A DNA stretch of 64,000 nucleotides from an uncultured delta proteobacterium. GTDB taxonomy: Bacteria > Chloroflexota > Dehalococcoidia > Dehalococcoidales > BS750m-G39. The stretch is from NCBI GenBank assembly GCA_963739245.1, contig CAVTZP010000005.1, positions 153,314 through 217,313 on the forward strand, in the 5' to 3' direction. The translations under genes and the position numbers were made by a program. The notes beneath the pieces were generated by a model, which saw nothing but the letters and a program-made list of their open reading frames with translations, had not been told where the DNA came from and ran no database searches. Position 1 is the first letter of the stretch; each line of letters starts with the position of its first letter. Shown in pieces: positions 1-64,000 of the stretch.

Positions 1-540
1 ATAGATGTTGATACCGCTCCCCCCTCCTGGCTTCTGCCTGAGCCCGGGGAATACAAGGTAACCCTTGAGGTAAGCTCAGGCGAGATTAAGGGCGCTATCG
101 ACCTCACCGCAGTAGTAACTGCCAGATATGCCATGTCTCTAACCACACCCGATGGGCTTCTTAATACCAGGGCTACCGCCGGGAAGGATAACTACTTTTC
201 GGTAGTTGTAATCAATACGGGCTCAGCGGCCATTGACAGCATTACCTTCTCTTCGGAGAAACCAAGCGGGTGGACAGTTGAGCTCTCCCCGGAAAAGGTA
301 GATTCCCTGGCTGCTGGCGCTAGTAAGACGATAGATGTCAACATAAAGCCACCGTCTAAGACCATAGCCGGGGACTATGGATTCCTCCTTACTGCCAGCG
401 CCAAGCAGGGAACAACGAAGGATATCAATATCAGGGTGACGGTGGAGACACCCACTATCTGGGGGTGGGTTGGGGTTATAATTATACTCCTGGTTATTGT
501 CGGGGTAGGTTTTGTCTTTATGCGATTTAGCCGACGGTAA
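1..540 (+). CDS. Surface protein with NEW3/COG1470-like beta-rich repeat; C-terminal part only, the 5' end lies upstream of the window; C-terminal membrane anchor
   Basis: Frame 1 is open from base 1 (IDVDTAPPSW...) into ORF 133..540. A repeated module (...FSVVVINTGSAAIDSITFS...KPPSKTIAGDY...) resembles proteins that accompany ABC-2 exporters. The hydrophobic tail WGWVGVIIILLVIVGVGFVF is followed by RFSRR. Confidence 0.5.
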   Translation: MDVDTAPPSWLLPEPGEYKVTLEVSSGEIKGAIDLTAVVTARYAMSLTTPDGLLNTRATAGKDNYFSVVVINTGSAAIDSITFSSEKPSGWTVELSPEKVDSLAAGASKTIDVNIKPPSKTIAGDYGFLLTASAKQGTTKDINIRVTVETPTIWGWVGVIIILLVIVGVGFVFMRFSRR

Positions 541-544
541 GAAG

Positions 545-1489
545 ATGGGCAAAAAGATTGTCGTCGAGACCAAAGACCTGACCAAGAGGTATGACGGCGT
601 CACTGTGGTTGACCGCCTCAATCTCCGAATTGTTGAGAATGAGGTCTTTGGCTTACTTGGTCCCAACGGTGCCGGCAAGACCACCACTATCCTCATGCTG
701 CTGGGACTAACTGAGCCAGCGTCAGGCACTGCCAGTATCTTCGGATTTAATCCTACCCGGGAGCCGCTCCAGGTAAAACGCCTGATTGGCTATCTGCCGG
801 AAAATGTGGGATTTTATAACAATCTTAGCGCCAAGGAGAACCTGCAATTTATCGCTGAGCTTAATGATATAAGCCAGTCGGAAAGCGATAAGCGCGTTAG
901 CGAACTGCTTGAGCTAGTTGGTATTAAGGACGCCGCTGACTTGCCCGTAGGTAAGTTCTCGCGGGGAATGAGGCAGCGCTTGGGGATAGCTGATGTCTTG
1001 ATTAAAAAGCCAAAGGTTGTTTTTCTTGATGAACCAACTGCCGGGCTTGACCCGGAAGGGATTAACCAACTCCTTGACCTAATCGCCGGCTTGCCGCAAA
1101 AGGGAACCACGGTGGTCCTGTCTTCCCACCAGTTGCAGCAGGTACAGAAGATATGTCACAGGGTGGGAATAATGTCCAAAGGCGAGCTGGTTCTTGAAGG
1201 TTCGCTGGATGAGCTGACGAAGAAGGTAGCTCGCGGCGCTCGCTACTCTATTGAGGTCGAGACGGCTGTGCCCAGCCCGCAGGCAGTAAAGGTTATTAAG
1301 AAGGTGGCGGGAGTGGTTAAGGCGGAGGCGAAGGAAAACTTTCTAATCATCAGCGCTAGTGATGACCTGCGACCAGAGATAGCTAAAGTAATGGTGCAAA
1401 ATGGCTTTCCCCTAGTTAATATGACAATTCATGGTTTTACCCTGGACGATGTCTACATGAAGTATTTCAAAGAGGACCAGAGCAAATGA
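545..1489 (+). CDS. ABC transporter ATP-binding protein (ABC-2/DrrA-like)
   Basis: Walker A GPNGAGKTT, signature FSRGMRQRLG, Walker B VVFLDEPTAGLD and H-loop SSHQL. The ATG at 545 (MGKKIVVE) is preferred over the upstream alternative start of ORF 512. Confidence 0.9.
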   Translation: MGKKIVVETKDLTKRYDGVTVVDRLNLRIVENEVFGLLGPNGAGKTTTILMLLGLTEPASGTASIFGFNPTREPLQVKRLIGYLPENVGFYNNLSAKENLQFIAELNDISQSESDKRVSELLELVGIKDAADLPVGKFSRGMRQRLGIADVLIKKPKVVFLDEPTAGLDPEGINQLLDLIAGLPQKGTTVVLSSHQLQQVQKICHRVGIMSKGELVLEGSLDELTKKVARGARYSIEVETAVPSPQAVKVIKKVAGVVKAEAKENFLIISASDDLRPEIAKVMVQNGFPLVNMTIHGFTLDDVYMKYFKEDQSK

Positions 1490-2370
1490 AAGCAGTATTT
1501 CGGAAGGAAATGGCGGATTTTTTTGGCAGTATAAGGTGCTTTATACTGTTTCTTCTGGTAATTTTTATTAGCGCGGTAGCCCTCTTTGCTGCCTATAAGG
1601 GAATGCGGGGTAGCGGCGGCGAAGGGTTCGTCTTTCTAAGGCTTTTTACCGCCCAAATACCAAATTTCCCATTTGCTTTTCTGCTTAGTTTTCTCAACTT
1701 TAATGCCCTATTTTTCATCCCGATAATCGGCATCACCCTGGGTTTTGATGCCATAAATAGTGAGCACTCAGGCCGGACTTTAAGCCGAATCCTGTCTCAG
1801 CCAGTCTTCAGGGATAGCGTTGTCAATGGCAAATTCCTGGCTAGCACCACTGCTCTATCAATGATGGTGGCAGTTGGCATACTCCTGGTTTCAGGATTTG
1901 GTCTGAGGATGATTGGTGTCCCACCGAGTTCGGAAGAGATTATCCGGCTTTTCCTCTATCTTGTTCTGGCTACTATCTATGGAGCCTTCTGGGTAGGCTT
2001 GGCTATGCTTTTCTCTATCTTATTCCGCGGTATAGCCACCTCTCTGCTAGCATCGCTGGCTCTTTGGATATTCTTCAGCTTTGGAATGTTTATCATCGCT
2101 CTAACCGTACCACAGGGAGTAGCTGTAGGGCTGCTGCAGTTTTCCCCAAGCTGGCTGTGTGCGTTGGCGTCTACGGTACTAATCCAGCCTCAACTGGGAG
2201 CGGGTATCGTGCTCGAAATGATAGGTAGTACAATAAAACCTAACGCGCTTTCTTTAGGCCAGAGCTTGCTTATGGTTTGGCCCCACCTCACGGTATTGAT
2301 TAGTCTAACCGCGGTTTGCTTCGCCATAAGCTATGTGGTCTTTATGAGGCAGGAGATAAGAACCACATAA
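1486..2370 (+). CDS. ABC-2 type transporter permease
   Basis: Multi-span hydrophobic protein. Its start overlaps the ATPase stop (ATGA). Confidence 0.75.
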   Translation: MKAVFRKEMADFFGSIRCFILFLLVIFISAVALFAAYKGMRGSGGEGFVFLRLFTAQIPNFPFAFLLSFLNFNALFFIPIIGITLGFDAINSEHSGRTLSRILSQPVFRDSVVNGKFLASTTALSMMVAVGILLVSGFGLRMIGVPPSSEEIIRLFLYLVLATIYGAFWVGLAMLFSILFRGIATSLLASLALWIFFSFGMFIIALTVPQGVAVGLLQFSPSWLCALASTVLIQPQLGAGIVLEMIGSTIKPNALSLGQSLLMVWPHLTVLISLTAVCFAISYVVFMRQEIRTT

Positions 2371-2374
2371 AAAA

Positions 2375-4438
2375 TTAGCCTTCCTTTTCCGCCTGCCTCT
2401 CAGCAATAATCTTCTGGACGACGTGAGATGGCACCTCTTCGTAGTGGCTAAACGTTGCCTTATAGGTGCCCCGGCCTTGGGTTATTGATTTCAGGTCTAT
2501 GGCATAGCGCAGAATCTCAGCCAGCGGCACCTGAGCCTCAATAACATTGAACCCCTCCCCCGGGCTCATCCCTTGCACCCGCGCCCGTTTGGTGTTCAGG
2601 TCGCCAATAATATCACCGGTAAAGTCCTCAGGGATGGTAACCTTGATATGCATTATTGGCTCAATTAAGACTGGTTGCCCCTGGGATAGCCCTTTCTTAA
2701 ACGCCCCCGCCCCGGCAATCTTAAAGCATATTTCCGAGGAATCAACCGGGTGAAAACTGCCATCATAGACTGTTGCCCTTATGTCCGTAACCGGGTAACG
2801 AGCCAGAACCCCTTCCTTAATCGCCTCATTAACCCCCTTTTCCACCGCTGGGATGTAGTTCCTCGGTATGGAACCGCCTACCACCCGGGCAACAAACTCA
2901 TGACCGCTGCCGCGGGGTAAAGGCTCAAGCTCAAGCAGGACATGCCCGTATTGGCCGTGTCCTCCCGTCTGTTTCCGGTGCTTATACTCAGCTTTGGTTG
3001 GTGTGGTGATCGTCTCCTTATATGGAACCTTGGGCGTCTCCAGCTTCACGCCGACGCCGAACTTGCGCATCATCTTTTCGGCTACCACCTCAAGCTGGGA
3101 CTCGCCAATCCCGGAGAGGATTATCTCATTGGTATCAGCATCATGGTGCACCTGAAGGGTGGGGTCTTCCTCAGCCAATCTGGATAGCGCCATTCCTAGC
3201 TTATCTACATCTGTCTTGGTTATAGGGTGCACCGCCAGGTTAAAAGCCGGCTCGGGGAACTCTATCGGGGCAATCTTCACCGGCTTATCCTGACTGGATA
3301 ATGTATCCCCGGTGCTGGTCGTGGTCAGCTTGGCTACCGCCCCAATGTCTCCGGCTCCAAGTTGAGGTGTTGGCTCCTGGTTTTTGCCCCTGAGTATAAA
3401 TAGCTGGCCGATGCGCTCAGCACCACCCCGGCTGGCATTCCACACCTGGGAATTGCTCTTAATGGCGCCGGTGTAAACACGGAAGTAGGTGAGTTTACCA
3501 ACATACGGGTCAGCACTGGTCTTAAACACCAGAGCCGCAAGCGGACCATCCTCAGTTGGCTGAATCCTCTCTTGTTTGGCGGAATCACCAACAATTACCA
3601 CCTCTCGCTCTTTAGCCGATGGTAGATAACTACTTATGGCGTCCAGGAGCAGGGGAAGACCTATGTTCTTCATTGCCGAGCCGACTAAAATGGGCATAAT
3701 CCTGCCGCTCAGTACTGCCTTTCGTAAACCACCGCCCAATTCCTCCGGGCTGAGTTGCTCGCCCCCTAGATACTTCTCTATAAGCTGGTCATCAACCTCA
3801 GCCACCGCCTCTATCAGTTTTTCATGAAAAGAATCGGCTTTGGTCTGAAGTGAGGCGGGAAGCTCCGCCTCCTTTGCCTCAGAGCCGGTGTAGCCTTTCA
3901 TTGTCAGCAGGTCAACCGTTCCTTCAAAGCTATCCTGGGCACCTATCGGCAACTGCAGCGGCAGGCATCTTGAGCCAAACTTGGACTGAAGCTGGTCCAC
4001 CGTCCGATAGAAGTCGGCATTCTCCCTGTCCATCTTGTTAATAAAGATAAGCCGGGGCAGCTTAGCCTCCTCGCAATATGACCACGCCCGCTCCGTGCCA
4101 ACCTCAACCCCGGAGGCGGCGCAGACGACAATTACTGCCCCTTCAACCACCCGTATTGCCGCCTTGACCTCGCCGGCAAAGTCAGAATAACCAGGGGTAT
4201 CAATCAGATTAATCTTTACCCCCTTCCACTGGCAGGGTAGTATAGAGAGGTTTATACTAATCTGGCGCTTTATCTCATCAGGGTCATAATCTGAGGTAGT
4301 AGTCCCCTCGGCAACCTTGCCCAGCCGGGTAATGGCTCCGGCAGTAAACAATATTGCTTCTGAGGCTGAGGTCTTGCCAGCGCCACTGTGAGATAATAAA
4401 ATTACGTTTCTAATATTCTCTAATCCAAATTGTTGCAT
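2375..4438 (-). CDS. Elongation factor G family GTPase (stand-alone EF-G paralogue, not in an rpsL-rpsG context)
   Basis: 687 aa. G1 HSGAGKTS, DTPGYSDF and NKMD motifs, with EF-G domains II-V recognisable through to the C-terminus. Confidence 0.9.
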   Translation of the reverse strand: MQQFGLENIRNVILLSHSGAGKTSASEAILFTAGAITRLGKVAEGTTTSDYDPDEIKRQISINLSILPCQWKGVKINLIDTPGYSDFAGEVKAAIRVVEGAVIVVCAASGVEVGTERAWSYCEEAKLPRLIFINKMDRENADFYRTVDQLQSKFGSRCLPLQLPIGAQDSFEGTVDLLTMKGYTGSEAKEAELPASLQTKADSFHEKLIEAVAEVDDQLIEKYLGGEQLSPEELGGGLRKAVLSGRIMPILVGSAMKNIGLPLLLDAISSYLPSAKEREVVIVGDSAKQERIQPTEDGPLAALVFKTSADPYVGKLTYFRVYTGAIKSNSQVWNASRGGAERIGQLFILRGKNQEPTPQLGAGDIGAVAKLTTTSTGDTLSSQDKPVKIAPIEFPEPAFNLAVHPITKTDVDKLGMALSRLAEEDPTLQVHHDADTNEIILSGIGESQLEVVAEKMMRKFGVGVKLETPKVPYKETITTPTKAEYKHRKQTGGHGQYGHVLLELEPLPRGSGHEFVARVVGGSIPRNYIPAVEKGVNEAIKEGVLARYPVTDIRATVYDGSFHPVDSSEICFKIAGAGAFKKGLSQGQPVLIEPIMHIKVTIPEDFTGDIIGDLNTKRARVQGMSPGEGFNVIEAQVPLAEILRYAIDLKSITQGRGTYKATFSHYEEVPSHVVQKIIAERQAEKEG

Positions 4439-4544
4439 CTAATTACCTTTGTCCCCGCTTCTCCTCTCTAGTTTATTCCACGATGGTATTATACTCGTGG
4501 TTGGTTGACGGGGCAAGTTTTGCCAAGATTAGACCATAGTCTGA

Positions 4545-5093
4545 TTAGCGGAGTAATAATGGTGTGATATAGGTCTCAATGATGGCTGCTGGTAGGAGTA
4601 AAGCCAGGGCTATCCACAAATACTTCAGGTTCTGCCTCAGGATGGAGGGTAGCAGACTTCTCCTCTCCTTTTTGAACAGGGCTATTATCACCATGGCACC
4701 GAAGCTGAGAGCCGCTGCCTCGCCGATGAATAGAGCCGGGAGCTCAATAATGCCGTGAGGGAGCAAGCCGGCTAAGACAAAACCAAGGGATTTCTCCTTA
4801 GCTACGATGCTTGATACCAAGGTCAGGAGCCAGCCATTAACCGATAAGGTCAGAATCGGCACCAGACAAAGAATTGGGCTTAGGACGAAGCTAAACAGCA
4901 AGACTGTGACGTTCTTAATGAAGATAAAGATAACGGTAGACACCTTAAATGGACCCAGGATGCTGCTGAATTCTTCAATGCTGACAAGCTGTTTAGAAAT
5001 TAGGCTAGTGATGTTCGCCGGGGTAACCAAACCAGCGACAATACCAATAATAAATAAGCCGATAGCAATAAAAAGCCACCATCTATAGCTCAT
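4545..5093 (-). CDS. SpoIIM/DUF95-like integral membrane protein
   Basis: Multi-span membrane protein with the LPHGIIELPALFIGEAAAL motif typical of the stage II sporulation protein M family. Confidence 0.65.
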   Translation of the reverse strand: MSYRWWLFIAIGLFIIGIVAGLVTPANITSLISKQLVSIEEFSSILGPFKVSTVIFIFIKNVTVLLFSFVLSPILCLVPILTLSVNGWLLTLVSSIVAKEKSLGFVLAGLLPHGIIELPALFIGEAAALSFGAMVIIALFKKERRSLLPSILRQNLKYLWIALALLLPAAIIETYITPLLLR

Positions 5094-5099
5094 CGTGCA

Positions 5100-5669
5100 C
5101 TATCCAAGACCAAATTTATCATAGAAAACAATCTCAGATAGCTCTTTCCTTGGTCTTACCGACGGCTCCTCGTCGGGGTAGCCTAAGGGCGTCAAAGCAA
5201 CGACACAAAATCCCTCCGGCACCCCAAGAATGCTAGCCACTTTTCTAGCGTCAAAAGCGCCAATAGGTACCGTGCCCAGACCCAGCGAATGGGCAGCCAG
5301 TATCAGGTTCTGCATCGCCAGCGCCACATCGAACATATACCAATCTCCCTTGTCGGTAACCGGCTTTCTCGGCTCTTTAACAGAATACCCCGACTTCCTC
5401 AGCTCAGCGCAGACGACAATCGCCACCGGAGCGTTCCTGATAGCCTCGGCAGCCGGATTAGGTCTGTCCGATGCAGTAGTTAACACCTCAGCGAGTTTAT
5501 CCTTTATCTTACTATCCCGCACCACAATAAATCGCCAGCACTGGGTATTAGCCCAGGATGGCGCCCAGCGGGCAGCCTCCGAGACAGTTTCAATAGTTCT
5601 GTCATCTACTGGGGTAGGCTTATACTTACGAATGCTCCTCCTGGTTTTGATTGCTTCCAGAACCTCCAT
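5100..5669 (-). CDS. Nitroreductase family protein
   Basis: AIKTRRSIRKY N-terminus, ...APSWANTQCWRF... and a length of about 190 aa. Confidence 0.85.
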   Translation of the reverse strand: MEVLEAIKTRRSIRKYKPTPVDDRTIETVSEAARWAPSWANTQCWRFIVVRDSKIKDKLAEVLTTASDRPNPAAEAIRNAPVAIVVCAELRKSGYSVKEPRKPVTDKGDWYMFDVALAMQNLILAAHSLGLGTVPIGAFDARKVASILGVPEGFCVVALTPLGYPDEEPSVRPRKELSEIVFYDKFGLG

Positions 5670-5687
5670 TAATCCTCCTTTAGACTT

Positions 5688-6335
5688 TTATTCCTCTTCC
5701 CAGGCACCCTTACCAATAAGGGAGACAAAGCGGCAGCCACCTAAATTCTCAATCTTATTCCTATTCCTGCCTCGGGTAATTTTATATAGCTCCTGGAGGT
5801 AGCGGGAGCCGACCGGGATTACCAATCGCCCGCTAATCCGCAACTGGGCCAATAGGTCAGGCGGTACCCTGGGGGCAGCAGCGGTAACCATTATCGCGTC
5901 ATAAGGAGCTCCCCTCTGCCAGCCCAGCGCCTCCTCGGTCACATGCACCTCAATATTGGTAAATCCCAGACTGTCCAGCACCTTCTTGGCTGCCTCAGCC
6001 AGGGGCTTTATACGCTCTGTGGTAACGACATGCCGGGTTAGCTTGGCTAGAATGGCTGCCTGATATCCGCTACCAGTGCCTACTTCCAGAACCTGCTCAT
6101 CGCCTTTAAGCGCCAGAGCCTCGGTCATAAGGGCAATGATAAAAGGCTGAGAAATCGTCTGGTCATAGCCTATAGGAAGGGGTCTATCTTCATAGGCTAG
6201 GTGCCGCCTTTCCCGGGGGACAAAAAGTTCCCTCGGGATACTGCGCATTACCTCCAATACCCGCTTGTCTTTAATCTCGGTGCTTAGTTGGTCAATCAAT
6301 TCAGCTCTGGCAGCATCAAAATCCATAGTCGGCAC
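5688..6335 (-). CDS. pcm: Protein-L-isoaspartate O-methyltransferase
   Basis: TISQPFIIALMTEAL and SAM motif VLEVGTGSGYQAAILA. Confidence 0.9.
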   Translation of the reverse strand: MPTMDFDAARAELIDQLSTEIKDKRVLEVMRSIPRELFVPRERRHLAYEDRPLPIGYDQTISQPFIIALMTEALALKGDEQVLEVGTGSGYQAAILAKLTRHVVTTERIKPLAEAAKKVLDSLGFTNIEVHVTEEALGWQRGAPYDAIMVTAAAPRVPPDLLAQLRISGRLVIPVGSRYLQELYKITRGRNRNKIENLGGCRFVSLIGKGAWEEE

Positions 6336-6351
6336 CGCTGGGATAGTAGGG

Positions 6352-6651
6352 CTAATGGAGAACCAAGGTTAGCACCACAAGAATAACCAGTATTATCCCG
6401 AAAAGAATACCAATTCTCCGTAGTTCAGCAGCTACATAGGGAGGCTGAGCTAAGGTAATCGCAGGCTGTGGGGTTGGTGCCTTTGCCACGGGAACAATCC
6501 TCTCAGCTCGAGGCGTGGGCTCATAAGTCTGAGCTGCTGCCGATGGCTGAGGAGCTACTGCCGATGGCTGAGCCGGGACGAAGCCTTGTCTGAATTTTCT
6601 CCTCTTACTCCGGGACATATGCTGGCCGTGATGGCGTGATTTGCGTGACAT
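6352..6651 (-). CDS. Hypothetical tail-anchored membrane protein with a basic N-terminus and a Pro/Ala-rich linker
   Basis: The ORF has one C-terminal TM segment (ILFGIILVILVVLTLVL). No recognised domain. Confidence 0.45.
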   Translation of the reverse strand: MSRKSRHHGQHMSRSKRRKFRQGFVPAQPSAVAPQPSAAAQTYEPTPRAERIVPVAKAPTPQPAITLAQPPYVAAELRRIGILFGIILVILVVLTLVLH

Positions 6652-6662
6652 TTAAAAACCTC

Positions 6663-7571
6663 CTACTTAGCCCGTGGGTGAGATCTCTCATAAGCGAGCC
6701 GAATATGGTCAGTGGTGAGATGGGTGTAAATCTGGGTGGTTGAGATGTTGGCATGACCCAAAAGTTCTTGAACCGAGCGCAGGTCAGCCCCTCCACTCAA
6801 CATATGGGTAGCAAAGCTGTGCCTTAGGGTATGGGGGGTAACCCGAGCCTCCAGGCCAGCTTCCTTGGCATAGCCCTTCAATATCTGCCAGAGTCCCTGC
6901 CTGGTCAGTCTCTCGCCACGGCGATTGAGGAACAAAGCCTTTTCCTCGCTGCTGCGTACCAGATGAGGGCGCGCTTCGGTTAAATAATCCTTTAATACCA
7001 GAACCGCACGAGGAGCAATAGGGATAATCCGCTCTTTATGCCCCTTGCCGAAGCAACGTACGTAGCCATCATCAATATTTATGTCAGTCAAGTTTAAAGA
7101 CACTAGCTCGCTTACTCTCATGCCACTGGCGTATAATAGATGCAGCATCGCACTATCTCTCTTGGCTTCCGGCGTTGACCGCTTGGCTGGTTGTTCTAGC
7201 AAAAGGCGGGCCTGAGCGATTGAGATTGGTCTGGGCAGTGACTTTCCCACCTTAGGTGACGGCACATCCCGCGTCGGGTTATCCCGCAAAATGCCCTCAG
7301 CCACCAAAAAGCCATAGAAGGACTTGATCGCAGCTATCTTGCGGGCGACGGTGGTGGCAGCATATCTTCTCTCCTTAAGCTCAAGGAGGTAGCGCAGCAT
7401 GGAGTCGCGGTCAAAAGCTGCCCAAGGGGGGATAGTGCCCCGCCTTGCCGCCTCCTTCTCAACAAAGCTAGCCAGTTGATGCAGGTCGTTCTGATAGGCA
7501 AGCTTGGTGTTCTCGGAAAAGCCCTTTTCCACAACCAGATAGTTTAAAAATTTGTCAATAACTTCTTTCAC
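6663..7571 (-). CDS. Tyrosine recombinase, XerC/XerD type
   Basis: N-terminal SAM-like domain (FLNYLVVEKGFSENTKLAYQNDL). Catalytic ASGMRVSEL, HTLRHSFATH and LGHANISTTQIYTH. GTG start. Confidence 0.9.
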   Translation of the reverse strand: MKEVIDKFLNYLVVEKGFSENTKLAYQNDLHQLASFVEKEAARRGTIPPWAAFDRDSMLRYLLELKERRYAATTVARKIAAIKSFYGFLVAEGILRDNPTRDVPSPKVGKSLPRPISIAQARLLLEQPAKRSTPEAKRDSAMLHLLYASGMRVSELVSLNLTDINIDDGYVRCFGKGHKERIIPIAPRAVLVLKDYLTEARPHLVRSSEEKALFLNRRGERLTRQGLWQILKGYAKEAGLEARVTPHTLRHSFATHMLSGGADLRSVQELLGHANISTTQIYTHLTTDHIRLAYERSHPRAK

Positions 7572-7654
7572 CGCTCTCCCTCACTGCCAAATAGTCTTTA
7601 TGTATTTTAACATAACTAGAAAGAAAATTCAGCCCCCAGTAGTGGTTCTTTAGT

Positions 7655-7863
7655 AACCTCACCCCCTTAATCCCCCTCTCCTTAGAAAGGAGAGGGGGAA
7701 GGAGAAGAAAGAGGGACTAGCGCCCCTCTTAGACGCCCCGTTAAGTCAGGCTCTTTCAAAGGGGGAGAATAAAAGAGAGGGGGGCTTCGCCCCTCTTTCT
7801 ATTTAATTCCCCCTTCCCCTCTAGGGGAAGGGGGTAAGGGGGATAGGGTTAGCAAATAATCTC
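7655..7863. repeat. Composite GC-rich hairpin element, copy A (both TIR-like ends plus four hairpins)
   Basis: AACCTCACCCCC at 7655-7666. Hairpins CCCCCTCTCCTT/AAGGAGAGGGGG at 7672-7698, AAGAGGG/CCCTCTT at 7709-7730, an imperfect one at 7772-7798, and CCCCCTTCCCCT/AGGGGAAGGGGG at 7809-7834. Tail GGGGGATAGGGTTAGCAAATAATCTC ends at 7863. Confidence 0.8.
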
Positions 7864-7910
7864 AAATAGGCATTTTGTCCTCTCTATGAGCTATGGTAAA
7901 ATAAATTTGT

Positions 7911-9725
7911 ATGGCACAAACCTATTTAACCGAGCAACTAAGAGGACTACCAGCCAGCCCTGGCGTTTACCTGATGAAGGATGCCGAGGACAATATTCTG
8001 TATGTTGGCAAGGCGGCTAATCTCCGCCACCGCGTCGGCTCATACTTTGGTGCCGGGCAAAAGCTAACGCCAAAGCTGCAGCGGATGGTAAGCGAGGTTA
8101 ATGACCTTGACTACTTCGTTACTGGTTCGGAACAGGAGGCTCTTATCCTTGAGCTAAACCTGATAAAGAGGTACCATCCCCGTTACAATGTTCGGCTTAA
8201 GGATGATAAGACCTTCCCCTACCTCAAGATAAACCTGGGTGAGGACTGGCCCAGGGTTTTTGTCACCCGGCGCCTGGAGGCGGATGGGGGGCGTTACTTT
8301 GGTCCCTTTGCCAGCGCCAAATCAGTGCGCCAGACGCTGAAGCTAATAAAAGGAATTTTCCCCTTCCGCTCCTGTTCCAGAACTATCACCGGCACCGACC
8401 CCCGCCCTTGCCTTGAGTACCATATCGGGCATTGCCTTGCTCCCTGCATTGGCGTGGTGAGCCGGGAGGAATATGCCGCGGTAATAAAACAGGTAATCCT
8501 CTTCCTTGAAGGGAGGCAGGAGAGGGTGGTGCGGGAGCTTGAGAGCAAGATGAATAAGGCGGCTGAGGCTCTGGACTTTGAAACGGCGACCAGGCTCAGA
8601 GACCAGCTCCAGGCGGTTAAGGAGGTGGTTGAAGGGCAAAGAATCGCCACTACGGTGAAGGGGGAGCAGGATGTTATCGCCTTTGCCCAGGACAAAGACC
8701 AGGCTTATGTCCAGGTCTTCTTTATCCGTGGTGGTAAGCTAATTGGTCGGGAGAGCTTTTTGTTGCAGGGGACCCGATATGAAGAGCCGAGCCAAATCAT
8801 GACCAGTTTTATCAAGCAGTTTTACGATTCCAGCCCCTATATCCCACCGCTACTACTGCTCCAGCATCCGGTGGAGGATATGGCTACAATCCAGAGCTGG
8901 CTTCAAAGTAAAAGGGGAAAAAGAGTTAATATTCAAGTGCCGCGCCGGGGAAATAAAAAACAACTGCTGAACATTGTTGCTGAAAACGCTGAGCAGGGCT
9001 TGGAGCAACTGAAGATTAAGCAGCTCGCCTCGCCGACAGCACTGTCAGCAGCGCTGGACGAAATAAAAAGGGAACTTGCCCTGCCCCGATTGCCCGCCCG
9101 TATGGAGGGCTACGACATCTCCGATATCCAGGGGATGGCAGCGGTAGGCAGTATGGTGGTCTTTGATAAAGGAAAGCCAAAGCCGGCTCACTACCGGCGG
9201 TTCAAAATCAAAACAGTATCTGCCGCCAACGATTATGCCATGCTTCAGGAGGTGCTCCGGCGACGGTTCAGGAGGGCTAGTGGTGCCTCAGATACCTGGG
9301 CAATCCTGCCTGACCTCGTCCTCATTGATGGCGGCAGGGGGCAGCTTAACACCGCCCGGGAAGCAATAGATGAAGCGGGGGCTGGCCCTGTGCCTGTTGC
9401 CAGCTTAGCCAAGGAAAATGAGGAGATTTTTATTCCCCAAAAGTCAGAGCCTATCATTCTACCCCGCTCTTCCCCTGGCCTCCAATTACTTCAGCGCCTC
9501 AGGGATGAGGCGCACCGCTTTGCCCTGGGCTATCACCAGAGCATGCGTAAGCGGGAGACCTTTGCCTCGGTCCTGGACAGTGTCCCCGGCGTTGGACCGA
9601 AACGCAAGCGAGCGCTATTGCGCCACTTCGGCTCAGTTACCGCTATAAAGGGGGCTAGCGTTGAGGAGCTAACCACCGCCGGCGTAACCAAGAGCCTGGC
9701 CAAGAAGATAAAGGAGTATCTATAA
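7911..9725 (+). CDS. uvrC: Excinuclease ABC subunit C
   Basis: GIY-YIG N-terminus (PGVYLMKDAEDNILYVGKAANLRHR), UVR domain, Endo V-like domain and C-terminal (HhH)2. Confidence 0.95.
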   Translation: MAQTYLTEQLRGLPASPGVYLMKDAEDNILYVGKAANLRHRVGSYFGAGQKLTPKLQRMVSEVNDLDYFVTGSEQEALILELNLIKRYHPRYNVRLKDDKTFPYLKINLGEDWPRVFVTRRLEADGGRYFGPFASAKSVRQTLKLIKGIFPFRSCSRTITGTDPRPCLEYHIGHCLAPCIGVVSREEYAAVIKQVILFLEGRQERVVRELESKMNKAAEALDFETATRLRDQLQAVKEVVEGQRIATTVKGEQDVIAFAQDKDQAYVQVFFIRGGKLIGRESFLLQGTRYEEPSQIMTSFIKQFYDSSPYIPPLLLLQHPVEDMATIQSWLQSKRGKRVNIQVPRRGNKKQLLNIVAENAEQGLEQLKIKQLASPTALSAALDEIKRELALPRLPARMEGYDISDIQGMAAVGSMVVFDKGKPKPAHYRRFKIKTVSAANDYAMLQEVLRRRFRRASGASDTWAILPDLVLIDGGRGQLNTAREAIDEAGAGPVPVASLAKENEEIFIPQKSEPIILPRSSPGLQLLQRLRDEAHRFALGYHQSMRKRETFASVLDSVPGVGPKRKRALLRHFGSVTAIKGASVEELTTAGVTKSLAKKIKEYL

Positions 9726-9741
9726 TTTACCCGGAGGAGAG

Positions 9742-17821: not shown

Positions 17822-19102
17822 ATGGGACTCATCACGAAATGCCCTCTAACCGGTGTTTCCTGCAGCAAGCCTGTAGCAATAGAGGAGAAAACCTTTTTCC
17901 TCGCTGAGGCGGAAGAGCCAGATTACGATAGGCAACGCCGCAAAAAAGCGATACAGGAAGCTATCGCCGATGAATACAAGATACGAAGCGCTCTAGATGA
18001 AAATGGGGTAAATGCTTTCACCTGCCAAATCTGCGAGATGATTCAAACCTGTGCCCGCGGCATAGCTGATATAACACAAAACAATGCTAATGTTCTACTG
18101 GAATTAGGCATGATGCTAGCCCTGGGTAAGCCAACAATAATACTATTGAAAAAGGGACATGAGCCGCAGCTAAGATTACCTTCTGAAGTCGTGGCCACAG
18201 AAATCATGCTCTTCGAAGAGTACTTGGACATAATAGACCAGTTGAGGGAAGTGGTGAAGAAACAACCACCCCCAGTATCACCCCCAAGCCTTATTCCAGA
18301 TTTAGAGAAGACGACACCCCCGTTTACTGATGAGCTGAGGAAGATGGCAGATGACATAGCCAGGGAGTTCAAGGAAAGCGTTGAGGAGGCCAAGCTAGAC
18401 ACGGTAGCACTTAGGGACAAAAAGATTGAAGTTCCCTCTGAGCTCAGCCAAAGAATAGACAATCTGGAAGAGAAGCTAAATGAGATGGTAAAGCTGGGTT
18501 TTACCATAGATGCTAAGACTGCCTTTCTACGGGGTAACTACTATTATAACCAGGGGAAATATAATGAAGCCCTTGCTGACTACAATCGGTCTCTGGAGCT
18601 AAGACCTGATGACCCAGATACCCTCTGCAATCAGGGCACGACCTATGGTGAACTAGGGAGGTATGACAAAGCGCTCGCCGACTACAATCGGGCTTTGGAG
18701 CTAAGACCTGACAATCCAGATACCCTGTGCAATCGGGGCACGATCTATTATAAGCTGGGGATGTATAACGAAGCGCTCGCCGACTACAAACGGGCTTTAG
18801 AGCTGAGACCCCAAGACCCCACCACCCTCTACAATCGGGGCACTACCTATGCCAAGCTAGGGAGGTATGAGGAAGCCCTCGCCGACTACAATCGGTCTCT
18901 GGAGCTAAGGCCTGACCACCAAAGTACATTGTACAATATAGCCTGTCTTCTCTCACTCTGGGGGAAAACCGATGATGCGCTTACTTATCTGGAGAAAGCC
19001 GTCGGCAGAGATGAGAGATATCGTCAGATGGCGAAGATGGATAAAGACTTTGATGGTATTCGGGATGATCTCCGCCTCAAGAAGCTAACGGAATCTGTCT
19101 AA
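17822..19102 (+). CDS. Fusion protein: N-terminal nucleoside 2-deoxyribosyltransferase-like (NDT/TIR-like fold) domain, charged linker, C-terminal TPR array
   Basis: FFLAE...ADITQNNANVLLELGMMLALGKPTIILL matches the D..NpNV.yELG.A.alGKP signature of NDT-like domains. There are five or more 34-aa TPRs (ALADYNRSLELRPD...). Confidence 0.6.
   Translation: MGLITKCPLTGVSCSKPVAIEEKTFFLAEAEEPDYDRQRRKKAIQEAIADEYKIRSALDENGVNAFTCQICEMIQTCARGIADITQNNANVLLELGMMLALGKPTIILLKKGHEPQLRLPSEVVATEIMLFEEYLDIIDQLREVVKKQPPPVSPPSLIPDLEKTTPPFTDELRKMADDIAREFKESVEEAKLDTVALRDKKIEVPSELSQRIDNLEEKLNEMVKLGFTIDAKTAFLRGNYYYNQGKYNEALADYNRSLELRPDDPDTLCNQGTTYGELGRYDKALADYNRALELRPDNPDTLCNRGTIYYKLGMYNEALADYKRALELRPQDPTTLYNRGTTYAKLGRYEEALADYNRSLELRPDHQSTLYNIACLLSLWGKTDDALTYLEKAVGRDERYRQMAKMDKDFDGIRDDLRLKKLTESV
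18569..18976 (+). repeat. Four tandem 102-bp units (TPR-coding) with high nucleotide identity
   Basis: Units start at 18569, 18671, 18773 and 18875, each GC(C/G)CT(T/C)GC(T/C)GACTACAA(T/A)CGG...GAGCT(A/G)AG(A/G)CC. Confidence 0.85.
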
Positions 19103-19119
19103 TTTTTTTGGGGGAAGTG

Positions 19120-19560
19120 ATGAAGGCAAGCGAAGGGAAAATAGGGCGGGTGTTTGTGGTGAGGCTTGAGGACGGCGATGTGGTGCCCACCTGCATTGAG
19201 CGCTTCGCCGCAGAGAAGGGAATATCAGTCGGGCATGTTATTCTGGTGGGGGGAATCGGGAGTGGTGAGGTTGTAGTTGGCCCCCGTGATTCCGCGAAAA
19301 TGCCCCCCGAACCAATGCTCCTCCCCGTTGACGGCGTTCATGAAGTTGTCGGCGTGGGCATAATCGCCCCGGATAAAGATGGCAAGCCCGGCCTCCATAT
19401 CCACGCCTCATTGGGGCGGTCGGGGCAGACTATGACCGGCTGCCTCCGCCCCGGCGTTAAGACCTGGCTGGTGGGGGAAGCCATCATCTACGAGATTTTA
19501 GGGGCTAAAGTCTCCCGCCTCCCCGATAAAGCGAGCGGGTTTAGTTTGATGGAGATGTGA
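19120..19560 (+). CDS. PPC (DUF296) domain protein
   Basis: GRVFVVRLEDGDVV...ILVGGIGSGEVVV...LHIHASLG fits the PPC/PD1-like pattern. The ATG at 19120 is preferred. Confidence 0.65.
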   Translation: MKASEGKIGRVFVVRLEDGDVVPTCIERFAAEKGISVGHVILVGGIGSGEVVVGPRDSAKMPPEPMLLPVDGVHEVVGVGIIAPDKDGKPGLHIHASLGRSGQTMTGCLRPGVKTWLVGEAIIYEILGAKVSRLPDKASGFSLMEM

Positions 19561-19617
19561 GGGGGAAGGAATCAGCCACACAAAAGCTTATAGAACCGAC
19601 AATCCAGGAGACGATAC

Positions 19618-20544
19618 ATGTCCCTTCTAAGAGAAATTCAGAGTGACGCTGTAGATAAGAATGTGGACATCTCCGTGCTCTTACGTAAGTGTAAAATTCT
19701 CGCCGCACGACTTGGAAATGAAGAATTTAAACTATGGGTCGAACGTGAGCTAAACGGCTATACGTCCAAAGAAGATGTGCCAGGCTATCGGATACTAAAG
19801 GCAGAGTCCTATGGGTATTTTGCCGGTATAGCAGGTAGTGCTCTAAAGAACGCACCGATACCTCTTTCATATATATCAGGTATATCAAAGGAATGGAAGG
19901 AGTTTATAACTACTCTTTATCTTATGAATCCCATAAGTTATTTTACTTCCTTCACGAAAAATCGGAGTGGTAATGATGTTCTTAAAATCGATTGGCCTGC
20001 CGACTTAATTGCATATGTTGGAGATAAGATCTATGAGGGCATGAATTGTATGAGTGCTTGGAGAATTATTTCATGCAGCTCGATATTTTCGCTTCTTGAT
20101 ACTGTTAGGAATCGAATTCTTAGTTTTGCTCTGGAAATTGAGGCAGAGGCACCAGATGCAGGAGAGGCTGAACCCAACATCAAGCCCCTAGCTGATGAGC
20201 GAGTGTCCCAAGTATTTAATACCTACATTATGGGAAATGTTGCTAACCTAGCTACTGGTAGCCAAAACGTTGCACAAAGCACCCAAATTACAGTGTTTCA
20301 GAATGACCTTGACAGTTTAAAACAATATTTGGCGTCCCTTGGGATTCATGAACCAGATTTGAAAAAACTTGAACAGGCTATTCACGAGGATGCACAGTCT
20401 GGAGTGAAAGGGGATCTAGGTAGCAAGGTTAAGGCCTGGATGGGGAAAATGATAAATAAGGCTGGAACTAGCACATGGAACGTAGCAGTTTCTGTAGCCG
20501 CTATACTTCTTGCGGAAGCCCTCAAGAAGTATTATGGTCTCTAG
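19618..20544 (+). CDS. AbiTii-like (abortive infection) domain protein
   Basis: The N-terminus LLREIQSDAVDKNVDISVLLRKCKILAARLGNEEFKLWVERELNGY...PGYR resembles the AbiTii domain consensus. The GNVANLATGSQNVAQST stretch is also typical. The gene is AT-richer than its neighbours by eye. Confidence 0.5.
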   Translation: MSLLREIQSDAVDKNVDISVLLRKCKILAARLGNEEFKLWVERELNGYTSKEDVPGYRILKAESYGYFAGIAGSALKNAPIPLSYISGISKEWKEFITTLYLMNPISYFTSFTKNRSGNDVLKIDWPADLIAYVGDKIYEGMNCMSAWRIISCSSIFSLLDTVRNRILSFALEIEAEAPDAGEAEPNIKPLADERVSQVFNTYIMGNVANLATGSQNVAQSTQITVFQNDLDSLKQYLASLGIHEPDLKKLEQAIHEDAQSGVKGDLGSKVKAWMGKMINKAGTSTWNVAVSVAAILLAEALKKYYGL

Positions 20545-20575
20545 TGAGCGACTTAGCCACCCTTAAGGTGAGTCT

Positions 20576-20604
20576 AAGAGAGCCTCGCGCTCTCTTTTTT
20601 ATTT
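20576..20604 (+). terminator. Intrinsic terminator after the AbiTii-like gene
   Basis: AAGAGAGC ctcgc GCTCTCTT followed by TTTTTTATTT. Confidence 0.6.
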
Positions 20605-20721
20605 CCCTCCCCCTCACGGGAGAAATTTCTAAATCCTAATATCTAAACTCTAAACAGGCACGAATTGCGTTGTTTAGTATTTCGGATTTCGTGCTTCGAG
20701 TTTCTGATGAGGGGGTGAGGT
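20605..20721. repeat. Hairpin element copy F: degenerate inverted ends around a CTAAATY-heptad module
   Basis: CCCTCCCCCTCAC at 20605-20617 and GGGGGTGAGGT at 20711-20721. The internal TCTAAATCCTAATATCTAAACTCTAAACA at 20628-20656 is 27/29 identical to 46612-46640. Confidence 0.6.
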
Positions 20722-20764
20722 AGATAAAAAACCCCCTATAAGCTATACTATTAGCAGGATTGCT

Positions 20765-21388
20765 ATGCCCCAGTTTGAAATTATTATAGCCATCATCGCT
20801 ACGCTTTTTGCCGTGGTCGCGGCGGGGGCGGGAGTGTATTTTTTACTCCGCGGGCTGGGCTTTTTCCAGTATCTGGGTGGGAAGAAGAGCAGCTTGAGCG
20901 CAGTGAGCAAAGAAGCGCTGGTGAATAATCTTTTAGCTTTGAACGACTCGGCTAAGCCATATCATATTGCCAGGGGTGAAGATACTGACCTCGTTGCCGA
21001 GTGGAAGTTTGTTGACGCCTCCTGGTATGGCATACTCAGCAAGAGCGGGCTGAAGGGGGCATACCGGATGAACCTTCTACTTGACGAAGCAAGGCGCTCC
21101 GTCCGGTGCTATGAAGAGCTTGGCTCGGTAACCTGGTCAGCCGGCGCCAGCGGGTTAGTTCCCAGCGTTCACTACCAGAAAAGCTTCTTCGGCGGCAGGG
21201 TATTGTACAAAAAGGAGTACGGGAAGGGTTACGGGATAAAGGAGCCGGGAAGCCTTAAATTCGAAAAGGTATATGACTATAAGTTTGATATTAATGACAT
21301 CAGGCAACCAGTGATAGCGGCGGTTGAGGGGAGTGGTTGGGAGTGGGTGCCGGTAACAGCCCGGAGACACGCCGCATACAAGGTATAG
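20765..21388 (+). CDS. Hypothetical protein with an N-terminal TM anchor
   Basis: ORF with an N-terminal hydrophobic segment (IIIAIIATLFAVVAAGAGVYFLL). No recognised domain. Confidence 0.55.
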   Translation: MPQFEIIIAIIATLFAVVAAGAGVYFLLRGLGFFQYLGGKKSSLSAVSKEALVNNLLALNDSAKPYHIARGEDTDLVAEWKFVDASWYGILSKSGLKGAYRMNLLLDEARRSVRCYEELGSVTWSAGASGLVPSVHYQKSFFGGRVLYKKEYGKGYGIKEPGSLKFEKVYDYKFDINDIRQPVIAAVEGSGWEWVPVTARRHAAYKV

Positions 21389-21422
21389 ACTGCCCTATGT
21401 CAAATGTTGAGTTAGGTGGTGG

Positions 21423-21635
21423 TTAACTGCCTTCGTATTTGAAGGAGACCTTTATCTTGGCGCGGTAGCTGATTATCTTCCCCTTATCAATCTGCATATC
21501 CAGCTCTTCAATTTCGGCAATGCGAAGGTCGCGCAGTGACTTCGCCGCCGTCTCCACCGCTATCTTTGCCGCATCCTCCCAGGACTTGGGGCTGGTCCCC
21601 ACTAGTGTGATTATCTTGTAAACGCTGTCTGACAT
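21423..21635 (-). CDS. Dodecin family flavin-binding protein
   Basis: 70 aa, VYKIITLVGTSPKSWEDAAKIAVETAAKSLRDLR...YRAKIKVSF. Confidence 0.8.
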   Translation of the reverse strand: MSDSVYKIITLVGTSPKSWEDAAKIAVETAAKSLRDLRIAEIEELDMQIDKGKIISYRAKIKVSFKYEGS

Positions 21636-21753
21636 GGTTCTCTCCTTTTACTCTTTTAATCAGGTAGATGCTATTTTACAGGGCAAGCTCCCCATAGTCA
21701 ATAGCCCTAAATTGTAACTGCTGTACCGAGAGGCTATACTATTTGTAGAACCT

Positions 21754-23742
21754 ATGCTACAGTTTGAAATAGTCTCCGATTTCAGGATGACCGGCGACCA
21801 GCCCCAGGCGGTGGAGGGGCTGGTGGCGGGCTTAAATAAGGGCTTTAAGCAGCAGACACTGCTCGGCGTTACCGGCAGCGGCAAGACGTTTATCATGGCC
21901 AATGTCATCGCCAGGGTAAACCGGCCGACGCTGGTTATCTGCCATAACAAGACCTTAGCCGCCCAGCTCTACACTGAGTTCAAGGAGTTCTTCCCCAGTA
22001 GCGCCGTGGAGTACTTTGTCAGCTATTACGATTACTACCAGCCGGAAGCCTATGTTCCCCAGACCGATACCTATATTGAGAAGGAAACTGATATAAACGA
22101 GGAGATTGATAAGCTGCGCCACTCCGCCACCCGCTCCCTTTTTGAGCAGCGGGACGTGGTTATTGTGGCTTCGGTGTCCTGCATCTACGGTTTGGGCGAG
22201 CCCGAGGAATACCGCAGCTTTGTTGCTAGCCTTAAGCGGGGCGACAGCTACCGCCGGGAAAAGCTCCTCCGCCAGCTGGTTGATATGCAGTATGAACGCA
22301 ACGACATTGACTTTACCCGGGGCAAGTTCCGTATTCGCGGCGATACTTTGGAGATTCAGCCTGCCTACGAGGAGTTAGCCCTGAGGATTGAGTTTTTGGG
22401 CGATGAGATTGAGCGCATTATCCAGATAGACCCGCTAACCGGCGAGCTACTTAACGAGATGGAAGCGGTGGATTTATACCCGGCAAAGCACTTCGTTACC
22501 TCCCATGAAAAGCTGATGGCGGCTATTGAAAGCATAAAGCAGGAGCTGGAAGAAAGGCTGCAAGAGCTAAAACAGCAGGGCAAGCTACTGGAGGCAGCCA
22601 GGCTTGAAGCCAGAACCAACTATGATATGGAGATGCTCAAGGAAGCGGGGTATTGCACCGGCGTGGAGAACTACTCCCGCCACCTGTCGGGGCGCGCCCC
22701 GGGCAGCCCGCCATGGACACTGCTTGATTATTTCCCCGATGACTTCTTGCTGTTCCTTGACGAGTCGCACATGACCCTGCCCCAGATTCGGGGCATGTAT
22801 CACGGCGACATCTCCCGCAAGCAGACGCTGGTGGACTATGGCTTTCGCCTGCCCTCGGCGCTGGACAATCGCCCATTGAACTTCAACGAGTTTCAGCAGC
22901 GCATTAATCAGGTTATCTATACCTCAGCCACGCCGGCGGAGTATGAGTACGAGCACAGCCAACAGGTGGTGGAGCAATTGGTCCGGCCTACCGGGTTGCT
23001 TGAGCCCACGGTTGAGGTCAAGCCGACCAAGGGGCAGATTGATGACCTCCTCTACCAGATTAAGACCCGGGTAGATAAAGGGGAGCGCTGCCTGGTGACC
23101 ACCCTGACCAAGAGAATGGCTGAGGAACTGGCTGATTACTTGCTGGAGATGGGGGTAAAGACCCATTACCTCCATTCCGAGATTGAGACCCTGGAGAGGG
23201 TGGAGATACTGCGAGACCTTCGTCTTGGGGTTTACGATGTTGTTGTCGGCATAAACCTGCTCCGGGAGGGGCTTGACCTGCCTGAGGTAAGCCTGGTGGC
23301 GATTCTTGACGCCGATAAGGAAGGCTTTTTGAGGTCGGAGGGGGCGTTAATCCAGACCATGGGGCGTGCCGCCCGCCATATCGATGGGCATGTCATCATG
23401 TATGCTGATACCATTACCGGTTCCATGGCTAGAGCTATCGAGGAGACACAACGCCGCCGTGAAATCCAGGAAGCCTATAACCTTGAGCACGGCATTACCC
23501 CGCAGGGGATAAGAAAGGCAATCAAGGACATTACCGAAAGGGTAAAGGTTGTCGCTGAGACCCGGGTTGCCTATGTTGCTGCTCGTCCTACTACCAGAGA
23601 GGATGTCGTCCGTCTGATTAAGGAGCTGAAAGGGCAGATGAAGACTGCCGCCCGAAATCTGGAGTTTGAGAAGGCGGCACTGCTCCGCGACCGAATTATG
23701 GAGCTGAGAAAAGAGTTTGAATACGTGGATATAGAGAGATGA
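21754..23742 (+). CDS. uvrB: Excinuclease ABC subunit B
   Basis: [15 protein letters not shown], helicase motifs and a C-terminal UVR domain ([16 protein letters not shown]). Confidence 0.95.
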
Positions 23743-23882
23743 GCGAAGAAAAGATAGAAATAAGGCAGGAGCGGCGGGAGAAGAAGCTCAAGAAGAAGCG
23801 GGAGCGAGTGCCTCAGCACGGCAAGGGTCTGGCTAGAATATATAGGGATGCTATCCTCAAGCGGCTAAAACGCTCAAAGTAA
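23739..23882 (+). CDS. Small basic protein (47 aa), below the ORF-track cut-off; translationally coupled to uvrB
   Basis: Its ATG overlaps the uvrB stop (ATGA). Translation: [48 protein letters not shown] diverged second copy of its 3' end at 24717-24768 keeps DAILKRLK with only synonymous changes. Confidence 0.55.
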
Positions 23883-23908
23883 GGAGCAATCTTTAGCGGG
23901 ATAAAAAT

Positions 23909-24721
23909 ATGTTAGATTTTTTGTCAAGCCTTCCTCCAATAATACAAGCCCTTCTTGCTGCCTGTTTTACCTGGGCAATGACTGCCGTTGGGGCAGCGGT
24001 AGTATTTGTTGTTACCGATGTAAATAGAAAGCTGTTTGATTTGATGCTGGGTATTGCCAGTGGCATCATGTTGGCGGTTATTTATTGGTCGCTGCTGGCA
24101 CCGGCGATTGGGATGGCCAGAGGCGGTAGCCTTCCTGCCTGGTTTCCGGCGGCGGTGGGTTTTCTTGTGGGCGGTATTTTCCTGTGGGGTATTGATAAGG
24201 TACTGCCCCACATCCACCCCGGCTTTCCTGCCGAGGAGGTTGAGGGTATTAAGACCACCTGGCGGCGCAATACCTTACTTGTTCTGGCTATGGTTTTGCA
24301 TAATATTCCCGAGGGGCTTGCCATCGGGATTGCCTTTGGTGCTGCCGCCGCTGGCTTGCCTTCGGCAACCTTAGCTACAGCCATCGCCCTGGCTATTGGT
24401 ATTGGGATTCAAAATTTCCCAGAGGGGCTTGCCGTCTCTGTGCCTCTTCGTAGTAGCGGGATGTCCCGCTTGAGGAGTTTCTGCTATGGACAGCTATCGG
24501 CGATAGTTGAACCTATTGCCAGTGTTATTGGTGCTGTCGGCGTAATTTTTTTCCGGTCTGCCCTGCCTTATGCTCTAGCCTTCGCTGCCGGGGCGATGGT
24601 CTTCGTCGTAATTGAGGAAATAATCCCGGAGTCTCAACGTAGCGGAAATGTGCATCTAGCCACTATGGGGGCAATGGTCGGTTTTGTCATAATGATGATA
24701 CTTGAGGTCGCCTTCAGCTAG
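23909..24721 (+). CDS. ZIP family (ZupT/GufA-like) divalent metal transporter
   Basis: Eight-TM profile with HNIPEGLAIG and QNFPEGLAVS motifs. Confidence 0.85.
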   Translation: MLDFLSSLPPIIQALLAACFTWAMTAVGAAVVFVVTDVNRKLFDLMLGIASGIMLAVIYWSLLAPAIGMARGGSLPAWFPAAVGFLVGGIFLWGIDKVLPHIHPGFPAEEVEGIKTTWRRNTLLVLAMVLHNIPEGLAIGIAFGAAAAGLPSATLATAIALAIGIGIQNFPEGLAVSVPLRSSGMSRLRSFCYGQLSAIVEPIASVIGAVGVIFFRSALPYALAFAAGAMVFVVIEEIIPESQRSGNVHLATMGAMVGFVIMMILEVAFS

Positions 24722-24768
24722 AATATATTGATGCCATCCTCAAGCGATTAAAGCCCAGCTCTAAGTCA
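24717..24768 (+). pseudogene. Orphan diverged copy of the 3' end of the 47-aa ORF
   Basis: GCTAGAATATAT is shared exactly with 23832-23843. It is followed by GAT GCC ATC CTC AAG CGA TTA AAG, against GAT GCT ATC CTC AAG CGG CTA AAA in the intact gene. Confidence 0.6.
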
Positions 24769-24856
24769 ATAATTTACAATCGCAATTTATAGACAAATCA
24801 AAACTTATGTTATATGCTATTATTAAAGATACGAAGTATCCCGTTTGGGGGCTAAT

Positions 24857-25774
24857 ATGAGACGAAAGGAAATAATACAAGCCGGTCAAAAAATAATTGA
24901 TGCGATTACAAGAAGTGAGATTCTTAAAGGTTTTGAGGAGACGGCGCATAGGGTTTCACCAGAACGAGAAATTTTTAATGCTGATTTAATGTATAAATTG
25001 CATCAGTATTCCCTTCTTGCTTCGGATTACGGGCCTATCGAGAAACAGATTATCGATATCTTGGGGTTAACTGATTTGACTAATCCCCAAAAATGGTCAG
25101 ACGTTGTTTATACCAGAGAGGGTAGCTACGGGGCTATTTTCGTATGGAATAGGTATTTATATTTTGCCGTAAACTATCTTCCGCTATTTCTGGAATTAAT
25201 TAAGCCTGATTATTTAGCTATTACACAAGAAAAGCCGGAGGAACTTCCCGATGAATATAAGGGGAAAGCGCTATTAACTACAATTCTCGTGGAAGATAGT
25301 AAGCATCCAGTCACACTAGAGCGCGTCATGGACCTTCTATCGGGTATATCTTCGCTGTACGAGGCTTCCTCTACAATAATTAAACACCCGGCTGTTCCTC
25401 TGATTATGATTGGCTGTGATTCGGGTAGTGAAAAGGCGTTTGATTTCCTCGGCGCAGAAAAAATCATGCAAATGGTCAAAGAAATTCTTCTTTCACTTTG
25501 GGATAGCATTATGTTCTTCCATGAACGTCAGGTTGCGCAAAAGTTTGAATTGGTTGCCGAATCATTACCTATTATTGAGCAAATTGATGTTTTAGAAGAT
25601 GAAGATAAAATTGGGCATGAAGAGGCGGCGTTGCTTTGTAAAAAGATAGTTGATTCTGTGCAAAAGTTTATTACCTGCGGGGCTTTTATACCAGAAATGC
25701 AGGAGAGAAGTACCTTTGACCCTCATGAGCTTATGATGCCGGAACCGAAACTTCTGGAAGAGGGTCAAAACTGA
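24857..25774 (+). CDS. Hypothetical protein (305 aa from ATG 24857), AT-rich island gene
   Basis: Long ORF with no domain I recognise. Its 3' end overlaps the convergent AlbA_2 gene by 44 nt. Confidence 0.55.
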   Translation: MRRKEIIQAGQKIIDAITRSEILKGFEETAHRVSPEREIFNADLMYKLHQYSLLASDYGPIEKQIIDILGLTDLTNPQKWSDVVYTREGSYGAIFVWNRYLYFAVNYLPLFLELIKPDYLAITQEKPEELPDEYKGKALLTTILVEDSKHPVTLERVMDLLSGISSLYEASSTIIKHPAVPLIMIGCDSGSEKAFDFLGAEKIMQMVKEILLSLWDSIMFFHERQVAQKFELVAESLPIIEQIDVLEDEDKIGHEEAALLCKKIVDSVQKFITCGAFIPEMQERSTFDPHELMMPEPKLLEEGQN

Positions 25775-27284
25775 AAAGAATGAAGAGCAATATATTTCCT
25801 CCGTGTGACTTGCTCTGATTCTGTACCTGACCATCTGTCAATGTTGAGTATATTAACCCTTTACAAAGCATCGATTCTAATACTTTTCTATATTCATCTG
25901 TATCAACGATTTTTAATATATCAATTATTTGTTTAGCCGTCATTAATTTTCCAAGTCTTCCTAATAATAGTATTTTTTGTTCGTCTTTAGACGCATTAAA
26001 AATAGAATAACTACCAAGCCAAGCTTGGTCTCTTTCAGAAAATATTGATTTGCTATACAAGGTAATTTTAAACCCGTTACCTGTTTCCATAAGCTCGGGT
26101 TGAACTAGGTCATATTCCGCCATAGCGCGAAATATACGGGGTATCCCTTCTCCTAACTCTCTCATATAACCAATTTCTCTAAGTACTCTTGCGATATGCG
26201 GATTTCTCGACTCGTGTACGCGCCTTAAAGCTATTAAGTCTGCTAGCTTGATTGTGGACAAAAGTCTACCAGGGCTAATTATTTCAATCCTATCATCAAA
26301 TATGAATATTTCAATCCCTTTACCTTGGACTGAATAATCCCTATGTGCTATCGCGTTTGTTAGTGATTCTCTACACGCAGTCTCTGGATATAGTAGTGTT
26401 TCAGCAAAAATACTGTCTTTACCAAGCTTGGTAACAGCCAAGTTCGGTCTCAAGATGTCCCAACCACTATTAAATAGTTCCATTATGTTTCCTTCTGTAA
26501 ACTCATCCTTCTCAACCTCATACTGTTCCCCTATTGAAGTGCCAACAACACGTATTATCCTTATTTGTGACCTTGGATGCCACCTTGAAATATTTTTGGC
26601 AAAGAGTAGTAATGCTGCTCTTTTCAATTTCATACCTTGTGGTGAGTACTCCGCCAAATGTAGATATTGCAGAAATAGTTCAGGTGACGATCCTGGCATT
26701 ATCTTTTCAGCTAAAGATGCTACTAAATCAATATTTAGGTCACTCACCTCTGCATTAGTCACTAGCTCACGGTCATACTCCATAGCTTTTATTTCTTGTC
26801 TCTGCTTTTGGATTTGCTCTGGAGATACCGGTCTGTTCTCCCTATCTCTTCTCTGTAAACACTTGCCATCACTCGTTAAATGAACATAATCCACGCTTTT
26901 TTGAACAGAGAAATATAATATTTTACTGTCAGGTATACTACTTAAATTTAGTGACCTCACAATAGGATTTATCAGAGGTGTATCCTTATGAACATGTGTA
27001 ACAGGCGCATTTAAAATCGTATCCAGATGTTCTCTTATGTGGGGAACACCAGTAGTATGGCCGTCATCTTCTACTCCTACAAGTAGTTCACCGCCATCTG
27101 CATTAGCAAAAGCGACTAATGTTTCACCAACGTCTCTAGCTATAACTTTTGCCTCTCTCCTTCTAGGACCCTGAGGTTGCTGCTCATAGGCACTCTTAAA
27201 TTCTCTGAAATGGCTTTCACCCAGATTAATTGATTGCTGGATTCTTTTTTGGAGGGTCAATACTATTGATGTGTCACTACCCAT
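25731..27284 (-). CDS. Schlafen/AlbA_2 domain plus HATPase_c_4 (RecG-C-like) ATP-binding protein
   Basis: ESHFREFKS...VGETLVAFANADGGELLVGVEDDG is the AlbA_2 part. ESLTNAIAHRDYS...IEIFIFDDRIEIISPGRL is the HATPase_c_4 part. Confidence 0.75.
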   Translation of the reverse strand: MGSDTSIVLTLQKRIQQSINLGESHFREFKSAYEQQPQGPRRREAKVIARDVGETLVAFANADGGELLVGVEDDGHTTGVPHIREHLDTILNAPVTHVHKDTPLINPIVRSLNLSSIPDSKILYFSVQKSVDYVHLTSDGKCLQRRDRENRPVSPEQIQKQRQEIKAMEYDRELVTNAEVSDLNIDLVASLAEKIMPGSSPELFLQYLHLAEYSPQGMKLKRAALLLFAKNISRWHPRSQIRIIRVVGTSIGEQYEVEKDEFTEGNIMELFNSGWDILRPNLAVTKLGKDSIFAETLLYPETACRESLTNAIAHRDYSVQGKGIEIFIFDDRIEIISPGRLLSTIKLADLIALRRVHESRNPHIARVLREIGYMRELGEGIPRIFRAMAEYDLVQPELMETGNGFKITLYSKSIFSERDQAWLGSYSIFNASKDEQKILLLGRLGKLMTAKQIIDILKIVDTDEYRKVLESMLCKGLIYSTLTDGQVQNQSKSHGGNILLFILFSFDPLPEVSVPAS

Positions 27285-27431
27285 TCCACCATACCTCCCA
27301 TACTCTTACCATACTGCCATTTCAGCAATTCGTATTGTACTTTGTAAATTGCATTATATCATTTCACTTAAACAAGTTAAATGTTACGTTGCTATCTAAT
27401 CCTCAGACTACCTCCTGTATCCCATCGATAT

Positions 27432-27489
27432 TCAGGTTTGTTCTCCCTTGCTGCCTTCTTCCTCAAGCTGCTCCATAATGCGGGCGGCC
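27432..27489 (-). pseudogene. Orphan diverged copy of the ftsK 3' terminus (last ~19 codons plus stop)
   Basis: On the minus strand it reads KAARIMEQLEEEGSKGEQT*, against RAARIMEQLEEEIEREKGEGGVRG* in ftsK. The 29-nt core at 27461-27489 is identical to 27975-28003. Confidence 0.7.
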
Positions 27490-27882
27490 TTATTTACGCC
27501 GGCGTCTAGCTGGCTTCCGGGCTGAGAACTCCGGCTTGGCCATAGTAACGAAAATGATTCCTGGTATGCCACAGGGGAAGAAGGTCACTGTACCGGCTAT
27601 AGCCCCGGCCAAAGCTAGGCCCCATAGCTTTTTCTTCAGGGCGAAAACGCCACCAACTATTCCGAGTACGCCGACAAGCAAAAAGAATATGCCGAAAGCA
27701 GAATAGAAAATCATTATGAGAGTGAAGAATCCGGGAGGGGGTGTGGAGGGGTAGTAATGGTATGGCATACTGAACATGTATCTCATCATGAGGATTGCGA
27801 ATACCGCCCAAGCTAACCAGAGAACACCAAAGGCGCCGGCAATGATGGTTAAAATTCCTCCTGTTTTGGCATGATTCTCCAT
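27490..27882 (-). CDS. Small integral membrane protein (4 TM)
   Basis: Hydrophobic 130-aa ORF with a basic tail KPARRRRK. No recognised family. Confidence 0.6.
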   Translation of the reverse strand: MENHAKTGGILTIIAGAFGVLWLAWAVFAILMMRYMFSMPYHYYPSTPPPGFFTLIMIFYSAFGIFFLLVGVLGIVGGVFALKKKLWGLALAGAIAGTVTFFPCGIPGIIFVTMAKPEFSARKPARRRRK

Positions 27883-27930
27883 GGCTCCACCTCCTTAGTC
27901 AGTTATTCACGGTTAGGCCGGTATTTTTAA

Positions 27931-30030
27931 TCAGCCGCGGACTCCCCCTTCCCCCTTCTCCCTCTCTATCTCCTCCTCAAGCTGCTCCATAATGCGGGCG
28001 GCCCGGGGATAGCCGATGCGCAACCGCCGCTGCAGAAAAGAGGTGGAGATGTGCCTGGACTCCTTCGCCAGCTGCCTGGCGGCGTCCAGAAGCGGGTCAT
28101 CGGGGAAGCCTCCCCTTCCGGCACCGGTCAGAGATGAGGCAAGCTCCTCAATTCTCATCGGCGCTAACTCTTCCCTGTGCTGGCTACTCCAGAAGTAGAC
28201 CAGCCTTTCCCTCTCGGCATCAGAGACATAGCAACCCTGAAGGCGCTTGGGCTTAGCCGCCTCAGTCGGCATATAGAGCATATCCCCCCGCCCCAGTAGC
28301 TTTTCGGCACCCCCCATGTCAAGGATGGTGCGTGAATCAACCTGGGAGGTTACAGCAAAGCTAATGCGGGTGGGGAAGTTAGCCTTAATCAGTCCCGTGA
28401 CCACGTCTACCGATGGTCGCTGGGTAGCCACGATGAGATGAATGCCAACCGCCCGGGCAAGCTGGGCCAGGCGGCACAGGGTATGCTCCACTTCATCAAA
28501 GCCAGCCATCATTAAATCGGCAAGCTCATCAATAATAAGTACCAGGTAAGGGAGCTTCTCATCCCCCTCCCGGCTTTTATTGTAACCCTCAATGTTGCGG
28601 GCACCGACAGTAGCCAGTGTCTGATACCGCTTATCCATTTCCTGGTTGAGCCAGCGCAGTATACTTATGGCTTTCTGGGTATCAACTATAACCGGCGTCG
28701 CCAGGTGAGGTATGCCGTTGAACACGGTCAACTCCACCCGCTTCGGGTCAATCATAATGAACTTAACATCATTGGGCGTGTTATGTGCCATGAGGCAGCA
28801 GATGGTGGAGCTTAGGCAAACGGTCTTGCCACTCCCCGTTGCCCCGGCGATAAGCAGGTGGGGCATTCGGGATAGGTCGCCAGACACCGCCTCGCCCCCC
28901 GCCCCTTTGCCCAATGCCAGAGCCAGCTTAGACTTGGACTTTAGTTTCTGAAAAGAGTTGGTTTCTATTACCCCGCGCAGACTGACCAGACCTAAAACGG
29001 TATTGGGCACTTCAATCCCCACCATCGATTTGCCTGGAACCGGGGCTTCAATCCTGATGCTGGGCGCTGCCAGAGCCAGAGCCAGGTCATTGGCTAGAGA
29101 GGTAATCCTCTCCACCTTGACCCTGGTCTTGGACACCTCTTCCAACCTTATTTTGATATCCCCATCCTTATCCCTTTCCCTTATCTCCCTCGTCTTCCTA
29201 TCCCAGCCCGGCTCGACACCAAACTGGGTGACTGTTGGTCCGGCGTTTATCTGCACCACCTTAGTCTCAACACCATAGCTAGTTAATGCCTCTTCAATCA
29301 GCTTGGCTCTCTGCATGTTATCCGCCTGACCAAACTCAATCTCAGGAGTGGTATCCAGAATATCAATTGGCGGTAACCGCCAGCCATCAACGGTGACCAA
29401 TGTCGGCGATTCGCCATATTTCTTCCACACCTCCTGGGCTACCTGCTTAAGTTCCTGCTGAGCCGGGTTAGGGGTAAGCACCGGCGTCACCGCCTCCTCA
29501 GGTGTTGTTAAAGAGGGTGGTAGCGGCTTTTCCATGGTAGGTTCAATATAAGTAACCGGTTGGGGAGGACGCTTCTTAAGCTGTTCCCTCATCCAGGAAA
29601 AGAACCCAACTAGAAGGCGCAGGCAGGCGCCAGGGGCAACTAAAATAATGCCTAGAATCCCCAGCCCCAAAAGCCGGAGGGCACCGAGAAAAACGTCAGT
29701 GCCGATAATAGCCTCACCAAACTTACCCCCCAGCCCCCAGACAGCCATTATCCCCCAGGCCATAAAGGTGAAGGCAATGCCAGCAAGGCACTGGTTCCAG
29801 TGGTAGATAGCGGCTAGGAGCTTGTGCCGCCACACCACCACCACCAGGGTGCCAAAGGCAATAACGAGAAAGATAAACCCCCAGCCAAAGAGGGAAGTAA
29901 TATTCTTCCATTGCCAGGATACCACGGCGGCGATAATGGCGAGGAGTATAAGCCACCGCACCGGTGGCAGACTTATGAAGTGGGAAAACTGCTTCCACCC
30001 TGATTTTCCCCCCGTCTTCTTCTTAGCCAT
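27931..30030 (-). CDS. ftsK: DNA translocase FtsK/SpoIIIE
   Basis: N-terminal TM domain, Walker A GATGSGKT, Walker B LVLIIDELADL and a gamma winged-helix domain at the C-terminus. Confidence 0.9.
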   Translation of the reverse strand: MAKKKTGGKSGWKQFSHFISLPPVRWLILLAIIAAVVSWQWKNITSLFGWGFIFLVIAFGTLVVVVWRHKLLAAIYHWNQCLAGIAFTFMAWGIMAVWGLGGKFGEAIIGTDVFLGALRLLGLGILGIILVAPGACLRLLVGFFSWMREQLKKRPPQPVTYIEPTMEKPLPPSLTTPEEAVTPVLTPNPAQQELKQVAQEVWKKYGESPTLVTVDGWRLPPIDILDTTPEIEFGQADNMQRAKLIEEALTSYGVETKVVQINAGPTVTQFGVEPGWDRKTREIRERDKDGDIKIRLEEVSKTRVKVERITSLANDLALALAAPSIRIEAPVPGKSMVGIEVPNTVLGLVSLRGVIETNSFQKLKSKSKLALALGKGAGGEAVSGDLSRMPHLLIAGATGSGKTVCLSSTICCLMAHNTPNDVKFIMIDPKRVELTVFNGIPHLATPVIVDTQKAISILRWLNQEMDKRYQTLATVGARNIEGYNKSREGDEKLPYLVLIIDELADLMMAGFDEVEHTLCRLAQLARAVGIHLIVATQRPSVDVVTGLIKANFPTRISFAVTSQVDSRTILDMGGAEKLLGRGDMLYMPTEAAKPKRLQGCYVSDAERERLVYFWSSQHREELAPMRIEELASSLTGAGRGGFPDDPLLDAARQLAKESRHISTSFLQRRLRIGYPRAARIMEQLEEEIEREKGEGGVRG

Positions 30031-30038
30031 ATAATCCC

Positions 30039-31703
30039 TTACACCTTCACCATAACCGGAAGAATCATAGGATGGCGCTTGGTCTGCTCATAGTAAAATT
30101 TATTTAATACGTCCCTGACCTTGCTGTAGATAAAGCCCCAGTCGGAGGGGTGGCTGCCGCTACGGTCTAAGGCTCGAGCCACCAGGTCACGGCTTTCCTC
30201 TATCATATCCTTATCCTTGGCCTCCCCGGGCTCAACAAAGCCCCGTGAAACAATATCGGGGCGCCCCACCAGTTTGCCGGTTTGTCGGTTAAGGGTGATG
30301 ATCACCATCACCACCCCATCCCGCGATAGCATCCTCCGGTCACGAAGGACAACGCTGCCAATATCACCCACGCTCAGACCGTCAACATAGACATTGCCCG
30401 AGCTGACCTTGCCTGTTTTCCTTCCCCCCTGCGGGCTGAGCTCAAGGACATCGCCGTCTTCCAGCAGGAAGGTATTCTTCTCCGGCATGCCCAGAGACTG
30501 AGCTAGCTTAGCATGAAGGCTCAGGTGGCGATATTCGCCGTGGATAGGCATAAAGAACCTCGGCTTGACCAAATTTATCAGTAGTTTTAGCTCTTCCTGG
30601 CTGCCGTGCCCGTGGACATGGACCGGCGCCACCTTATCATAGAGGACCTGAGCCCCCTGCTTGAAAAGGTTATCCACCGTCTGGTTGATTAGCGATTCGT
30701 TGCCCGGGACGGCGGTTGCGGAAAGGACTACGGTGTCGCCGCGTATGATGTGAACCTGACGATGGTCTCGGTTGGCGATTCTAACCAGGGCTGAGGTTGG
30801 TTCCCCCTGGCTGCCGGTAGTAATAAGGACAACCCGATTGTTAGGCAAACCTTTGAGTTCATCAAGCCGAGCCAGTATGCCGTCAGGCGCCTTCAGGTAG
30901 CCCCACTCTAAAGCCATGTTCACAATATCGGTCATACTCCGCCCGACGATAGAGACACGGCGCTGGTGCTTGGCTGCCGAATCAATAACCTGCTGGATGC
31001 GGGAGACCAGCGAGGAGAAGGTAGTCACAATCACCCTCCCCGGTGCCTCCGCCATGACCCGGTCCAGCGTCTCGCCGACCACCCTCTCTGAGGGGGTATA
31101 GCCGGGAAGCTCGGCATAAGTGGAGTCTGATAACAAAAGTAGCACTCCTTGTGCCCCGAGTTGAGCCAGCCGGGAAAGGTTGGTTGGTTTCCCATCAACC
31201 GGCGTATAGTCAAGCTTGAAATCTCCACTGTGAATGATAGTGCCGATGGGGGTGGATATTATTAGGCCGGCGGCATCGGGTATACTGTGGCAAACGGGGA
31301 AGAACTCAACCCTGAATCTTCCCAGTGTGACCTGATTGCCGAAAGGTACGACCTTTAGATTCGCCCCGGCCAGTGCCTTTCTTTCCTTGAGCTTTACCGA
31401 GATGAGTCCTTCGGTAAGCTTGGTGGCATAGACCGGCACATTAAGCTGGGGCAATAGATAGGGCAAAGCGCCAACATGATCCTCATGGCCGTGGGTGATA
31501 ACGATGCCCCTTATCTTCTCCCGGTTCTCCAAAAGGTAGCTGATATCAGGGATTACCAGGTCAATACCCAGCATCTCCTCCCCGGGGAACATGAGTCCGG
31601 CATCAACGATGACGATGTCGTTTTCATACTCAATCGCCATCATATTCTTGCCAATCTCACCTAGTCCCCCGAGGGGTATTATTCTTAGTTTTGATTTAAT
31701 CAT
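30039..31703 (-). CDS. rnj: Ribonuclease J
   Basis: Beta-lactamase/beta-CASP motifs (ITHGHEDHVGALP, ...HGHGSQEEL). Confidence 0.9.
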   Translation of the reverse strand: MIKSKLRIIPLGGLGEIGKNMMAIEYENDIVIVDAGLMFPGEEMLGIDLVIPDISYLLENREKIRGIVITHGHEDHVGALPYLLPQLNVPVYATKLTEGLISVKLKERKALAGANLKVVPFGNQVTLGRFRVEFFPVCHSIPDAAGLIISTPIGTIIHSGDFKLDYTPVDGKPTNLSRLAQLGAQGVLLLLSDSTYAELPGYTPSERVVGETLDRVMAEAPGRVIVTTFSSLVSRIQQVIDSAAKHQRRVSIVGRSMTDIVNMALEWGYLKAPDGILARLDELKGLPNNRVVLITTGSQGEPTSALVRIANRDHRQVHIIRGDTVVLSATAVPGNESLINQTVDNLFKQGAQVLYDKVAPVHVHGHGSQEELKLLINLVKPRFFMPIHGEYRHLSLHAKLAQSLGMPEKNTFLLEDGDVLELSPQGGRKTGKVSSGNVYVDGLSVGDIGSVVLRDRRMLSRDGVVMVIITLNRQTGKLVGRPDIVSRGFVEPGEAKDKDMIEESRDLVARALDRSGSHPSDWGFIYSKVRDVLNKFYYEQTKRHPMILPVMVKV

Positions 31704-31714
31704 AATTCTTTCAC

Positions 31715-32311
31715 CTAGAACATACTTAACTGTTGTGGTTGTTTTTCCTCTTCTTTAATATTTTCTGCCTTGGCCAGTAGTGGGGGGATTTTAAGCATAT
31801 CCTCTTCTATGGCTTGGCGGAGACTCTGCTGGTGGAGAGCCGCTGCCGGGTGATACATGGCGTAGTAGATAGTATCACCCTGCTTTTGCGCTGTGCCATG
31901 GATTTTGCTTATGCTCTTGCCGGGGAAGAACATCGCCATGGAGTAGCGCCCCAGGGTTACAATCATTTTAGGGTGAATGAGTTCAATCTGGCGCTCCAGC
32001 CACTGGCGGCAGTTTTGGATTTCCGTAGGTAGTGGGTCGCGGTTTGCCGTGGGGCGGCACTTAATGACATTGGCGATATAGACCTGTTCCCGCCTCAAGC
32101 CGATAGAAGCCAGTAATTCATCTAGGAATTTCCCCGCCGGTCCGACAAAAGGACGCCCCAGTTGGTCTTCGTGCCAGCCGGGTGCCTCACCGATAAACAT
32201 TATCCTGGCGTCCTCCGCCCCCTCACCAGGCACCACCTTATTTCGATATTTGGCTATCTCACACTGCTGGCACAGGGCAATCTCTTGATAAAGCTCGCTT
32301 AGAGCTGACAT
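31715..32311 (-). CDS. Uracil-DNA glycosylase, family 4
   Basis: CxxC cluster (CQQCEI), GEAPGWHEDQLGRPFVGPAG and HPAAAL. Confidence 0.85.
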   Translation of the reverse strand: MSALSELYQEIALCQQCEIAKYRNKVVPGEGAEDARIMFIGEAPGWHEDQLGRPFVGPAGKFLDELLASIGLRREQVYIANVIKCRPTANRDPLPTEIQNCRQWLERQIELIHPKMIVTLGRYSMAMFFPGKSISKIHGTAQKQGDTIYYAMYHPAAALHQQSLRQAIEEDMLKIPPLLAKAENIKEEEKQPQQLSMF

Positions 32312-32358
32312 ATTAGCTTGCCTTTTGATTATAATAACATTTTAAGGGGTCTTTTAGC

Positions 32359-32515
32359 AACCTATCCCCCTCTCTAAAATCTCTTTCCCTTTGTTGATGA
32401 GCCTAACTCAATGGGGTGTTTAAGAGGGGCGCTAGCCCCTCTTCTATAAATACCTTCCCCCTCTCCTTGCCAAGGAGAGGGGGATACAGGGGGTGAGGTT
32501 AATAAATAATCTCTT
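32359..32515. repeat. Composite GC-rich hairpin element, copy B
   Basis: AACCTATCCCCC at 32359-32370. Hairpins AAGAGGGGC/GCCCCTCTT at 32422-32443 and CCCCCTCTCCTT/AAGGAGAGGGGG at 32457-32483. Tail GGGGGTGAGGTTAATAAATAATCTC at 32489-32513. Confidence 0.8.
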
Positions 32516-32563
32516 TGTTGACACTAAAAGAGCACAGTTGTAGACTTGAGCAAAAGGAGGAAA

Positions 32564-33808
32564 ATGGACTTCTTACGCAAAATTGACCCAGAAATTAGCC
32601 GTGCCCTCGATCTGGAGGCAAAGCGGCAAAAAGAAACAATAAATCTTATCGCCTCGGAGAACTATGCCAGCCGGGCGGTGCTTGAAGCAGAAGGCTCCTT
32701 TCTGATTAACAAGTATGCTGAGGGTTACCCCTCGCAGCGCTACTACGGTGGCTGCGAAAATATAGACATAGTGGAAGACCTGGCTATCCGGCGGGCAAAG
32801 GAGCTGTTCCATGCCGAGCACGCCAATGTCCAGCCCCACAGTGGAGCTCAGGCTAATATGGCAGCATACTATGCCCTGCTGGAATATGGTGACACGGTCA
32901 TGGGTATGAGCCTGGCTCACGGTGGTCACCTCACTCACGGTGATAAGGTAAGTTTCTCCGGTAAGTCCTATAATTTTATCCTTTATGGGGTTAGCCGGGA
33001 GACAGAAAGGATTGACTATCAAGAGGTAGAGAGGCTGGCCATAAAGCACAAGCCAAAGCTGATTGTGGCTGGAGCCAGTGCCTACCCCAGGATTATTGAC
33101 TTTGAGCGTTTCCGGCATATCGCTGATCTGGTGGGAGCCAAACTTATGGTTGATATGGCTCACGTCGCTGGTTTGGTGGCGGTAGGTCTTCATCCCACCC
33201 CCATCCCCTACGCCAGTGTCGTAACTGCCACCACGCATAAGACGCTGCGCGGTCCGCGAAGCGGGTTCATCCTTTCCCGAGGAGAGCTGGCATCGGCAAT
33301 AGATGAGGCTGTCTTCCCCAGGATGCAGGGGGGGCCGCTGATGCACGCTATCGCCGCTAAAGCGGTATGTTTTTATGAGGCGATGCAGCCTAGCTTCACT
33401 GACTATCAACGCTCAACCCTTGATAACGCCCAGGCTTTAGCCAGTGAGCTCCAGCGACTGGGTTTGCGCTTAATCTCAGGTGGAACCGATAACCATCTCA
33501 TTTTGGTTGACCTCACCGGCGCCGGTGTCAGTGGAAAAGAAGCCGAGGAGTGTTTGGGCGCAGTCGGCATTGTGGTTAATCGTAACACCATCCCCTTTGA
33601 CTCACAGCCGCCGCGGGTAACCAGTGGCATCAGGCTGGGCACACCGGCAGTGACCACGCGGGGCTTCACCGTTGCGGAAATGAAGCGCATTGCCTCGCTG
33701 ATGGTAAAAGTAATCACCAATATCGGCGACACCAGTATTCAGAAACAGGCGAAGGAGGAAGTCGGCGAGATTTGCTCTCGCTTTCCCGTGCCCGGCATCG
33801 ATGACTGA
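32564..33808 (+). CDS. glyA: Serine hydroxymethyltransferase
   Basis: LIASENY, the PLP-lysine context [11 protein letters not shown], and the ATG at 32564 after AAGGAGG. Confidence 0.95.
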
Positions 33809-33819
33809 TATTAATTAGC

Positions 33820-33974
33820 AACCCCATCCTCTTTATCCCCTTCCCCTTGTCAAGGGGAAGGGGAAGGTTTTTTTCTGAAGAGGGACTTCGTCCCTCTTAA
33901 ACTCCCTATGGTGTATTTGGGGCTGGCGCCCCTTCTAATCCCTCTACCAAATACCACAGGAAGGGGGTGAGGTT
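33820..33974. repeat. Composite GC-rich hairpin element, copy C
   Basis: Hairpins CCCCTTCCCCTT/AAGGGGAAGGGG at 33837-33863 and AAGAGGGA/TCCCTCTT at 33878-33898. Tail GGGGGTGAGGTT at 33963-33974. Confidence 0.7.
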
Positions 33975-34021
33975 GACGACCAATAGTGCTATAATAAGTT
34001 TGTTTAGGAGGAGGTATTTTA

Positions 34022-34813
34022 GTGGCTGATACTGTTATTCTTAAGAAAGAAGGCTATGTTACTGTAATCACGCTAAGTCGCCCTGAGCGGCTAAATGCTT
34101 TTAATCGCCAGATGGAGGAGGAGCTGATAGAAGCCTTAACTAGTGTCCATGAGGACAAGGATGTCAGGGTCCTGGTGCTAACCGGTGCCGGCCGTGCTTT
34201 TTGTAGCGGTGGCGATGTCAGCGAGAATATGGCTGAGGAGTACGGAGGTACTGCCCAGAAAGTAAGTGATACCTTTCACCATATCTACAACGGGATAATT
34301 CTTCGGCTATTTAACCTGGATATACCGACAATCGGCATGATAAATGGCGTGGCTGTTGGCTTGGGATTTGACCTGGCTCTGGCCTGTGACATCAGGATAG
34401 GCTCGGAGGATGCCCGATTTATGGTAGGGTTTACTAAGATGGGGCTGACGCCGGCGGCGGGGGGAGCCTGGTTTATGCCGCGGCTAATGGGGCTAGCCAA
34501 AGCCATTGAGTATATCTATACTGCTGATTTTCTGGAGGCGGAAGAGGCATTAAGGCTGGGGGTGCTGAATAAGCTGGTACCAGCCGCGGTGCTGGAGCAG
34601 GAAACCATGGCGCTGGCGCGGAAAATTGGGGAAAATTCCCCACTAGCTAACAGGCTGGCTAAACTCCAGGTACACAAAGGACTAAATAGCGACCTGGGAA
34701 CAGCCTTGGAACTGGGGAGTACTTGCCAAGCTATATGTCTAACCTCGGAGGAGACTCGCGAAGCTCTAATCGCCTTCCGCGATAAGAGAAAACCTGTATT
34801 TAAAGGGAGGTAG
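34022..34813 (+). CDS. Enoyl-CoA hydratase/isomerase family protein
   Basis: Crotonase fold motifs (VLVLTGAGRAFCSGGD, NGVAVGLGFDLALACD). GTG start after AGGAGGAGG. Confidence 0.85.
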   Translation: MADTVILKKEGYVTVITLSRPERLNAFNRQMEEELIEALTSVHEDKDVRVLVLTGAGRAFCSGGDVSENMAEEYGGTAQKVSDTFHHIYNGIILRLFNLDIPTIGMINGVAVGLGFDLALACDIRIGSEDARFMVGFTKMGLTPAAGGAWFMPRLMGLAKAIEYIYTADFLEAEEALRLGVLNKLVPAAVLEQETMALARKIGENSPLANRLAKLQVHKGLNSDLGTALELGSTCQAICLTSEETREALIAFRDKRKPVFKGR

Positions 34814-34819
34814 TTCTTG

Positions 34820-35764
34820 ATGGATGAACTGAAGGTATTTAGTGGTAATGCGCATCCGGCTCTGGCCCAGGCGGTTGCTGAATATCTGGACACACCTTTG
34901 GGTAAGTGCGAGGTCTTTGAGTTCAGTAATGAGAATATTTTTGTCCGCATTCTGGAGAACGTTCGCCAAAGGGATGTCTTCGTTATTCAGCCCCTGTGCT
35001 CACCAGTCAATAAGAATCTGGTTGAGCTACTTATTATGCTTGATGCCCTGAAGAGGGCTTCGGCGGGGCGGATTACTGCCGTCGTCCCTTACTACGGTTA
35101 TGGTCGCACCGATAAGAAAGACCAGCCCAGGGTGCCGATAACTGCTAGGCTGGTGGCTGACCTGCTCACGGTGGCGGGCGCCAATCGCTTGCTGACGGTG
35201 GATTTACATGCTGCCCAGATTCAGGGCTTCTTTAATATACCGGTTGACGAGCTGACCGCTCTATATCTATTTAGCAGCTACTTTAAAGATAGAGACTTTG
35301 ATGACCTGGTGGTAGTAGCTACCGATATTGGCATTACCAAGCGGGCGCGTGACCTGGCCGCCAAGCTCGATGCTCCCCTGGCGATTATGGAGAAGAGGCG
35401 AGTGGGTAATGTTGACCAGACTGAGACGCAAAACGTCATCGGTGAGGTGGAGGGCAGGGTGGCTCTTACTGTGGATGACGAGATAGATACCGCTGGCTCA
35501 CTGGTGGGCGTGGTCACGGCACTGGAGAAGCGGGGGGCCAAAGAGGTATACGCCTGCTGCACCCACCCCATATTCTCCGGACCGGCTATTCAGAGGATAG
35601 CCTCTTGCCCGGTGAAGGAGGTGGTAGTTACTGATACCGTTCCGGTCACCGGGAAGAAGAAAATGGATAAGATTACTGTCTTACCCATTGCCCCCTTACT
35701 TGGTGAAGCCATCCGCCGCATCCATACCGGGCTATCTATTGGCGCTATGTTTGAGCAGGGGTGA
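34820..35764 (+). CDS. prs: Ribose-phosphate pyrophosphokinase
   Basis: PYYGYGRTDKK, DLHAAQIQGFF and the PRPP loop VDDEIDTAGS. Confidence 0.95.
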   Translation: MDELKVFSGNAHPALAQAVAEYLDTPLGKCEVFEFSNENIFVRILENVRQRDVFVIQPLCSPVNKNLVELLIMLDALKRASAGRITAVVPYYGYGRTDKKDQPRVPITARLVADLLTVAGANRLLTVDLHAAQIQGFFNIPVDELTALYLFSSYFKDRDFDDLVVVATDIGITKRARDLAAKLDAPLAIMEKRRVGNVDQTETQNVIGEVEGRVALTVDDEIDTAGSLVGVVTALEKRGAKEVYACCTHPIFSGPAIQRIASCPVKEVVVTDTVPVTGKKKMDKITVLPIAPLLGEAIRRIHTGLSIGAMFEQG

Positions 35765-35767
35765 GCT

Positions 35768-38419
35768 ATGTTTAAGTGGTTGGGTGGACTTGGTGACTCA
35801 AATGAGAAAGAGCTGGGGCGGCTACAGCCAATAGTAGAGCGGATAAATTCTCTTGAGCCTGAATTTGAGAAGCGTTCCGATGCTGAGCTTCGTGCCAAGA
35901 CTGACGAATTTAAGGCTAGACTCAAGGACGGCAATTCGCTTGACGAGCTCCTTCCCGAGGCTTTTGCCGCCGTTCGTGAGGCCGCCAGGCGGACTATTGG
36001 TCAGCGTCACTTTGATGTCCAGCTGATGGGGGGCATTGTCCTTCATCAGGGCAAAATCGCCGAGATGAAGACCGGCGAGGGCAAGACCCTGGTAGCTACC
36101 CTCCCCTTGTATCTAAACTCTCTTTCCGGTCAGGGTTGCCATCTGGCTACGGTTAATGATTATCTGGCTCGGCGCGACCCCTACTGGATGGGGCCCATCT
36201 ACTACGCCCTAGGGGTAAGCGTAGCCAGTATTTACCCCCAGACCCCGGATGAACATGCCCCAGCCCGCCTTTATGACCCCGGCTATGATTCAGGTAAGGA
36301 AAACGACCGCTGGCACCATTTCCGTCCTATCCCCCGCAAGGAGGCTTATCAGGCAGATATCACCTATGGCACCAGTAGCGAGTTCGGCTTTGACTATCTG
36401 CGGGAGAACATGGTCTTAGACCTGTCCCAGTGTGTCCAGCGCCCCTTAAATTATGCCATCGTTGATGAGGTAGATTATCTCCTTATTGACGAAGCAAGAA
36501 CCCCGCTTATTATCAGCGCCCCGGATGTAGAGGCAGGACAGCTATACCAGCTCTTTGCCCGCCTTGCTCCCAGCCTGAAGAGGGGGAAGGAAGGGGAGGA
36601 GGTGGGTTATGATTATACCATCGATGAAAAGGAACGCAATATAAAAGAGATAACTGAAGCCGGCTATGGCAATGTGGAGAGGATATTAAAGCGGGAAGGG
36701 GTACTGAAATCAGGCAGCCTCTATTCTGACGAAGCTAGTGCCGTGCTTCTCCACCACCTGAGAAATGCCCTCAGTGCTAAGGAATTTTACCGGAGGGATA
36801 AAGAGTATGTCGTCAAGGATGGGGAGGTTATCATTGTTGATGAGTTCACTGGCCGGCTGATGTATGGTCGCCGCTATGAGAGGGGGCTGCACCAGGCGAT
36901 AGAAGCCAAGGAGCGGGTCAGGGTTCAGCAGGAAAGTAGAACCTTTGCCACCATTACCATCCAGAACTACTTTCGCATGTACCAGAAGCTGGCAGGCATG
37001 ACCGGCACTGCCGTCACCGAGGCTGAGGAGTTTCATAAGATATATAAGCTTGAGGTAGTGGTTATCCCCACCCACCGGCCAATGGTTCGCGAGGACTCCC
37101 CCGACCAGATTTACAAGGATGAGGAGGCTAAGTTCAGGGCGGTGGTGCGTGAGATTGAGGAGCTTCATAAAGAGAACCGCCCGGTGCTGGTGGGCACGGT
37201 TTCTATTGAGAATTCAGTAAAACTTGGCGAGCTTTTAAAGAGAAGGGGTATTCCTCATGAGGTGCTTAATGCCAAACAGCATGAGAAGGAGGCATATATC
37301 GTTGCCCAGGCAGGACAGCCGGGGGCAGTAACCGTCGCCACCAATATGGCGGGGCGGGGTGTTGATATTATACTGGGGGGAAATCCGGAAGGGCAGGATG
37401 AGGCTGAGTGGCAGGAAAAACATAATAAGGTGGTAGCCCTTGGCGGGCTTCATGTTATTGGCACCGAACGCCATGAGGCGAGGCGAATTGATAACCAGCT
37501 CCGGGGTAGAACCGGGCGTCAGGGTGACCCGGGGAGTTCTCGCTTTTACGTCTCTTTAGGGGATGATGTTGTCCGGCGCTTTGGTGGCGACCGGATTAAG
37601 GGCTTGATGGAGTGGGTGGGGATGGATGAGGATACCCCGATTGAGAATAAGCTGGTCAACCACGCTATTGAAAATTCCCAGGTCAAGGTGGAAGGCTACC
37701 ACTTTGATATTCGTAAGCACCTGGTAGAGTATGACGATGTCATTAATAAGCACCGCGAGGTTATCTATAGTGAGCGAAGAAAGCTCTTAGAGGGTGCCGA
37801 CCTCAAGGCCAATATCCTGTCAATGGTCAGGGAGGAGCTCCAGGGTGTAGTCGCTGCTTACCACACTGGCGGGTACGGCGAGGGCTGGGACGTAGACGGC
37901 CTGGTCGGCGAAGTTTCCACCATCCTCCCCCTGCCCCCGGAGCTTAATGCCGCTACCCTCTCCCCGATGAAGCCGAAGGAGATTGAAGACAAGCTTATTG
38001 AGCTGGCAGAGGCTCTTTATGAGCAGCGGGAGAAAGAATTAGGCTCAGAGAATATGAGGATACTGGAGCGGCTGGTGATGCTCCGCACCATAGACAACTT
38101 TTGGGTGGAGCACCTGACGGCGATGGAGCATATGCGTGAGGGGATAGGGCTGGTGGCGGTCGGTCAGCGCGACCCGCTGGTTGCCTATAAGACGGAGGGG
38201 CATGCTATGTTTCAGGGCCTTTTGTCGGATATTCAGCATGCTGTAGTTCATACCATTTATCATGTCGGCATAGCCAGGCAGGAAGCTCCCCAGAAGGCCC
38301 CCACGCCAGTTCAGGCTAGTGGCAAGCAGCAGCAAAAGGTTGGGGGCAAAAAAGTAGGCAGAAACGCCCCCTGCCCCTGCGGCTCAGGGAAGAAGTACAA
38401 GCATTGCTGCGGGAGGTGA
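35768..38419 (+). CDS. secA: Preprotein translocase ATPase SecA
   Basis: MKTGEGKTLVATLP, DEVDYLLIDEARTPLIIS and the C-terminal zinc motif CPCGSGKKYKHCCG. Confidence 0.95.
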   Translation: MFKWLGGLGDSNEKELGRLQPIVERINSLEPEFEKRSDAELRAKTDEFKARLKDGNSLDELLPEAFAAVREAARRTIGQRHFDVQLMGGIVLHQGKIAEMKTGEGKTLVATLPLYLNSLSGQGCHLATVNDYLARRDPYWMGPIYYALGVSVASIYPQTPDEHAPARLYDPGYDSGKENDRWHHFRPIPRKEAYQADITYGTSSEFGFDYLRENMVLDLSQCVQRPLNYAIVDEVDYLLIDEARTPLIISAPDVEAGQLYQLFARLAPSLKRGKEGEEVGYDYTIDEKERNIKEITEAGYGNVERILKREGVLKSGSLYSDEASAVLLHHLRNALSAKEFYRRDKEYVVKDGEVIIVDEFTGRLMYGRRYERGLHQAIEAKERVRVQQESRTFATITIQNYFRMYQKLAGMTGTAVTEAEEFHKIYKLEVVVIPTHRPMVREDSPDQIYKDEEAKFRAVVREIEELHKENRPVLVGTVSIENSVKLGELLKRRGIPHEVLNAKQHEKEAYIVAQAGQPGAVTVATNMAGRGVDIILGGNPEGQDEAEWQEKHNKVVALGGLHVIGTERHEARRIDNQLRGRTGRQGDPGSSRFYVSLGDDVVRRFGGDRIKGLMEWVGMDEDTPIENKLVNHAIENSQVKVEGYHFDIRKHLVEYDDVINKHREVIYSERRKLLEGADLKANILSMVREELQGVVAAYHTGGYGEGWDVDGLVGEVSTILPLPPELNAATLSPMKPKEIEDKLIELAEALYEQREKELGSENMRILERLVMLRTIDNFWVEHLTAMEHMREGIGLVAVGQRDPLVAYKTEGHAMFQGLLSDIQHAVVHTIYHVGIARQEAPQKAPTPVQASGKQQQKVGGKKVGRNAPCPCGSGKKYKHCCGR

Positions 38420-38440
38420 AGTAAAAGGAGGTGGTTACTT

Positions 38441-39520
38441 ATGGCACAAATTAGAATAAAGGTTGTAGAAGATGTTTGTCTTAGTTACAAAGTATATCGT
38501 GGGAGTGTGAAGGCTTGTGATTTAGAACCGGCAACATGGCTAGACTTCTACGATGAGGAAGTAAACCCGATGGGGTACCAGCGTCCTTTTAGTGAGAAAA
38601 GGAGTCAGGATGCTGCTAATTACGCGGAAACACCTGAAGCTTTTTGGCCAGAATCAATATTAGCGATAAGAGACAACGTGGAAGTAGATAATGAAGATGA
38701 CAAAGTAACATACAATTTCATACCGGTATCGGCAGGAAGCAAGGTTGGAGAACTAATTGTCGATTATAACGACCAGAGAGTAGAGACAATAGGCAATCAA
38801 GTCTTTAAATGGAGAAGGGCGTTCAGTCAGGTGGACTGTCAGCATAGACTGGGTAAAATGGGTAATAGCGATAAATCTGTAACAGTTTGCATAATTCCGG
38901 GGATTAATATAAAACAAGAGGCGATTATTTTTAAAACAATAAATGATAAGCAGAAAAGGGTTAGCACGTCTCTAGTGGATGCAATTATTCAGTTGTCTCA
39001 AAGTCCGCTTGAGGCACCAGAGGTACATTGGGCGTTTGCTATGAGTAGAGATGTGGGTAGTTGTTTCTACAAAAAAGTAAATATGGAAGGACGAAATATA
39101 ATTGGGCAAAGATATTTGGTCACTTTGCGGACGTTACAAACAAGTGTATCTTTATTAGTGGGGGGCAAGAGATTCATAGGTGCAAATATGAATGATATGG
39201 CAGCATATGATCAGTTCTATATTCTGATAAGAAACTATTGGAATGAAGTAAAGAATCTGTGGCCAAACGAGTTTTTGGATACAAGAAACTTTAAATTAAT
39301 GATGGTGCCGGGTATAAAAGGTTTAGCAAGATACAGCCGAAAAATGTTTAAAGAAGCATTTGAGGTGGGAAGCAATAGTACAGACCTTACAAGTAGAATA
39401 AATCAAGTTGGAGCGCATGTTATGGACTGGAGCTCAACGGGAGAGTTGAAAGAGGCTACCGGAAATAAAGGTGCGAAACCCGTGTATGAATTGCTAGTTC
39501 GAAATTACGGCGTTCCGTAG
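38441..39520 (+). CDS. DGQHR-domain (DndB-like, ParB/Srx fold) protein
   Basis: GYQRP near the N-terminus, the variant DGQHR box QVDCQHRLG, and FKTINDKQKRVS. The gene is clearly AT-richer than secA and polX by eye. Confidence 0.55.
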   Translation: MAQIRIKVVEDVCLSYKVYRGSVKACDLEPATWLDFYDEEVNPMGYQRPFSEKRSQDAANYAETPEAFWPESILAIRDNVEVDNEDDKVTYNFIPVSAGSKVGELIVDYNDQRVETIGNQVFKWRRAFSQVDCQHRLGKMGNSDKSVTVCIIPGINIKQEAIIFKTINDKQKRVSTSLVDAIIQLSQSPLEAPEVHWAFAMSRDVGSCFYKKVNMEGRNIIGQRYLVTLRTLQTSVSLLVGGKRFIGANMNDMAAYDQFYILIRNYWNEVKNLWPNEFLDTRNFKLMMVPGIKGLARYSRKMFKEAFEVGSNSTDLTSRINQVGAHVMDWSSTGELKEATGNKGAKPVYELLVRNYGVP

Positions 39521-39565
39521 ATTATTTAGTAGTTGTTCTGTACTCATAGGTGTAGGTTCATCCCC

Positions 39566-41281
39566 ATGAACAACAAGCAGATTGCCAAGGTCTTTGAGGA
39601 TATTGCTGACCTCCTGGAGCTAAAGGGGGAGAACCCGTTTAAAATTCGGGCTTACCAGAGAGTAGTCCGCTCTATTGAGCACCTGCCCGTGGAAATAGAG
39701 CAACTGGTCAGGGAGGACAGGCTGGGGGAAATCCCCGGGGTGGGGGAGGCAATCACCAAGAAGCTCACCGAGCTGGTAACTACCGGCAAGCTTGACTACT
39801 ACGAAAAGCTAAAGGCTGAGTTCCCCGAAGGCATCAGCACCCTGCTTGGTATCCCCGGCGTCGGCCCCAAGACGGCAATGCTCCTCTCCAGTGAGCTTGA
39901 CATAAAGACAATAGATGAGCTTGAGGCGGCGATTGTTGGCGGGGAGGTGGCGAGGCTCTACCGCATGGGGGACAAGACGGCGGAGAATATTTTGCACCAG
40001 ATTCAAGCCATGAGAAGAAAAGACCAGCGCATCCCTATCGGTGAGGCAATGCCAATAGTGGACGAGGTCTTGTCCCGGCTGGGAGAGGTGCGTGGGGTTA
40101 AGAACCTGGTTCCCGCCGGAAGCCTGCGCCGTTTCCTGGAGACGGTGGGCGATATTGACCTCATGGGGACGGCCGATGATGCCACCGAGGTAATGCATAC
40201 TTTTACCACCTTGCCGATGGTCAAGGAGGTCCTGGTCAGCGGCACAACTAAATCAAGCGTGGTCGTCTCCGGCGGGCTTCAGGTTGACTTTAGAATTGTG
40301 GAGCACGACTCGTTTGGCTCTTTGCTCCAGTATTTCACCGGAAGTAAGCAGCACAATATTAACCTGCGGGAGAGGGCGCACCGCCGGGGACTGAAACTAA
40401 CTGAATACGGCATCACCGACCTGGCGACGGGTAAGCTGGAAAAGTTTGCCACCGAGGAAGCCTTCTATCAGCGGCAGGGGCTTGAGCTGATGCCCCCGGA
40501 GATACGGGAAGGTGGGGAGGAGATAGCGAGGGCGGAGGCGGGCACCTTGCCCGAGCTAGTAGAGCTATCGGATATAAAGGGAGACTTTCATGTTCATACC
40601 GATTGGAGCGATGGGCGCGACAGCATTGAGGCCATGGTACTAGCGGCTAAAGCCCTCGGTTATAAGTATGTGGGAATCTCCGAACACTCCAGCGGGCGCG
40701 GCATTGCCCACGGGCTGGATGCCAAGAGGCTGAGGCAGCAAATGTCAGAGATTAAACAGCTCAACCAGAAAATCGGCGGCATTCATCTCTTTTGCGGTAT
40801 GGAGGTGGACATTCGCGCCGATGGCACTCTAGATATGCCTGACGAGCTTCTTGAGGAGCTTGACATTGTTATTGCCGCCGTTCACTCGGCGATGAACCAG
40901 AGCCAAGAGCAGATGACAAAACGGATTATACTGGCGATGGAAAATCCTAATGTCGACGTGGTGGCGCACCCAACCTCCCGCCTGTTGCCGGGGAGAGAGC
41001 CAGTGGCGGCAGATATGGAGGCTATCTTCCAGGCAGCAGTTAGAACTAATACTGCCCTGGAAATCAACGCCATGCCCAGCCGACTTGACCTCAAGGATAT
41101 CCATGCCTATCGGGCGAGGGAGCTGGGGGTAAAGCTAGTAATTAACACCGATGCCCACTGCACCGAGCATCTGAGATTTATGCGCTTTGGGGTGGAGGTA
41201 GCCCGGCGGGGGTGGTGTCAGGCGCCGGATATACTGAATACCAGACCACTGAAAGAGGTCATCGCTTATTTAAGGAAATAA
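39566..41281 (+). CDS. polX: Family X DNA polymerase with a C-terminal PHP domain
   Basis: HhH N-terminus (IAKVFEDIADLLELKGENPFKIRAYQR), GSLRR...GDIDL catalytic aspartates, and PHP motifs (HVHTDWSDG, AVHS, NTDAH). Confidence 0.85.
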   Translation: MNNKQIAKVFEDIADLLELKGENPFKIRAYQRVVRSIEHLPVEIEQLVREDRLGEIPGVGEAITKKLTELVTTGKLDYYEKLKAEFPEGISTLLGIPGVGPKTAMLLSSELDIKTIDELEAAIVGGEVARLYRMGDKTAENILHQIQAMRRKDQRIPIGEAMPIVDEVLSRLGEVRGVKNLVPAGSLRRFLETVGDIDLMGTADDATEVMHTFTTLPMVKEVLVSGTTKSSVVVSGGLQVDFRIVEHDSFGSLLQYFTGSKQHNINLRERAHRRGLKLTEYGITDLATGKLEKFATEEAFYQRQGLELMPPEIREGGEEIARAEAGTLPELVELSDIKGDFHVHTDWSDGRDSIEAMVLAAKALGYKYVGISEHSSGRGIAHGLDAKRLRQQMSEIKQLNQKIGGIHLFCGMEVDIRADGTLDMPDELLEELDIVIAAVHSAMNQSQEQMTKRIILAMENPNVDVVAHPTSRLLPGREPVAADMEAIFQAAVRTNTALEINAMPSRLDLKDIHAYRARELGVKLVINTDAHCTEHLRFMRFGVEVARRGWCQAPDILNTRPLKEVIAYLRK

Positions 41282-41285
41282 GTCA

Positions 41286-41966
41286 ATGCCAACTCACAGC
41301 CTAACGGCAACCCGCAGTAATATTGAGGCAATAAGACACCTGGAGCAGGCAATCATAGGTGGCAAGCACTGGTATATTGCCCTGCTTGAGGCTATCCGGC
41401 TATGGACGGAGAGCGAGGAGACCTATAACGGCCGCTATTACTGCTATCTTATTGATGGCGAAGCCTTTGACTGGCTGCTTCTGGCGGAGCGGCTATGTGA
41501 GGCGGTAGATGACCTGGTGCCTGAGGAGGGAAAGCTCGCTCTCCTCTTCCGTAGCCAACCACCAATTAGATTGACCAAGGAGAGATTCAAGGAGCTTATC
41601 GGCGGGGCTAAATACCGTCAGTACCTGAACTACTTTTATGGCATTACTGTGGAGGAGGCTCTGATTCTGGCAGTACGGGGGGAGGTGCGCAAGGAGAGAC
41701 GCACCTCAGGCTATAATAATGAGCAGAATCTGGTTAATGAGGTCTATCACCGAATATACGGTGCGACCAAAGCGACATTGCTTAAGCGTTTCCGTCGGGA
41801 GAAGGGCTATCCACAACTCAGGTCTATCACCCTGACCGAACTCAAGGAGTTTGCCTACTGGCTATTTAAGTATCGGCTGAAGAACTGTGATAAGGCAAGG
41901 GTTGCCAGTGACACCAAGAAGGCGCTGGTACAATTGGTGGCTAACGGTTTCTCCAGCTTTAGCTAA
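41286..41966 (+). CDS. Hypothetical protein (226 aa), probably co-transcribed with polX
   Basis: It starts 4 nt after polX. It is Trp/Tyr-rich with no recognised domain. Its 3' end overlaps the convergent valS by 8 nt. Confidence 0.55.
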   Translation: MPTHSLTATRSNIEAIRHLEQAIIGGKHWYIALLEAIRLWTESEETYNGRYYCYLIDGEAFDWLLLAERLCEAVDDLVPEEGKLALLFRSQPPIRLTKERFKELIGGAKYRQYLNYFYGITVEEALILAVRGEVRKERRTSGYNNEQNLVNEVYHRIYGATKATLLKRFRREKGYPQLRSITLTELKEFAYWLFKYRLKNCDKARVASDTKKALVQLVANGFSSFS

Positions 41967-44634
41967 GTTTATCCAAACCTTGTTTTAGCCTTTCCAGCTT
42001 ATCTTTTCTTGTCGTTAGTTTATCTCGTTCCCGGTCAACCACTGCCGCGGGTGCCTTGTTGAGAAAGGCTTTGTCCTTGAGCCTGGCTTCAATGGCGGCA
42101 ATCTCGGTCTGGCTCTTTTCTATCTCCGTCTGCAGCCGTTTCTGCTCCGCTTCAAGGTCAACCATACTTTCCATTGGTATAACTATTTCAGACTCTTTTA
42201 GCACCAACGCCACGATATTTTCACCCCTTGGGGCTTCCTCTCGGCTATCCAGGAAAGTAATCGGTCTTGCCCGGGCTAGGGTCTGGATTACCTCGGAATA
42301 GGCAGTTATAGCCGACTTCAGCTCGCCAGCATAGACCTGGACCTCAATCCATCGGGCGCTCTCCACCTTATGTTCAGCGCGGACATTGCGGATAGAGTGT
42401 ATTATTTCTATTATCGATTCCATAACCCGCTCCGCTTCCGGGTCAATAGCCTTTTTATCTGCCTCAGGGTAAGCTGATATCATTATGGACTCGGTTTTCT
42501 GCCAGCCTGAGGGCAGGCGCTGTTTAACACTTTGCCATAGCTCTTCGGTGACGAAGGGCATATAGGGGTGTAGCAATCGGAGCGAGGTCTCCAGAACATG
42601 AACCAGAACGGGGAGGGGGGATGGCACTTCCCTGGAGCGCAGACGAATCTTGGCCAGCTCAACATACCAGTCGCAGTATTCGCCCCAGAGGAAATCGTGG
42701 ATTTGCCCCAGGGCTTCCCCAAACTGGAAGTTCTCCATCAATCTGGTTACTGAGGATATAGTGCGACTAAGGCGGCTTAGAATCCAGCGGTCTTCAAGAG
42801 GGAGCGTGCTCCACTGAATCTTAATATCGCTGCCTTCAGGCTCGATGCTCCTGACGACAAACCGGGTGGCGTTCCACAGCTTGTTGGCAAAGTTGCGGCC
42901 AGCCTCCAGTTTTGATGGTGACAGCTTGATGTCATTTCCTGGAGCAGTGCCGGTGGCAATAGCGAAGCGCAGGGCATCAGTGCCATATTTCTCCATGGTG
43001 TCAATGGGGTTAAGCACGTTGCCCCTGACTTTACTCATCTTTTCCCCCTTCTCGTCCCGCAGCAAACCGTGAAGGTAAACGGTGCGGAAGGGGATATCGC
43101 CGGTATCCTCAAGACCCATCATAATCATCCTGGCGACCCAGAAAAATAGAATGTCATAGCCAGTTTCCATTACTGTGGTCGGGTAGAAGTAGCGCCGGTC
43201 TTCGGTATCATCCGGCCAGCCCAGGGTGGAGTGAGTCCACAGCGCCGAGCTGAACCAGGTATCAAGGACGTCCGGGTCCTGCTCGATATTAGTTGAGCCG
43301 CAGTGGCTACAGGATTTCGCCTCATCAACGCTCACGGTCAGTTCGCCGCAGCCCTGGCAATACCAGACCGGGATTTGGTGTCCCCACCATAGCTGGCGGC
43401 TGATGCACCAGTCGCGGATGTTCTCCAGCCAGTTAAGATAGACCTTATTAAAGCGCTCGGGGATAATAGTAATGCGCCCGCTGGTGACAGCATCAATCGC
43501 CGATTTAGCCAGAGATGGCATCTTAACAAACCACTGTTTGCTGGCGAGAGGCTCAATAATTGTCTGGCAGCGCATACAGTGTCCCACCGAGTGCGAATAC
43601 GGCTCAATCTTCACCAGAAGCCCGGCCTTTTCCAGGTCAGCTAATATCGCCTGACGGCAGGCAGACCGGTCGAGCCCGGCATATTTCCCGGCGTTTTTAT
43701 TCATCGTTACGTCCGGGTTTAGTATATTTACCATCGGTAGTTCATGACGCTGGGCGACCTCAAAGTCCACCGGGTCATGGGCGGGGGTGATTTTTACCGC
43801 CCCGGTGCCAAAATTAGGGTCAACGGCTTCATCGGCAATAATCGGTATTACTCTATTCACTGCGGGGAGGGTAACCTTTTTACCGAGCATGGCCTTGAAA
43901 CGCTTATCCTTGGGGTTGACCGCTACCGCAGTATCGCCAAGTATGGTCTCGGGGCGGGTGGTAGCTACGGTGATAAATCCCTTATCGCCTTCAGCCAGGG
44001 GGTATTTGACATAATATAGATTTCCCGGTATATCTTTATGGTCGACCTCAAGGTCAGATAGGGCGGTAGCACAGCGGGGGCACCAGTTAATAATCCGCTC
44101 CCCGCGGTAGATTAAGCCCTTGTTATATAGCTGCACGAAGGCAGTGCGCACTGCCCGGCTTGGTCCCTCATCCAGGGTAAATTTCTCCCGGCTCCAGTCG
44201 CAGGATGACCCCACCCTCTGCTCTTGCTTGGTAATCGTTTTGCGGCATTCTTCTGCCCACTGGTACATTCTTTTGAGGAACTTCTCTCTACCCAGCTTAT
44301 GGCGGTCTGTCCCTTCTTTAGCCAGCTGTTGCTCCACCACTACCTGAGCGGCGATACCGGCGTGGTCAATTCCGGGCAGCCACAGGGCTGGCTCTCCTTT
44401 CATACGATGCCAGCGGGTCATGATGTCTTCCGGGGTAAGGAAACAGACGTGCCCCATGTGAAGCTCGCCGGTGACATTGGGCAGGGGCATAATGACAACG
44501 AAGGGCTTCTTTTTGGGGTCTATCTTTGGGGTAAAGTAGCCCTTCTCCAGCCAGAGTTTATACCATTTCTGCTCTACTTTGGCTGGTTCATAGGCTTTGG
44601 GCATCTCTTGTTCAATTTTCGGTGCTTCTGGCAT
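41959..44634 (-). CDS. valS: Valine--tRNA ligase
   Basis: HMGH and KMSKVRGN class I motifs, an editing domain and a C-terminal coiled coil. Confidence 0.95.
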   Translation of the reverse strand: MPEAPKIEQEMPKAYEPAKVEQKWYKLWLEKGYFTPKIDPKKKPFVVIMPLPNVTGELHMGHVCFLTPEDIMTRWHRMKGEPALWLPGIDHAGIAAQVVVEQQLAKEGTDRHKLGREKFLKRMYQWAEECRKTITKQEQRVGSSCDWSREKFTLDEGPSRAVRTAFVQLYNKGLIYRGERIINWCPRCATALSDLEVDHKDIPGNLYYVKYPLAEGDKGFITVATTRPETILGDTAVAVNPKDKRFKAMLGKKVTLPAVNRVIPIIADEAVDPNFGTGAVKITPAHDPVDFEVAQRHELPMVNILNPDVTMNKNAGKYAGLDRSACRQAILADLEKAGLLVKIEPYSHSVGHCMRCQTIIEPLASKQWFVKMPSLAKSAIDAVTSGRITIIPERFNKVYLNWLENIRDWCISRQLWWGHQIPVWYCQGCGELTVSVDEAKSCSHCGSTNIEQDPDVLDTWFSSALWTHSTLGWPDDTEDRRYFYPTTVMETGYDILFFWVARMIMMGLEDTGDIPFRTVYLHGLLRDEKGEKMSKVRGNVLNPIDTMEKYGTDALRFAIATGTAPGNDIKLSPSKLEAGRNFANKLWNATRFVVRSIEPEGSDIKIQWSTLPLEDRWILSRLSRTISSVTRLMENFQFGEALGQIHDFLWGEYCDWYVELAKIRLRSREVPSPLPVLVHVLETSLRLLHPYMPFVTEELWQSVKQRLPSGWQKTESIMISAYPEADKKAIDPEAERVMESIIEIIHSIRNVRAEHKVESARWIEVQVYAGELKSAITAYSEVIQTLARARPITFLDSREEAPRGENIVALVLKESEIVIPMESMVDLEAEQKRLQTEIEKSQTEIAAIEARLKDKAFLNKAPAAVVDRERDKLTTRKDKLERLKQGLDKLS

Positions 44635-44656
44635 AGTTTCCTTTCAGGATTTTATG

Positions 44657-44735
44657 AACCTCACCCCCTGTATCCCCCTCTCCTTGTTAGGAGAGGGGGA
44701 GGAGATTTTTAGAGAGGGGGCGAAGCCCCCTCTCT
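44657..44735. repeat. Composite GC-rich hairpin element, copy D
   Basis: AACCTCACCCCC at 44657-44668. Hairpins CCCCCTCTCCT/AGGAGAGGGGG at 44674-44699 and AGAGAGGGGGC/GCCCCCTCTCT at 44711-44735. Confidence 0.8.
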
Positions 44736-44788
44736 TTAACTCTTCCTCTTATCGCGACCCTGCAATAAATAGCTGCAGTTTTCATAGT

Positions 44789-45391
44789 TTACCCCTTGTC
44801 CCAAAAATCTGAATCATTTAGGGACGCTGGACTTTCTAGATACCATGCGGGAATCAATCGGTCAATAAATGCTAACATTTCGGTAATGTGAGTGACACCT
44901 TGATTGGCACGCCAAATCGTGTCTTTTATTGAACCCAGCCTGAACTTTTTACTTTCTTTGGCAGAACATACCGTATCTACCAAACACATACCTTCGTAGT
45001 AATACTGAGCACCAATAGTAAGAATCTCTTTCAACCATTCAGGCAAATGGTCATAGGAAGCTTTATTTATCAAGCCTTTGGCTTGCCCATGCCAATGCTG
45101 AGTGTTTATTTTAATATCGGCATCGTTTGACTTGACCAATTCCCTCAACTTCTTCTCATTATCAATCAGCAACTCTAGATCTTTCTTCCAGCCCTCTAGA
45201 TAATTCTGTACATGTATTATTGAGTAGGCTCTAGGTAGGTTAGATATTACACTCGCTCGTTGAGATTCCCGTAAATTAGCTTCGCCTAATTGGACAGACT
45301 TACGAGTGAGGTAAGTTTGCCAGCCGACAAAACATAAAGCTAGTAAGTTGACTATCCCCACACCTATTGCGATTATTGCTGGAGCTTCCAT
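44789..45391 (-). CDS. Hypothetical protein (200 aa) with an N-terminal TM anchor; AT-rich single-gene insert
   Basis: ORF with an N-terminal hydrophobic segment (IIAIGVGIVNLLALCFVGW). No recognised domain. Confidence 0.5.
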   Translation of the reverse strand: MEAPAIIAIGVGIVNLLALCFVGWQTYLTRKSVQLGEANLRESQRASVISNLPRAYSIIHVQNYLEGWKKDLELLIDNEKKLRELVKSNDADIKINTQHWHGQAKGLINKASYDHLPEWLKEILTIGAQYYYEGMCLVDTVCSAKESKKFRLGSIKDTIWRANQGVTHITEMLAFIDRLIPAWYLESPASLNDSDFWDKG

Positions 45392-45402
45392 TTCCTTACT
45401 CC

Positions 45403-46596
45403 TTATCGCTTGAGCAGCCCCACCACCCTATCCAGAATCTTATCCGCCACTTCTCTCTTGCTCATCAGGGGAAGTTTTTCTGTTTTGCCGTCGCGGCTAA
45501 TTATAGTCACTTTGTTGGTGTCAACGCCGAAGCCGCTTTCTTTGTCAGTAATATCATTGGCGACAATAAGGTCAAGCTGTTTCTTTTGCAGCTTTTTCTT
45601 GGCGTTGGCGACTACATCCTCGCTCTCGGCGGCAAAGCCAACCCGGAGAAAATCGCCCTTGACCTCGGTGATAATGTCCGGCGTCCTGACCAGCTCCAGA
45701 GTTAAGCTAGGGCTTTCTTTCTTAATCTTGGTCTTGGCCGTTGTTTTTGGCTGGTAGTCGGCGACAGCTGCCGCCATGATTAAGGCATCAGCCTTGGCTA
45801 CTGCCTTAGCCACCGCCGCCTTCATCTCAGCGGCAGTTCTTATCCGGATAACCTCCATGCCTGCCGGCTCAGGGAGGGAGGTGGGGGCGGTTATCAGGGT
45901 TACTTTAGCTCCCCTATCCCGGGCGGCTAGAGCTATGGCGTAGCCCATCTTGCCCGAGGAAGGGTTGCCAATATGGCGCGCCGGGTCAATGGGCTCCTGC
46001 GTGCCGCCGGCAGTAACTACCATTCGTTTACCCTTTAAGTCTCCGCTTCTACCCAGTACCTGCGTGATGGCGCCGATAATCTTGTCTGTATCAGCCAGGC
46101 GCCCCTTGCCGACCTTGCCCGAGGCCATCCGCCCATAACCAGGTTCAACAATAATAAAGCCTCGGGCTTTAAGCTTACTTAGGTTCTCCTGGGTGATGGT
46201 ATTGGCGAACATATTGACATCCATTGCCGGTGCCAGAATAACCGGGGCTTTGGTCGCCAGCACGGTTAGACTAATCATATCGTCGACGATGCCAACCGCC
46301 AGTTTAGCAATAAGAGACGCTGTGGCCGGGGCAATAACCACCACGTCAGCCACCTCACCCAGGGCGATGTGCTCAATACCGTGCTGGGAGGCTGTGTGAA
46401 ACATGTCAGTTACCACCGCCCGACCGGTAATGCTGCGGAGGGTGAGGGGGGTGATGAACCAGTTTGCCGGCTCGGTCATAACCACCTCAACCTTAGCCCC
46501 AGCTTGAATTAGCTCACTGGCGATGTCTGCCGCTTTATAGGCGGCAATACTACCTGTTATCCCCAGCACTATCGTTTTATTAGCTAGCATAAGCAC
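45403..46596 (-). CDS. coaBC: Bifunctional phosphopantothenoylcysteine decarboxylase / phosphopantothenate--cysteine ligase
   Basis: Flavoprotein N-domain (ITGSIAAYKA) and DFP C-domain (PIDPARHIGNPSSGKMG). Confidence 0.9.
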   Translation of the reverse strand: MLMLANKTIVLGITGSIAAYKAADIASELIQAGAKVEVVMTEPANWFITPLTLRSITGRAVVTDMFHTASQHGIEHIALGEVADVVVIAPATASLIAKLAVGIVDDMISLTVLATKAPVILAPAMDVNMFANTITQENLSKLKARGFIIVEPGYGRMASGKVGKGRLADTDKIIGAITQVLGRSGDLKGKRMVVTAGGTQEPIDPARHIGNPSSGKMGYAIALAARDRGAKVTLITAPTSLPEPAGMEVIRIRTAAEMKAAVAKAVAKADALIMAAAVADYQPKTTAKTKIKKESPSLTLELVRTPDIITEVKGDFLRVGFAAESEDVVANAKKKLQKKQLDLIVANDITDKESGFGVDTNKVTIISRDGKTEKLPLMSKREVADKILDRVVGLLKR

Positions 46597-46610
46597 CTCC
46601 CCATAACAAA

Positions 46611-46675
46611 CTCTAAATCCTAATTTCTAAATTCTAAACATTCAAATCGTTTAGGATTTAGGGTTTAGAATTTAG
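46611..46675. repeat. Imperfect hairpin built of CTAAATY heptads (module shared with 20628-20656)
   Basis: CTAAATCCTAATTTCTAAATTCTAAAC ... GTTTAGGATTTAGGGTTTAGAATTTAG. It fills the coaX-coaBC intergenic gap. Confidence 0.75.
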
Positions 46676-46685
46676 TATTTTCTCC

Positions 46686-47453
46686 TCAGGCTTCATTCAT
46701 CTGGTAGATGAGCCTTAGTCCAATTAGGGTCAGGCCGGGGTTTACCTCATCAAAGACCTTGGTTTCTTTAGCGATGAGGCTAGCGTAGCCGCCGGTAGCT
46801 ATCACCTTAGCCTTTTCCCCCAATTCCTTCTGGATACGGGCTACTATGCCCTCAACCAGTCCGACATAGCCAAAGATAATCCCTGATTGCATGGCGGCAA
46901 TAGTGTTGGTGCCGATAGCCCGCTTGGGGCGAGCTAGCTCCACTCTTGACAGCATTGACGTTCGGGTAAATAAAGCCTCAGCCCCCGCCATTATCCCCGG
47001 GGCAATCGCCCCTCCCAGATAGTCACCCTCTTTGGATACCGTGTCAAAGGTAGTGGCTGTGCCCAGGTCGGTGACGATTACCGGGCCACCGTAGAGGTGA
47101 TGGGCGGCCGCGGCGTTGACAATGCGGTCGGCACCCACCTCTCTGGGATTATCCATTCGGATGCGTACCCCCGTTTTTATCCCCGTCCCAACCACCAGCG
47201 GCGAGATATGAAAATAGCGTTTAAATAGCTCATCAAATGTAGATATTAGTGGCGGGACAACACTGCATAAGGCTATCGCCTTAATATCGGGTATGTCTAG
47301 ACCCTGCTGGCGCATCAGGTTAAGTAGTAGGGCGGCGTACTCATCGGCCATGCGGTGGATGTCAGTAGCTATATGCCAGGTGGCACGAAGCTCCTCGCCA
47401 TCAAAGACGCCGAAGGTGGTGTCAGTATTCCCGATATCAATGGTCAATAACAT
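46686..47453 (-). CDS. coaX: Type III pantothenate kinase
   Basis: LLTIDIGNT, VTDLGTATTFD and ATGGYA. Confidence 0.9.
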   Translation of the reverse strand: MLLTIDIGNTDTTFGVFDGEELRATWHIATDIHRMADEYAALLLNLMRQQGLDIPDIKAIALCSVVPPLISTFDELFKRYFHISPLVVGTGIKTGVRIRMDNPREVGADRIVNAAAAHHLYGGPVIVTDLGTATTFDTVSKEGDYLGGAIAPGIMAGAEALFTRTSMLSRVELARPKRAIGTNTIAAMQSGIIFGYVGLVEGIVARIQKELGEKAKVIATGGYASLIAKETKVFDEVNPGLTLIGLRLIYQMNEA

Positions 47454-47454
47454 T

Positions 47455-49014
47455 TTATCTTTCCTTCAACCCTTTAATAACCTGAGGCAGTTCCGGCAAA
47501 AGGTCGCTGGCAATCATACCGGCATCGCCAAGCCTAGCCCTGACCATCTCACCAGCCTCGGCATGGAGGTAAACACCACTGGCGGCGGCATCAAAAAGGG
47601 ATAGGCCCTGTGCCACCAGCCCGGCTATGGCTCCAGTTAACACATCACCGGTCCCGGCTGATGCCAGCCCGGGATTGGCGATAAGGCTAATCTTGACCTT
47701 ACCTTTCGGTGAGGCGATAACGGTATGGGCTCCTTTAAGGACGATTGTTTTGTGCCACCTTGCCGCCAAATTCTGGGCAACTCCCTCCCGGTCTGCCTGC
47801 ACTTCCTCCACTGTCATTCCCGCCAGCCTTGCCATTTCCCCGGGGTGGGGGGTAAGTATAGCATCGTTGGTTAGCCTTGTCCACCATTTTGGGGTATTGG
47901 CCAGGATGTTGAGGGCATCGGCATCAATAACCAGTGATGGCAATGCCTGTTTATGCCCACCAGTAAGAATGGACCTGACGAAGCTTGCTACCGACTGGCT
48001 CTGCCCCAGCCCACAGCCAATAAGCAGGACATTAAACTGGTCTAATTGCTGGAGTATCAGCTTGGCGGCTTCAGCCGAGATGATGCCAGGGTGAAATTCA
48101 GGTAAGGGGAGATAGGTTACCTCAGTTAACTTTGACGCCAGTATATGTTGCAGGCTGGTAGCTGTAGCCAGTGTTACCAATCCGGCCCCAACCCTTATGG
48201 CACCGCTGCAAGCTAAATAGGCGGCACCGATATAATTTATTGAGCCAGCCACCACCAGTACCCGGCCAAAGCTCCCTTTATTAGCTTGAAGCGGGCGCTC
48301 AGGAAGGACTGATTTAACCCACTCACCGGCGATATACTCTGCAGTTGCCTCCTCCACCAGCCGTGCCGGCATGCCAATATCAACCACGGTTATCCTGCCC
48401 ACCCTCTCCGCCCCGGGGAGTTTAAATAAGCCTGGCTTGGGAAAGCCAAGGGTTATAGTATAATCAGCATAGAGACAGCTAGGGTCTACCGCTCCGGTAT
48501 CAGCGTTAAGCCCCGAGGGCAAATCCAGGGCAATAATACACCAACCCCGGTGCTCCTTTTTGGCTCTATTTATCCTGTCCAATACCATCATGATAAGACC
48601 GCCAAAGCGGCGAGTAAGACCAGTGCCAAATAGAGCGTCAATAACGGCGTTAGCTGACGCCAGAAGCTCGTTAAGCCTGCCCAGATCTTCATCCTCAGCG
48701 GCATCAAGGCAAGTAACGCCGCGTTCCCGGACTAGTTTAAGTTTTGGGTCATCTTCCGGTCTCTGCCCAAGGAGGTAGATGGTGACCTTTGCCCCCCAGT
48801 CATGAAGATGGCGAGCGGCGACTAACCCGTCCCCGCCGTTATTACCGGGTCCAATCAGGAATAGAATGTGTTGCTGGTCAATATTGCCCAGGATGCGCCT
48901 CACCTCTTCCGCCACCGCTTTGCCGGCATTTTCCATAAGCACATCGGTGGTTAAACCAATCTCGGCGCAGCTTTCCTCCAAGTGGCGCATCTGGCTCGTG
49001 GTTAGAATTTTCAC
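47455..49014 (-). CDS. nnr: Bifunctional NAD(P)H-hydrate epimerase / ADP-dependent dehydratase
   Basis: YjeF-N domain (GPGNNGGDG) and a C-terminal carbohydrate kinase domain (GTGDVLTGAIAGL). Confidence 0.9.
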   Translation of the reverse strand: MKILTTSQMRHLEESCAEIGLTTDVLMENAGKAVAEEVRRILGNIDQQHILFLIGPGNNGGDGLVAARHLHDWGAKVTIYLLGQRPEDDPKLKLVRERGVTCLDAAEDEDLGRLNELLASANAVIDALFGTGLTRRFGGLIMMVLDRINRAKKEHRGWCIIALDLPSGLNADTGAVDPSCLYADYTITLGFPKPGLFKLPGAERVGRITVVDIGMPARLVEEATAEYIAGEWVKSVLPERPLQANKGSFGRVLVVAGSINYIGAAYLACSGAIRVGAGLVTLATATSLQHILASKLTEVTYLPLPEFHPGIISAEAAKLILQQLDQFNVLLIGCGLGQSQSVASFVRSILTGGHKQALPSLVIDADALNILANTPKWWTRLTNDAILTPHPGEMARLAGMTVEEVQADREGVAQNLAARWHKTIVLKGAHTVIASPKGKVKISLIANPGLASAGTGDVLTGAIAGLVAQGLSLFDAAASGVYLHAEAGEMVRARLGDAGMIASDLLPELPQVIKGLKER

Positions 49015-49046
49015 TTGCCCCCCTCAATTCCTCCCTCAATAAAAGG

Positions 49047-49811
49047 CTATCTTATCCAGACCGGTTTTCTCTTCTCCAGGAAGGCTTTCAGCCCCTCAAC
49101 GCTATTCTCTCCACCCATCACCACGGTAGCATCAACCCCGGTTACTTCCATAGCATTATGAAACTCAAGGTCAAAATTACGGTAGAGAGCCCGCCTTGCC
49201 TGGGTCAAAGCCAGCCCGCTATTAGCGGTAAACCGCTTGATAAATTCCTCGGTCGCCTTCTCAAACTCCTCCTCAGGGACGGCTTTGTTTATCAGACCAA
49301 TCCTCTCCGCTTCCTTAGCGCTAATACTGTCGCCGGATAGAATAAGCTCAAAAGCCTTTCGTCTGCCCATAAGCCTGGGGAAGAGGACCGAGGCCGGGGG
49401 TGGATAGACGCCAAGCTTAATCTCAGGCTGTCCCAGTTGCGCCTTTTCTGAGGCGATAGCCATATCACAGCCAGCCACTATCTCGCAACCCCCGCCCAGG
49501 GCAAGACCATTGACTACGGCAATAGTTGGCTTATCTACCCCTACTAGTGATATAAATAACTTGTGGAATACCTCAACCATTTTTGGTAGCTTCTCCCCAA
49601 GGTGGTCGCCAACAGCTACCCCGGCAGAAAAGGCTTTATTGCCGGCGCCGGTAATAACCACCACCTTTACCTCGTCATCCGTCCTTAGCTCGGCTAGGGC
49701 TTGGTTCATCTCTTCTAGGGTGTCAATATCCAGGATGTTTAACGGTGGCTTATTAATGATAATCTTTGCCACCCCATCCTTCTTCTCCAGCAGTATATTT
49801 TTAAAACTCAT
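49047..49811 (-). CDS. Enoyl-CoA hydratase/isomerase family protein
   Basis: Crotonase motifs (VVVITGAGNKAFSAGV, NGLALGGGCEIVAGCD). Confidence 0.85.
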   Translation of the reverse strand: MSFKNILLEKKDGVAKIIINKPPLNILDIDTLEEMNQALAELRTDDEVKVVVITGAGNKAFSAGVAVGDHLGEKLPKMVEVFHKLFISLVGVDKPTIAVVNGLALGGGCEIVAGCDMAIASEKAQLGQPEIKLGVYPPPASVLFPRLMGRRKAFELILSGDSISAKEAERIGLINKAVPEEEFEKATEEFIKRFTANSGLALTQARRALYRNFDLEFHNAMEVTGVDATVVMGGENSVEGLKAFLEKRKPVWIR

Positions 49812-49898
49812 TCTTCCCCCCTGTTTCTAGTGTTATCAATCTGAAGTGTAACAGTATCCTTAAATATGGTCAAGAGATTGTTATGTATGGAGAGTCAA

Positions 49899-49987
49899 AA
49901 GAGAGACGAAACCCCTCTCTAAAATCTCTTCCCCCTCTCCTTTTAAGGAGAGGGGGATAAAGGGGGTGAGGTTAATAAATAATCTCT
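49899..49987. repeat. Composite GC-rich hairpin element, copy E
   Basis: Hairpin CCCCCTCTCCTT/AAGGAGAGGGGG at 49931-49956. Tail GGGGGTGAGGTTAATAAATAATCTC at 49962-49986. CCCCTCTCTAAAATCTCTT is shared with copy B. Confidence 0.8.
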
Positions 49988-49991
49988 ATGG

Positions 49992-50470
49992 TCAACTTTT
50001 TACAAATTTCTTTAGCGTCTTGGTCATTGCCTGCCAGTGAGTTCCCCGCCAGTAGATGCGCTGGCAGGCGGGGCATTGCATAAACTGGCTTTGAGTTTGG
50101 TAGACATAGGGCGGCACCAGGTCTTTCACCTCCCCCTTATCTCTCTCCACCAGAACCTGATTGCACTCCAGACAGAGCGTGAACGGTCGGAACTGGAGTC
50201 CAGGTCTAAGGTGTCTATTACCTGGCGTATCTGTAGCTCGGGTTCATCACTCTGGATAAGGATAGCTTTGAGCTTTCCGCTGGTTATCACCCGCCGTTTC
50301 ATAATCTGGGTATCCCGGCTCAGTATCACCCTGCCTTCGGCTAAAGCTATGGCAACCAACTGGGAATCATTGCTGCCGTTAAACAACCGGCTATCATATC
50401 CCATGAGTCGCAACCATTTAGCTAGCTTTCCCACATTGCAGTCAGCTATGAACTTTGGAGCGTCTCTCAC
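49992..50470 (-). pseudogene. Mut7-C (PIN-like RNase plus zinc ribbon, DUF82) gene with a frameshift
   Basis: ORF 50126..50470 encodes the PIN-like part (FIADCNVGKLAKWLRLMGYD...). Another frame of the same strand continues PFTLCLECNQVLVERDKGEVKDLVPPYVYQTQSQFMQCPACQRIYWRGTHW...* and ends at 49992. The frames switch near 50185-50190. Confidence 0.65.
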
Positions 50471-50478
50471 CTTACCCT

Positions 50479-51249
50479 CTACAGGTTGAGCTGCATCCCT
50501 TCATAAGCAATGGTGATTGAACCACCCAATTCTTTTTCTACTGCCGCTATTTCTGCCGCTATCTCCTTCTCCAGAGGCGGGTTCATGTGAACTATCACTA
50601 CCTTGGGGAGGTAGCCTTTAAGTTCTCGGAAGCTGGTTAGCTCCTGCCCGAGCAGGCTCGGGGTGAGGTGTCCTCCCTCAGCCGCCCCCTCCTTATATTT
50701 ATCCGGGGCAGTAACCTCAATAATAAGTAATTGTGGTGAAACATGTTGCCAGCAGCTAGCCAGGCCCGGGCCGGTATCCCCGGTATAGAATACTGCCTTA
50801 CCATCAGGAGAGGTAACCTGGTAGCCAACGGCTGGGGTGCTGTGACTTACCGGGACAGCCAGGACGCTATAGCCCTCAATCAGCCCAGCTTTGTAGGGTT
50901 CTATTATACTGAACCTAAGTGTTGGGTTATGCCGAGGTCGCTGGTAGAAGTTGGGATAGAGCTTATCATCCAGTAGATGGGTGGTAACAATATCATATAC
51001 CTGTGGGGTAGAGTAAATAGTGATTCTGGCACCGTGGAGGAAAAGGTTCATGGCTATAGCCGGGATGTCCCTAACATGGTCATAGTGCTGGTGGGTGAGC
51101 AGGATTGCCTTTATTTTCTGCTGTGCCTCAAATGACAGGCTGGAGGTAATGGCACCGGCATCCACCGCCAGAACATCATCAATTAGTAGGCTGACGAGCT
51201 TTGTGCTTTGCGATTCGCAGTTATGTGCCCCCAGGAACTGGATATTCAT
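50479..51249 (-). CDS. MBL-fold metallo-hydrolase
   Basis: LTHQHYDH motif and downstream His/Asp ligand positions. Confidence 0.75.
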   Translation of the reverse strand: MNIQFLGAHNCESQSTKLVSLLIDDVLAVDAGAITSSLSFEAQQKIKAILLTHQHYDHVRDIPAIAMNLFLHGARITIYSTPQVYDIVTTHLLDDKLYPNFYQRPRHNPTLRFSIIEPYKAGLIEGYSVLAVPVSHSTPAVGYQVTSPDGKAVFYTGDTGPGLASCWQHVSPQLLIIEVTAPDKYKEGAAEGGHLTPSLLGQELTSFRELKGYLPKVVIVHMNPPLEKEIAAEIAAVEKELGGSITIAYEGMQLNL

Positions 51250-51264
51250 TGCTTTAGCCTTTTC

Positions 51265-51930
51265 TTAATTTGAAATGAGGAAGGGGTTGAAATTTGTCTC
51301 ATAGTCATAGGTATCAATTGCCTCTTTTTTCTTCAGGTAGTTCACCACGGCGTAGGTGAATGGGGTGGCGATGGTTTCAATGCCAGTCTTCGCCAGCCAG
51401 TGATACAAAATCATTATTATTACAAAGGAAGGGGTGCCGATGAAGGCAAGTGTAATGAATACTGCAGTGTCCAGCCCTTGCCCGACGATAGTGGAGCCGA
51501 TGGTTCTTGTCCACAGCCAGCGACCCCGGGTCAAAATCTTCATCTTGGCCAGGACAAAGGAATTAGCGAATTCACCGACAAGATAGCCGCCGAAGGAGGC
51601 GGCAAGTAGCCTCGGGGTGTAGCCCAAAATGGTTTCATAAGCCTCCTGTCCTCCCCAAAAAGGGGCTGGAGGCAGAAGCTGCCCTGCCCAGGCAAAGATG
51701 ACGAAGATGAGGTTACAGATGAAGCCAAGCCAGATTACCCTCCTCGCCCAGCGATAGCCATAGACCTCGGTGAGAATATCGCCAAAGATATAGCTAATGG
51801 GGAAGATGACGATGGCTGCCGGCAGAATGACAGGACCGACGCTTATTATCTTTACGGCAATGATATTGGCAGTAATGAGGCAGGTAATGAATACAGCGGT
51901 GATAATGACAAAGCGGTGCGAGACCTTCAT
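51265..51930 (-). CDS. yhhQ: Queuosine precursor transporter (YhhQ/VUT family)
   Basis: ITANIIAVKI...FPISYIFGDILTEVYGY is the family signature. Confidence 0.8.
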   Translation of the reverse strand: MKVSHRFVIITAVFITCLITANIIAVKIISVGPVILPAAIVIFPISYIFGDILTEVYGYRWARRVIWLGFICNLIFVIFAWAGQLLPPAPFWGGQEAYETILGYTPRLLAASFGGYLVGEFANSFVLAKMKILTRGRWLWTRTIGSTIVGQGLDTAVFITLAFIGTPSFVIIMILYHWLAKTGIETIATPFTYAVVNYLKKKEAIDTYDYETNFNPFLISN

Positions 51931-51932
51931 CT

Positions 51933-52922
51933 CTAAATCCAGCGCTTGCGGCGGAAGAAGTAGAGCATGCCTCCGGCTACACCAATCGATACAACCACCA
52001 TAGAAACGAAGACATAGGGGCTACCCCCAGGGTTAGCCCCCCAGGGTGTGGGAACATTCATTGACCACAAGCTTGAAATGACTATAAGTGGCAACATAAT
52101 GGCGCTTATGATAGTTAAGACACGCATGATTTGATTAATCCGGTCAGTGCCTAAAACATAATCGGCGTCCTTGAACACCTCAATGACCTCTTTGCACTCA
52201 TCCAGGGTATCCCAGATTTTGTTGAGATGGTCGGAGAGGTCACCAAAAAGGTCGCTCATATTCCTGGTAGTAAACTTCTGTAGCTTAACCTCCAACTCAG
52301 CAATGACTGTCCGCAGCGGCCAGATGATGCGCCTTTGGGCAATAATATCCCGCCGTAGCACGGCTACATCCCGGGCAGTCTCAGCCGCCTCATCAAAGAC
52401 GGCGTCCTCTACACTCTCTATCTGGCTCAAGATTTTATCCATGATGGGAAAGCAGTAGTCAACCAGGAGGTCAATGATGCGGTAGGCAAGGAGGGCGGAG
52501 CCCCTGCCCATAGCCCTCCGGCGCACCACAGTGTTGTCCTTGCACACCTCAAAAAGCTTGACCAAGGGGGTGAGTTCGCCGGCATGGACCGTGACCACAT
52601 ATTTTTTACCAATGAACATGGCAACCTGACTTGGTCTGGCTATCTGGATTTCTTTGTACCACTTGGGGAAGTGGAGAACCACGAAAAGGTAATCCTTATA
52701 TTCATCAATCTTGGGACGTTGCCTTCGGCTGAGGCAGTCATCCAAATCAAGCTGGTTAAAGGAGTAATTTTGCGCCAGATATTCCGTCTCCCGTTTTGCT
52801 GGGCGCTCAATATTGACCCAGGTCAGTCCCCGGTAGGTAATTAGCTCAACATTTAGCTGGCTTTCTTTCCTCACCTCTTGAGACGCCACTAATTTTTCTC
52901 TTTTCACCCTCGAGGTAACCAT
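51933..52922 (-). CDS. corA: CorA family magnesium/cobalt transporter
   Basis: Cytoplasmic funnel domain plus two C-terminal TM segments. The signature is the variant WSMNVP in place of YGMNF. Confidence 0.8.
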   Translation of the reverse strand: MVTSRVKREKLVASQEVRKESQLNVELITYRGLTWVNIERPAKRETEYLAQNYSFNQLDLDDCLSRRQRPKIDEYKDYLFVVLHFPKWYKEIQIARPSQVAMFIGKKYVVTVHAGELTPLVKLFEVCKDNTVVRRRAMGRGSALLAYRIIDLLVDYCFPIMDKILSQIESVEDAVFDEAAETARDVAVLRRDIIAQRRIIWPLRTVIAELEVKLQKFTTRNMSDLFGDLSDHLNKIWDTLDECKEVIEVFKDADYVLGTDRINQIMRVLTIISAIMLPLIVISSLWSMNVPTPWGANPGGSPYVFVSMVVVSIGVAGGMLYFFRRKRWI

Positions 52923-52988
52923 GAATTATCTCCCGAAAGCTGTTATCAAATCTTACCTTATTTTACCACAATCGTGGCTAAATAGCCT

Positions 52989-54269
52989 CTACCCTCTCTC
53001 CATAATAGTCGCCATTCCCTGGCCGCCACCGATGCACAGTGTTGCCAGACCCAGCTTATAGTTTTTGCGCATCATCTCGTGGATAAGGGTGACTATAATC
53101 CTGGCTCCAGTACAGCCTATAGGATGTCCCAGCGAGATTCCGCTGCCGTGAGAATTCACCTTCTCGTAATCAGAGCCAAGCTCTCTCATTACCCCTATTG
53201 CCTGAGAGGCGAAGGCTTCATTTAGTTCAATATAGTCTATAGCCTTAAGGCTAAGTCCAGCCAGCTTTAATGCCTTATTTGTTGCCGGGACTGCCCCCAG
53301 ACCCATATACGCCGGGTCAACACCGCCGGAGGCATAAGACCTGATAGTTACCATTGGCTTTAGCCCCAGCTCTTTTGCCTTTTCTGACGACATTATCACT
53401 AAGGCGGCAGCGCCATCAGTTATCCCTGAGGCGTTGCCTGCCGTTACTGACCCGTCCTTCTTGAATACTGGCGGTAGTTTGGCTAAAGCCTCTATAGAGG
53501 TCTCCCTGGGATGCTCGTCGGTGTCAAACAGTCTGACTTCCTTCCTCTCTCTAACCTCAACCGGGACTATCTCCGGCTTAAATGTGCCATCCTTTATCGC
53601 CGCCAGCGCCCGCTGGTTGCTTATCAGGGCAAGCTTATCCTGCTCCTCTCTGGTTATGCTAAGCTTCTCGGCGATGTTCTCTGACGTTAATCCCATATGA
53701 TAGTTATAGAATATCTCCCACAAGCCGTCGTAGACCATGCCGTCAACCAGCTCGGTGTTAAACATTCTGGCTCCCCATCTGGCGGCAGGCAAATAATAAG
53801 GGGCGAGGCTCATATTCTCCATGCCACCGGCAATAATAATTTCAGCATCGCCCGCCTTTATCGCCTGGGCAGCCAGGGCTACCGCCTTCATCCCCGAGGC
53901 GCAAATCTTGTTTATAGTGTAGGCGTTTGTCTCTTTGGGAATACCGGCGTATATCATTGCCTGACGGGCGGTGTTTTGTCCCTGACCGGCCGGGAGAACA
54001 TTGCCCATTATAACCTCGTCTATCCTCACCTCTTTTAGAGAGTCTTCCCAGTTGAAGTATTTCTTCTCCAGCTCAGTCAGGCCAGCACCCTTGAATACTT
54101 GAGGGGCATAGCTCAGCACCTCGGCGTCTGGTTTCGGGCGTAGCCCCGCCCTCTTTAGTGCCTCCTTGATGACAAGGCTGCCCAGTTTCACTACCGGCAT
54201 ATCCCGCAGCGCCCCGCCGTAATTGCCTATAGCCGTTCTTACCCCGCTAACAATTACCACCTCGGTCAT
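52989..54269 (-). CDS. Acetyl-CoA C-acetyltransferase (thiolase)
   Basis: Active-site context [10 protein letters not shown], with [20 protein letters not shown] and CIGGGQG. Confidence 0.9.
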
Positions 54270-54331
54270 AGAATATCCTCCCTTTTCTAAGACGAGCTAC
54301 CTATTTCAGTCTGGCTAATTTATTCGGGATT

Positions 54332-55183
54332 TTACTTATACTCGTAGAACCCCTTACCCGTCTTGCGCCCTAGCCAGCCAGCGGCAACCATCTTGTCCAC
54401 CAGTGTCGGCGTAATATACCTCGGGTCCTTAAGCTGTTCATAGAGGGCATCAGAGACAAATTTGACCACATCTATTCCGACCATATCCGACAGGGTGAGC
54501 GGACCCATCGGGTAATTCAAGCCCAGCATTATGGCATTATCAATATCCTCCCGGCTGGCGACACCCTCCTCGTAGAGGCGAATAGAATGGAGAAGAAAGG
54601 GTATCCAGAGCCGGTTGACAATAAAGCCCGGCGCATCCTGAGCAATGACTGTGGTCTTGCCCAGAGACTGGCCAAATTTCTGGCTAAGCTCAACTACTGC
54701 ATCGCTGGTGGCGATAGTCTTCACGATTTCCAGCAGTTTCATCACTGGCGCCGGATTAAAGAAGTGCAATCCCACCACCTTGTCCGGCCTTTTGGTTACC
54801 ACCGCCATATCAATGATAGACAGGCAGGAAGTGTTGGTGGCCAGGATGGCATGTTTGGGACAGATTCCATCCAGCTCGGAGAATATCTTCTTCTTCAAGT
54901 CCATATTCTCGATGGCGGCTTCAATCACCAGGTCGCAGTCGGAGAAGTCCTTGGTACTGGTGGTGCCCTTAATGCGAGCTAGCGTGGCATCCTTATCCGG
55001 CTGGGAGAGCTTGCCCTTCTCCACACTCTTCGCCAGTACCTTATCAATCGACCCTATCCCCCGCTTCAAAAGCTCATCGTTTATCTCCGATACCACTACC
55101 TGATAGCCCGACTGAGCGCAGAGCTGAGCGATGCCAGCGCCCATAGATCCACAGCCGACTACACCGACCCTCTTAATTTCCAT
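54332..55183 (-). CDS. hbd: 3-hydroxybutyryl-CoA dehydrogenase
   Basis: VGVVGCGSMGAGIA Rossmann motif, HFFNPAP and GFIVNR. Confidence 0.9.
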   Translation of the reverse strand: MEIKRVGVVGCGSMGAGIAQLCAQSGYQVVVSEINDELLKRGIGSIDKVLAKSVEKGKLSQPDKDATLARIKGTTSTKDFSDCDLVIEAAIENMDLKKKIFSELDGICPKHAILATNTSCLSIIDMAVVTKRPDKVVGLHFFNPAPVMKLLEIVKTIATSDAVVELSQKFGQSLGKTTVIAQDAPGFIVNRLWIPFLLHSIRLYEEGVASREDIDNAIMLGLNYPMGPLTLSDMVGIDVVKFVSDALYEQLKDPRYITPTLVDKMVAAGWLGRKTGKGFYEYK

Positions 55184-55206
55184 AGTGCTCCTTAATGCTC
55201 CTTTCT

Positions 55207-55977
55207 TTATTTTGCCTTGTAGACCGGTTTTCTCTTTTCGACAAAGGCTGTAGTCCCTTCAGCAAAGTCCTCGGTGCCCATGATATAGGCGACGAGGGAG
55301 TTCTCCAGCCTTAAGCCATCTTCCAGGGTCATGTTATAACCCCTAACCATAGCTTCTTTAGCCGCCCTGACCGCTAGAGGTCCCGCTTGACAGATAACCT
55401 GAGCCCATTCCTTCGCTGTGGTCATAACCTCGGCTTGAGGCACAACCTTGTTTACCAGGCCTATCCGGTATGCCTCCTGGGCGTCTATCGGTCTTCCCAT
55501 AAGCAGTATCTCAGCGGCTTTACACCAGGGGACCATTCGGGGCACTCTCTGTGTCCCTCCCCACCCCGGAATCAGACCTAGATTTACCTCGGGTGTGCCC
55601 AGGCGAGCCGTCTCCGAGGCTATTCTTATATCGCAGGCTAGGGCTATTTCCAGCCCACCGCCCACTGCCAAGCCGTTGATGGCGGCGATGAGCGGCTTCC
55701 ATAGCTCAAGGCCGCGCATTATAGTCGGTGGAAACGCCCACTGGTCCCGGCGATGCTCCTTCATGAAGGATAGGGTATCCTTTATATCGGCGCCACCGCA
55801 GAAAGCCTTATCACCAGCACCGGTGATGATACCAACCCATGCTTCAGGGTCATCCCTGAAGTCCGCTATTGCCTTATTAAGTTCTCGCAACGCCTCCATA
55901 TTCATGGCATTCATTGCCTCGGGGCGATTAATGGTAAAGGTGGCGATTCTACCTTCCTTTTTGTAGTCAATAGCCAT
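55207..55977 (-). CDS. Enoyl-CoA hydratase (crotonase)
   Basis: ITGAGDKAFCGGADI and NGLAVGGGLEIALACD. Confidence 0.85.
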   Translation of the reverse strand: MAIDYKKEGRIATFTINRPEAMNAMNMEALRELNKAIADFRDDPEAWVGIITGAGDKAFCGGADIKDTLSFMKEHRRDQWAFPPTIMRGLELWKPLIAAINGLAVGGGLEIALACDIRIASETARLGTPEVNLGLIPGWGGTQRVPRMVPWCKAAEILLMGRPIDAQEAYRIGLVNKVVPQAEVMTTAKEWAQVICQAGPLAVRAAKEAMVRGYNMTLEDGLRLENSLVAYIMGTEDFAEGTTAFVEKRKPVYKAK

Positions 55978-56083
55978 AATAGACCTCCTAAGTGAATTTT
56001 TAGGGTTAATCGTCGACTAAAAAGGGGGATTAACTATGTGGATTTTAACAGAGGCTTGTATTAGCGTCAAGGCGGGATAGAAA

Positions 56084-56112
56084 TTGACAACATAATTTAA
56101 CCGTGTTATATT
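56084..56112 (+). promoter_or_regulatory. Sigma-70-type promoter of the tRNA gene
   Basis: TTGACA (56084-56089), a 17-nt spacer, then TATATT (56107-56112). The tRNA 5' end is at 56121. Confidence 0.5.
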
Positions 56113-56120
56113 CTGCCTGC

Positions 56121-56192
56121 GGCAGCGTAGCTCAGGGGTAGAGCAGGGGACTCATAAGCCCTTGGTCGGCGGTTCGAATCCACCCGCTGCCA
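56121..56192 (+). tRNA. tRNA with CAU anticodon (Met, or Ile2/lysidine type); no encoded CCA
   Basis: Manual cloverleaf: acceptor GGCAGCG/CGCTGCC, D arm GCTC-AGGGGTA-GAGC, anticodon loop CTCATAA, variable TGGTC, T arm GGCGG-TTCGAAT-CCACC. The GACTCATAA...CTTGGTC context resembles ileX-type tRNAs. There are two stem mismatches (A31-G39, C51-A63). Confidence 0.8.
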
Positions 56193-56545
56193 CTTATTGT
56201 TGAGATGAGACACATAATAAAAAGGTGGGATGCCACTTACCCGATTTTAGTCAGGGCTCCCCTTACGGGAGGGGATGGAGGCAATTTAAGCTGCTAGGCA
56301 GAAAAAAATTAAAACGTCCTGCAGCACCCTGATTTCCCCTGGCAGAGCCCACCCAGTCCGGTGATAGCTCTTTATCCAGAAAGGAACGAACTTCTTGTCG
56401 GAATCCCTCCTTCCCCGCTTTGGCAATCAAAGGTGCAGGCTGTCCAAAAGACCCAAGATACTCCAAGCCATTATCTCCCTAATAAGTAGGTCTTTCTAGA
56501 CAGCCTGCTTACTATTACTGCAAAACTCCTAATCTTAACGTCCTA

Positions 56546-57808
56546 TTATGGTGCTGGCCACGCTGGCTTGGGGTATACAAATGATGCGGTAAGCTTAGTG
56601 GCAGGCCAGTTACCTCCTCCTACAACTTCCATAACCCCACTTTGCCACTGGCCAATCTCTCCGGGATGGCATTCCTTAGCCAGAAGTCCACCGCCATCAC
56701 CGAACATCGTAAACCAAGTCGATCCCAGAACCGTATCAAGCTTCGTGGTAGCAATTATATCTCTTACCTTTTTCTGGTCAATGGCTCCAGCCTTCTCAAC
56801 AGCCGCCTTCCAAATGTCCAGCGACGCCCAGTAGAGACAATGTCCCCACCAATCATTGATTTCTTCAGGCTTGCCATTGTAGAGTTTATCAGCTAATTCA
56901 TTGAGTGCGGGAGAAGTCTTCCGGTTAAAGGTGGCAAAAGCACTTACTCCCTCCACCGCTGGACCAAACGTTGTATGATAGAACCCGAAATTGGCCCCGG
57001 GTCCGCATACCATAGCCTTTGGGTTATAGCCAAGCGCTATTGCCGTCCCAGTAATCGGCATGACCTGGTCGGGATAAGCAAGAACCATAAAGACATCGGC
57101 ACCAGACGCCTTAGCCTCCAGTACTATGGGCGCGAAGTCCTTAAGGGTAGGCGGAATGCTCACATTTGCAATGATTTTAATTCCCACCCTGCCGAATTCA
57201 TTACCAGTCACGCCGGAATACTCTATGCCAAAGACGTCAGCCATGTAGGTTACATATGCCGTCTTCGCGCCGGCTGCGGCAAGCATATCAGCCAGAACCG
57301 GTATCTGGTACCAGTCGGAAAAATTCAAGCTGCAAAACACGTAGGGTAGAGCAGGAAGCATGTCCTTGATAGTCGTGGCACCACCCTCGGCGGTCACTAG
57401 TACATACCCGTACTTATTGGCTATAGGACCTTGAGCAAAGAGAAAAGCGCTGCCACAGGCAGGCCACAGAAAGTCAACCTTGTCCTCTAGAATCAGTTTT
57501 TCCGTCAGTCTCGTCATCGTGCCCACGTCAGATTTATCATCATATATGAGTGTATCTATGGGCAGTTTCTTGCCAAGCTCCGCGATAAATACCCCGCCCG
57601 CGGCATTGACCTCAGGAACCCATGTCTCATAGATTGGCCGGAAAGCCGAGTCGCCAATAATAGTCATTGGGCCGGAGAGAGGTCTTGACATACCAACAAC
57701 GATTTTATCTTTGGCTGGCGGTTTTGGGGTACAGGCAGAGCACAAAGGCAATACTACTAGTACTACTAGTACTAAGGCTATTAAACCAAACAATACCTTT
57801 TTGTTCAC
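56546..57808 (-). CDS. ABC transporter substrate-binding lipoprotein (type 1 PBP, Liv-like); orphan, with no adjacent permease
   Basis: GTG at 57808 after AGGAG. Signal peptide with lipobox LPLCSAC. Leu/Ile/Val-binding-like fold motifs. Confidence 0.8.
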   Translation of the reverse strand: MNKKVLFGLIALVLVVLVVLPLCSACTPKPPAKDKIVVGMSRPLSGPMTIIGDSAFRPIYETWVPEVNAAGGVFIAELGKKLPIDTLIYDDKSDVGTMTRLTEKLILEDKVDFLWPACGSAFLFAQGPIANKYGYVLVTAEGGATTIKDMLPALPYVFCSLNFSDWYQIPVLADMLAAAGAKTAYVTYMADVFGIEYSGVTGNEFGRVGIKIIANVSIPPTLKDFAPIVLEAKASGADVFMVLAYPDQVMPITGTAIALGYNPKAMVCGPGANFGFYHTTFGPAVEGVSAFATFNRKTSPALNELADKLYNGKPEEINDWWGHCLYWASLDIWKAAVEKAGAIDQKKVRDIIATTKLDTVLGSTWFTMFGDGGGLLAKECHPGEIGQWQSGVMEVVGGGNWPATKLTASFVYPKPAWPAP

Positions 57809-58161
57809 TTGTTTCTCCTTTCTAAGACTTCTACAGATTGTCTCGGTCTTATTATCATAGAATCTCACATCACTTCTCACCTCCTCAGATGGCTGTTAGC
57901 TAGCGTCCTTGCTTTAAGCTCCCATTACCATAATTGGGCTGAGTTAACGTACCAACAGTGGCGCCGGGGAAAGAGTTTAGCAAAGATAGTATTTAAACTA
58001 TAGCAGGGCAAGAGTGAAATTGCTAGACAAACTTTTCTATGATATCATAAATAAAAGAATGTATTAACTCAACTCGTTCTGACCTAATTCAGAAATGTGT
58101 AAAGGCACCCTGCTGAGGCAATTACTAAAGTCTGAATCTAGACCTATGTTGGTTAATAGCG

Positions 58162-59067
58162 ATGAAACCGCCAAAGTATAACCTTTATCATCTCATCGTC
58201 TTTTATTTCGTTGCCAGTGAAAAGAGCATAACAGCCGCTGCCGAGAAGTTATGTCTGACTCAACCAGCGGTAACTCACCATATTAAGTGCCTGGAGAAGG
58301 CTGCCTCCGTAAAGTTCCTTGATGTAAAGAGGAAAAAAGTGAGCCTTACTTACGCCGGGGAAGGTCTCTTCCAATACGCGACGGAAGTTTACCAGCAACT
58401 CATTAGCGCAGAAAAGTTTGTGGAGGATATGAAAGAGGCCAGCCTCCATGTTGGTATAGCCATGAGTTTCAGCTCCACCATTGCCTCAGCAGCATCCGCA
58501 TTTGAAGAGCTCTACCCTCATGTGAAGCTGACAGTTAAAAATGCACCCTCCTTTGAGGTTGTTCAAGATGTTCTAAGTTCGCAAGTTGAACTTGGTCTCG
58601 TGGTCAGCATGGACTATGGAATCCCTAAGCTGAGGCCTATAACAATCTCAACGGAGGAAAAACTAGTGTTTGTTGCTTCTCCGTCTAACCCCATTTTTCA
58701 AAAAGAGCATATAGAGTTGAGAGACCTCTGTGATTACCAACTGGTCTTGGGACCTGAGACATCAGCTACACGTAGAGTAGCTTTTAGCAAGTTTGAAGCT
58801 GAGGGACTGAAAGTGAATCCCCTTATAGCCGTGGAGGTAAATAGCGTGGAATGGGGTAGGGGTCTGGTTGAAAATGGAAAGGGCATAGGTTTCTACTACA
58901 TAAAGAACGTAGAAAAGGAAGTCTCTGAAGGACGGCTGAGAGTACTTCCCCTAACCGATGATATACGGGTAGGGGTAGATGCTCTTGTCCGCGTAGATGC
59001 TTTTCTACCTCCAATTGCAGAGAGATTCATTTCCTTGCTTAGAGAAGCATTTCAGAGTCATCGCTAA
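58162..59067 (+). CDS. LysR family transcriptional regulator
   Basis: N-terminal wHTH (SITAAAEKLCLTQPAVTHHIKCLE) plus a LysR substrate-binding domain. Confidence 0.9.
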   Translation: MKPPKYNLYHLIVFYFVASEKSITAAAEKLCLTQPAVTHHIKCLEKAASVKFLDVKRKKVSLTYAGEGLFQYATEVYQQLISAEKFVEDMKEASLHVGIAMSFSSTIASAASAFEELYPHVKLTVKNAPSFEVVQDVLSSQVELGLVVSMDYGIPKLRPITISTEEKLVFVASPSNPIFQKEHIELRDLCDYQLVLGPETSATRRVAFSKFEAEGLKVNPLIAVEVNSVEWGRGLVENGKGIGFYYIKNVEKEVSEGRLRVLPLTDDIRVGVDALVRVDAFLPPIAERFISLLREAFQSHR

Positions 59068-59102
59068 CGAGCTTTCGTTACCGCTATCGTCTACGCAGAA
59101 AT

Positions 59103-59297
59103 CTAGTCTAGCATCTTCCTTAATTTCATGACCACAACAGAGAGCACAAGTGTGCTGACCCACAGTGAGAACCATGCTACACCCGCTAATCCGTGTTGGC
59201 TAAAACCCACGACAAACTCCCATATCAATCCTATTAAAGCCAGTAGGAACAGAACCCAAGCCGCAATCGACGCCAAAACTTTAAATATTTTTTGCAA
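59103..59297 (-). CDS. Small membrane protein (64 aa, 2 TM)
   Basis: Hydrophobic ORF only. Confidence 0.4.
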   Translation of the reverse strand: MQKIFKVLASIAAWVLFLLALIGLIWEFVVGFSQHGLAGVAWFSLWVSTLVLSVVVMKLRKMLD

Positions 59298-59548
59298 GTC
59301 ACTCTCCTTCTTTCCGTTATTATCGAAATGTTAATCCCGCTTCGGACGTTTGTCAAGAGTAGCAGTGCATTGCACTTATTTACCCAAGCCACTCAAAGTA
59401 TGTTTAGAAGCGCTGAAATACGCACAGTTCGCTAAAAAGTGTGATTCAGTGAGACCGGTTGACATTGAAGCTGGGAATAATCTATATTCGTTAGCATAAT
59501 GTTGACAAGAACTTGCTCTAAATCTTTATCTGAGGAGGGTACAATAAG

Positions 59549-59842
59549 ATGAATGTGCCTGCTATGTACTATGTGGGTTGTGGCTTTAACTGGTTTTTTG
59601 TACTACTAACCATAGGTGGATACTTTTACATTCTGAGTAAGACAGGCAAAAAATGGGTATTCATGCTCATATTTGCTGCGGAATGGGTGGTTATGGGGTT
59701 ATCGTATGTGTTTCTAATCAGCGGTGTATCTTCAGACGAATGGTATATAACACTCATCAGGACAATCGGATATGTATTATTCCTAGCAATGATATTGACT
59801 GCAATAGTAGAATTGACGAAGTTTGGGAAACGAGTTGAATAA
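59549..59842 (+). CDS. Small membrane protein (97 aa, 3 TM)
   Basis: Hydrophobic ORF preceded by GAGGAGGG. Candidate promoter TTGACA-18-TATATT about 90 nt upstream. Confidence 0.5.
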   Translation: MNVPAMYYVGCGFNWFFVLLTIGGYFYILSKTGKKWVFMLIFAAEWVVMGLSYVFLISGVSSDEWYITLIRTIGYVLFLAMILTAIVELTKFGKRVE

Positions 59843-60062
59843 TTAGGCGTATGAAGGTCTGTAGACCATCTAAATATGTCAAAAACATAAATGAGTAGAG
59901 CTTAACAATTAGCCATCTTGTGTTCTGACAAAACATCGAAATGTGCAGCTCAAAAACATCTCAAACATGGAGGAGGTTTCTTTCTTCTTTTTTTCTTTAA
60001 AGATTGTTGCATTATTGGCAATTATTTTTCTTCTTCTCTTTGTGATTCAAGCCCCGCAGTTA

Positions 60063-60091
60063 TTGACAGGCAATATCTACATTTGTATACT
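60063..60091 (+). promoter_or_regulatory. Near-consensus sigma-70 promoter of cbiMNQO
   Basis: TTGACA (60063-60068), a 17-nt spacer, then TATACT (60086-60091). Confidence 0.55.
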
Positions 60092-60157
60092 ATCAAGTAA
60101 ACTTGTTTTTAATCACCTCAGGTTGTGCAATATGCCACAATAAGGGGGTATACTGAA

Positions 60158-60952
60158 ATGCTTAAAAAAAGGGGCTATTGGCTTAGGGCCCCTATCGCGT
60201 TAGCGCTGGTACTTGCTCTCGGGCTATTCTTGTGCCCAGCCCCGGCATATGCCATGCACATCGCCGAGGGGATTTTGCCGGCGAGCTGGTGTGCGATATG
60301 GTATGTGATAGCGGCCATATTTGTGGTCTTCGGCATTATCATCATCAGAAAGAAGACCAGAGAGATAAGAGGGCTTATGCCTCTGCTCGGTATATCAGGG
60401 GCACTGATATTCCTGATTTCCGTTTTCCCCATCCCGGTACCCGTTTCGGGAAGTTGTTCTCACCCCTGCGGCACTCCTTTGGGAGCAATTCTGGTGGGGC
60501 CGTTTATTAGCACTGTTCTCGGAGCGCTGGCTCTTCTTATCCAGGCCCTGTTCCTGGCACACGGGGGCATAAGCACCTGGGGAGCTAATATCGTTTCCAT
60601 GGCTGTTGTCGGCTCTTTCGCTGGCTTTGGCGCCTTTATTTTGTTCCGGAGGTTCAACGCCCCAATATTTGTCGCGGCTTTCGCCGCCGGACTATTTGGT
60701 GATTGGGCGACCTATGCCACCACCTCTTTTGAGCTTGCCTCGGCTTTGCACGGTACCGGCTCGCTGTGGGGCATGTTTGGCGCCATTGCCCTAGCTTTTG
60801 CTCCCACTCAGTTGCCCCTGGGGATTTTGGAAGGACTGTTCACCGGGGGAGTGGTAACATTTGTCTATCAGCGTCGACCCGAGCTTTTGTCCCAGATAAT
60901 CCCAAAAGCTTTCAAGCCGGTGCCCACCCCGGTAAAAGGGGGTAGCCAGTGA
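60158..60952 (+). CDS. cbiM: ECF transporter substrate-specific component CbiM (cobalt/nickel)
   Basis: A signal peptide ending AYA is followed by MHIAEGILP, the metal-binding N-terminus of mature CbiM/NikM. The ATG at 60158 follows AAGGGGG. Confidence 0.9.
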   Translation: MLKKRGYWLRAPIALALVLALGLFLCPAPAYAMHIAEGILPASWCAIWYVIAAIFVVFGIIIIRKKTREIRGLMPLLGISGALIFLISVFPIPVPVSGSCSHPCGTPLGAILVGPFISTVLGALALLIQALFLAHGGISTWGANIVSMAVVGSFAGFGAFILFRRFNAPIFVAAFAAGLFGDWATYATTSFELASALHGTGSLWGMFGAIALAFAPTQLPLGILEGLFTGGVVTFVYQRRPELLSQIIPKAFKPVPTPVKGGSQ

Positions 60953-61251
60953 AAAGTATGTCCCGGATAATCGCAACCAGTATCGTGGTCGTTTTTGTGA
61001 TTCTGGCGGTCTGGGGATGGCTTGCCCTGTCCCGGCAGGCACCTGAGGGAGCCGAGGGTCCGTGGGGAGGGGTGGACGTTAATGTCATTGAAAAATATGC
61101 CACCGATGCCGGCAGGGAGCCAAAGGAGCCTTTGATTAACACTGACCAGGGTGACCTGTTGCTCTTTGTTTTTGCTCTGGGTGGGGCGGTGGGTGGATTT
61201 GTTGCCGGCTACTACTGGAGAAGGCTTATCTCCGAAAAAGCGGGGAGGTGA
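60949..61251 (+). CDS. cbiN: CbiN/NikN-like small component of the ECF Co/Ni transporter
   Basis: 100 aa with two TM segments. GDLLLFVFALGGAVGGFVAGYYW is analogous to the CbiN EIESLLF...G motif. Its start overlaps the cbiM stop. Confidence 0.6.
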   Translation: MKSMSRIIATSIVVVFVILAVWGWLALSRQAPEGAEGPWGGVDVNVIEKYATDAGREPKEPLINTDQGDLLLFVFALGGAVGGFVAGYYWRRLISEKAGR

Positions 61252-61271
61252 AGCGCCCCTGGCTGATATAG

Positions 61272-62054
61272 ATGTTTGATAAAAGCAGTATTTTTTCTGA
61301 CGTCTTTGCCCACAAAGAGAATCTGGTAACCGGGATAGAGGCGCGGACTAAAATAGTTTTTACTATTCTTGCCCTGGTGATTAATCTTTTGTCGCCGAGT
61401 GTCTATACGCCAATAGCCATCGCCTTTTTTTGTTTAATTACCCTAATGGCTATCAGGGTTCCGCCAAAGCTACTCGGGTTAAGGCTAATTATGCCTCTGG
61501 CCATGGCGGCGGTGGTGCTGGTTACGCAGATATTCTTCTACGGCACCACCCCTTTGTTTACTATCCCCTTTTGGGGCTTCAACCTGGTGGGTTATGAAGA
61601 GGGTTTGGCTCGTGGCCTTTTAATCATGTGCCGGGTAATCGGTGGCGTATCGCTAATATTATTTCTGAGTATGTCCACACCAGCGAATAAGTTGCTTCTT
61701 GCCGCTCGCTGGTTTAGGCTGCCTAAAGTCGTTATTGAGCTGGCACTGCTTATTTATCGCTACATCTTTGTCCTTATTGAAGAAGCGATAACTATAAAAG
61801 ATGCCCAGAGGGTGCGCCTGGGCTACGGCAACTGGCAGCAGAGCATGAGGTCGGTGGGCACGCTGGGCGGTATCCTCGTCTTACGAGCCTATGACCGGGC
61901 AGAGAGGGTCTTTGAGGCGATGATAGCGCGGGGTTACACCGGCGCTATGGCCATTAATTATACCGAACATTTTGGCAGGAAGGATTTTATCGCTGCCATT
62001 GGTTTAACCACTGTTCTGGCGATTCTCTATCTTTTAGGACGGTTGAGAGTATGA
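61272..62054 (+). CDS. cbiQ: ECF transporter transmembrane (T) component CbiQ
   Basis: Multi-span protein with the ARG signature region (AMIARGY). Confidence 0.85.
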   Translation: MFDKSSIFSDVFAHKENLVTGIEARTKIVFTILALVINLLSPSVYTPIAIAFFCLITLMAIRVPPKLLGLRLIMPLAMAAVVLVTQIFFYGTTPLFTIPFWGFNLVGYEEGLARGLLIMCRVIGGVSLILFLSMSTPANKLLLAARWFRLPKVVIELALLIYRYIFVLIEEAITIKDAQRVRLGYGNWQQSMRSVGTLGGILVLRAYDRAERVFEAMIARGYTGAMAINYTEHFGRKDFIAAIGLTTVLAILYLLGRLRV

Positions 62055-62890
62055 TAAAAACTGAAGCCTTGTCCTTTAGCTATGACGGTTTTAGTCAGGC
62101 ACTGGGTGAAATCAGCCTGGAGGTTAAGGACGGCGATTTTTTGGCCCTTCTGGGGGCTAACGGCTGCGGCAAGACGACGCTACTAAAAAACCTCAACGGT
62201 CTTTTGAGACCATCATCAGGTAAAGTCTTCTTGGATAATACGGAGCTTCGTTTTTTCAAAGATGAGGAGATTTTCCGGCGGGTGGGAATGGTCTTTCAAG
62301 ACCCTAATGACCAGCTTTTTGCGGCTACCGTGGAGCAGGATGTCGCCTTTGGTGCTGTGAACCTGGGACTAAAGCCGGATGAGGCTAACCATAGGGTTAA
62401 CAATGCCTTGAAGATGGTAGGAGCATCGGAGCTTGCTGGTAAGGCTATTCATACCTTAAGCTTTGGACAGAAAAGACGGGTGGCTATTGCTGGTGTTCTG
62501 GCTATGGAGCCAGAACTAATCCTGTTAGATGAACCGACAAGTGGCTTGGACCCCCGGGGTGTCAGTTCAATTATGCGTTTACTCAGGAAACTGAACAAAG
62601 AGAGGGGGACTACCATGATAATGGCTACCCATGATGTCGAGCTGGTGCCTCTATTCTCCGACCGGGTAGCTATTATGAGTAAAGGTAAGATAATCACCGA
62701 AGGACCACCAGGGAAGGTGTTTGCCGATACCGATATGATTAGGGAAGTAGAGTTAAGGCTACCACGGGTAGGTCATCTTATTGAGATTCTCCAAAAGAAG
62801 GAAGGGATAGATTTTCAGGAGATACCGCTGACTATTGGCGGGGCAAGGCGGGCGCTATTGAGATTGGCGGGGATACATCGCAGAAGTTAA
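62051..62890 (+). CDS. cbiO: ECF transporter ATPase CbiO
   Basis: GANGCGKTT, LSFGQKRRVAIAG, LILLDEPTSGLD and ATHD. Confidence 0.9.
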   Translation: MIKTEALSFSYDGFSQALGEISLEVKDGDFLALLGANGCGKTTLLKNLNGLLRPSSGKVFLDNTELRFFKDEEIFRRVGMVFQDPNDQLFAATVEQDVAFGAVNLGLKPDEANHRVNNALKMVGASELAGKAIHTLSFGQKRRVAIAGVLAMEPELILLDEPTSGLDPRGVSSIMRLLRKLNKERGTTMIMATHDVELVPLFSDRVAIMSKGKIITEGPPGKVFADTDMIREVELRLPRVGHLIEILQKKEGIDFQEIPLTIGGARRALLRLAGIHRRS

Positions 62891-62919
62891 GATGTGACTT
62901 TACAAATCGAGTTACTTTA

Positions 62920-62944
62920 GGCGGTTAAAATCCACCCGCCGCCA
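62920..62944 (+). other. Orphan tRNA 3'-end fragment (att-like direct repeat of 56168-56192)
   Basis: GGCGGTTAAAATCCACCCGCCGCCA against the tRNA GGCGGTTCGAATCCACCCGCTGCCA is 22/25 identical. Both carry the unusual CCACC T-stem strand. Confidence 0.65.
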
Positions 62945-62950
62945 GTTTTA

Positions 62951-63787
62951 TTATCCTTCTCTAACGGCTGCAAGCAGTGTCCCTGGACCACCGTGCACCC
63001 CAAGTCCTGGTCCTAGCCTGGCTAACCTAATCCGCTCTTGAGGGAATATAGAACCCATGCGCCCAGATAAAGCTAGTGCTTCATCAGGTGTAGTGTTATA
63101 CACAATAGCCAAATCTTGAATATTAGTGGTCTTTTTCACAAAGTCAAATAACTTGTCTATGCCTTTAGCCCGGGTGCGGACTTGACCAGCGGGCACCAGT
63201 TCTCCATCTTTTACAGTCAGTATCGGCTTTACACTCAATACTGAGCCTAGTAGTGCCTTCACCTTGCCAATACGCCCGCCTTTGGCCAGGTATTTAAGGG
63301 TATCAAGAAGGGCAAACAAATGTATCTTAGGAATGGTCTGTTTTGCCTCTTCCACCACCTTGTCCAGACTTCTCCCTGCCTTAGCCGCAGTGGCAGCAAC
63401 TATAACTATCAAGCCTAGACACATGCTCAGTGTCTCTGAATCAACCACTTCAATAGGGCATTTCGTCTTCAGCATATCCTTAGCCATCAGCGCTGAATTG
63501 CAGGTACCACTCAATTTACTGGAGACATGAATAGAAATAATCCCCTCAGCCTTCTGGGACAGCTTCTGGTACACATCGGCAAAATCCTGCGGAGTCGGCT
63601 GAGTAGTGTTGGGATGGATAGGGTCATGTGTCAACCTCTCATAAAACTCGTCCTCGCTGATGTCCACCCGGTCACGGTAGACCTTATCGCCAAAGCGCAC
63701 ATAGACCGGCACCACGGTAATCCCCAGCTCCTGAAGTAGCTGGTCAGGCAGGTCGGCAGTGCTATCGGTAACTATTCTTACCGCCAT
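62951..63787 (-). CDS. DegV family fatty-acid-binding protein
   Basis: MAVRIVTDSTADLP start and a length of about 280 aa. Confidence 0.9.
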   Translation of the reverse strand: MAVRIVTDSTADLPDQLLQELGITVVPVYVRFGDKVYRDRVDISEDEFYERLTHDPIHPNTTQPTPQDFADVYQKLSQKAEGIISIHVSSKLSGTCNSALMAKDMLKTKCPIEVVDSETLSMCLGLIVIVAATAAKAGRSLDKVVEEAKQTIPKIHLFALLDTLKYLAKGGRIGKVKALLGSVLSVKPILTVKDGELVPAGQVRTRAKGIDKLFDFVKKTTNIQDLAIVYNTTPDEALALSGRMGSIFPQERIRLARLGPGLGVHGGPGTLLAAVREG

Positions 63788-63917
63788 AATTCTCCCTTCA
63801 CTAAGGTTTGCTGAATTATAGGGCTTTTATCTGTTTTGTCAATTCCTATTTAGTCTAGGTATATGGTAAGATGAGGTTACTAAACAATCTATAAATGTGT
63901 GCTGGTAAGTAGTAGAA

Positions 63918-64000
63918 ATGGCGGCTATTTTATCCAAGCAGGAAATTCACCGATTACTGAAGAAAACGCCACCTTTAATAGAAGACTATATCAATCTTGA
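63918..64000 (+). CDS. Possible dCTP deaminase; N-terminal 27 codons only, continues beyond the window
   Basis: MAAILSKQEIHRLLKKTPPLIEDYINL resembles the MILSDKDI... start of Dcd proteins. The fragment is too short for certainty. Confidence 0.35.
   Translation, partial: MAAILSKQEIHRLLKKTPPLIEDYINL

Follow-up and report, generated by a model that had tools for sequence, protein, structure and literature searches.

The interval between ruvA and uvrB is, in the reading that we favour with some reserve, a flexible accessory region, rich in defence-type genes by its cargo content alone, and the three genes that follow ruvA in the window (the whole stretch of 64,000 nucleotides analysed here) are independent occupants of different ages. 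They appear to be separately acquired passengers of a strain-variable slot in an uncultured Dehalococcoidia (Chloroflexota) lineage.

Organization of the operon and its flanks

The core operon yebC–ruvC–ruvA occupies positions 15966 to 17804 of the + strand, and its gene order is conserved in all related loci. Its members were recognised by Pfam matches: yebC (15966-16730; TACO1/YebC), ruvC (16727-17269; RuvC) and ruvA (17226-17804; RuvA_N, HHH_5 and RuvA_C). The sequence-only reading had described three same-strand genes after ruvA, separated by gaps of 17, 17 and 57 nt, and the ORF coordinates agree with this. Gene 1 (17822-19102, + strand) encodes an NDT-like/TPR protein of 426 aa; gene 2 (PCC/PPC) encodes 146 aa when read from the ATG (19120-19560, + strand), the longest ORF having its start at a TTG at 19108; and gene 3 (AbiTii; 19618-20544, + strand) encodes 308 aa. 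A Shine-Dalgarno-like motif precedes each of the ORFs, all of which lie on the + strand. The right boundary of the second cargo slot, which extends from the PCC stop, is formed by a terminator element, GAGTCTAAGAGAGCCTCGCGCTCTCTTTTTTATTTCCCTCCCCCTC, at 20570-20615 of the + strand.

Beyond the terminator lies orf207 (20735-21388, + strand), which encodes 207 aa with an N-terminal transmembrane helix, gave no family match in profile searches and is also found in four related loci (L090, L092, L094 and L104). The right flank consists of a dodecin gene on the - strand (21423-21635; Pfam Dodecin) and uvrB (21754-23742, + strand), the latter being 81-92% identical across related loci. The leader and first codons of orf207 (20735-20781, MPQFEI) duplicate those of uvrB (21726-21770, MLQFEI); the two copies correspond to direct repeats D3 and D6, and each contains a promoter-like site.

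The window lacks ruvB, as had been noted from the sequence: tblastn with RuvB of the lineage found nothing in it, and Pfam scans of the size-matched ORFs gave none. The accompanying statement that the trio sits where ruvB is expected reflects an E. coli expectation and fails in this lineage, in which ruvB follows ruvA in none of about 90 ruvA loci; in one locus (L003) it follows rpoC, some 7 kb upstream. The trio as a replacement for ruvB was rejected, ruvB being located elsewhere in the lineage.

Transcription signals

The terminator proposed at 20576-20604 is present there, as a stem of 8 pairs (20576-20596) followed by a T-run to 20604. It is the strongest + strand terminator-like site within 15400-21800 and folds as RNA with -14.5 kcal/mol (z = -2.7); the element is kept in at least nine related loci, where it stands to the right of differing cargo (L089, L092, L099, L101, L102, L104, L112, L135 and L163). 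The only earlier terminator-like sites on the + strand, at 17326-17342 and 18726-18742, are minimal 5-bp stems within coding sequence. In scans that use an E. coli-type consensus, the total of eight terminator-like sites is not above that of shuffles (6.1 +/- 2.5); the promoter scan placed a promoter-like site at 15918-15947, upstream of yebC, and no + strand promoter-like site between 15947 and 20721. As far as can be judged from the DNA, no terminator or promoter separates the trio from ruvA, and its placement inside the ruvCA transcription unit is upheld. Since the cargo is promoterless, on the same strand and situated between ruvA and a conserved terminator, it is probably transcribed by read-through from yebC–ruvC–ruvA.

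The ruvA–uvrB interval is variable

In the 33 loci that are closed by ruvA and uvrB, the interval measures 821-4378 nt. Across about 80 loci it contains more than 100 ORF clusters, and its content varies among genomes with RuvA 88-93% identical. Gene 1 is present in 8, PCC in 16 and AbiTii in 2 of the 51 informative RuvA-anchored loci, counts that are not independent because a few related samples contribute many of the loci and some loci nearly duplicate one another (L101/L102/L135 and L103/L104). The closest relatives by this measure (L088-L094, RuvA 88-93% identical) lack gene 1 and carry methylases or other cargo instead.

Among the genes that relatives carry here are two families of type II methylases (PADLOC E = 1e-73 and 4e-146), a ThsB-like TIR protein (PDC-S66, 4e-58; ThsB1, 2e-38), a second TIR_2 protein, an NsnB/GajA-like AAA_15 ATPase, NYN, Trypsin_2, HTH+Peptidase_M78 and HNH proteins, and another NDT-like protein; slot 2 is occupied by R-M, NYN or HTH-M78 genes. 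The commonest neighbour is a Holliday-junction-resolvase-like nuclease, Endonuc_Holl (PF10107), and the most frequent occupants, this nuclease and PCC, are not known defence genes. Many occupants are uncharacterised. The earlier description of the trio as conflict-type holds for the neighbourhood, given the R-M, TIR, ATPase, NYN, HNH and HTH-M78 genes of the relatives, and does not hold for PCC, which behaves as a vertical partner of ruvA.

An integron cassette array was also considered and rejected: there is no adjacent IntI and no recurrent element after each cassette. The window has a single tyrosine recombinase (6663-7571), a XerC/D-like protein encoded 10 kb away, and the only conserved recurring element of the interval is the single terminal terminator.

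PCC and the junction scars

Gene 2 matches PF03479 PCC (DUF296) with E = 1.2e-20 and 74.4 bits (cut-off 25), the match covering profile positions 1-115 of 117. Its PDB relatives, 2h6l and 2dt4, are each titled 'hypothetical protein'. PCC is more conserved than RuvA, and its divergence is congruent with that of RuvA (Spearman 0.80); its dN/dS is 0.10-0.19 and its dS is similar to that of the flanks. In these respects it behaves as a vertically inherited partner of ruvA, and its function may be DNA-related.

Gene 1 is bracketed by a short repeat, which consists of two copies of the ruvA 3' end. The left copy is the ruvA end itself (TATTTTGGAGGTAAGTAA, read directly, 17787-17804, + strand); the right copy (TTTTTTTGGGGGAAGTGA, 19103-19120, + strand) lies between the gene 1 stop and the PCC ATG, and doubles as the Shine-Dalgarno motif of PCC. 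In two related loci (L096 and L100) the PCC start codon shares bases with the ruvA end, TATTTTGGGGGGAAGTGA, in a TGATG overlap, and positions 19103-19125 of the window almost exactly match L096 at its ruvA/PCC junction, TATTTTGGGGGGAAGTGATGAAGGC. A copy of the ruvA 3' end after gene 1 is also found in L099 and L103. These junctions suggest an older translational coupling of ruvA and PCC, with gene 1 placed at that junction, and PCC is likely to be the ancestral, translationally coupled downstream partner of ruvA. PCC has been lost repeatedly with scars left behind, its 3' end persisting in the PCC-less loci L089, L108 and L163.

Architecture and evolution of gene 1

The assignment of gene 1 as an NDT-like N-terminal domain joined to a TPR array is borne out by Foldseek, AF2 and Pfam/NCBIfam. 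The AF2 models (pLDDT 86.6 and 81.1; N-domain model pLDDT 81, pTM 0.80) show an alpha/beta domain leading into a stalk and then into the TPR repeats. The NDT-like domain comprises aa 21-147 (17882-18262, + strand), with Glu94 and the conserved Cys7, Cys14, Cys68 and Cys71; the stalk, aa 157-224 (18290-18493, + strand), is modelled as two long helices; and aa 231-423 (18512-19090, + strand) hold five TPR repeats and a TPR end-cap (NF047558, E = 3.5e-30), as detected with Pfam and NCBIfam. The absence of an NTPase module, also noted earlier, stands, there being no match to an NTPase family and the segment aa 157-224 being helical in the model.

In Foldseek searches of the PDB, the top 36 matches of the N-domain are all MilB, BcmB, DNPH1 or NDT structures with a probability of 1.00 (top matches E = 2e-5 to 1e-3, TM 0.5-0.62), and the first TIR structure appears at rank 37. 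The domain is thus predicted to have the flavodoxin-like NDT fold. In profile searches the score against PF05014 is 21.7 bits for the full protein, 23.5 for the N-domain and 25-27 for orthologues, below the Pfam gathering cut-off of 28.8 bits. None of the TIR profiles PF13676, PF01582 and PF13271 matches, and PF10137 (CAP12/Pycsar TIR), with a cut-off of 24.7, reaches 14.8 bits (at most 24.3 in orthologues). None of the PADLOC defence models is significant, the best non-TPR one being a TIR effector (E = 5.5e-4).

Glu94 (LLELG) aligns with the YELG glutamate of Rcl; among 29-34 homologues its conservation is at least 90%, and distant relatives retain it. The glutamate of the E-L/V-G motif is the NDT nucleophile, for example E98 of LlNDT (cited in PMC3710099). 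In relatives of the N-domain, the active sites are located at dimer interfaces. The extra N-terminal strand and the four conserved cysteines suggest a possible Zn clip.

Purifying selection acts on gene 1 (dN/dS 0.1-0.3). Its dS relative to L099 and L101 is 0.94-1.5, compared with 0.34-0.62 for both flanks, a two- to three-fold excess that points to divergent allele lineages or allele replacement. The protein varies in length between 358 and 503 aa as the number of TPRs changes, and in five related loci (L118, L123, L128, L130 and L134) the same slot holds paralogues that retain the TPR array and cap and have a transmembrane helix and coiled coil in place of the NDT domain. A relative with 45% identity lies next to a tyrosine integrase on an island that interrupts PFOR genes. 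REC, GAF, PAS, ATPase and TPR modules occur as fusion partners of more distant relatives of the NDT-like domain. Taken on its predicted structure, gene 1 is plausible as a single-chain sensor-effector.

Gene 3 as probable recent cargo

Gene 3 was rightly recognised as AbiTii-like: it matches PF18864 with E = 1.3e-43 and 149.9 bits (cut-off 27.6) over aa 2-185, and the PADLOC AbiTii model with 2.1e-43. The AbiTii domain is a proposed target-recognising N-terminal module of Abi proteins (PMC3710099; PMC13064643). The C-terminal 110 aa (module at aa 196-308) form a separate conserved helical module, which also stands alone in phages (phrog_16090, 1e-11). The AbiTii-HEPN fusions of Anantharaman et al. 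2013 (PMC3710099) differ from gene 3, which has no HEPN Pfam match and no R-x(4-6)-H in its sequence or family alignment. With the lactococcal AbiT system (AbiTi + AbiTii) it shares the full AbiTii domain; no AbiTi partner lies beside it, its neighbours being PCC and the terminator, and this counts against membership of AbiT because that system has two components. Homologues elsewhere are solitary and in unrelated contexts (L169, L171 and L172), one related locus has the order ruvA-AbiTii-uvrB (L163), and these four loci have no conserved partner of AbiTii.

As had been judged by eye, the three genes differ in GC, AbiTii being the AT-richest (gene 1 0.482, PCC 0.587, AbiTii 0.419). The GC3 of AbiTii is 0.366, against 0.558 +/- 0.076 for the 36 other ORFs of the window. 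Gene 3 looks like recent cargo in slot 2, and the stepwise accretion suggested from composition is backed by the junction scars, GC and dS.

Alternative readings

Gene 1 and PCC could instead be lineage-specific accessory factors of DNA repair or the nucleotide pool, acting with RuvCA and UvrB, and not immune genes; we hold this to be less likely. Gene 1 might then be a DNPH1-like hydrolase that removes aberrant dNMPs, or a DNA N-glycosidase recruited through its TPR array to repair complexes, and DNPH1/Rcl and the MilB/BcmB nucleotide N-glycosidases are indeed its best structural matches. Eight of the ten contexts retrieved via gene 1 are the yebC–ruvC–ruvA operon, among them that of a 683-aa relative (40% identity) with a right flank other than uvrB, and gene 1 is linked to ruvA more tightly than expected of a freely mobile gene; against this, it occurs in only 8 of the 51 RuvA-anchored loci and is absent from the nearest relatives, and one of its relatives is located on the integrase-bearing island. 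The tight same-strand spacing, the lack of own promoters and the purifying selection on gene 1 are in keeping with a repair role, whereas the raised dS between close genomes, the variable TPR copy number and the transmembrane-helix swaps are not. The coupling of PCC to ruvA, with congruent divergence and a conservation exceeding that of RuvA, likewise has to be set against the repeated deletion of PCC. The PF10107 nuclease as commonest neighbour also suits repair. Ordinary signalling would explain the GAF, PAS and REC fusions of the gene 1 domain family no less well than immunity.

That the genes are cargo with no selected function here, hitch-hiking or decaying insertions in a recombination-prone region, we consider improbable. 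The rapid turnover of content and the deletion scars are what this would produce, but all three ORFs are intact, omega is 0.1-0.3 for gene 1 and PCC, and the AbiTii family is conserved at full length. Gene 1 is split in the closest relative, L001; this looks like an assembly error because frameshifts in L001 hit many genes, including uvrC and a GTPase gene.

Least credible of all is a single three-component defence system (NDT/TPR sensor-effector, PPC adaptor and AbiTii component), which the genes' adjacency on one strand, short gaps and single downstream terminator, the adjoining of gene 1 and PCC in 10 of 15 informative gene-1 loci, and their association in the RuvA-anchored set (Fisher p = 6e-4, uncorrected for phylogeny) might suggest, but which is already largely refuted by distribution: the trio, presented earlier as a unit that might co-occur elsewhere, is absent from all of the about 100 related loci, L163 has AbiTii and neither of the other two genes, L169, L171 and L172 have AbiTii alone, 9-12 loci carry PCC and lack gene 1, at least 6 carry gene 1 and lack PCC, the linkage of PCC is to ruvA and not to gene 1, and GC3, dS and phylogenetic behaviour differ among the three genes.

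Comparison with known systems

The core defence hotspots of P. aeruginosa (PMC10250203) and the defence-island hotspots of E. coli (PMC10121019) resemble the accessory region favoured here in their conserved core flanks and strain-variable content, and share with it cargo of the R-M, TIR, Abi and ATPase types that is swapped between close relatives. The ruvA–uvrB slot differs in being very small (0.8-4.4 kb) and in lying inside a repair operon, upstream of the operon terminator; its cargo is mostly same-strand and promoterless, it has no integrase or mobile-element backbone, and it belongs to an uncultured Dehalococcoidia clade.

Swarozyc is a single-protein anti-phage system with a DUF4062 TIR-like NADase, a helical stalk and a C-terminal sensor (bioRxiv 10.64898/2026.05.01.722283). 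Like gene 1, it is a single chain in which a TIR/NDT-superfamily domain with its catalytic Glu stands at the N-terminus, followed by a stalk and a C-terminal ligand-binding module, and its logic, the sensor-driven re-alignment of enzymatic domains, is that proposed for gene 1. Gene 1 differs in having no PF13271/DUF4062 match, a fold nearer to NDT/DNPH1 than to TIR, and a TPR array as sensor. The effector of retron Ec86 (Retron-Eco1) is NDT-like (bioRxiv 10.1101/2023.08.16.553469) and shares with gene 1 this domain and a catalytic Glu in the equivalent helix. It is an anti-phage effector with dimer-dependent activity that depletes nucleotides, properties that gene 1 may have by analogy. In contrast with the retron, the gene 1 locus has no reverse transcriptase, msDNA or wHTH lobe, and regulation would fall to the fused TPR array.

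The closest structural relatives, DNPH1/Rcl, MilB/BcmB and class I/II NDTs (PF05014; PDB 4jem, 4jen, 4kxm, 7o62), have in common with gene 1 the family core 'hydrophobic-strand D/E ... N-x-x-V-x-x-E-L-G-x-x-x-A-x-G-K-P', with Glu94 at the nucleophile position. Gene 1 departs from them in that a phosphate-binding GxxRGG-type first loop is not evident, and in its extra N-terminal strand, four conserved cysteines and fusion to stalk and TPR array. Effector-NTPase-TPR (STAND-like) conflict systems consist of an effector, a central P-loop NTPase and a TPR sensor. Gene 1 shares with these the fusion of effector to TPR sensor and the variable repeat number; it differs in having no NTPase or P-loop, and TPR-S (PF20308) scores 24.1 bits, below the cut-off of 27.6.

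A model of the locus

In the accessory-region reading, promoterless same-strand genes would have been inserted between ruvA and the conserved terminator of the operon. PCC would be the old, vertically inherited gene, originally coupled in translation to ruvA; the gene 1 cassette would have come to lie exactly at the ruvA/PCC junction, flanked by the duplicated ruvA 3' end; and the AbiTii-domain gene would be a recent, AT-rich and solitary arrival in the second slot. In gene 1, the TPR array and its end-cap may serve as the sensor, connected by the stalk to an NDT/DNPH1-like N-glycosidase domain as the effector. Binding of a ligand to the TPR module would alter the oligomerisation of the N-terminal domains, which would then hydrolyse a nucleotide (NAD+, a dNMP or an adenine nucleotide, for example) and thereby arrest the infected cell.

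Operon organization

The genes yebC (15966-16730), ruvC (16727-17269) and ruvA (17226-17804) are followed on the same, forward strand by three further open reading frames. Gene 1 (17822-19102) encodes a 426-aa NDT-like/TPR protein; the PCC gene (PPC/DUF296), with its most plausible start at the ATG of 19120-19560, is preceded by the Shine-Dalgarno sequence GGGGGAAG; and the third encodes an AbiTii-domain protein (19618-20544). The gaps between ruvA and gene 1, gene 1 and PCC, and PCC and AbiTii are 17, 17 and 57 nt, in agreement with an earlier, sequence-only reading of this DNA. That reading also placed the first convincing terminator after ruvA at 20576-20604, and the top forward-strand terminator-like site in 15400-21800 is indeed found at 20576-20596 plus a T-run, with a predicted fold of -14.5 kcal/mol (z = -2.7). 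Two weaker forward-strand sites, 5-bp stems at 17326 and 18726, fall within coding sequence, and the total of such sites is not above that in shuffled sequences; no forward-strand promoter-like site was detected in 15947-20721, both scans using an E. coli-type consensus. On these predictions, nothing would separate ruvA from the three genes. No Rfam family matched 15000-24000 at E <= 1.

RuvB is not encoded in the window, as had been claimed; tblastn with the RuvB of the lineage and Pfam scans of size-matched ORFs were both empty. The accompanying expectation that ruvB should follow ruvA did not hold, however: ruvB was not found downstream of ruvA in this lineage, and in the related locus L003 it is located after rpoC. 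The differences in base composition noted by eye were borne out by calculation (GC 0.482 for gene 1, 0.587 for PCC and 0.419 for AbiTii, the AT-richest), and the GC3 of the AbiTii gene is 0.366, against 0.558 +/- 0.076 in 36 other ORFs.

Since orf207 lies past the operon terminator, it is a separate unit. Its leader and first six codons (MPQFEI) duplicate those of uvrB (MLQFEI) as part of a direct repeat some 47 nt long (20735-20781 and 21726-21770), with a promoter-like site in each copy (20721-20749 and 21712-21740); the promoter and start of orf207 appear to be a captured duplicate of those of uvrB. A further acquired segment may lie just downstream of the studied region, where a low-GC stretch (24600-25800; 0.375 at 24600-24999) includes a 309-aa ORF (24845-25774) that matches no Pfam family. 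The sole recombinase seen near the locus, a XerC/D-like tyrosine recombinase with Phage_integrase and SAM_1 domains, is encoded 10 kb upstream on the reverse strand (6663-7571) and is probably a housekeeping enzyme.

Gene content downstream of ruvA in related loci

A metagenome scan with RuvA, evaluated by tblastn and ORF clustering, yielded 80 loci with RuvA 61-93% identical, of which 51 were informative for counting and 33 closed, that is, bounded by both ruvA and uvrB; all of these data are metagenomic, and some loci are near-duplicates. The ruvA-uvrB interval ranges from 821 to 4378 nt in the closed loci. Among the 51 informative loci gene 1 occurs in 8, PCC in 16, a PF10107 nuclease in 26 and AbiTii in 2. 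One locus (L163) has the order ruvA-AbiTii-uvrB, with gene 1 and PCC both missing, and loci closely related to the window (L088-L094, RuvA 88-93% identical) lack gene 1 and carry other cargo. Elsewhere, AbiTii homologues are solitary, lying between housekeeping genes or beside HicAB and transposases. The three genes, which had been taken for a single conflict-type trio, are therefore not one system; they are occupants of a flexible region rich in conflict-type genes. The association of gene 1 with PCC is significant by Fisher's test but comes from one subclade with near-duplicate loci, and was not accepted as a functional linkage.

Family scans of cargo representatives identified two type II methylase families, each beside an unknown ORF, a ThsB-like TIR protein (PDC-S66, 4e-58), a second TIR_2 protein, and an NsnB/GajA-like ATPase, which fits a conflict-type neighbourhood. 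The same scans returned NYN, Trypsin_2, HTH+Peptidase_M78, HNH and NucS_C-like proteins, and one more NDT-like protein. The commonest gene directly after ruvA (L004:7687-8175 and 25 other loci) encodes the 161-aa PF10107 protein, an endonuclease related to archaeal Holliday junction resolvase, and is often linked to PCC through an ATGA overlap. This protein has no match in the PADLOC defence-gene profiles or the PHROG phage families and could be a second resolvase or a conflict-system nuclease.

The closest relative of the window (L001; ENA ERZ25039515 contig_24573; RuvA 93% identical) bears no resemblance to it past PCC, where genes for a MoxR-type AAA_3 protein, DUF58 and a transglutaminase are found. 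Gene 1 is split in this contig, as are uvrC and a GTPase gene among others, which points to assembly frameshifts; because these hit many genes in that assembly, decay of gene 1 was rejected.

Junctions and insertion points

In two loci without gene 1 (L096:1195-1260 and L100:650-720) the stop codon of ruvA and the start codon of PCC share nucleotides, TTTTGGGGGGAAGTGATGAAGGC (TGATG). In the window, the 18 nt ahead of the PCC ATG (19103-19120) repeat the 3' end of ruvA as seen at this overlap, and ruvA has its own 3' end at 17787-17804; gene 1 is thus bracketed by a short duplication, which is also present around gene 1 in L099 and L103. L095 has lost PCC and partly keeps the second copy of the ruvA end. 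Where PCC is missing, as in L089, L108 and L163, its last 25-40 nt remain straight after ruvA, and a motif scan detected such 3'-end scars in 7 PCC-less loci. The left edge of the variable cargo is exactly the PCC stop, and its right edge is a conserved element, GAGTCTAAGAGAGCCTCGCGCTCTCTTTTTTATTTCCCTCCCCCTC (window 20570-20615), which in nine loci lies to the right of AbiTii, MTase+c7, NYN, HTH-M78 or c8 (c7 and c8 being cargo labels). The junctions therefore define two insertion points, one at the ruvA/PCC junction and the other in the stretch from the PCC stop to the terminator. Whatever cargo is inserted, the native terminator stays downstream of it, and this is the best available sequence evidence that the cargo would be co-transcribed with ruvA.

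The stepwise accretion suggested earlier is supported by these scars at the junctions, by base composition and by dS. A 15-nt inverted repeat (19557-19571, GTGAGGGGGAAGGAA; 20603-20617, TTCCCTCCCCCTCAC) encloses AbiTii and the terminator. Its arms were rejected as the ends of an AbiTii cassette, as both are present in relatives without AbiTii, the left one at the PCC stop and the right one within the conserved terminator element. Many terminators in these genomes carry a C-rich tail of the type CCCTCCCCCTC, and the arms may therefore be a lineage-wide terminator-associated motif. An integron-like arrangement was likewise rejected, there being no integrase nearby and no repeat per cassette.

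The PCC and AbiTii proteins

The PCC product is a PPC/DUF296 protein (PF03479, 1.2e-20) whose PDB relatives, 2h6l and 2dt4, are both uncharacterised. Its divergence parallels that of RuvA (Spearman 0.80), and it is more conserved than RuvA; dN/dS is 0.10-0.19 and dS is similar to that of the flanks.

The identification of the third gene as AbiTii-like is confirmed: a complete AbiTii domain (aa 2-185, 1.3e-43) precedes a conserved helical C-terminus of 110 aa, which is matched by phrog_16090 (1e-11), a phage family that stands alone. Anantharaman et al. 2013 (PMC3710099) describe AbiTii as a recognition-type domain at the N-terminus, usually in fusion with HEPN, and lactococcal AbiT requires two genes (PMC13064643). 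In contrast with both, the present protein has no HEPN motif and its gene has no AbiTi neighbour. Low GC3 and rarity indicate that the gene is a recent acquisition.

Structure and family of the gene 1 protein

The AF2 model of the gene 1 protein (pLDDT 86.6) consists of a five-stranded alpha/beta domain (aa 21-147), a pair of long helices (aa 157-224) and capped TPR repeats (aa 231-423). The proposed TPR array is made up of five repeats and a TPR end-of-group domain (NF047558, 3.5e-30). The NDT-like assignment of the N-terminal domain, for which the PF05014 match is sub-threshold, is borne out by structure: modelled alone (pLDDT 81, pTM 0.80), the domain has as its first Foldseek matches the CMP N-glycosidases MilB and BcmB, DNPH1/Rcl and NDTs (E 2e-5 to 1e-3, TM 0.5-0.62), with the first TIR structure at rank 37. 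In a sequence alignment with Rcl, obtained by a single-sequence search with aa 20-150 (the A2 profile search against the PDB gave mostly TPR matches), Glu94 (LLELG) falls on the glutamate of YELG, which is the nucleophile position of the NDT family (E98 of LlNDT). Every close homologue keeps Glu94 and the core N-x-N-V-x-x-E-L-G-x-x-x-A-L-G-K-P, as do distant homologues. Cys7, Cys14, Cys68 and Cys71 are conserved as a set and jointly absent from a distant homologue (L022), which suggests a structural Zn site. No match was obtained with DUF4062 or canonical TIR profiles, and nothing significant apart from TPR with PADLOC; membership of the Swarozyc/DUF4062 group was rejected on the profile result.

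The family is rare. Its 51 N-region homologues are all from Chloroflexota/Dehalococcoidia-type metagenomes, a close orthologue occurs in only 3 of 185,579 GTDB species representatives, and an exhaustive HMMER search of 1.84 billion proteins gave 311 cluster representatives of the NDT-like domain at E <= 1e-3. The exact gene 1 sequence had no record in the contig collection. Eight of the ten contexts fetched via gene 1 lie downstream of yebC-ruvC-ruvA (L001-L004, L008-L010 and the contig of P0182, a protein merely 40% identical to gene 1 whose right flank is not uvrB). The exceptions are L005 and L174. In the latter (L174:2647-5372, also L175) a 609-aa NDT-like/TPR protein, 45% identical in the N-domain, has a short tyrosine integrase encoded beside it, and the two share with four small ORFs an insert that splits pyruvate:ferredoxin oxidoreductase (PFOR) genes; this shows that the family is able to travel on an integrative element.

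Differences in the number of TPRs give gene 1 proteins of between 358 and 503 aa. Omega values of 0.1-0.3 indicate purifying selection in all three regions, with up to 0.6 in the stalk. Relative to L099 and L101, the dS of gene 1 is 0.94-1.5, compared with 0.34-0.62 for yebC, ruvC, ruvA, PCC and uvrB, which argues for two old allele lineages in otherwise closely related backgrounds. Five paralogues in the same slot (L118:4581-5978, L123:8582-10072, L128:9235-10536, L130:2065-3465 and L134:1362-2150) retain the TPR and C-terminal cap but have the NDT-like domain swapped for an N-terminal transmembrane helix and coiled coil, an effector-swap pattern. Distant NDT-like members (the N-terminal 200 aa of the proteins of L018, L019 and L020; also L023 and L035) retain the motif CFKTG..C / C..C and have either a large ATPase-like region or, at the N-terminus, an unassigned domain that may be PUA/EVE-like (HLILKWNP...YVWWGK). 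In L014, L022, P0212 and P0214 the NDT-like domain is fused to REC, GAF and PAS domains; these fusions are compatible with signalling generally and do not discriminate between the readings considered below.

Possible functions of the slot and its occupants

The explanation we favour, as probable but well short of certain, is that of a flexible accessory/defence slot with three independent occupants, expressed by read-through from the ruvCA operon. Gene 1 would most likely be a single-chain sensor-effector: a protein ligand would be bound by the TPR and cap, signal transmission or oligomerisation would fall to the stalk, and the NDT-like domains would then cut the N-glycosidic bond of a nucleotide. 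There are two precedents. In Swarozyc, whose activator is the phage portal, a TIR-like/NDT-superfamily NADase is joined to a stalk and a sensor (bioRxiv 10.64898/2026.05.01.722283); gene 1 shares the layout of putative enzymatic domain, stalk and putative sensor but not the DUF4062 match. The effector of retron Ec86, NDT-like as is gene 1, depletes adenine derivatives, and in such relatives (Ec86 effector, LlNDT) the active sites are built across dimers (bioRxiv 10.1101/2023.08.16.553469).

The main alternative, that gene 1 is repair-linked or nucleotide-sanitising, draws on the persistent linkage to ruvA and the DNPH1-like fold of the N-domain, and we judge it unlikely, though it deserves to be weighed. 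A more far-reaching proposal, to which we attach little probability, is that in Dehalococcoidia the tail of the ruvCA operon serves as a dedicated platform that captures promoterless cassettes without an integrase and is functionally integron-like. Short-homology recombination would insert genes, duplicating the 3' end of whichever gene lies upstream, and the cassettes would be expressed from a recombination-repair promoter. The NDT-TPR proteins, which would be nucleotide-cleaving, and their TM-TPR swap partners would make up a new family of single-chain immune sensors, and the ruvA linkage, seen even at 40% identity, would be functional, tying them to Holliday-junction processing, for example by guarding RuvA/RuvC or by detecting phage recombination intermediates or proteins.

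Several elements are of kinds already known: hotspots, NDT-like effectors and AbiTii. Defence hotspots have been mapped mainly in cultured Proteobacteria, whereas the flexible slot described here belongs to an uncultured Chloroflexota lineage. Its design is unusual, with promoterless cargo placed within a DNA-repair operon ahead of the operon's own terminator. New are the placement of this micro-hotspot, the junction sequences that record gene gain and loss, the rare NDT-like/TPR family with its putative Zn-Cys site, divergent alleles and transmembrane-swap paralogues, and the apparent translational coupling of a PPC gene to ruvA, which would be one of few hints from gene context at what the PPC/DUF296 domain does in prokaryotes. 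Current ideas are thus extended rather than overturned, with the reading of the three genes as a trio corrected, and the slot provides testable candidates in the NDT-like/TPR family, a solitary AbiTii with a new C-terminal module, and the ruvA-coupled PPC protein.

Follow-up and report, generated by a model that had tools for sequence, protein, structure and literature searches.

Two described systems come closest to the locus reported here. In the tRNA and tmRNA islands of the Islander collection (PMC4383910), the target gene is intact at one boundary and part of its 3' end, displaced, stands as a direct repeat at the opposite boundary; the genes carried are unrelated to those on either side, and the site is occupied differently from lineage to lineage. 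In Dehalococcoides, tandem islands are known at ssrA, some of them without integration genes, cis-mobilizable or fixed (McMurdie et al. 2011, PMC3146451). The interval between a tRNA(CAU) gene and degV in a 64,000-nucleotide stretch of a Dehalococcoidales contig (hereafter the window) shares all of the Islander features just named, and with the ssrA islands it has in common the bacterial class, a hotspot at a single-copy small-RNA gene, direct repeats of about 20 bp from the 3' end of that gene and the tandem arrangement, which is seen here in one relative (L006). When the features of the ssrA islands (PMC3146451) were checked one by one, the target was found to be tRNA(CAU) and not ssrA, the recombinase is absent from the window, the integrases of relatives are tyrosine enzymes (Phage_integrase) whereas ssrA islands use the serine recombinase DsiB, and a reductive dehalogenase gene is missing from the window island. 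We read 56194-62919 as inserted DNA and as an old genomic-island scar of an ordinary, routine kind, and put the probability that the repeat delimits DNA which entered the tRNA gene in its 3' part at roughly 0.8.

The tRNA(CAU) gene, at 56121-56193 on the plus strand, is the sole ARAGORN call in the window, and 56121-56192 matches the Rfam tRNA model at 59 bits. It is preceded on the same strand by a promoter-like site at 56084-56112 (TTGACA-17-TATATT, with TG), and the same AATTGACA...ATATTCTG motif is found upstream of the orthologous tRNA in L041, L074 and L077. With its G1-C72 pair the tRNA is no initiator but either an elongator Met or an Ile2 tRNA; the second CAU tRNA in L041 is the initiator. 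In the orthologs of L041, L009, L074, L077 and L085/L099 the anticodon stem is compensated (G28-C42 to A-U), and the A31-G39 and T-stem mismatches are kept. The T arm, 3' acceptor strand and discriminator base of the gene, at 56168-56192 (+, copy 1, GGCGGTTCGAATCCACCCGCTGCCA), recur with 22/25 identity at 62920-62944 (+, copy 2, GGCGGTTAAAATCCACCCGCCGCCA). Copy 2 is the only other match to this 25-mer in the window at up to 3 and even up to 7 mismatches; a second match occurred in 0 of 100 dinucleotide-preserving shuffles, none being expected by chance. Local alignment lengthens the match to 25/28, and the tRNA body beyond it shows no further match. Both copies carry GGCGG/CCACC, which results in a C51-A63 mismatch, so that the repeat and the C-A mismatch in the T stem of both copies, as described in the first-pass annotation, are borne out. 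Further tRNA-tail repeats were found neither in the window (up to 7 mismatches) nor at other tRNA-adjacent LysR loci.

Copy 1 belongs to the intact, regenerated target gene on the attL side, and copy 2, on the attR side, is the displaced and drifting native 3' end. Relative to the tRNA, copy 2 has C in place of U69, so that the A4-U69 pair is broken, and A in place of C56, which alters the T loop; a working tRNA could not tolerate these changes, and copy 2 is therefore unfit to form the end of one. In the same-species contigs L062-L066 copy 2 shows a further one-base difference. Its drift points to an old integration scar. Copy 2 begins 29 nt past the cbiO stop and ends 6 nt from the degV stop, and a 6-bp hairpin (GGCGGU/GCCGCC) followed by the U-rich AGUUUUAUUAU can be drawn in it. 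It might be asked whether the match is in the first place a terminator or insulator that separates cbiO from degV, which converge here, and resembles the tRNA end on structural grounds alone. The predicted fold is weak (-9.8 kcal/mol, z = -1.5) and was missed by a terminator scan, and copy 2 together with its flank has homologs in the end of a real tRNA (L041) and in a tRNA fragment of 47 nt (L067), which makes this account of the match very improbable. Copy 2 may have a secondary role as a terminator, which would not explain its origin.

The homology with L041 reveals what the site may have looked like before insertion. In that relative an intact tRNA(CAU) gene lies 8-17 nt from the degV stop, and its trailer together with the degV 3' end is homologous to the flank of copy 2 in the window. 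On the 5' side of this tRNA L041 carries a mod/tup-type ABC transporter instead of the enoyl-CoA hydratase (crotonase) gene that lies at 55207-55977 (-) in the window and is the conserved left neighbour of the tRNA in L074, L077 and L099; the fully unoccupied order crotonase-tRNA-degV was not found in any relative examined. In the sister species (degV 90%, L067-L073) the genes upstream of degV are conserved, and downstream of degV a 47-nt tRNA fragment is followed by unrelated genes. L006 shows the order degV, SSF remnant, 36-nt fragment, 6.9 kb of cargo, 44-nt fragment and integrase, and L009 (degV-SSF-tRNA) represents its unoccupied form. In L085/L099 a tyrosine integrase of the Phage_integrase type, 70% identical to that of L006, is located between the crotonase-adjacent tRNA(CAU) and a module consisting of a structured RNA, a LysR gene and a LivK-type gene that is also present in the window. 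Homology between the L006 and L085/L099 integrases begins at residue 129 of the former; an SSV-type split integrase was considered for L006 and dismissed, as the overlap of its ORF with the second tRNA fragment (fragment B) is only an antisense translation of tRNA. Homology to the window ends 0-8 nt from the tRNA 3' end in L077 and L074, and the L074 strain, 98% identical on both sides, has 7,025 additional bases exactly at the 3' end of the tRNA. A candidate decayed tRNA repeat at the far end of this 7-kb insert (AATCCA and, after a five-position gap, AGCCA) was discarded because the stretch has its homologs in L079, L082 and L085, where it forms the left flank of the RNA module.

Could the tRNA gene simply have been duplicated, so that two copies once lay on either side of the interval, with the copy beside degV losing its 5' two-thirds by decay and with no mobile element involved? 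Copy 2 is clearly tRNA-derived and degenerate, no integrase is present and the cargo looks native to the lineage, all as this account would have it. In four independent lineages, however, only the 3' portion is kept, the discriminator base is the exact end of every fragment, and the 5' limits (25, 36, 44 and 47 nt) lie at the T arm or the anticodon arm, which are reportedly the usual crossover sites of integrases. Moreover, integrases are found at this tRNA in L006 and L085/L099, and the cargo at the same place is wholly different between lineages. We consider duplication and decay improbable. The intact tRNA of L041, the varied fragments and cargo of the relatives and the integrases in L006 and L085/L099 together identify the tRNA-degV site as an integration hotspot, and the relatives (L041, L006, L067-L073, L085/L099) support the earlier reading of the repeat as the attL/attR signature of a tRNA-integrated island. 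A relative with the window's gene order but no repeat would have spoken against that reading; what was found are same-species contigs that keep the order together with the repeat.

The content of the interval was for the most part as first described. Pfam confirmed an orphan LivK-like solute-binding protein (Peripla_BP_6; 56546-57880, -), a LysR-family regulator (58162-59067, +), CbiM, CbiQ and CbiO of a cbiM-cbiN-cbiQ-cbiO cobalt/nickel ECF transporter (60154-62890, +) and DegV (62951-63787, -), the conserved right neighbour of the integration site, but it gave no match for CbiN, for two small ORFs at 59128-59334 and 59549-59842, or for an acyl-CoA dehydrogenase remnant that had been proposed next to the tRNA. 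Orthologs of the LivK-like protein (74-78% identity) adjoin a LysR gene in L082, L105 and L108, and homology to all LysR-centred loci stops at 59051-59067, so that the LysR stop codon forms the right edge of the RNA-LivK-LysR module. Beyond it lies an AT-rich patch (59068-60153, GC 0.39) that contains the two small ORFs and was found in same-species contigs only. The near-consensus promoter claimed for cbiMNQO corresponds to a promoter-like site in this patch, at 60063-60091 (TTGACA-17-TATACT), and no Rfam riboswitch match was obtained upstream of cbiM. The CbiM, CbiQ and CbiO genes span 60125-62890; homology of cbiMNQO to relatives, at 83% nucleotide identity, is restricted to 60154-62863. 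In those relatives cbiMNQO sits in the interior of a large cobalamin-biosynthesis operon, from which it is here precisely excised.

The claim that the segment is partly AT-rich holds for about 57.5-60.1 kb, to which the compositional deviation is confined: GC is 0.40 in the LivK-LysR intergenic region, 0.455 in LysR and 0.39 at 59068-60124, and the 2-kb window starting at 58001 has a GC z of -2.6 and a tetranucleotide z of +3.2. It fails for LivK (0.49) and cbiMNQO (0.51), which are at the window mean of 0.50. The nearest homologs of the protein genes in the interval are from other Dehalococcoidia or Chloroflexota (64-89% identity, a few fragments higher), and cargo genes diverge from their nearest Chloroflexota homologs to a degree similar to that of the flanking genes. 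There is thus no sign of a distant donor, and for cbiM, the nearest homologs of which are from Chloroflexota at 85-89% identity, a distant donor was ruled out. The interval is not a single compositionally foreign island but a mosaic whose three patches each have a history of their own: the RNA-LivK-LysR module, which is widespread in Dehalococcoidia, the species-only AT-rich patch and cbiMNQO, with sharp boundaries at 56199, 59067, 60154 and 62863.

Such boundaries, the 7-kb indel between close strains and the presence of the RNA-LysR-LivK module near the tRNA in the distant L085/L099 would also suit a history in which most of the interval is ancestral chromosome, only a small and since deleted element integrated, and the distance between tRNA and tail grew through later insertions or rearrangements, for example transposition of cbiMNQO or insertion of LivK. 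Transposases or IS ends were not seen, and any DNA between the regenerated tRNA and its tail arrived with or after the integration, so that this history departs from ours merely in how many events there were and in what order; we give it a low probability. Owing to the position of the module in the much more distant L085/L099, the RNA-LysR-LivK part of this old mosaic may be ancient rather than acquired in this species.

As the first-pass annotation had stated, no integrase is left. No ORF of the window matched an integrase in Pfam, and tblastn with three integrase queries had no hit in 55900-63100, where neither an integrase or excisionase nor a recognisable fragment of either is present. For lack of an integrase, excision or circularisation of the island is not expected. 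Unlike Islander islands (PMC4383910), the window would not be called by Islander-type criteria without this gene; its repeat has drifted (3/25), its cargo is within-lineage and its composition is only partly atypical. The insertion reading has against it the lack of an integrase, the lack of an empty crotonase-tRNA-degV site among the relatives examined, a composition that deviates in 57.5-60.1 kb only, cargo that shows no sign of a distant donor, and the presence of the RNA-LysR-LivK module near this tRNA in L085/L099.

What happened to the integrase region is suggested by the left junction at 56193-56205 (+, CTTATTGTTGAGA), where the tRNA trailer runs straight into the beginning of the RNA module (…TGTTGAGATG). 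The trailer resembles the element arm that follows the same tRNA in L077, L006 (fragment B) and L085/L099 (CTTnTTTTTnAG), and the left flank of the RNA module (GTGCAA|TGTTGAG), present in L074, L079, L082 and L085, is missing in the window. The junction is likely the scar of a deletion that took the integrase region, and we infer that this deletion proceeded by microhomology. A deletion had been proposed before on other grounds, namely the gene remnant next to the tRNA. The supposed acyl-CoA dehydrogenase remnant (56263-56466, -) has no Pfam match at E ≤ 10, tblastn with a real acyl-CoA dehydrogenase from L116 (E ≤ 1) finds nothing in the window, and the indels among its homologs are not multiples of three. 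The stretch instead encodes a structured RNA and is hence unusable as evidence of a truncating deletion, which we deduce from the comparison with L085/L099 and L074.

We propose that tRNA(CAU) ancestrally abutted the 3' end of degV and that site-specific integration into this gene has occurred repeatedly in the Dehalococcoidia lineage at hand. An element would have recombined, presumably by means of its integrase, inside the T-arm and acceptor part of the gene, its own 25-nt copy regenerating the tRNA at 56121-56193, while the original 3' end would have been displaced by 6.7 kb and stayed beside degV at 62920-62944. The interval would be what decay and remodelling have left of one such element or of several. 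Loss of the integrase and of the element arm by the tRNA would then have joined the tRNA trailer directly with the structured-RNA gene, on its 3' side, leaving as cargo the RNA-LivK-LysR module, the AT-rich patch and the cbiMNQO cassette with its own promoter, in an island that would no longer be mobile on its own.

The structured RNA itself, which is conserved and about 136 nt long at 56219-56354 (-), overlaps the ORF formerly taken for the remnant. It is predicted to fold into a three-way junction with a long closing P1 helix followed by U5, and this fold is well supported by covariation: 10 of the 33 pairs show compensatory changes and the junction strands are invariant. Neither strand gave a relevant match to Rfam 15 covariance models at E ≤ 10, the phage homologs had no Rfam match either, and nothing relevant emerged from a full-text literature search. 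In LysR-linked loci the RNA always lies within about 100-450 nt of the LysR gene, often divergently transcribed and in some loci co-directional downstream of it, and a LivK-type binding-protein gene is frequently adjacent. The RNA-LysR unit adjoins tRNA genes and integrases of at least two kinds, and one such locus (L093) has rdhA downstream. Diverged copies without LysR are present in two phage-like contigs; a gapped pattern returned 12 viral contigs, among which only the two already known fit the model.

LysR regulators paired with small RNAs are familiar from enterobacteria as OxyR-OxyS and GcvA-GcvB, and GcvB represses livJ and livK. The present arrangement is similar in that a structured RNA lies near a LysR gene, often divergently, with a LivK-type gene frequently adjacent. 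It differs in that the RNA has no sequence or structural similarity to these RNAs and no Rfam match, and in that it also occurs co-directionally after LysR and in the two LysR-less phage-like contigs. We see an even chance that 56219-56354 (-) represents a new family of structured non-coding RNA forming a conserved unit with LysR in Dehalococcoidia. It could be a LysR-controlled trans-acting RNA, or it could serve a family of integrative elements in their regulation or maintenance.

For annotation, these results mean that neither the displaced tRNA tail nor the remnant ORF is a gene. Associated with LysR as well as with tRNA-proximal variable regions and phages and as yet without an Rfam entry, the structured RNA is a more interesting lead than the island and worth further work. 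The tRNA(CAU)-degV site joins ssrA among the known integration hotspots of Dehalococcoidia. Finally, cbiMNQO shows how a cobalt/nickel uptake cassette can be taken out of a cobalamin operon and persist independently under a promoter of its own, which may matter for the corrinoid or metal economy of these organisms.

ARAGORN finds a single tRNA gene in the 64-kb window, a tRNA(CAU) at 56121-56193 on the plus strand, which gives an Rfam match of 59 bits and is preceded by a near-consensus promoter-like site (56084-56112). Its last 25 nt (copy 1; 56168-56192, plus strand), which run from the T arm through the 3' acceptor strand to the discriminator base, recur at 62920-62944 (copy 2) with 3 mismatches, as the first-pass annotation had proposed; no further site exists in the window even at 7 mismatches, and 0 of 100 dinucleotide-preserving shuffles yielded a second match. 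The two copies align locally over 25/28 positions, the likeness stopping short of the tRNA body, and share the GGCGG/CCACC T stem with its C-A mismatch, a feature that had been read correctly. In copy 2, U69 to C disrupts the A4-U69 pair and C56 to A alters the T loop, and a one-base difference distinguishes it in contigs of the same species (L062-L066). Because it has drifted and is polymorphic within the species, we regard copy 2 as a relic, its age, judged on small numbers, being close to that of the divergence from the sister species; it might also serve cbiO as a weak terminator, though this is unsupported. As to the tRNA itself, an A31-G39 mismatch is conserved in the window gene and its orthologs in the comparison loci L041, L009, L074, L077 and L085/L099. 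A T-stem mismatch is present in every lineage with differing pairs (C51-A63, A51-C63 or U50-U64), and tRNA(CAU) and its orthologs do not encode CCA, unlike other tRNAs on these contigs.

Downstream of copy 2 lies degV (62951-63787, minus strand), whose homologs assign the window to uncultured Dehalococcoidia. Across 61 representative-genome loci the gene order around degV is otherwise unconserved, but L041, L009 and L006 are informative. An intact tRNA(CAU), encoded on the strand opposite degV, is found in L041 at 8-17 nt past the degV stop; it is an ortholog of the window tRNA, its anticodon stem carrying a compensated change and the A31-G39 mismatch being common to both, and its trailer and the degV end align with the flank of copy 2. 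L009 has the order degV, sodium:solute symporter gene, tRNA. In L006, degV is followed by what is left of a symporter gene, then by a 36-nt tRNA tail, 6.9 kb of cargo, a second tail of 44 nt and finally a tyrosine integrase (tRNA-tail sites at L006 7248-7272 and 14181-14205). The flank of the 36-nt tail matches that of L009, and the cargo consists of unrelated genes (Sir2, M54 peptidase, radical SAM protein, molybdopterin oxidoreductase). L041, L009 and L006 represent the unoccupied and multiply occupied states of one site.

Among closer relatives, the same-species contigs L062-L066, from five sequencing runs and 98.7% identical in nucleotides, contain LysR and the small ORFs as well as cbiMNQO, copy 2 and degV. 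In a sister species (L067-L073; degV 90%), the genes upstream of degV are kept, and a 47-nt tRNA tail spanning anticodon stem to discriminator with one mismatch directly follows degV (L067 10333-10379); beyond it the genes are wholly different (radical SAM protein, ThiS, saccharopine dehydrogenase, ferredoxins, AFOR). At the other end, where crotonase, 3-hydroxyacyl-CoA dehydrogenase, thiolase and CorA genes, all on the minus strand, lie upstream of the tRNA, the crotonase-tRNA adjacency is kept in L074 and L077 (98% and 89% nucleotide identity, respectively) and in L099, whose crotonase is 77% identical in amino acids. Homology with L077 stops 8 nt past the tRNA. In L074, 7,025 extra bases (L074 2760-9784) sit exactly between the tRNA 3' end and window 56198, and on both sides of them the contig remains collinear with the window; they encode a 1,603-residue protein and a beta-CASP nuclease, and the L077 tRNA is also trailed by a diverged beta-CASP gene (67% nucleotide identity).

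On these comparisons, copy 2 is the displaced native tRNA 3' end and the interval (56194-62919) is DNA inserted into the tRNA gene. The core of the first-pass reading, a tRNA-integrated island with an att-type repeat, is thus upheld by the L041 flank homology and by differently occupied sites, the tRNA-degV interval showing an intact tRNA in L041 and other tails and cargo in L006 and L067-L073. The tails of 36, 44 and 47 nt in other lineages, their unrelated cargo and the L006 integrase indicate tandem and independent integrations. The 25-nt tail begins in the T arm and those of 36-47 nt begin in the anticodon arm, and Williams is said to have named these two arms in 2002 as the usual crossover sublocations. 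The arrangement of copy 2 and the interval is the usual result of integrase-mediated insertion at tRNA genes, in which island sequence regenerates the gene and a displaced fragment remains at the island's other boundary (PMC4383910). Within the class, the nearest precedent is the set of Dehalococcoides ssrA islands, which have 20-bp repeats, form tandem arrays and in some cases lack integration genes (PMC3146451).

The interval itself is a mosaic of three patches. Patch A (56199-59067), with sharp edges at 56199 and the LysR stop, holds a structured RNA, a LivK-like Peripla_BP_6 protein (56546-57880, minus strand) and a LysR regulator (58162-59067, plus strand), and is 70-90% identical in nucleotides to many metagenomic Dehalococcoidia contigs, in which LivK is variously present, absent or rearranged; LysR orthologs often adjoin tRNA genes (Lys, Ala, Pro, CAU). 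Patch B (59068-60153) is AT-rich and seen in this species only. Patch C (60154-62863) is cbiMNQO, with a 100-residue CbiN-sized ORF between CbiM and CbiQ, and is preceded by a near-consensus promoter-like site (60063-60091); Rfam detected no riboswitch. Pfam confirms LivK, LysR, CbiM, CbiQ and CbiO between the repeats. In relatives with 88-89% identical CbiM, cbiMNQO is embedded in a large cobalamin operon, flanked by cbiX/C and cbiD; compared with L116, L118 and L120, the window genes are a precise excerpt of that cluster, now with their own promoter-like site, and no other cob genes occur in the window. Since all nearest cargo homologs are Chloroflexota, there is no sign of a distant donor. 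The segment had been called partly AT-rich, which holds for 57.5-60.1 kb (GC 0.39-0.455, 2-kb GC z down to -2.6) but not for LivK and cbiMNQO, whose GC equals the window mean. Elsewhere, the strongest compositional outlier is at about 24000-27000 (2-kb GC 0.386-0.39, top tetranucleotide distance), which deviates more than any part of the island, and a sequence of about 35-85 nt occurs at 44651-44736 and 49891-49988, with further copies of 81-94% identity at several positions in L062, L067 and L074; these genomes may thus share a small dispersed repeat.

As first noted, no integrase remains: three integrase queries found neither gene nor fragment in 55900-63100. The only integrase-like gene in the window, a 302-residue ORF at 6663-7571 (minus strand), lies 49 kb from the tRNA, resembles tyrosine integrases (sharing 27% identity with the L085 integrase, E 2e-18) and is possibly a Xer-type recombinase. 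In L085/L099 the crotonase gene and the tRNA are followed, after about 1.2 kb, by a tyrosine integrase sharing 70% identity with the L006 enzyme, and then by the RNA module, LysR and LivK. The left junction of the window reads tRNA, CTTATT, GTTGAG, ATGAGACAC; its start resembles the element arm after the tRNA in L077, L006 (fragment B) and L085/L099 (CTTnTTTTTnAG), and the remainder is the module start. The module's further left flank (…AAGCnnTTGTGCAA), present in L074, L079, L082 and L085, is missing from the window. A deletion from an L085-like arrangement would have removed arm and integrase, possibly via TTGAG microhomology. A deletion had already been proposed from a gene remnant beside the tRNA; that argument was wrong, the DNA there being the structured RNA. 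What remains is an old island scar at a tRNA hotspot, remodelled and devoid of an integrase, which adds a new member to a kind already well known.

The supposed remnant had been taken for acyl-CoA dehydrogenase, a reading that fails: Pfam gave no match at E<=10, tblastn with a genuine acyl-CoA dehydrogenase from L116 gave none, and its homologs contain long invariant blocks and are separated by indels whose lengths are not multiples of three. Alignment and folding of 14 sequences (13 distinct) gave a consensus of 33 base pairs, arranged as a long closing helix, a helix of 7 bp, a hairpin of 8 bp and a further small hairpin, with compensatory double changes at 10 of them; 98.8% of alignment cells are paired, versus 35-54% with partners slid by 1-3 columns. 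Because every one-sided change yields G-U if the minus strand is read and C-A if the plus strand is, the RNA, of about 136 nt, is assigned to the minus strand, from about 56354 to 56219, and U5 stands at its 3' end. No Rfam 15 family matched at E<=10. A covariance model found one copy in the window, 21 in 355 kb of LysR-centred loci and none in DegV-centred and other control loci (control search 1.0 Mb in all, also containing the window, L074 and phage contigs). Two diverged copies occur in phage-like IMG/VR contigs (L121, L122); one of these copies has a RecT gene nearby and an initiator-like tRNA 0.8 kb away. The RNA is either upstream of LysR and divergent from it, or on the LysR strand about 100 nt past the gene; what comes after the RNA varies between a liv operon, a gene for a reductive dehalogenase, an integrase of either of two kinds and a tRNA. 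The 13.7-kb contig L093 has two LysR-RNA units (356-511 and 9824-9979), one followed by a reductive dehalogenase gene. In Dehalococcoidia this covariation-supported RNA, for which Rfam has no match, is tightly linked to LysR genes; its most likely role, as a candidate, would be that of a LysR-controlled RNA or of an RNA belonging to integrative elements. We consider the DNA that bears it the most interesting thing in the region.
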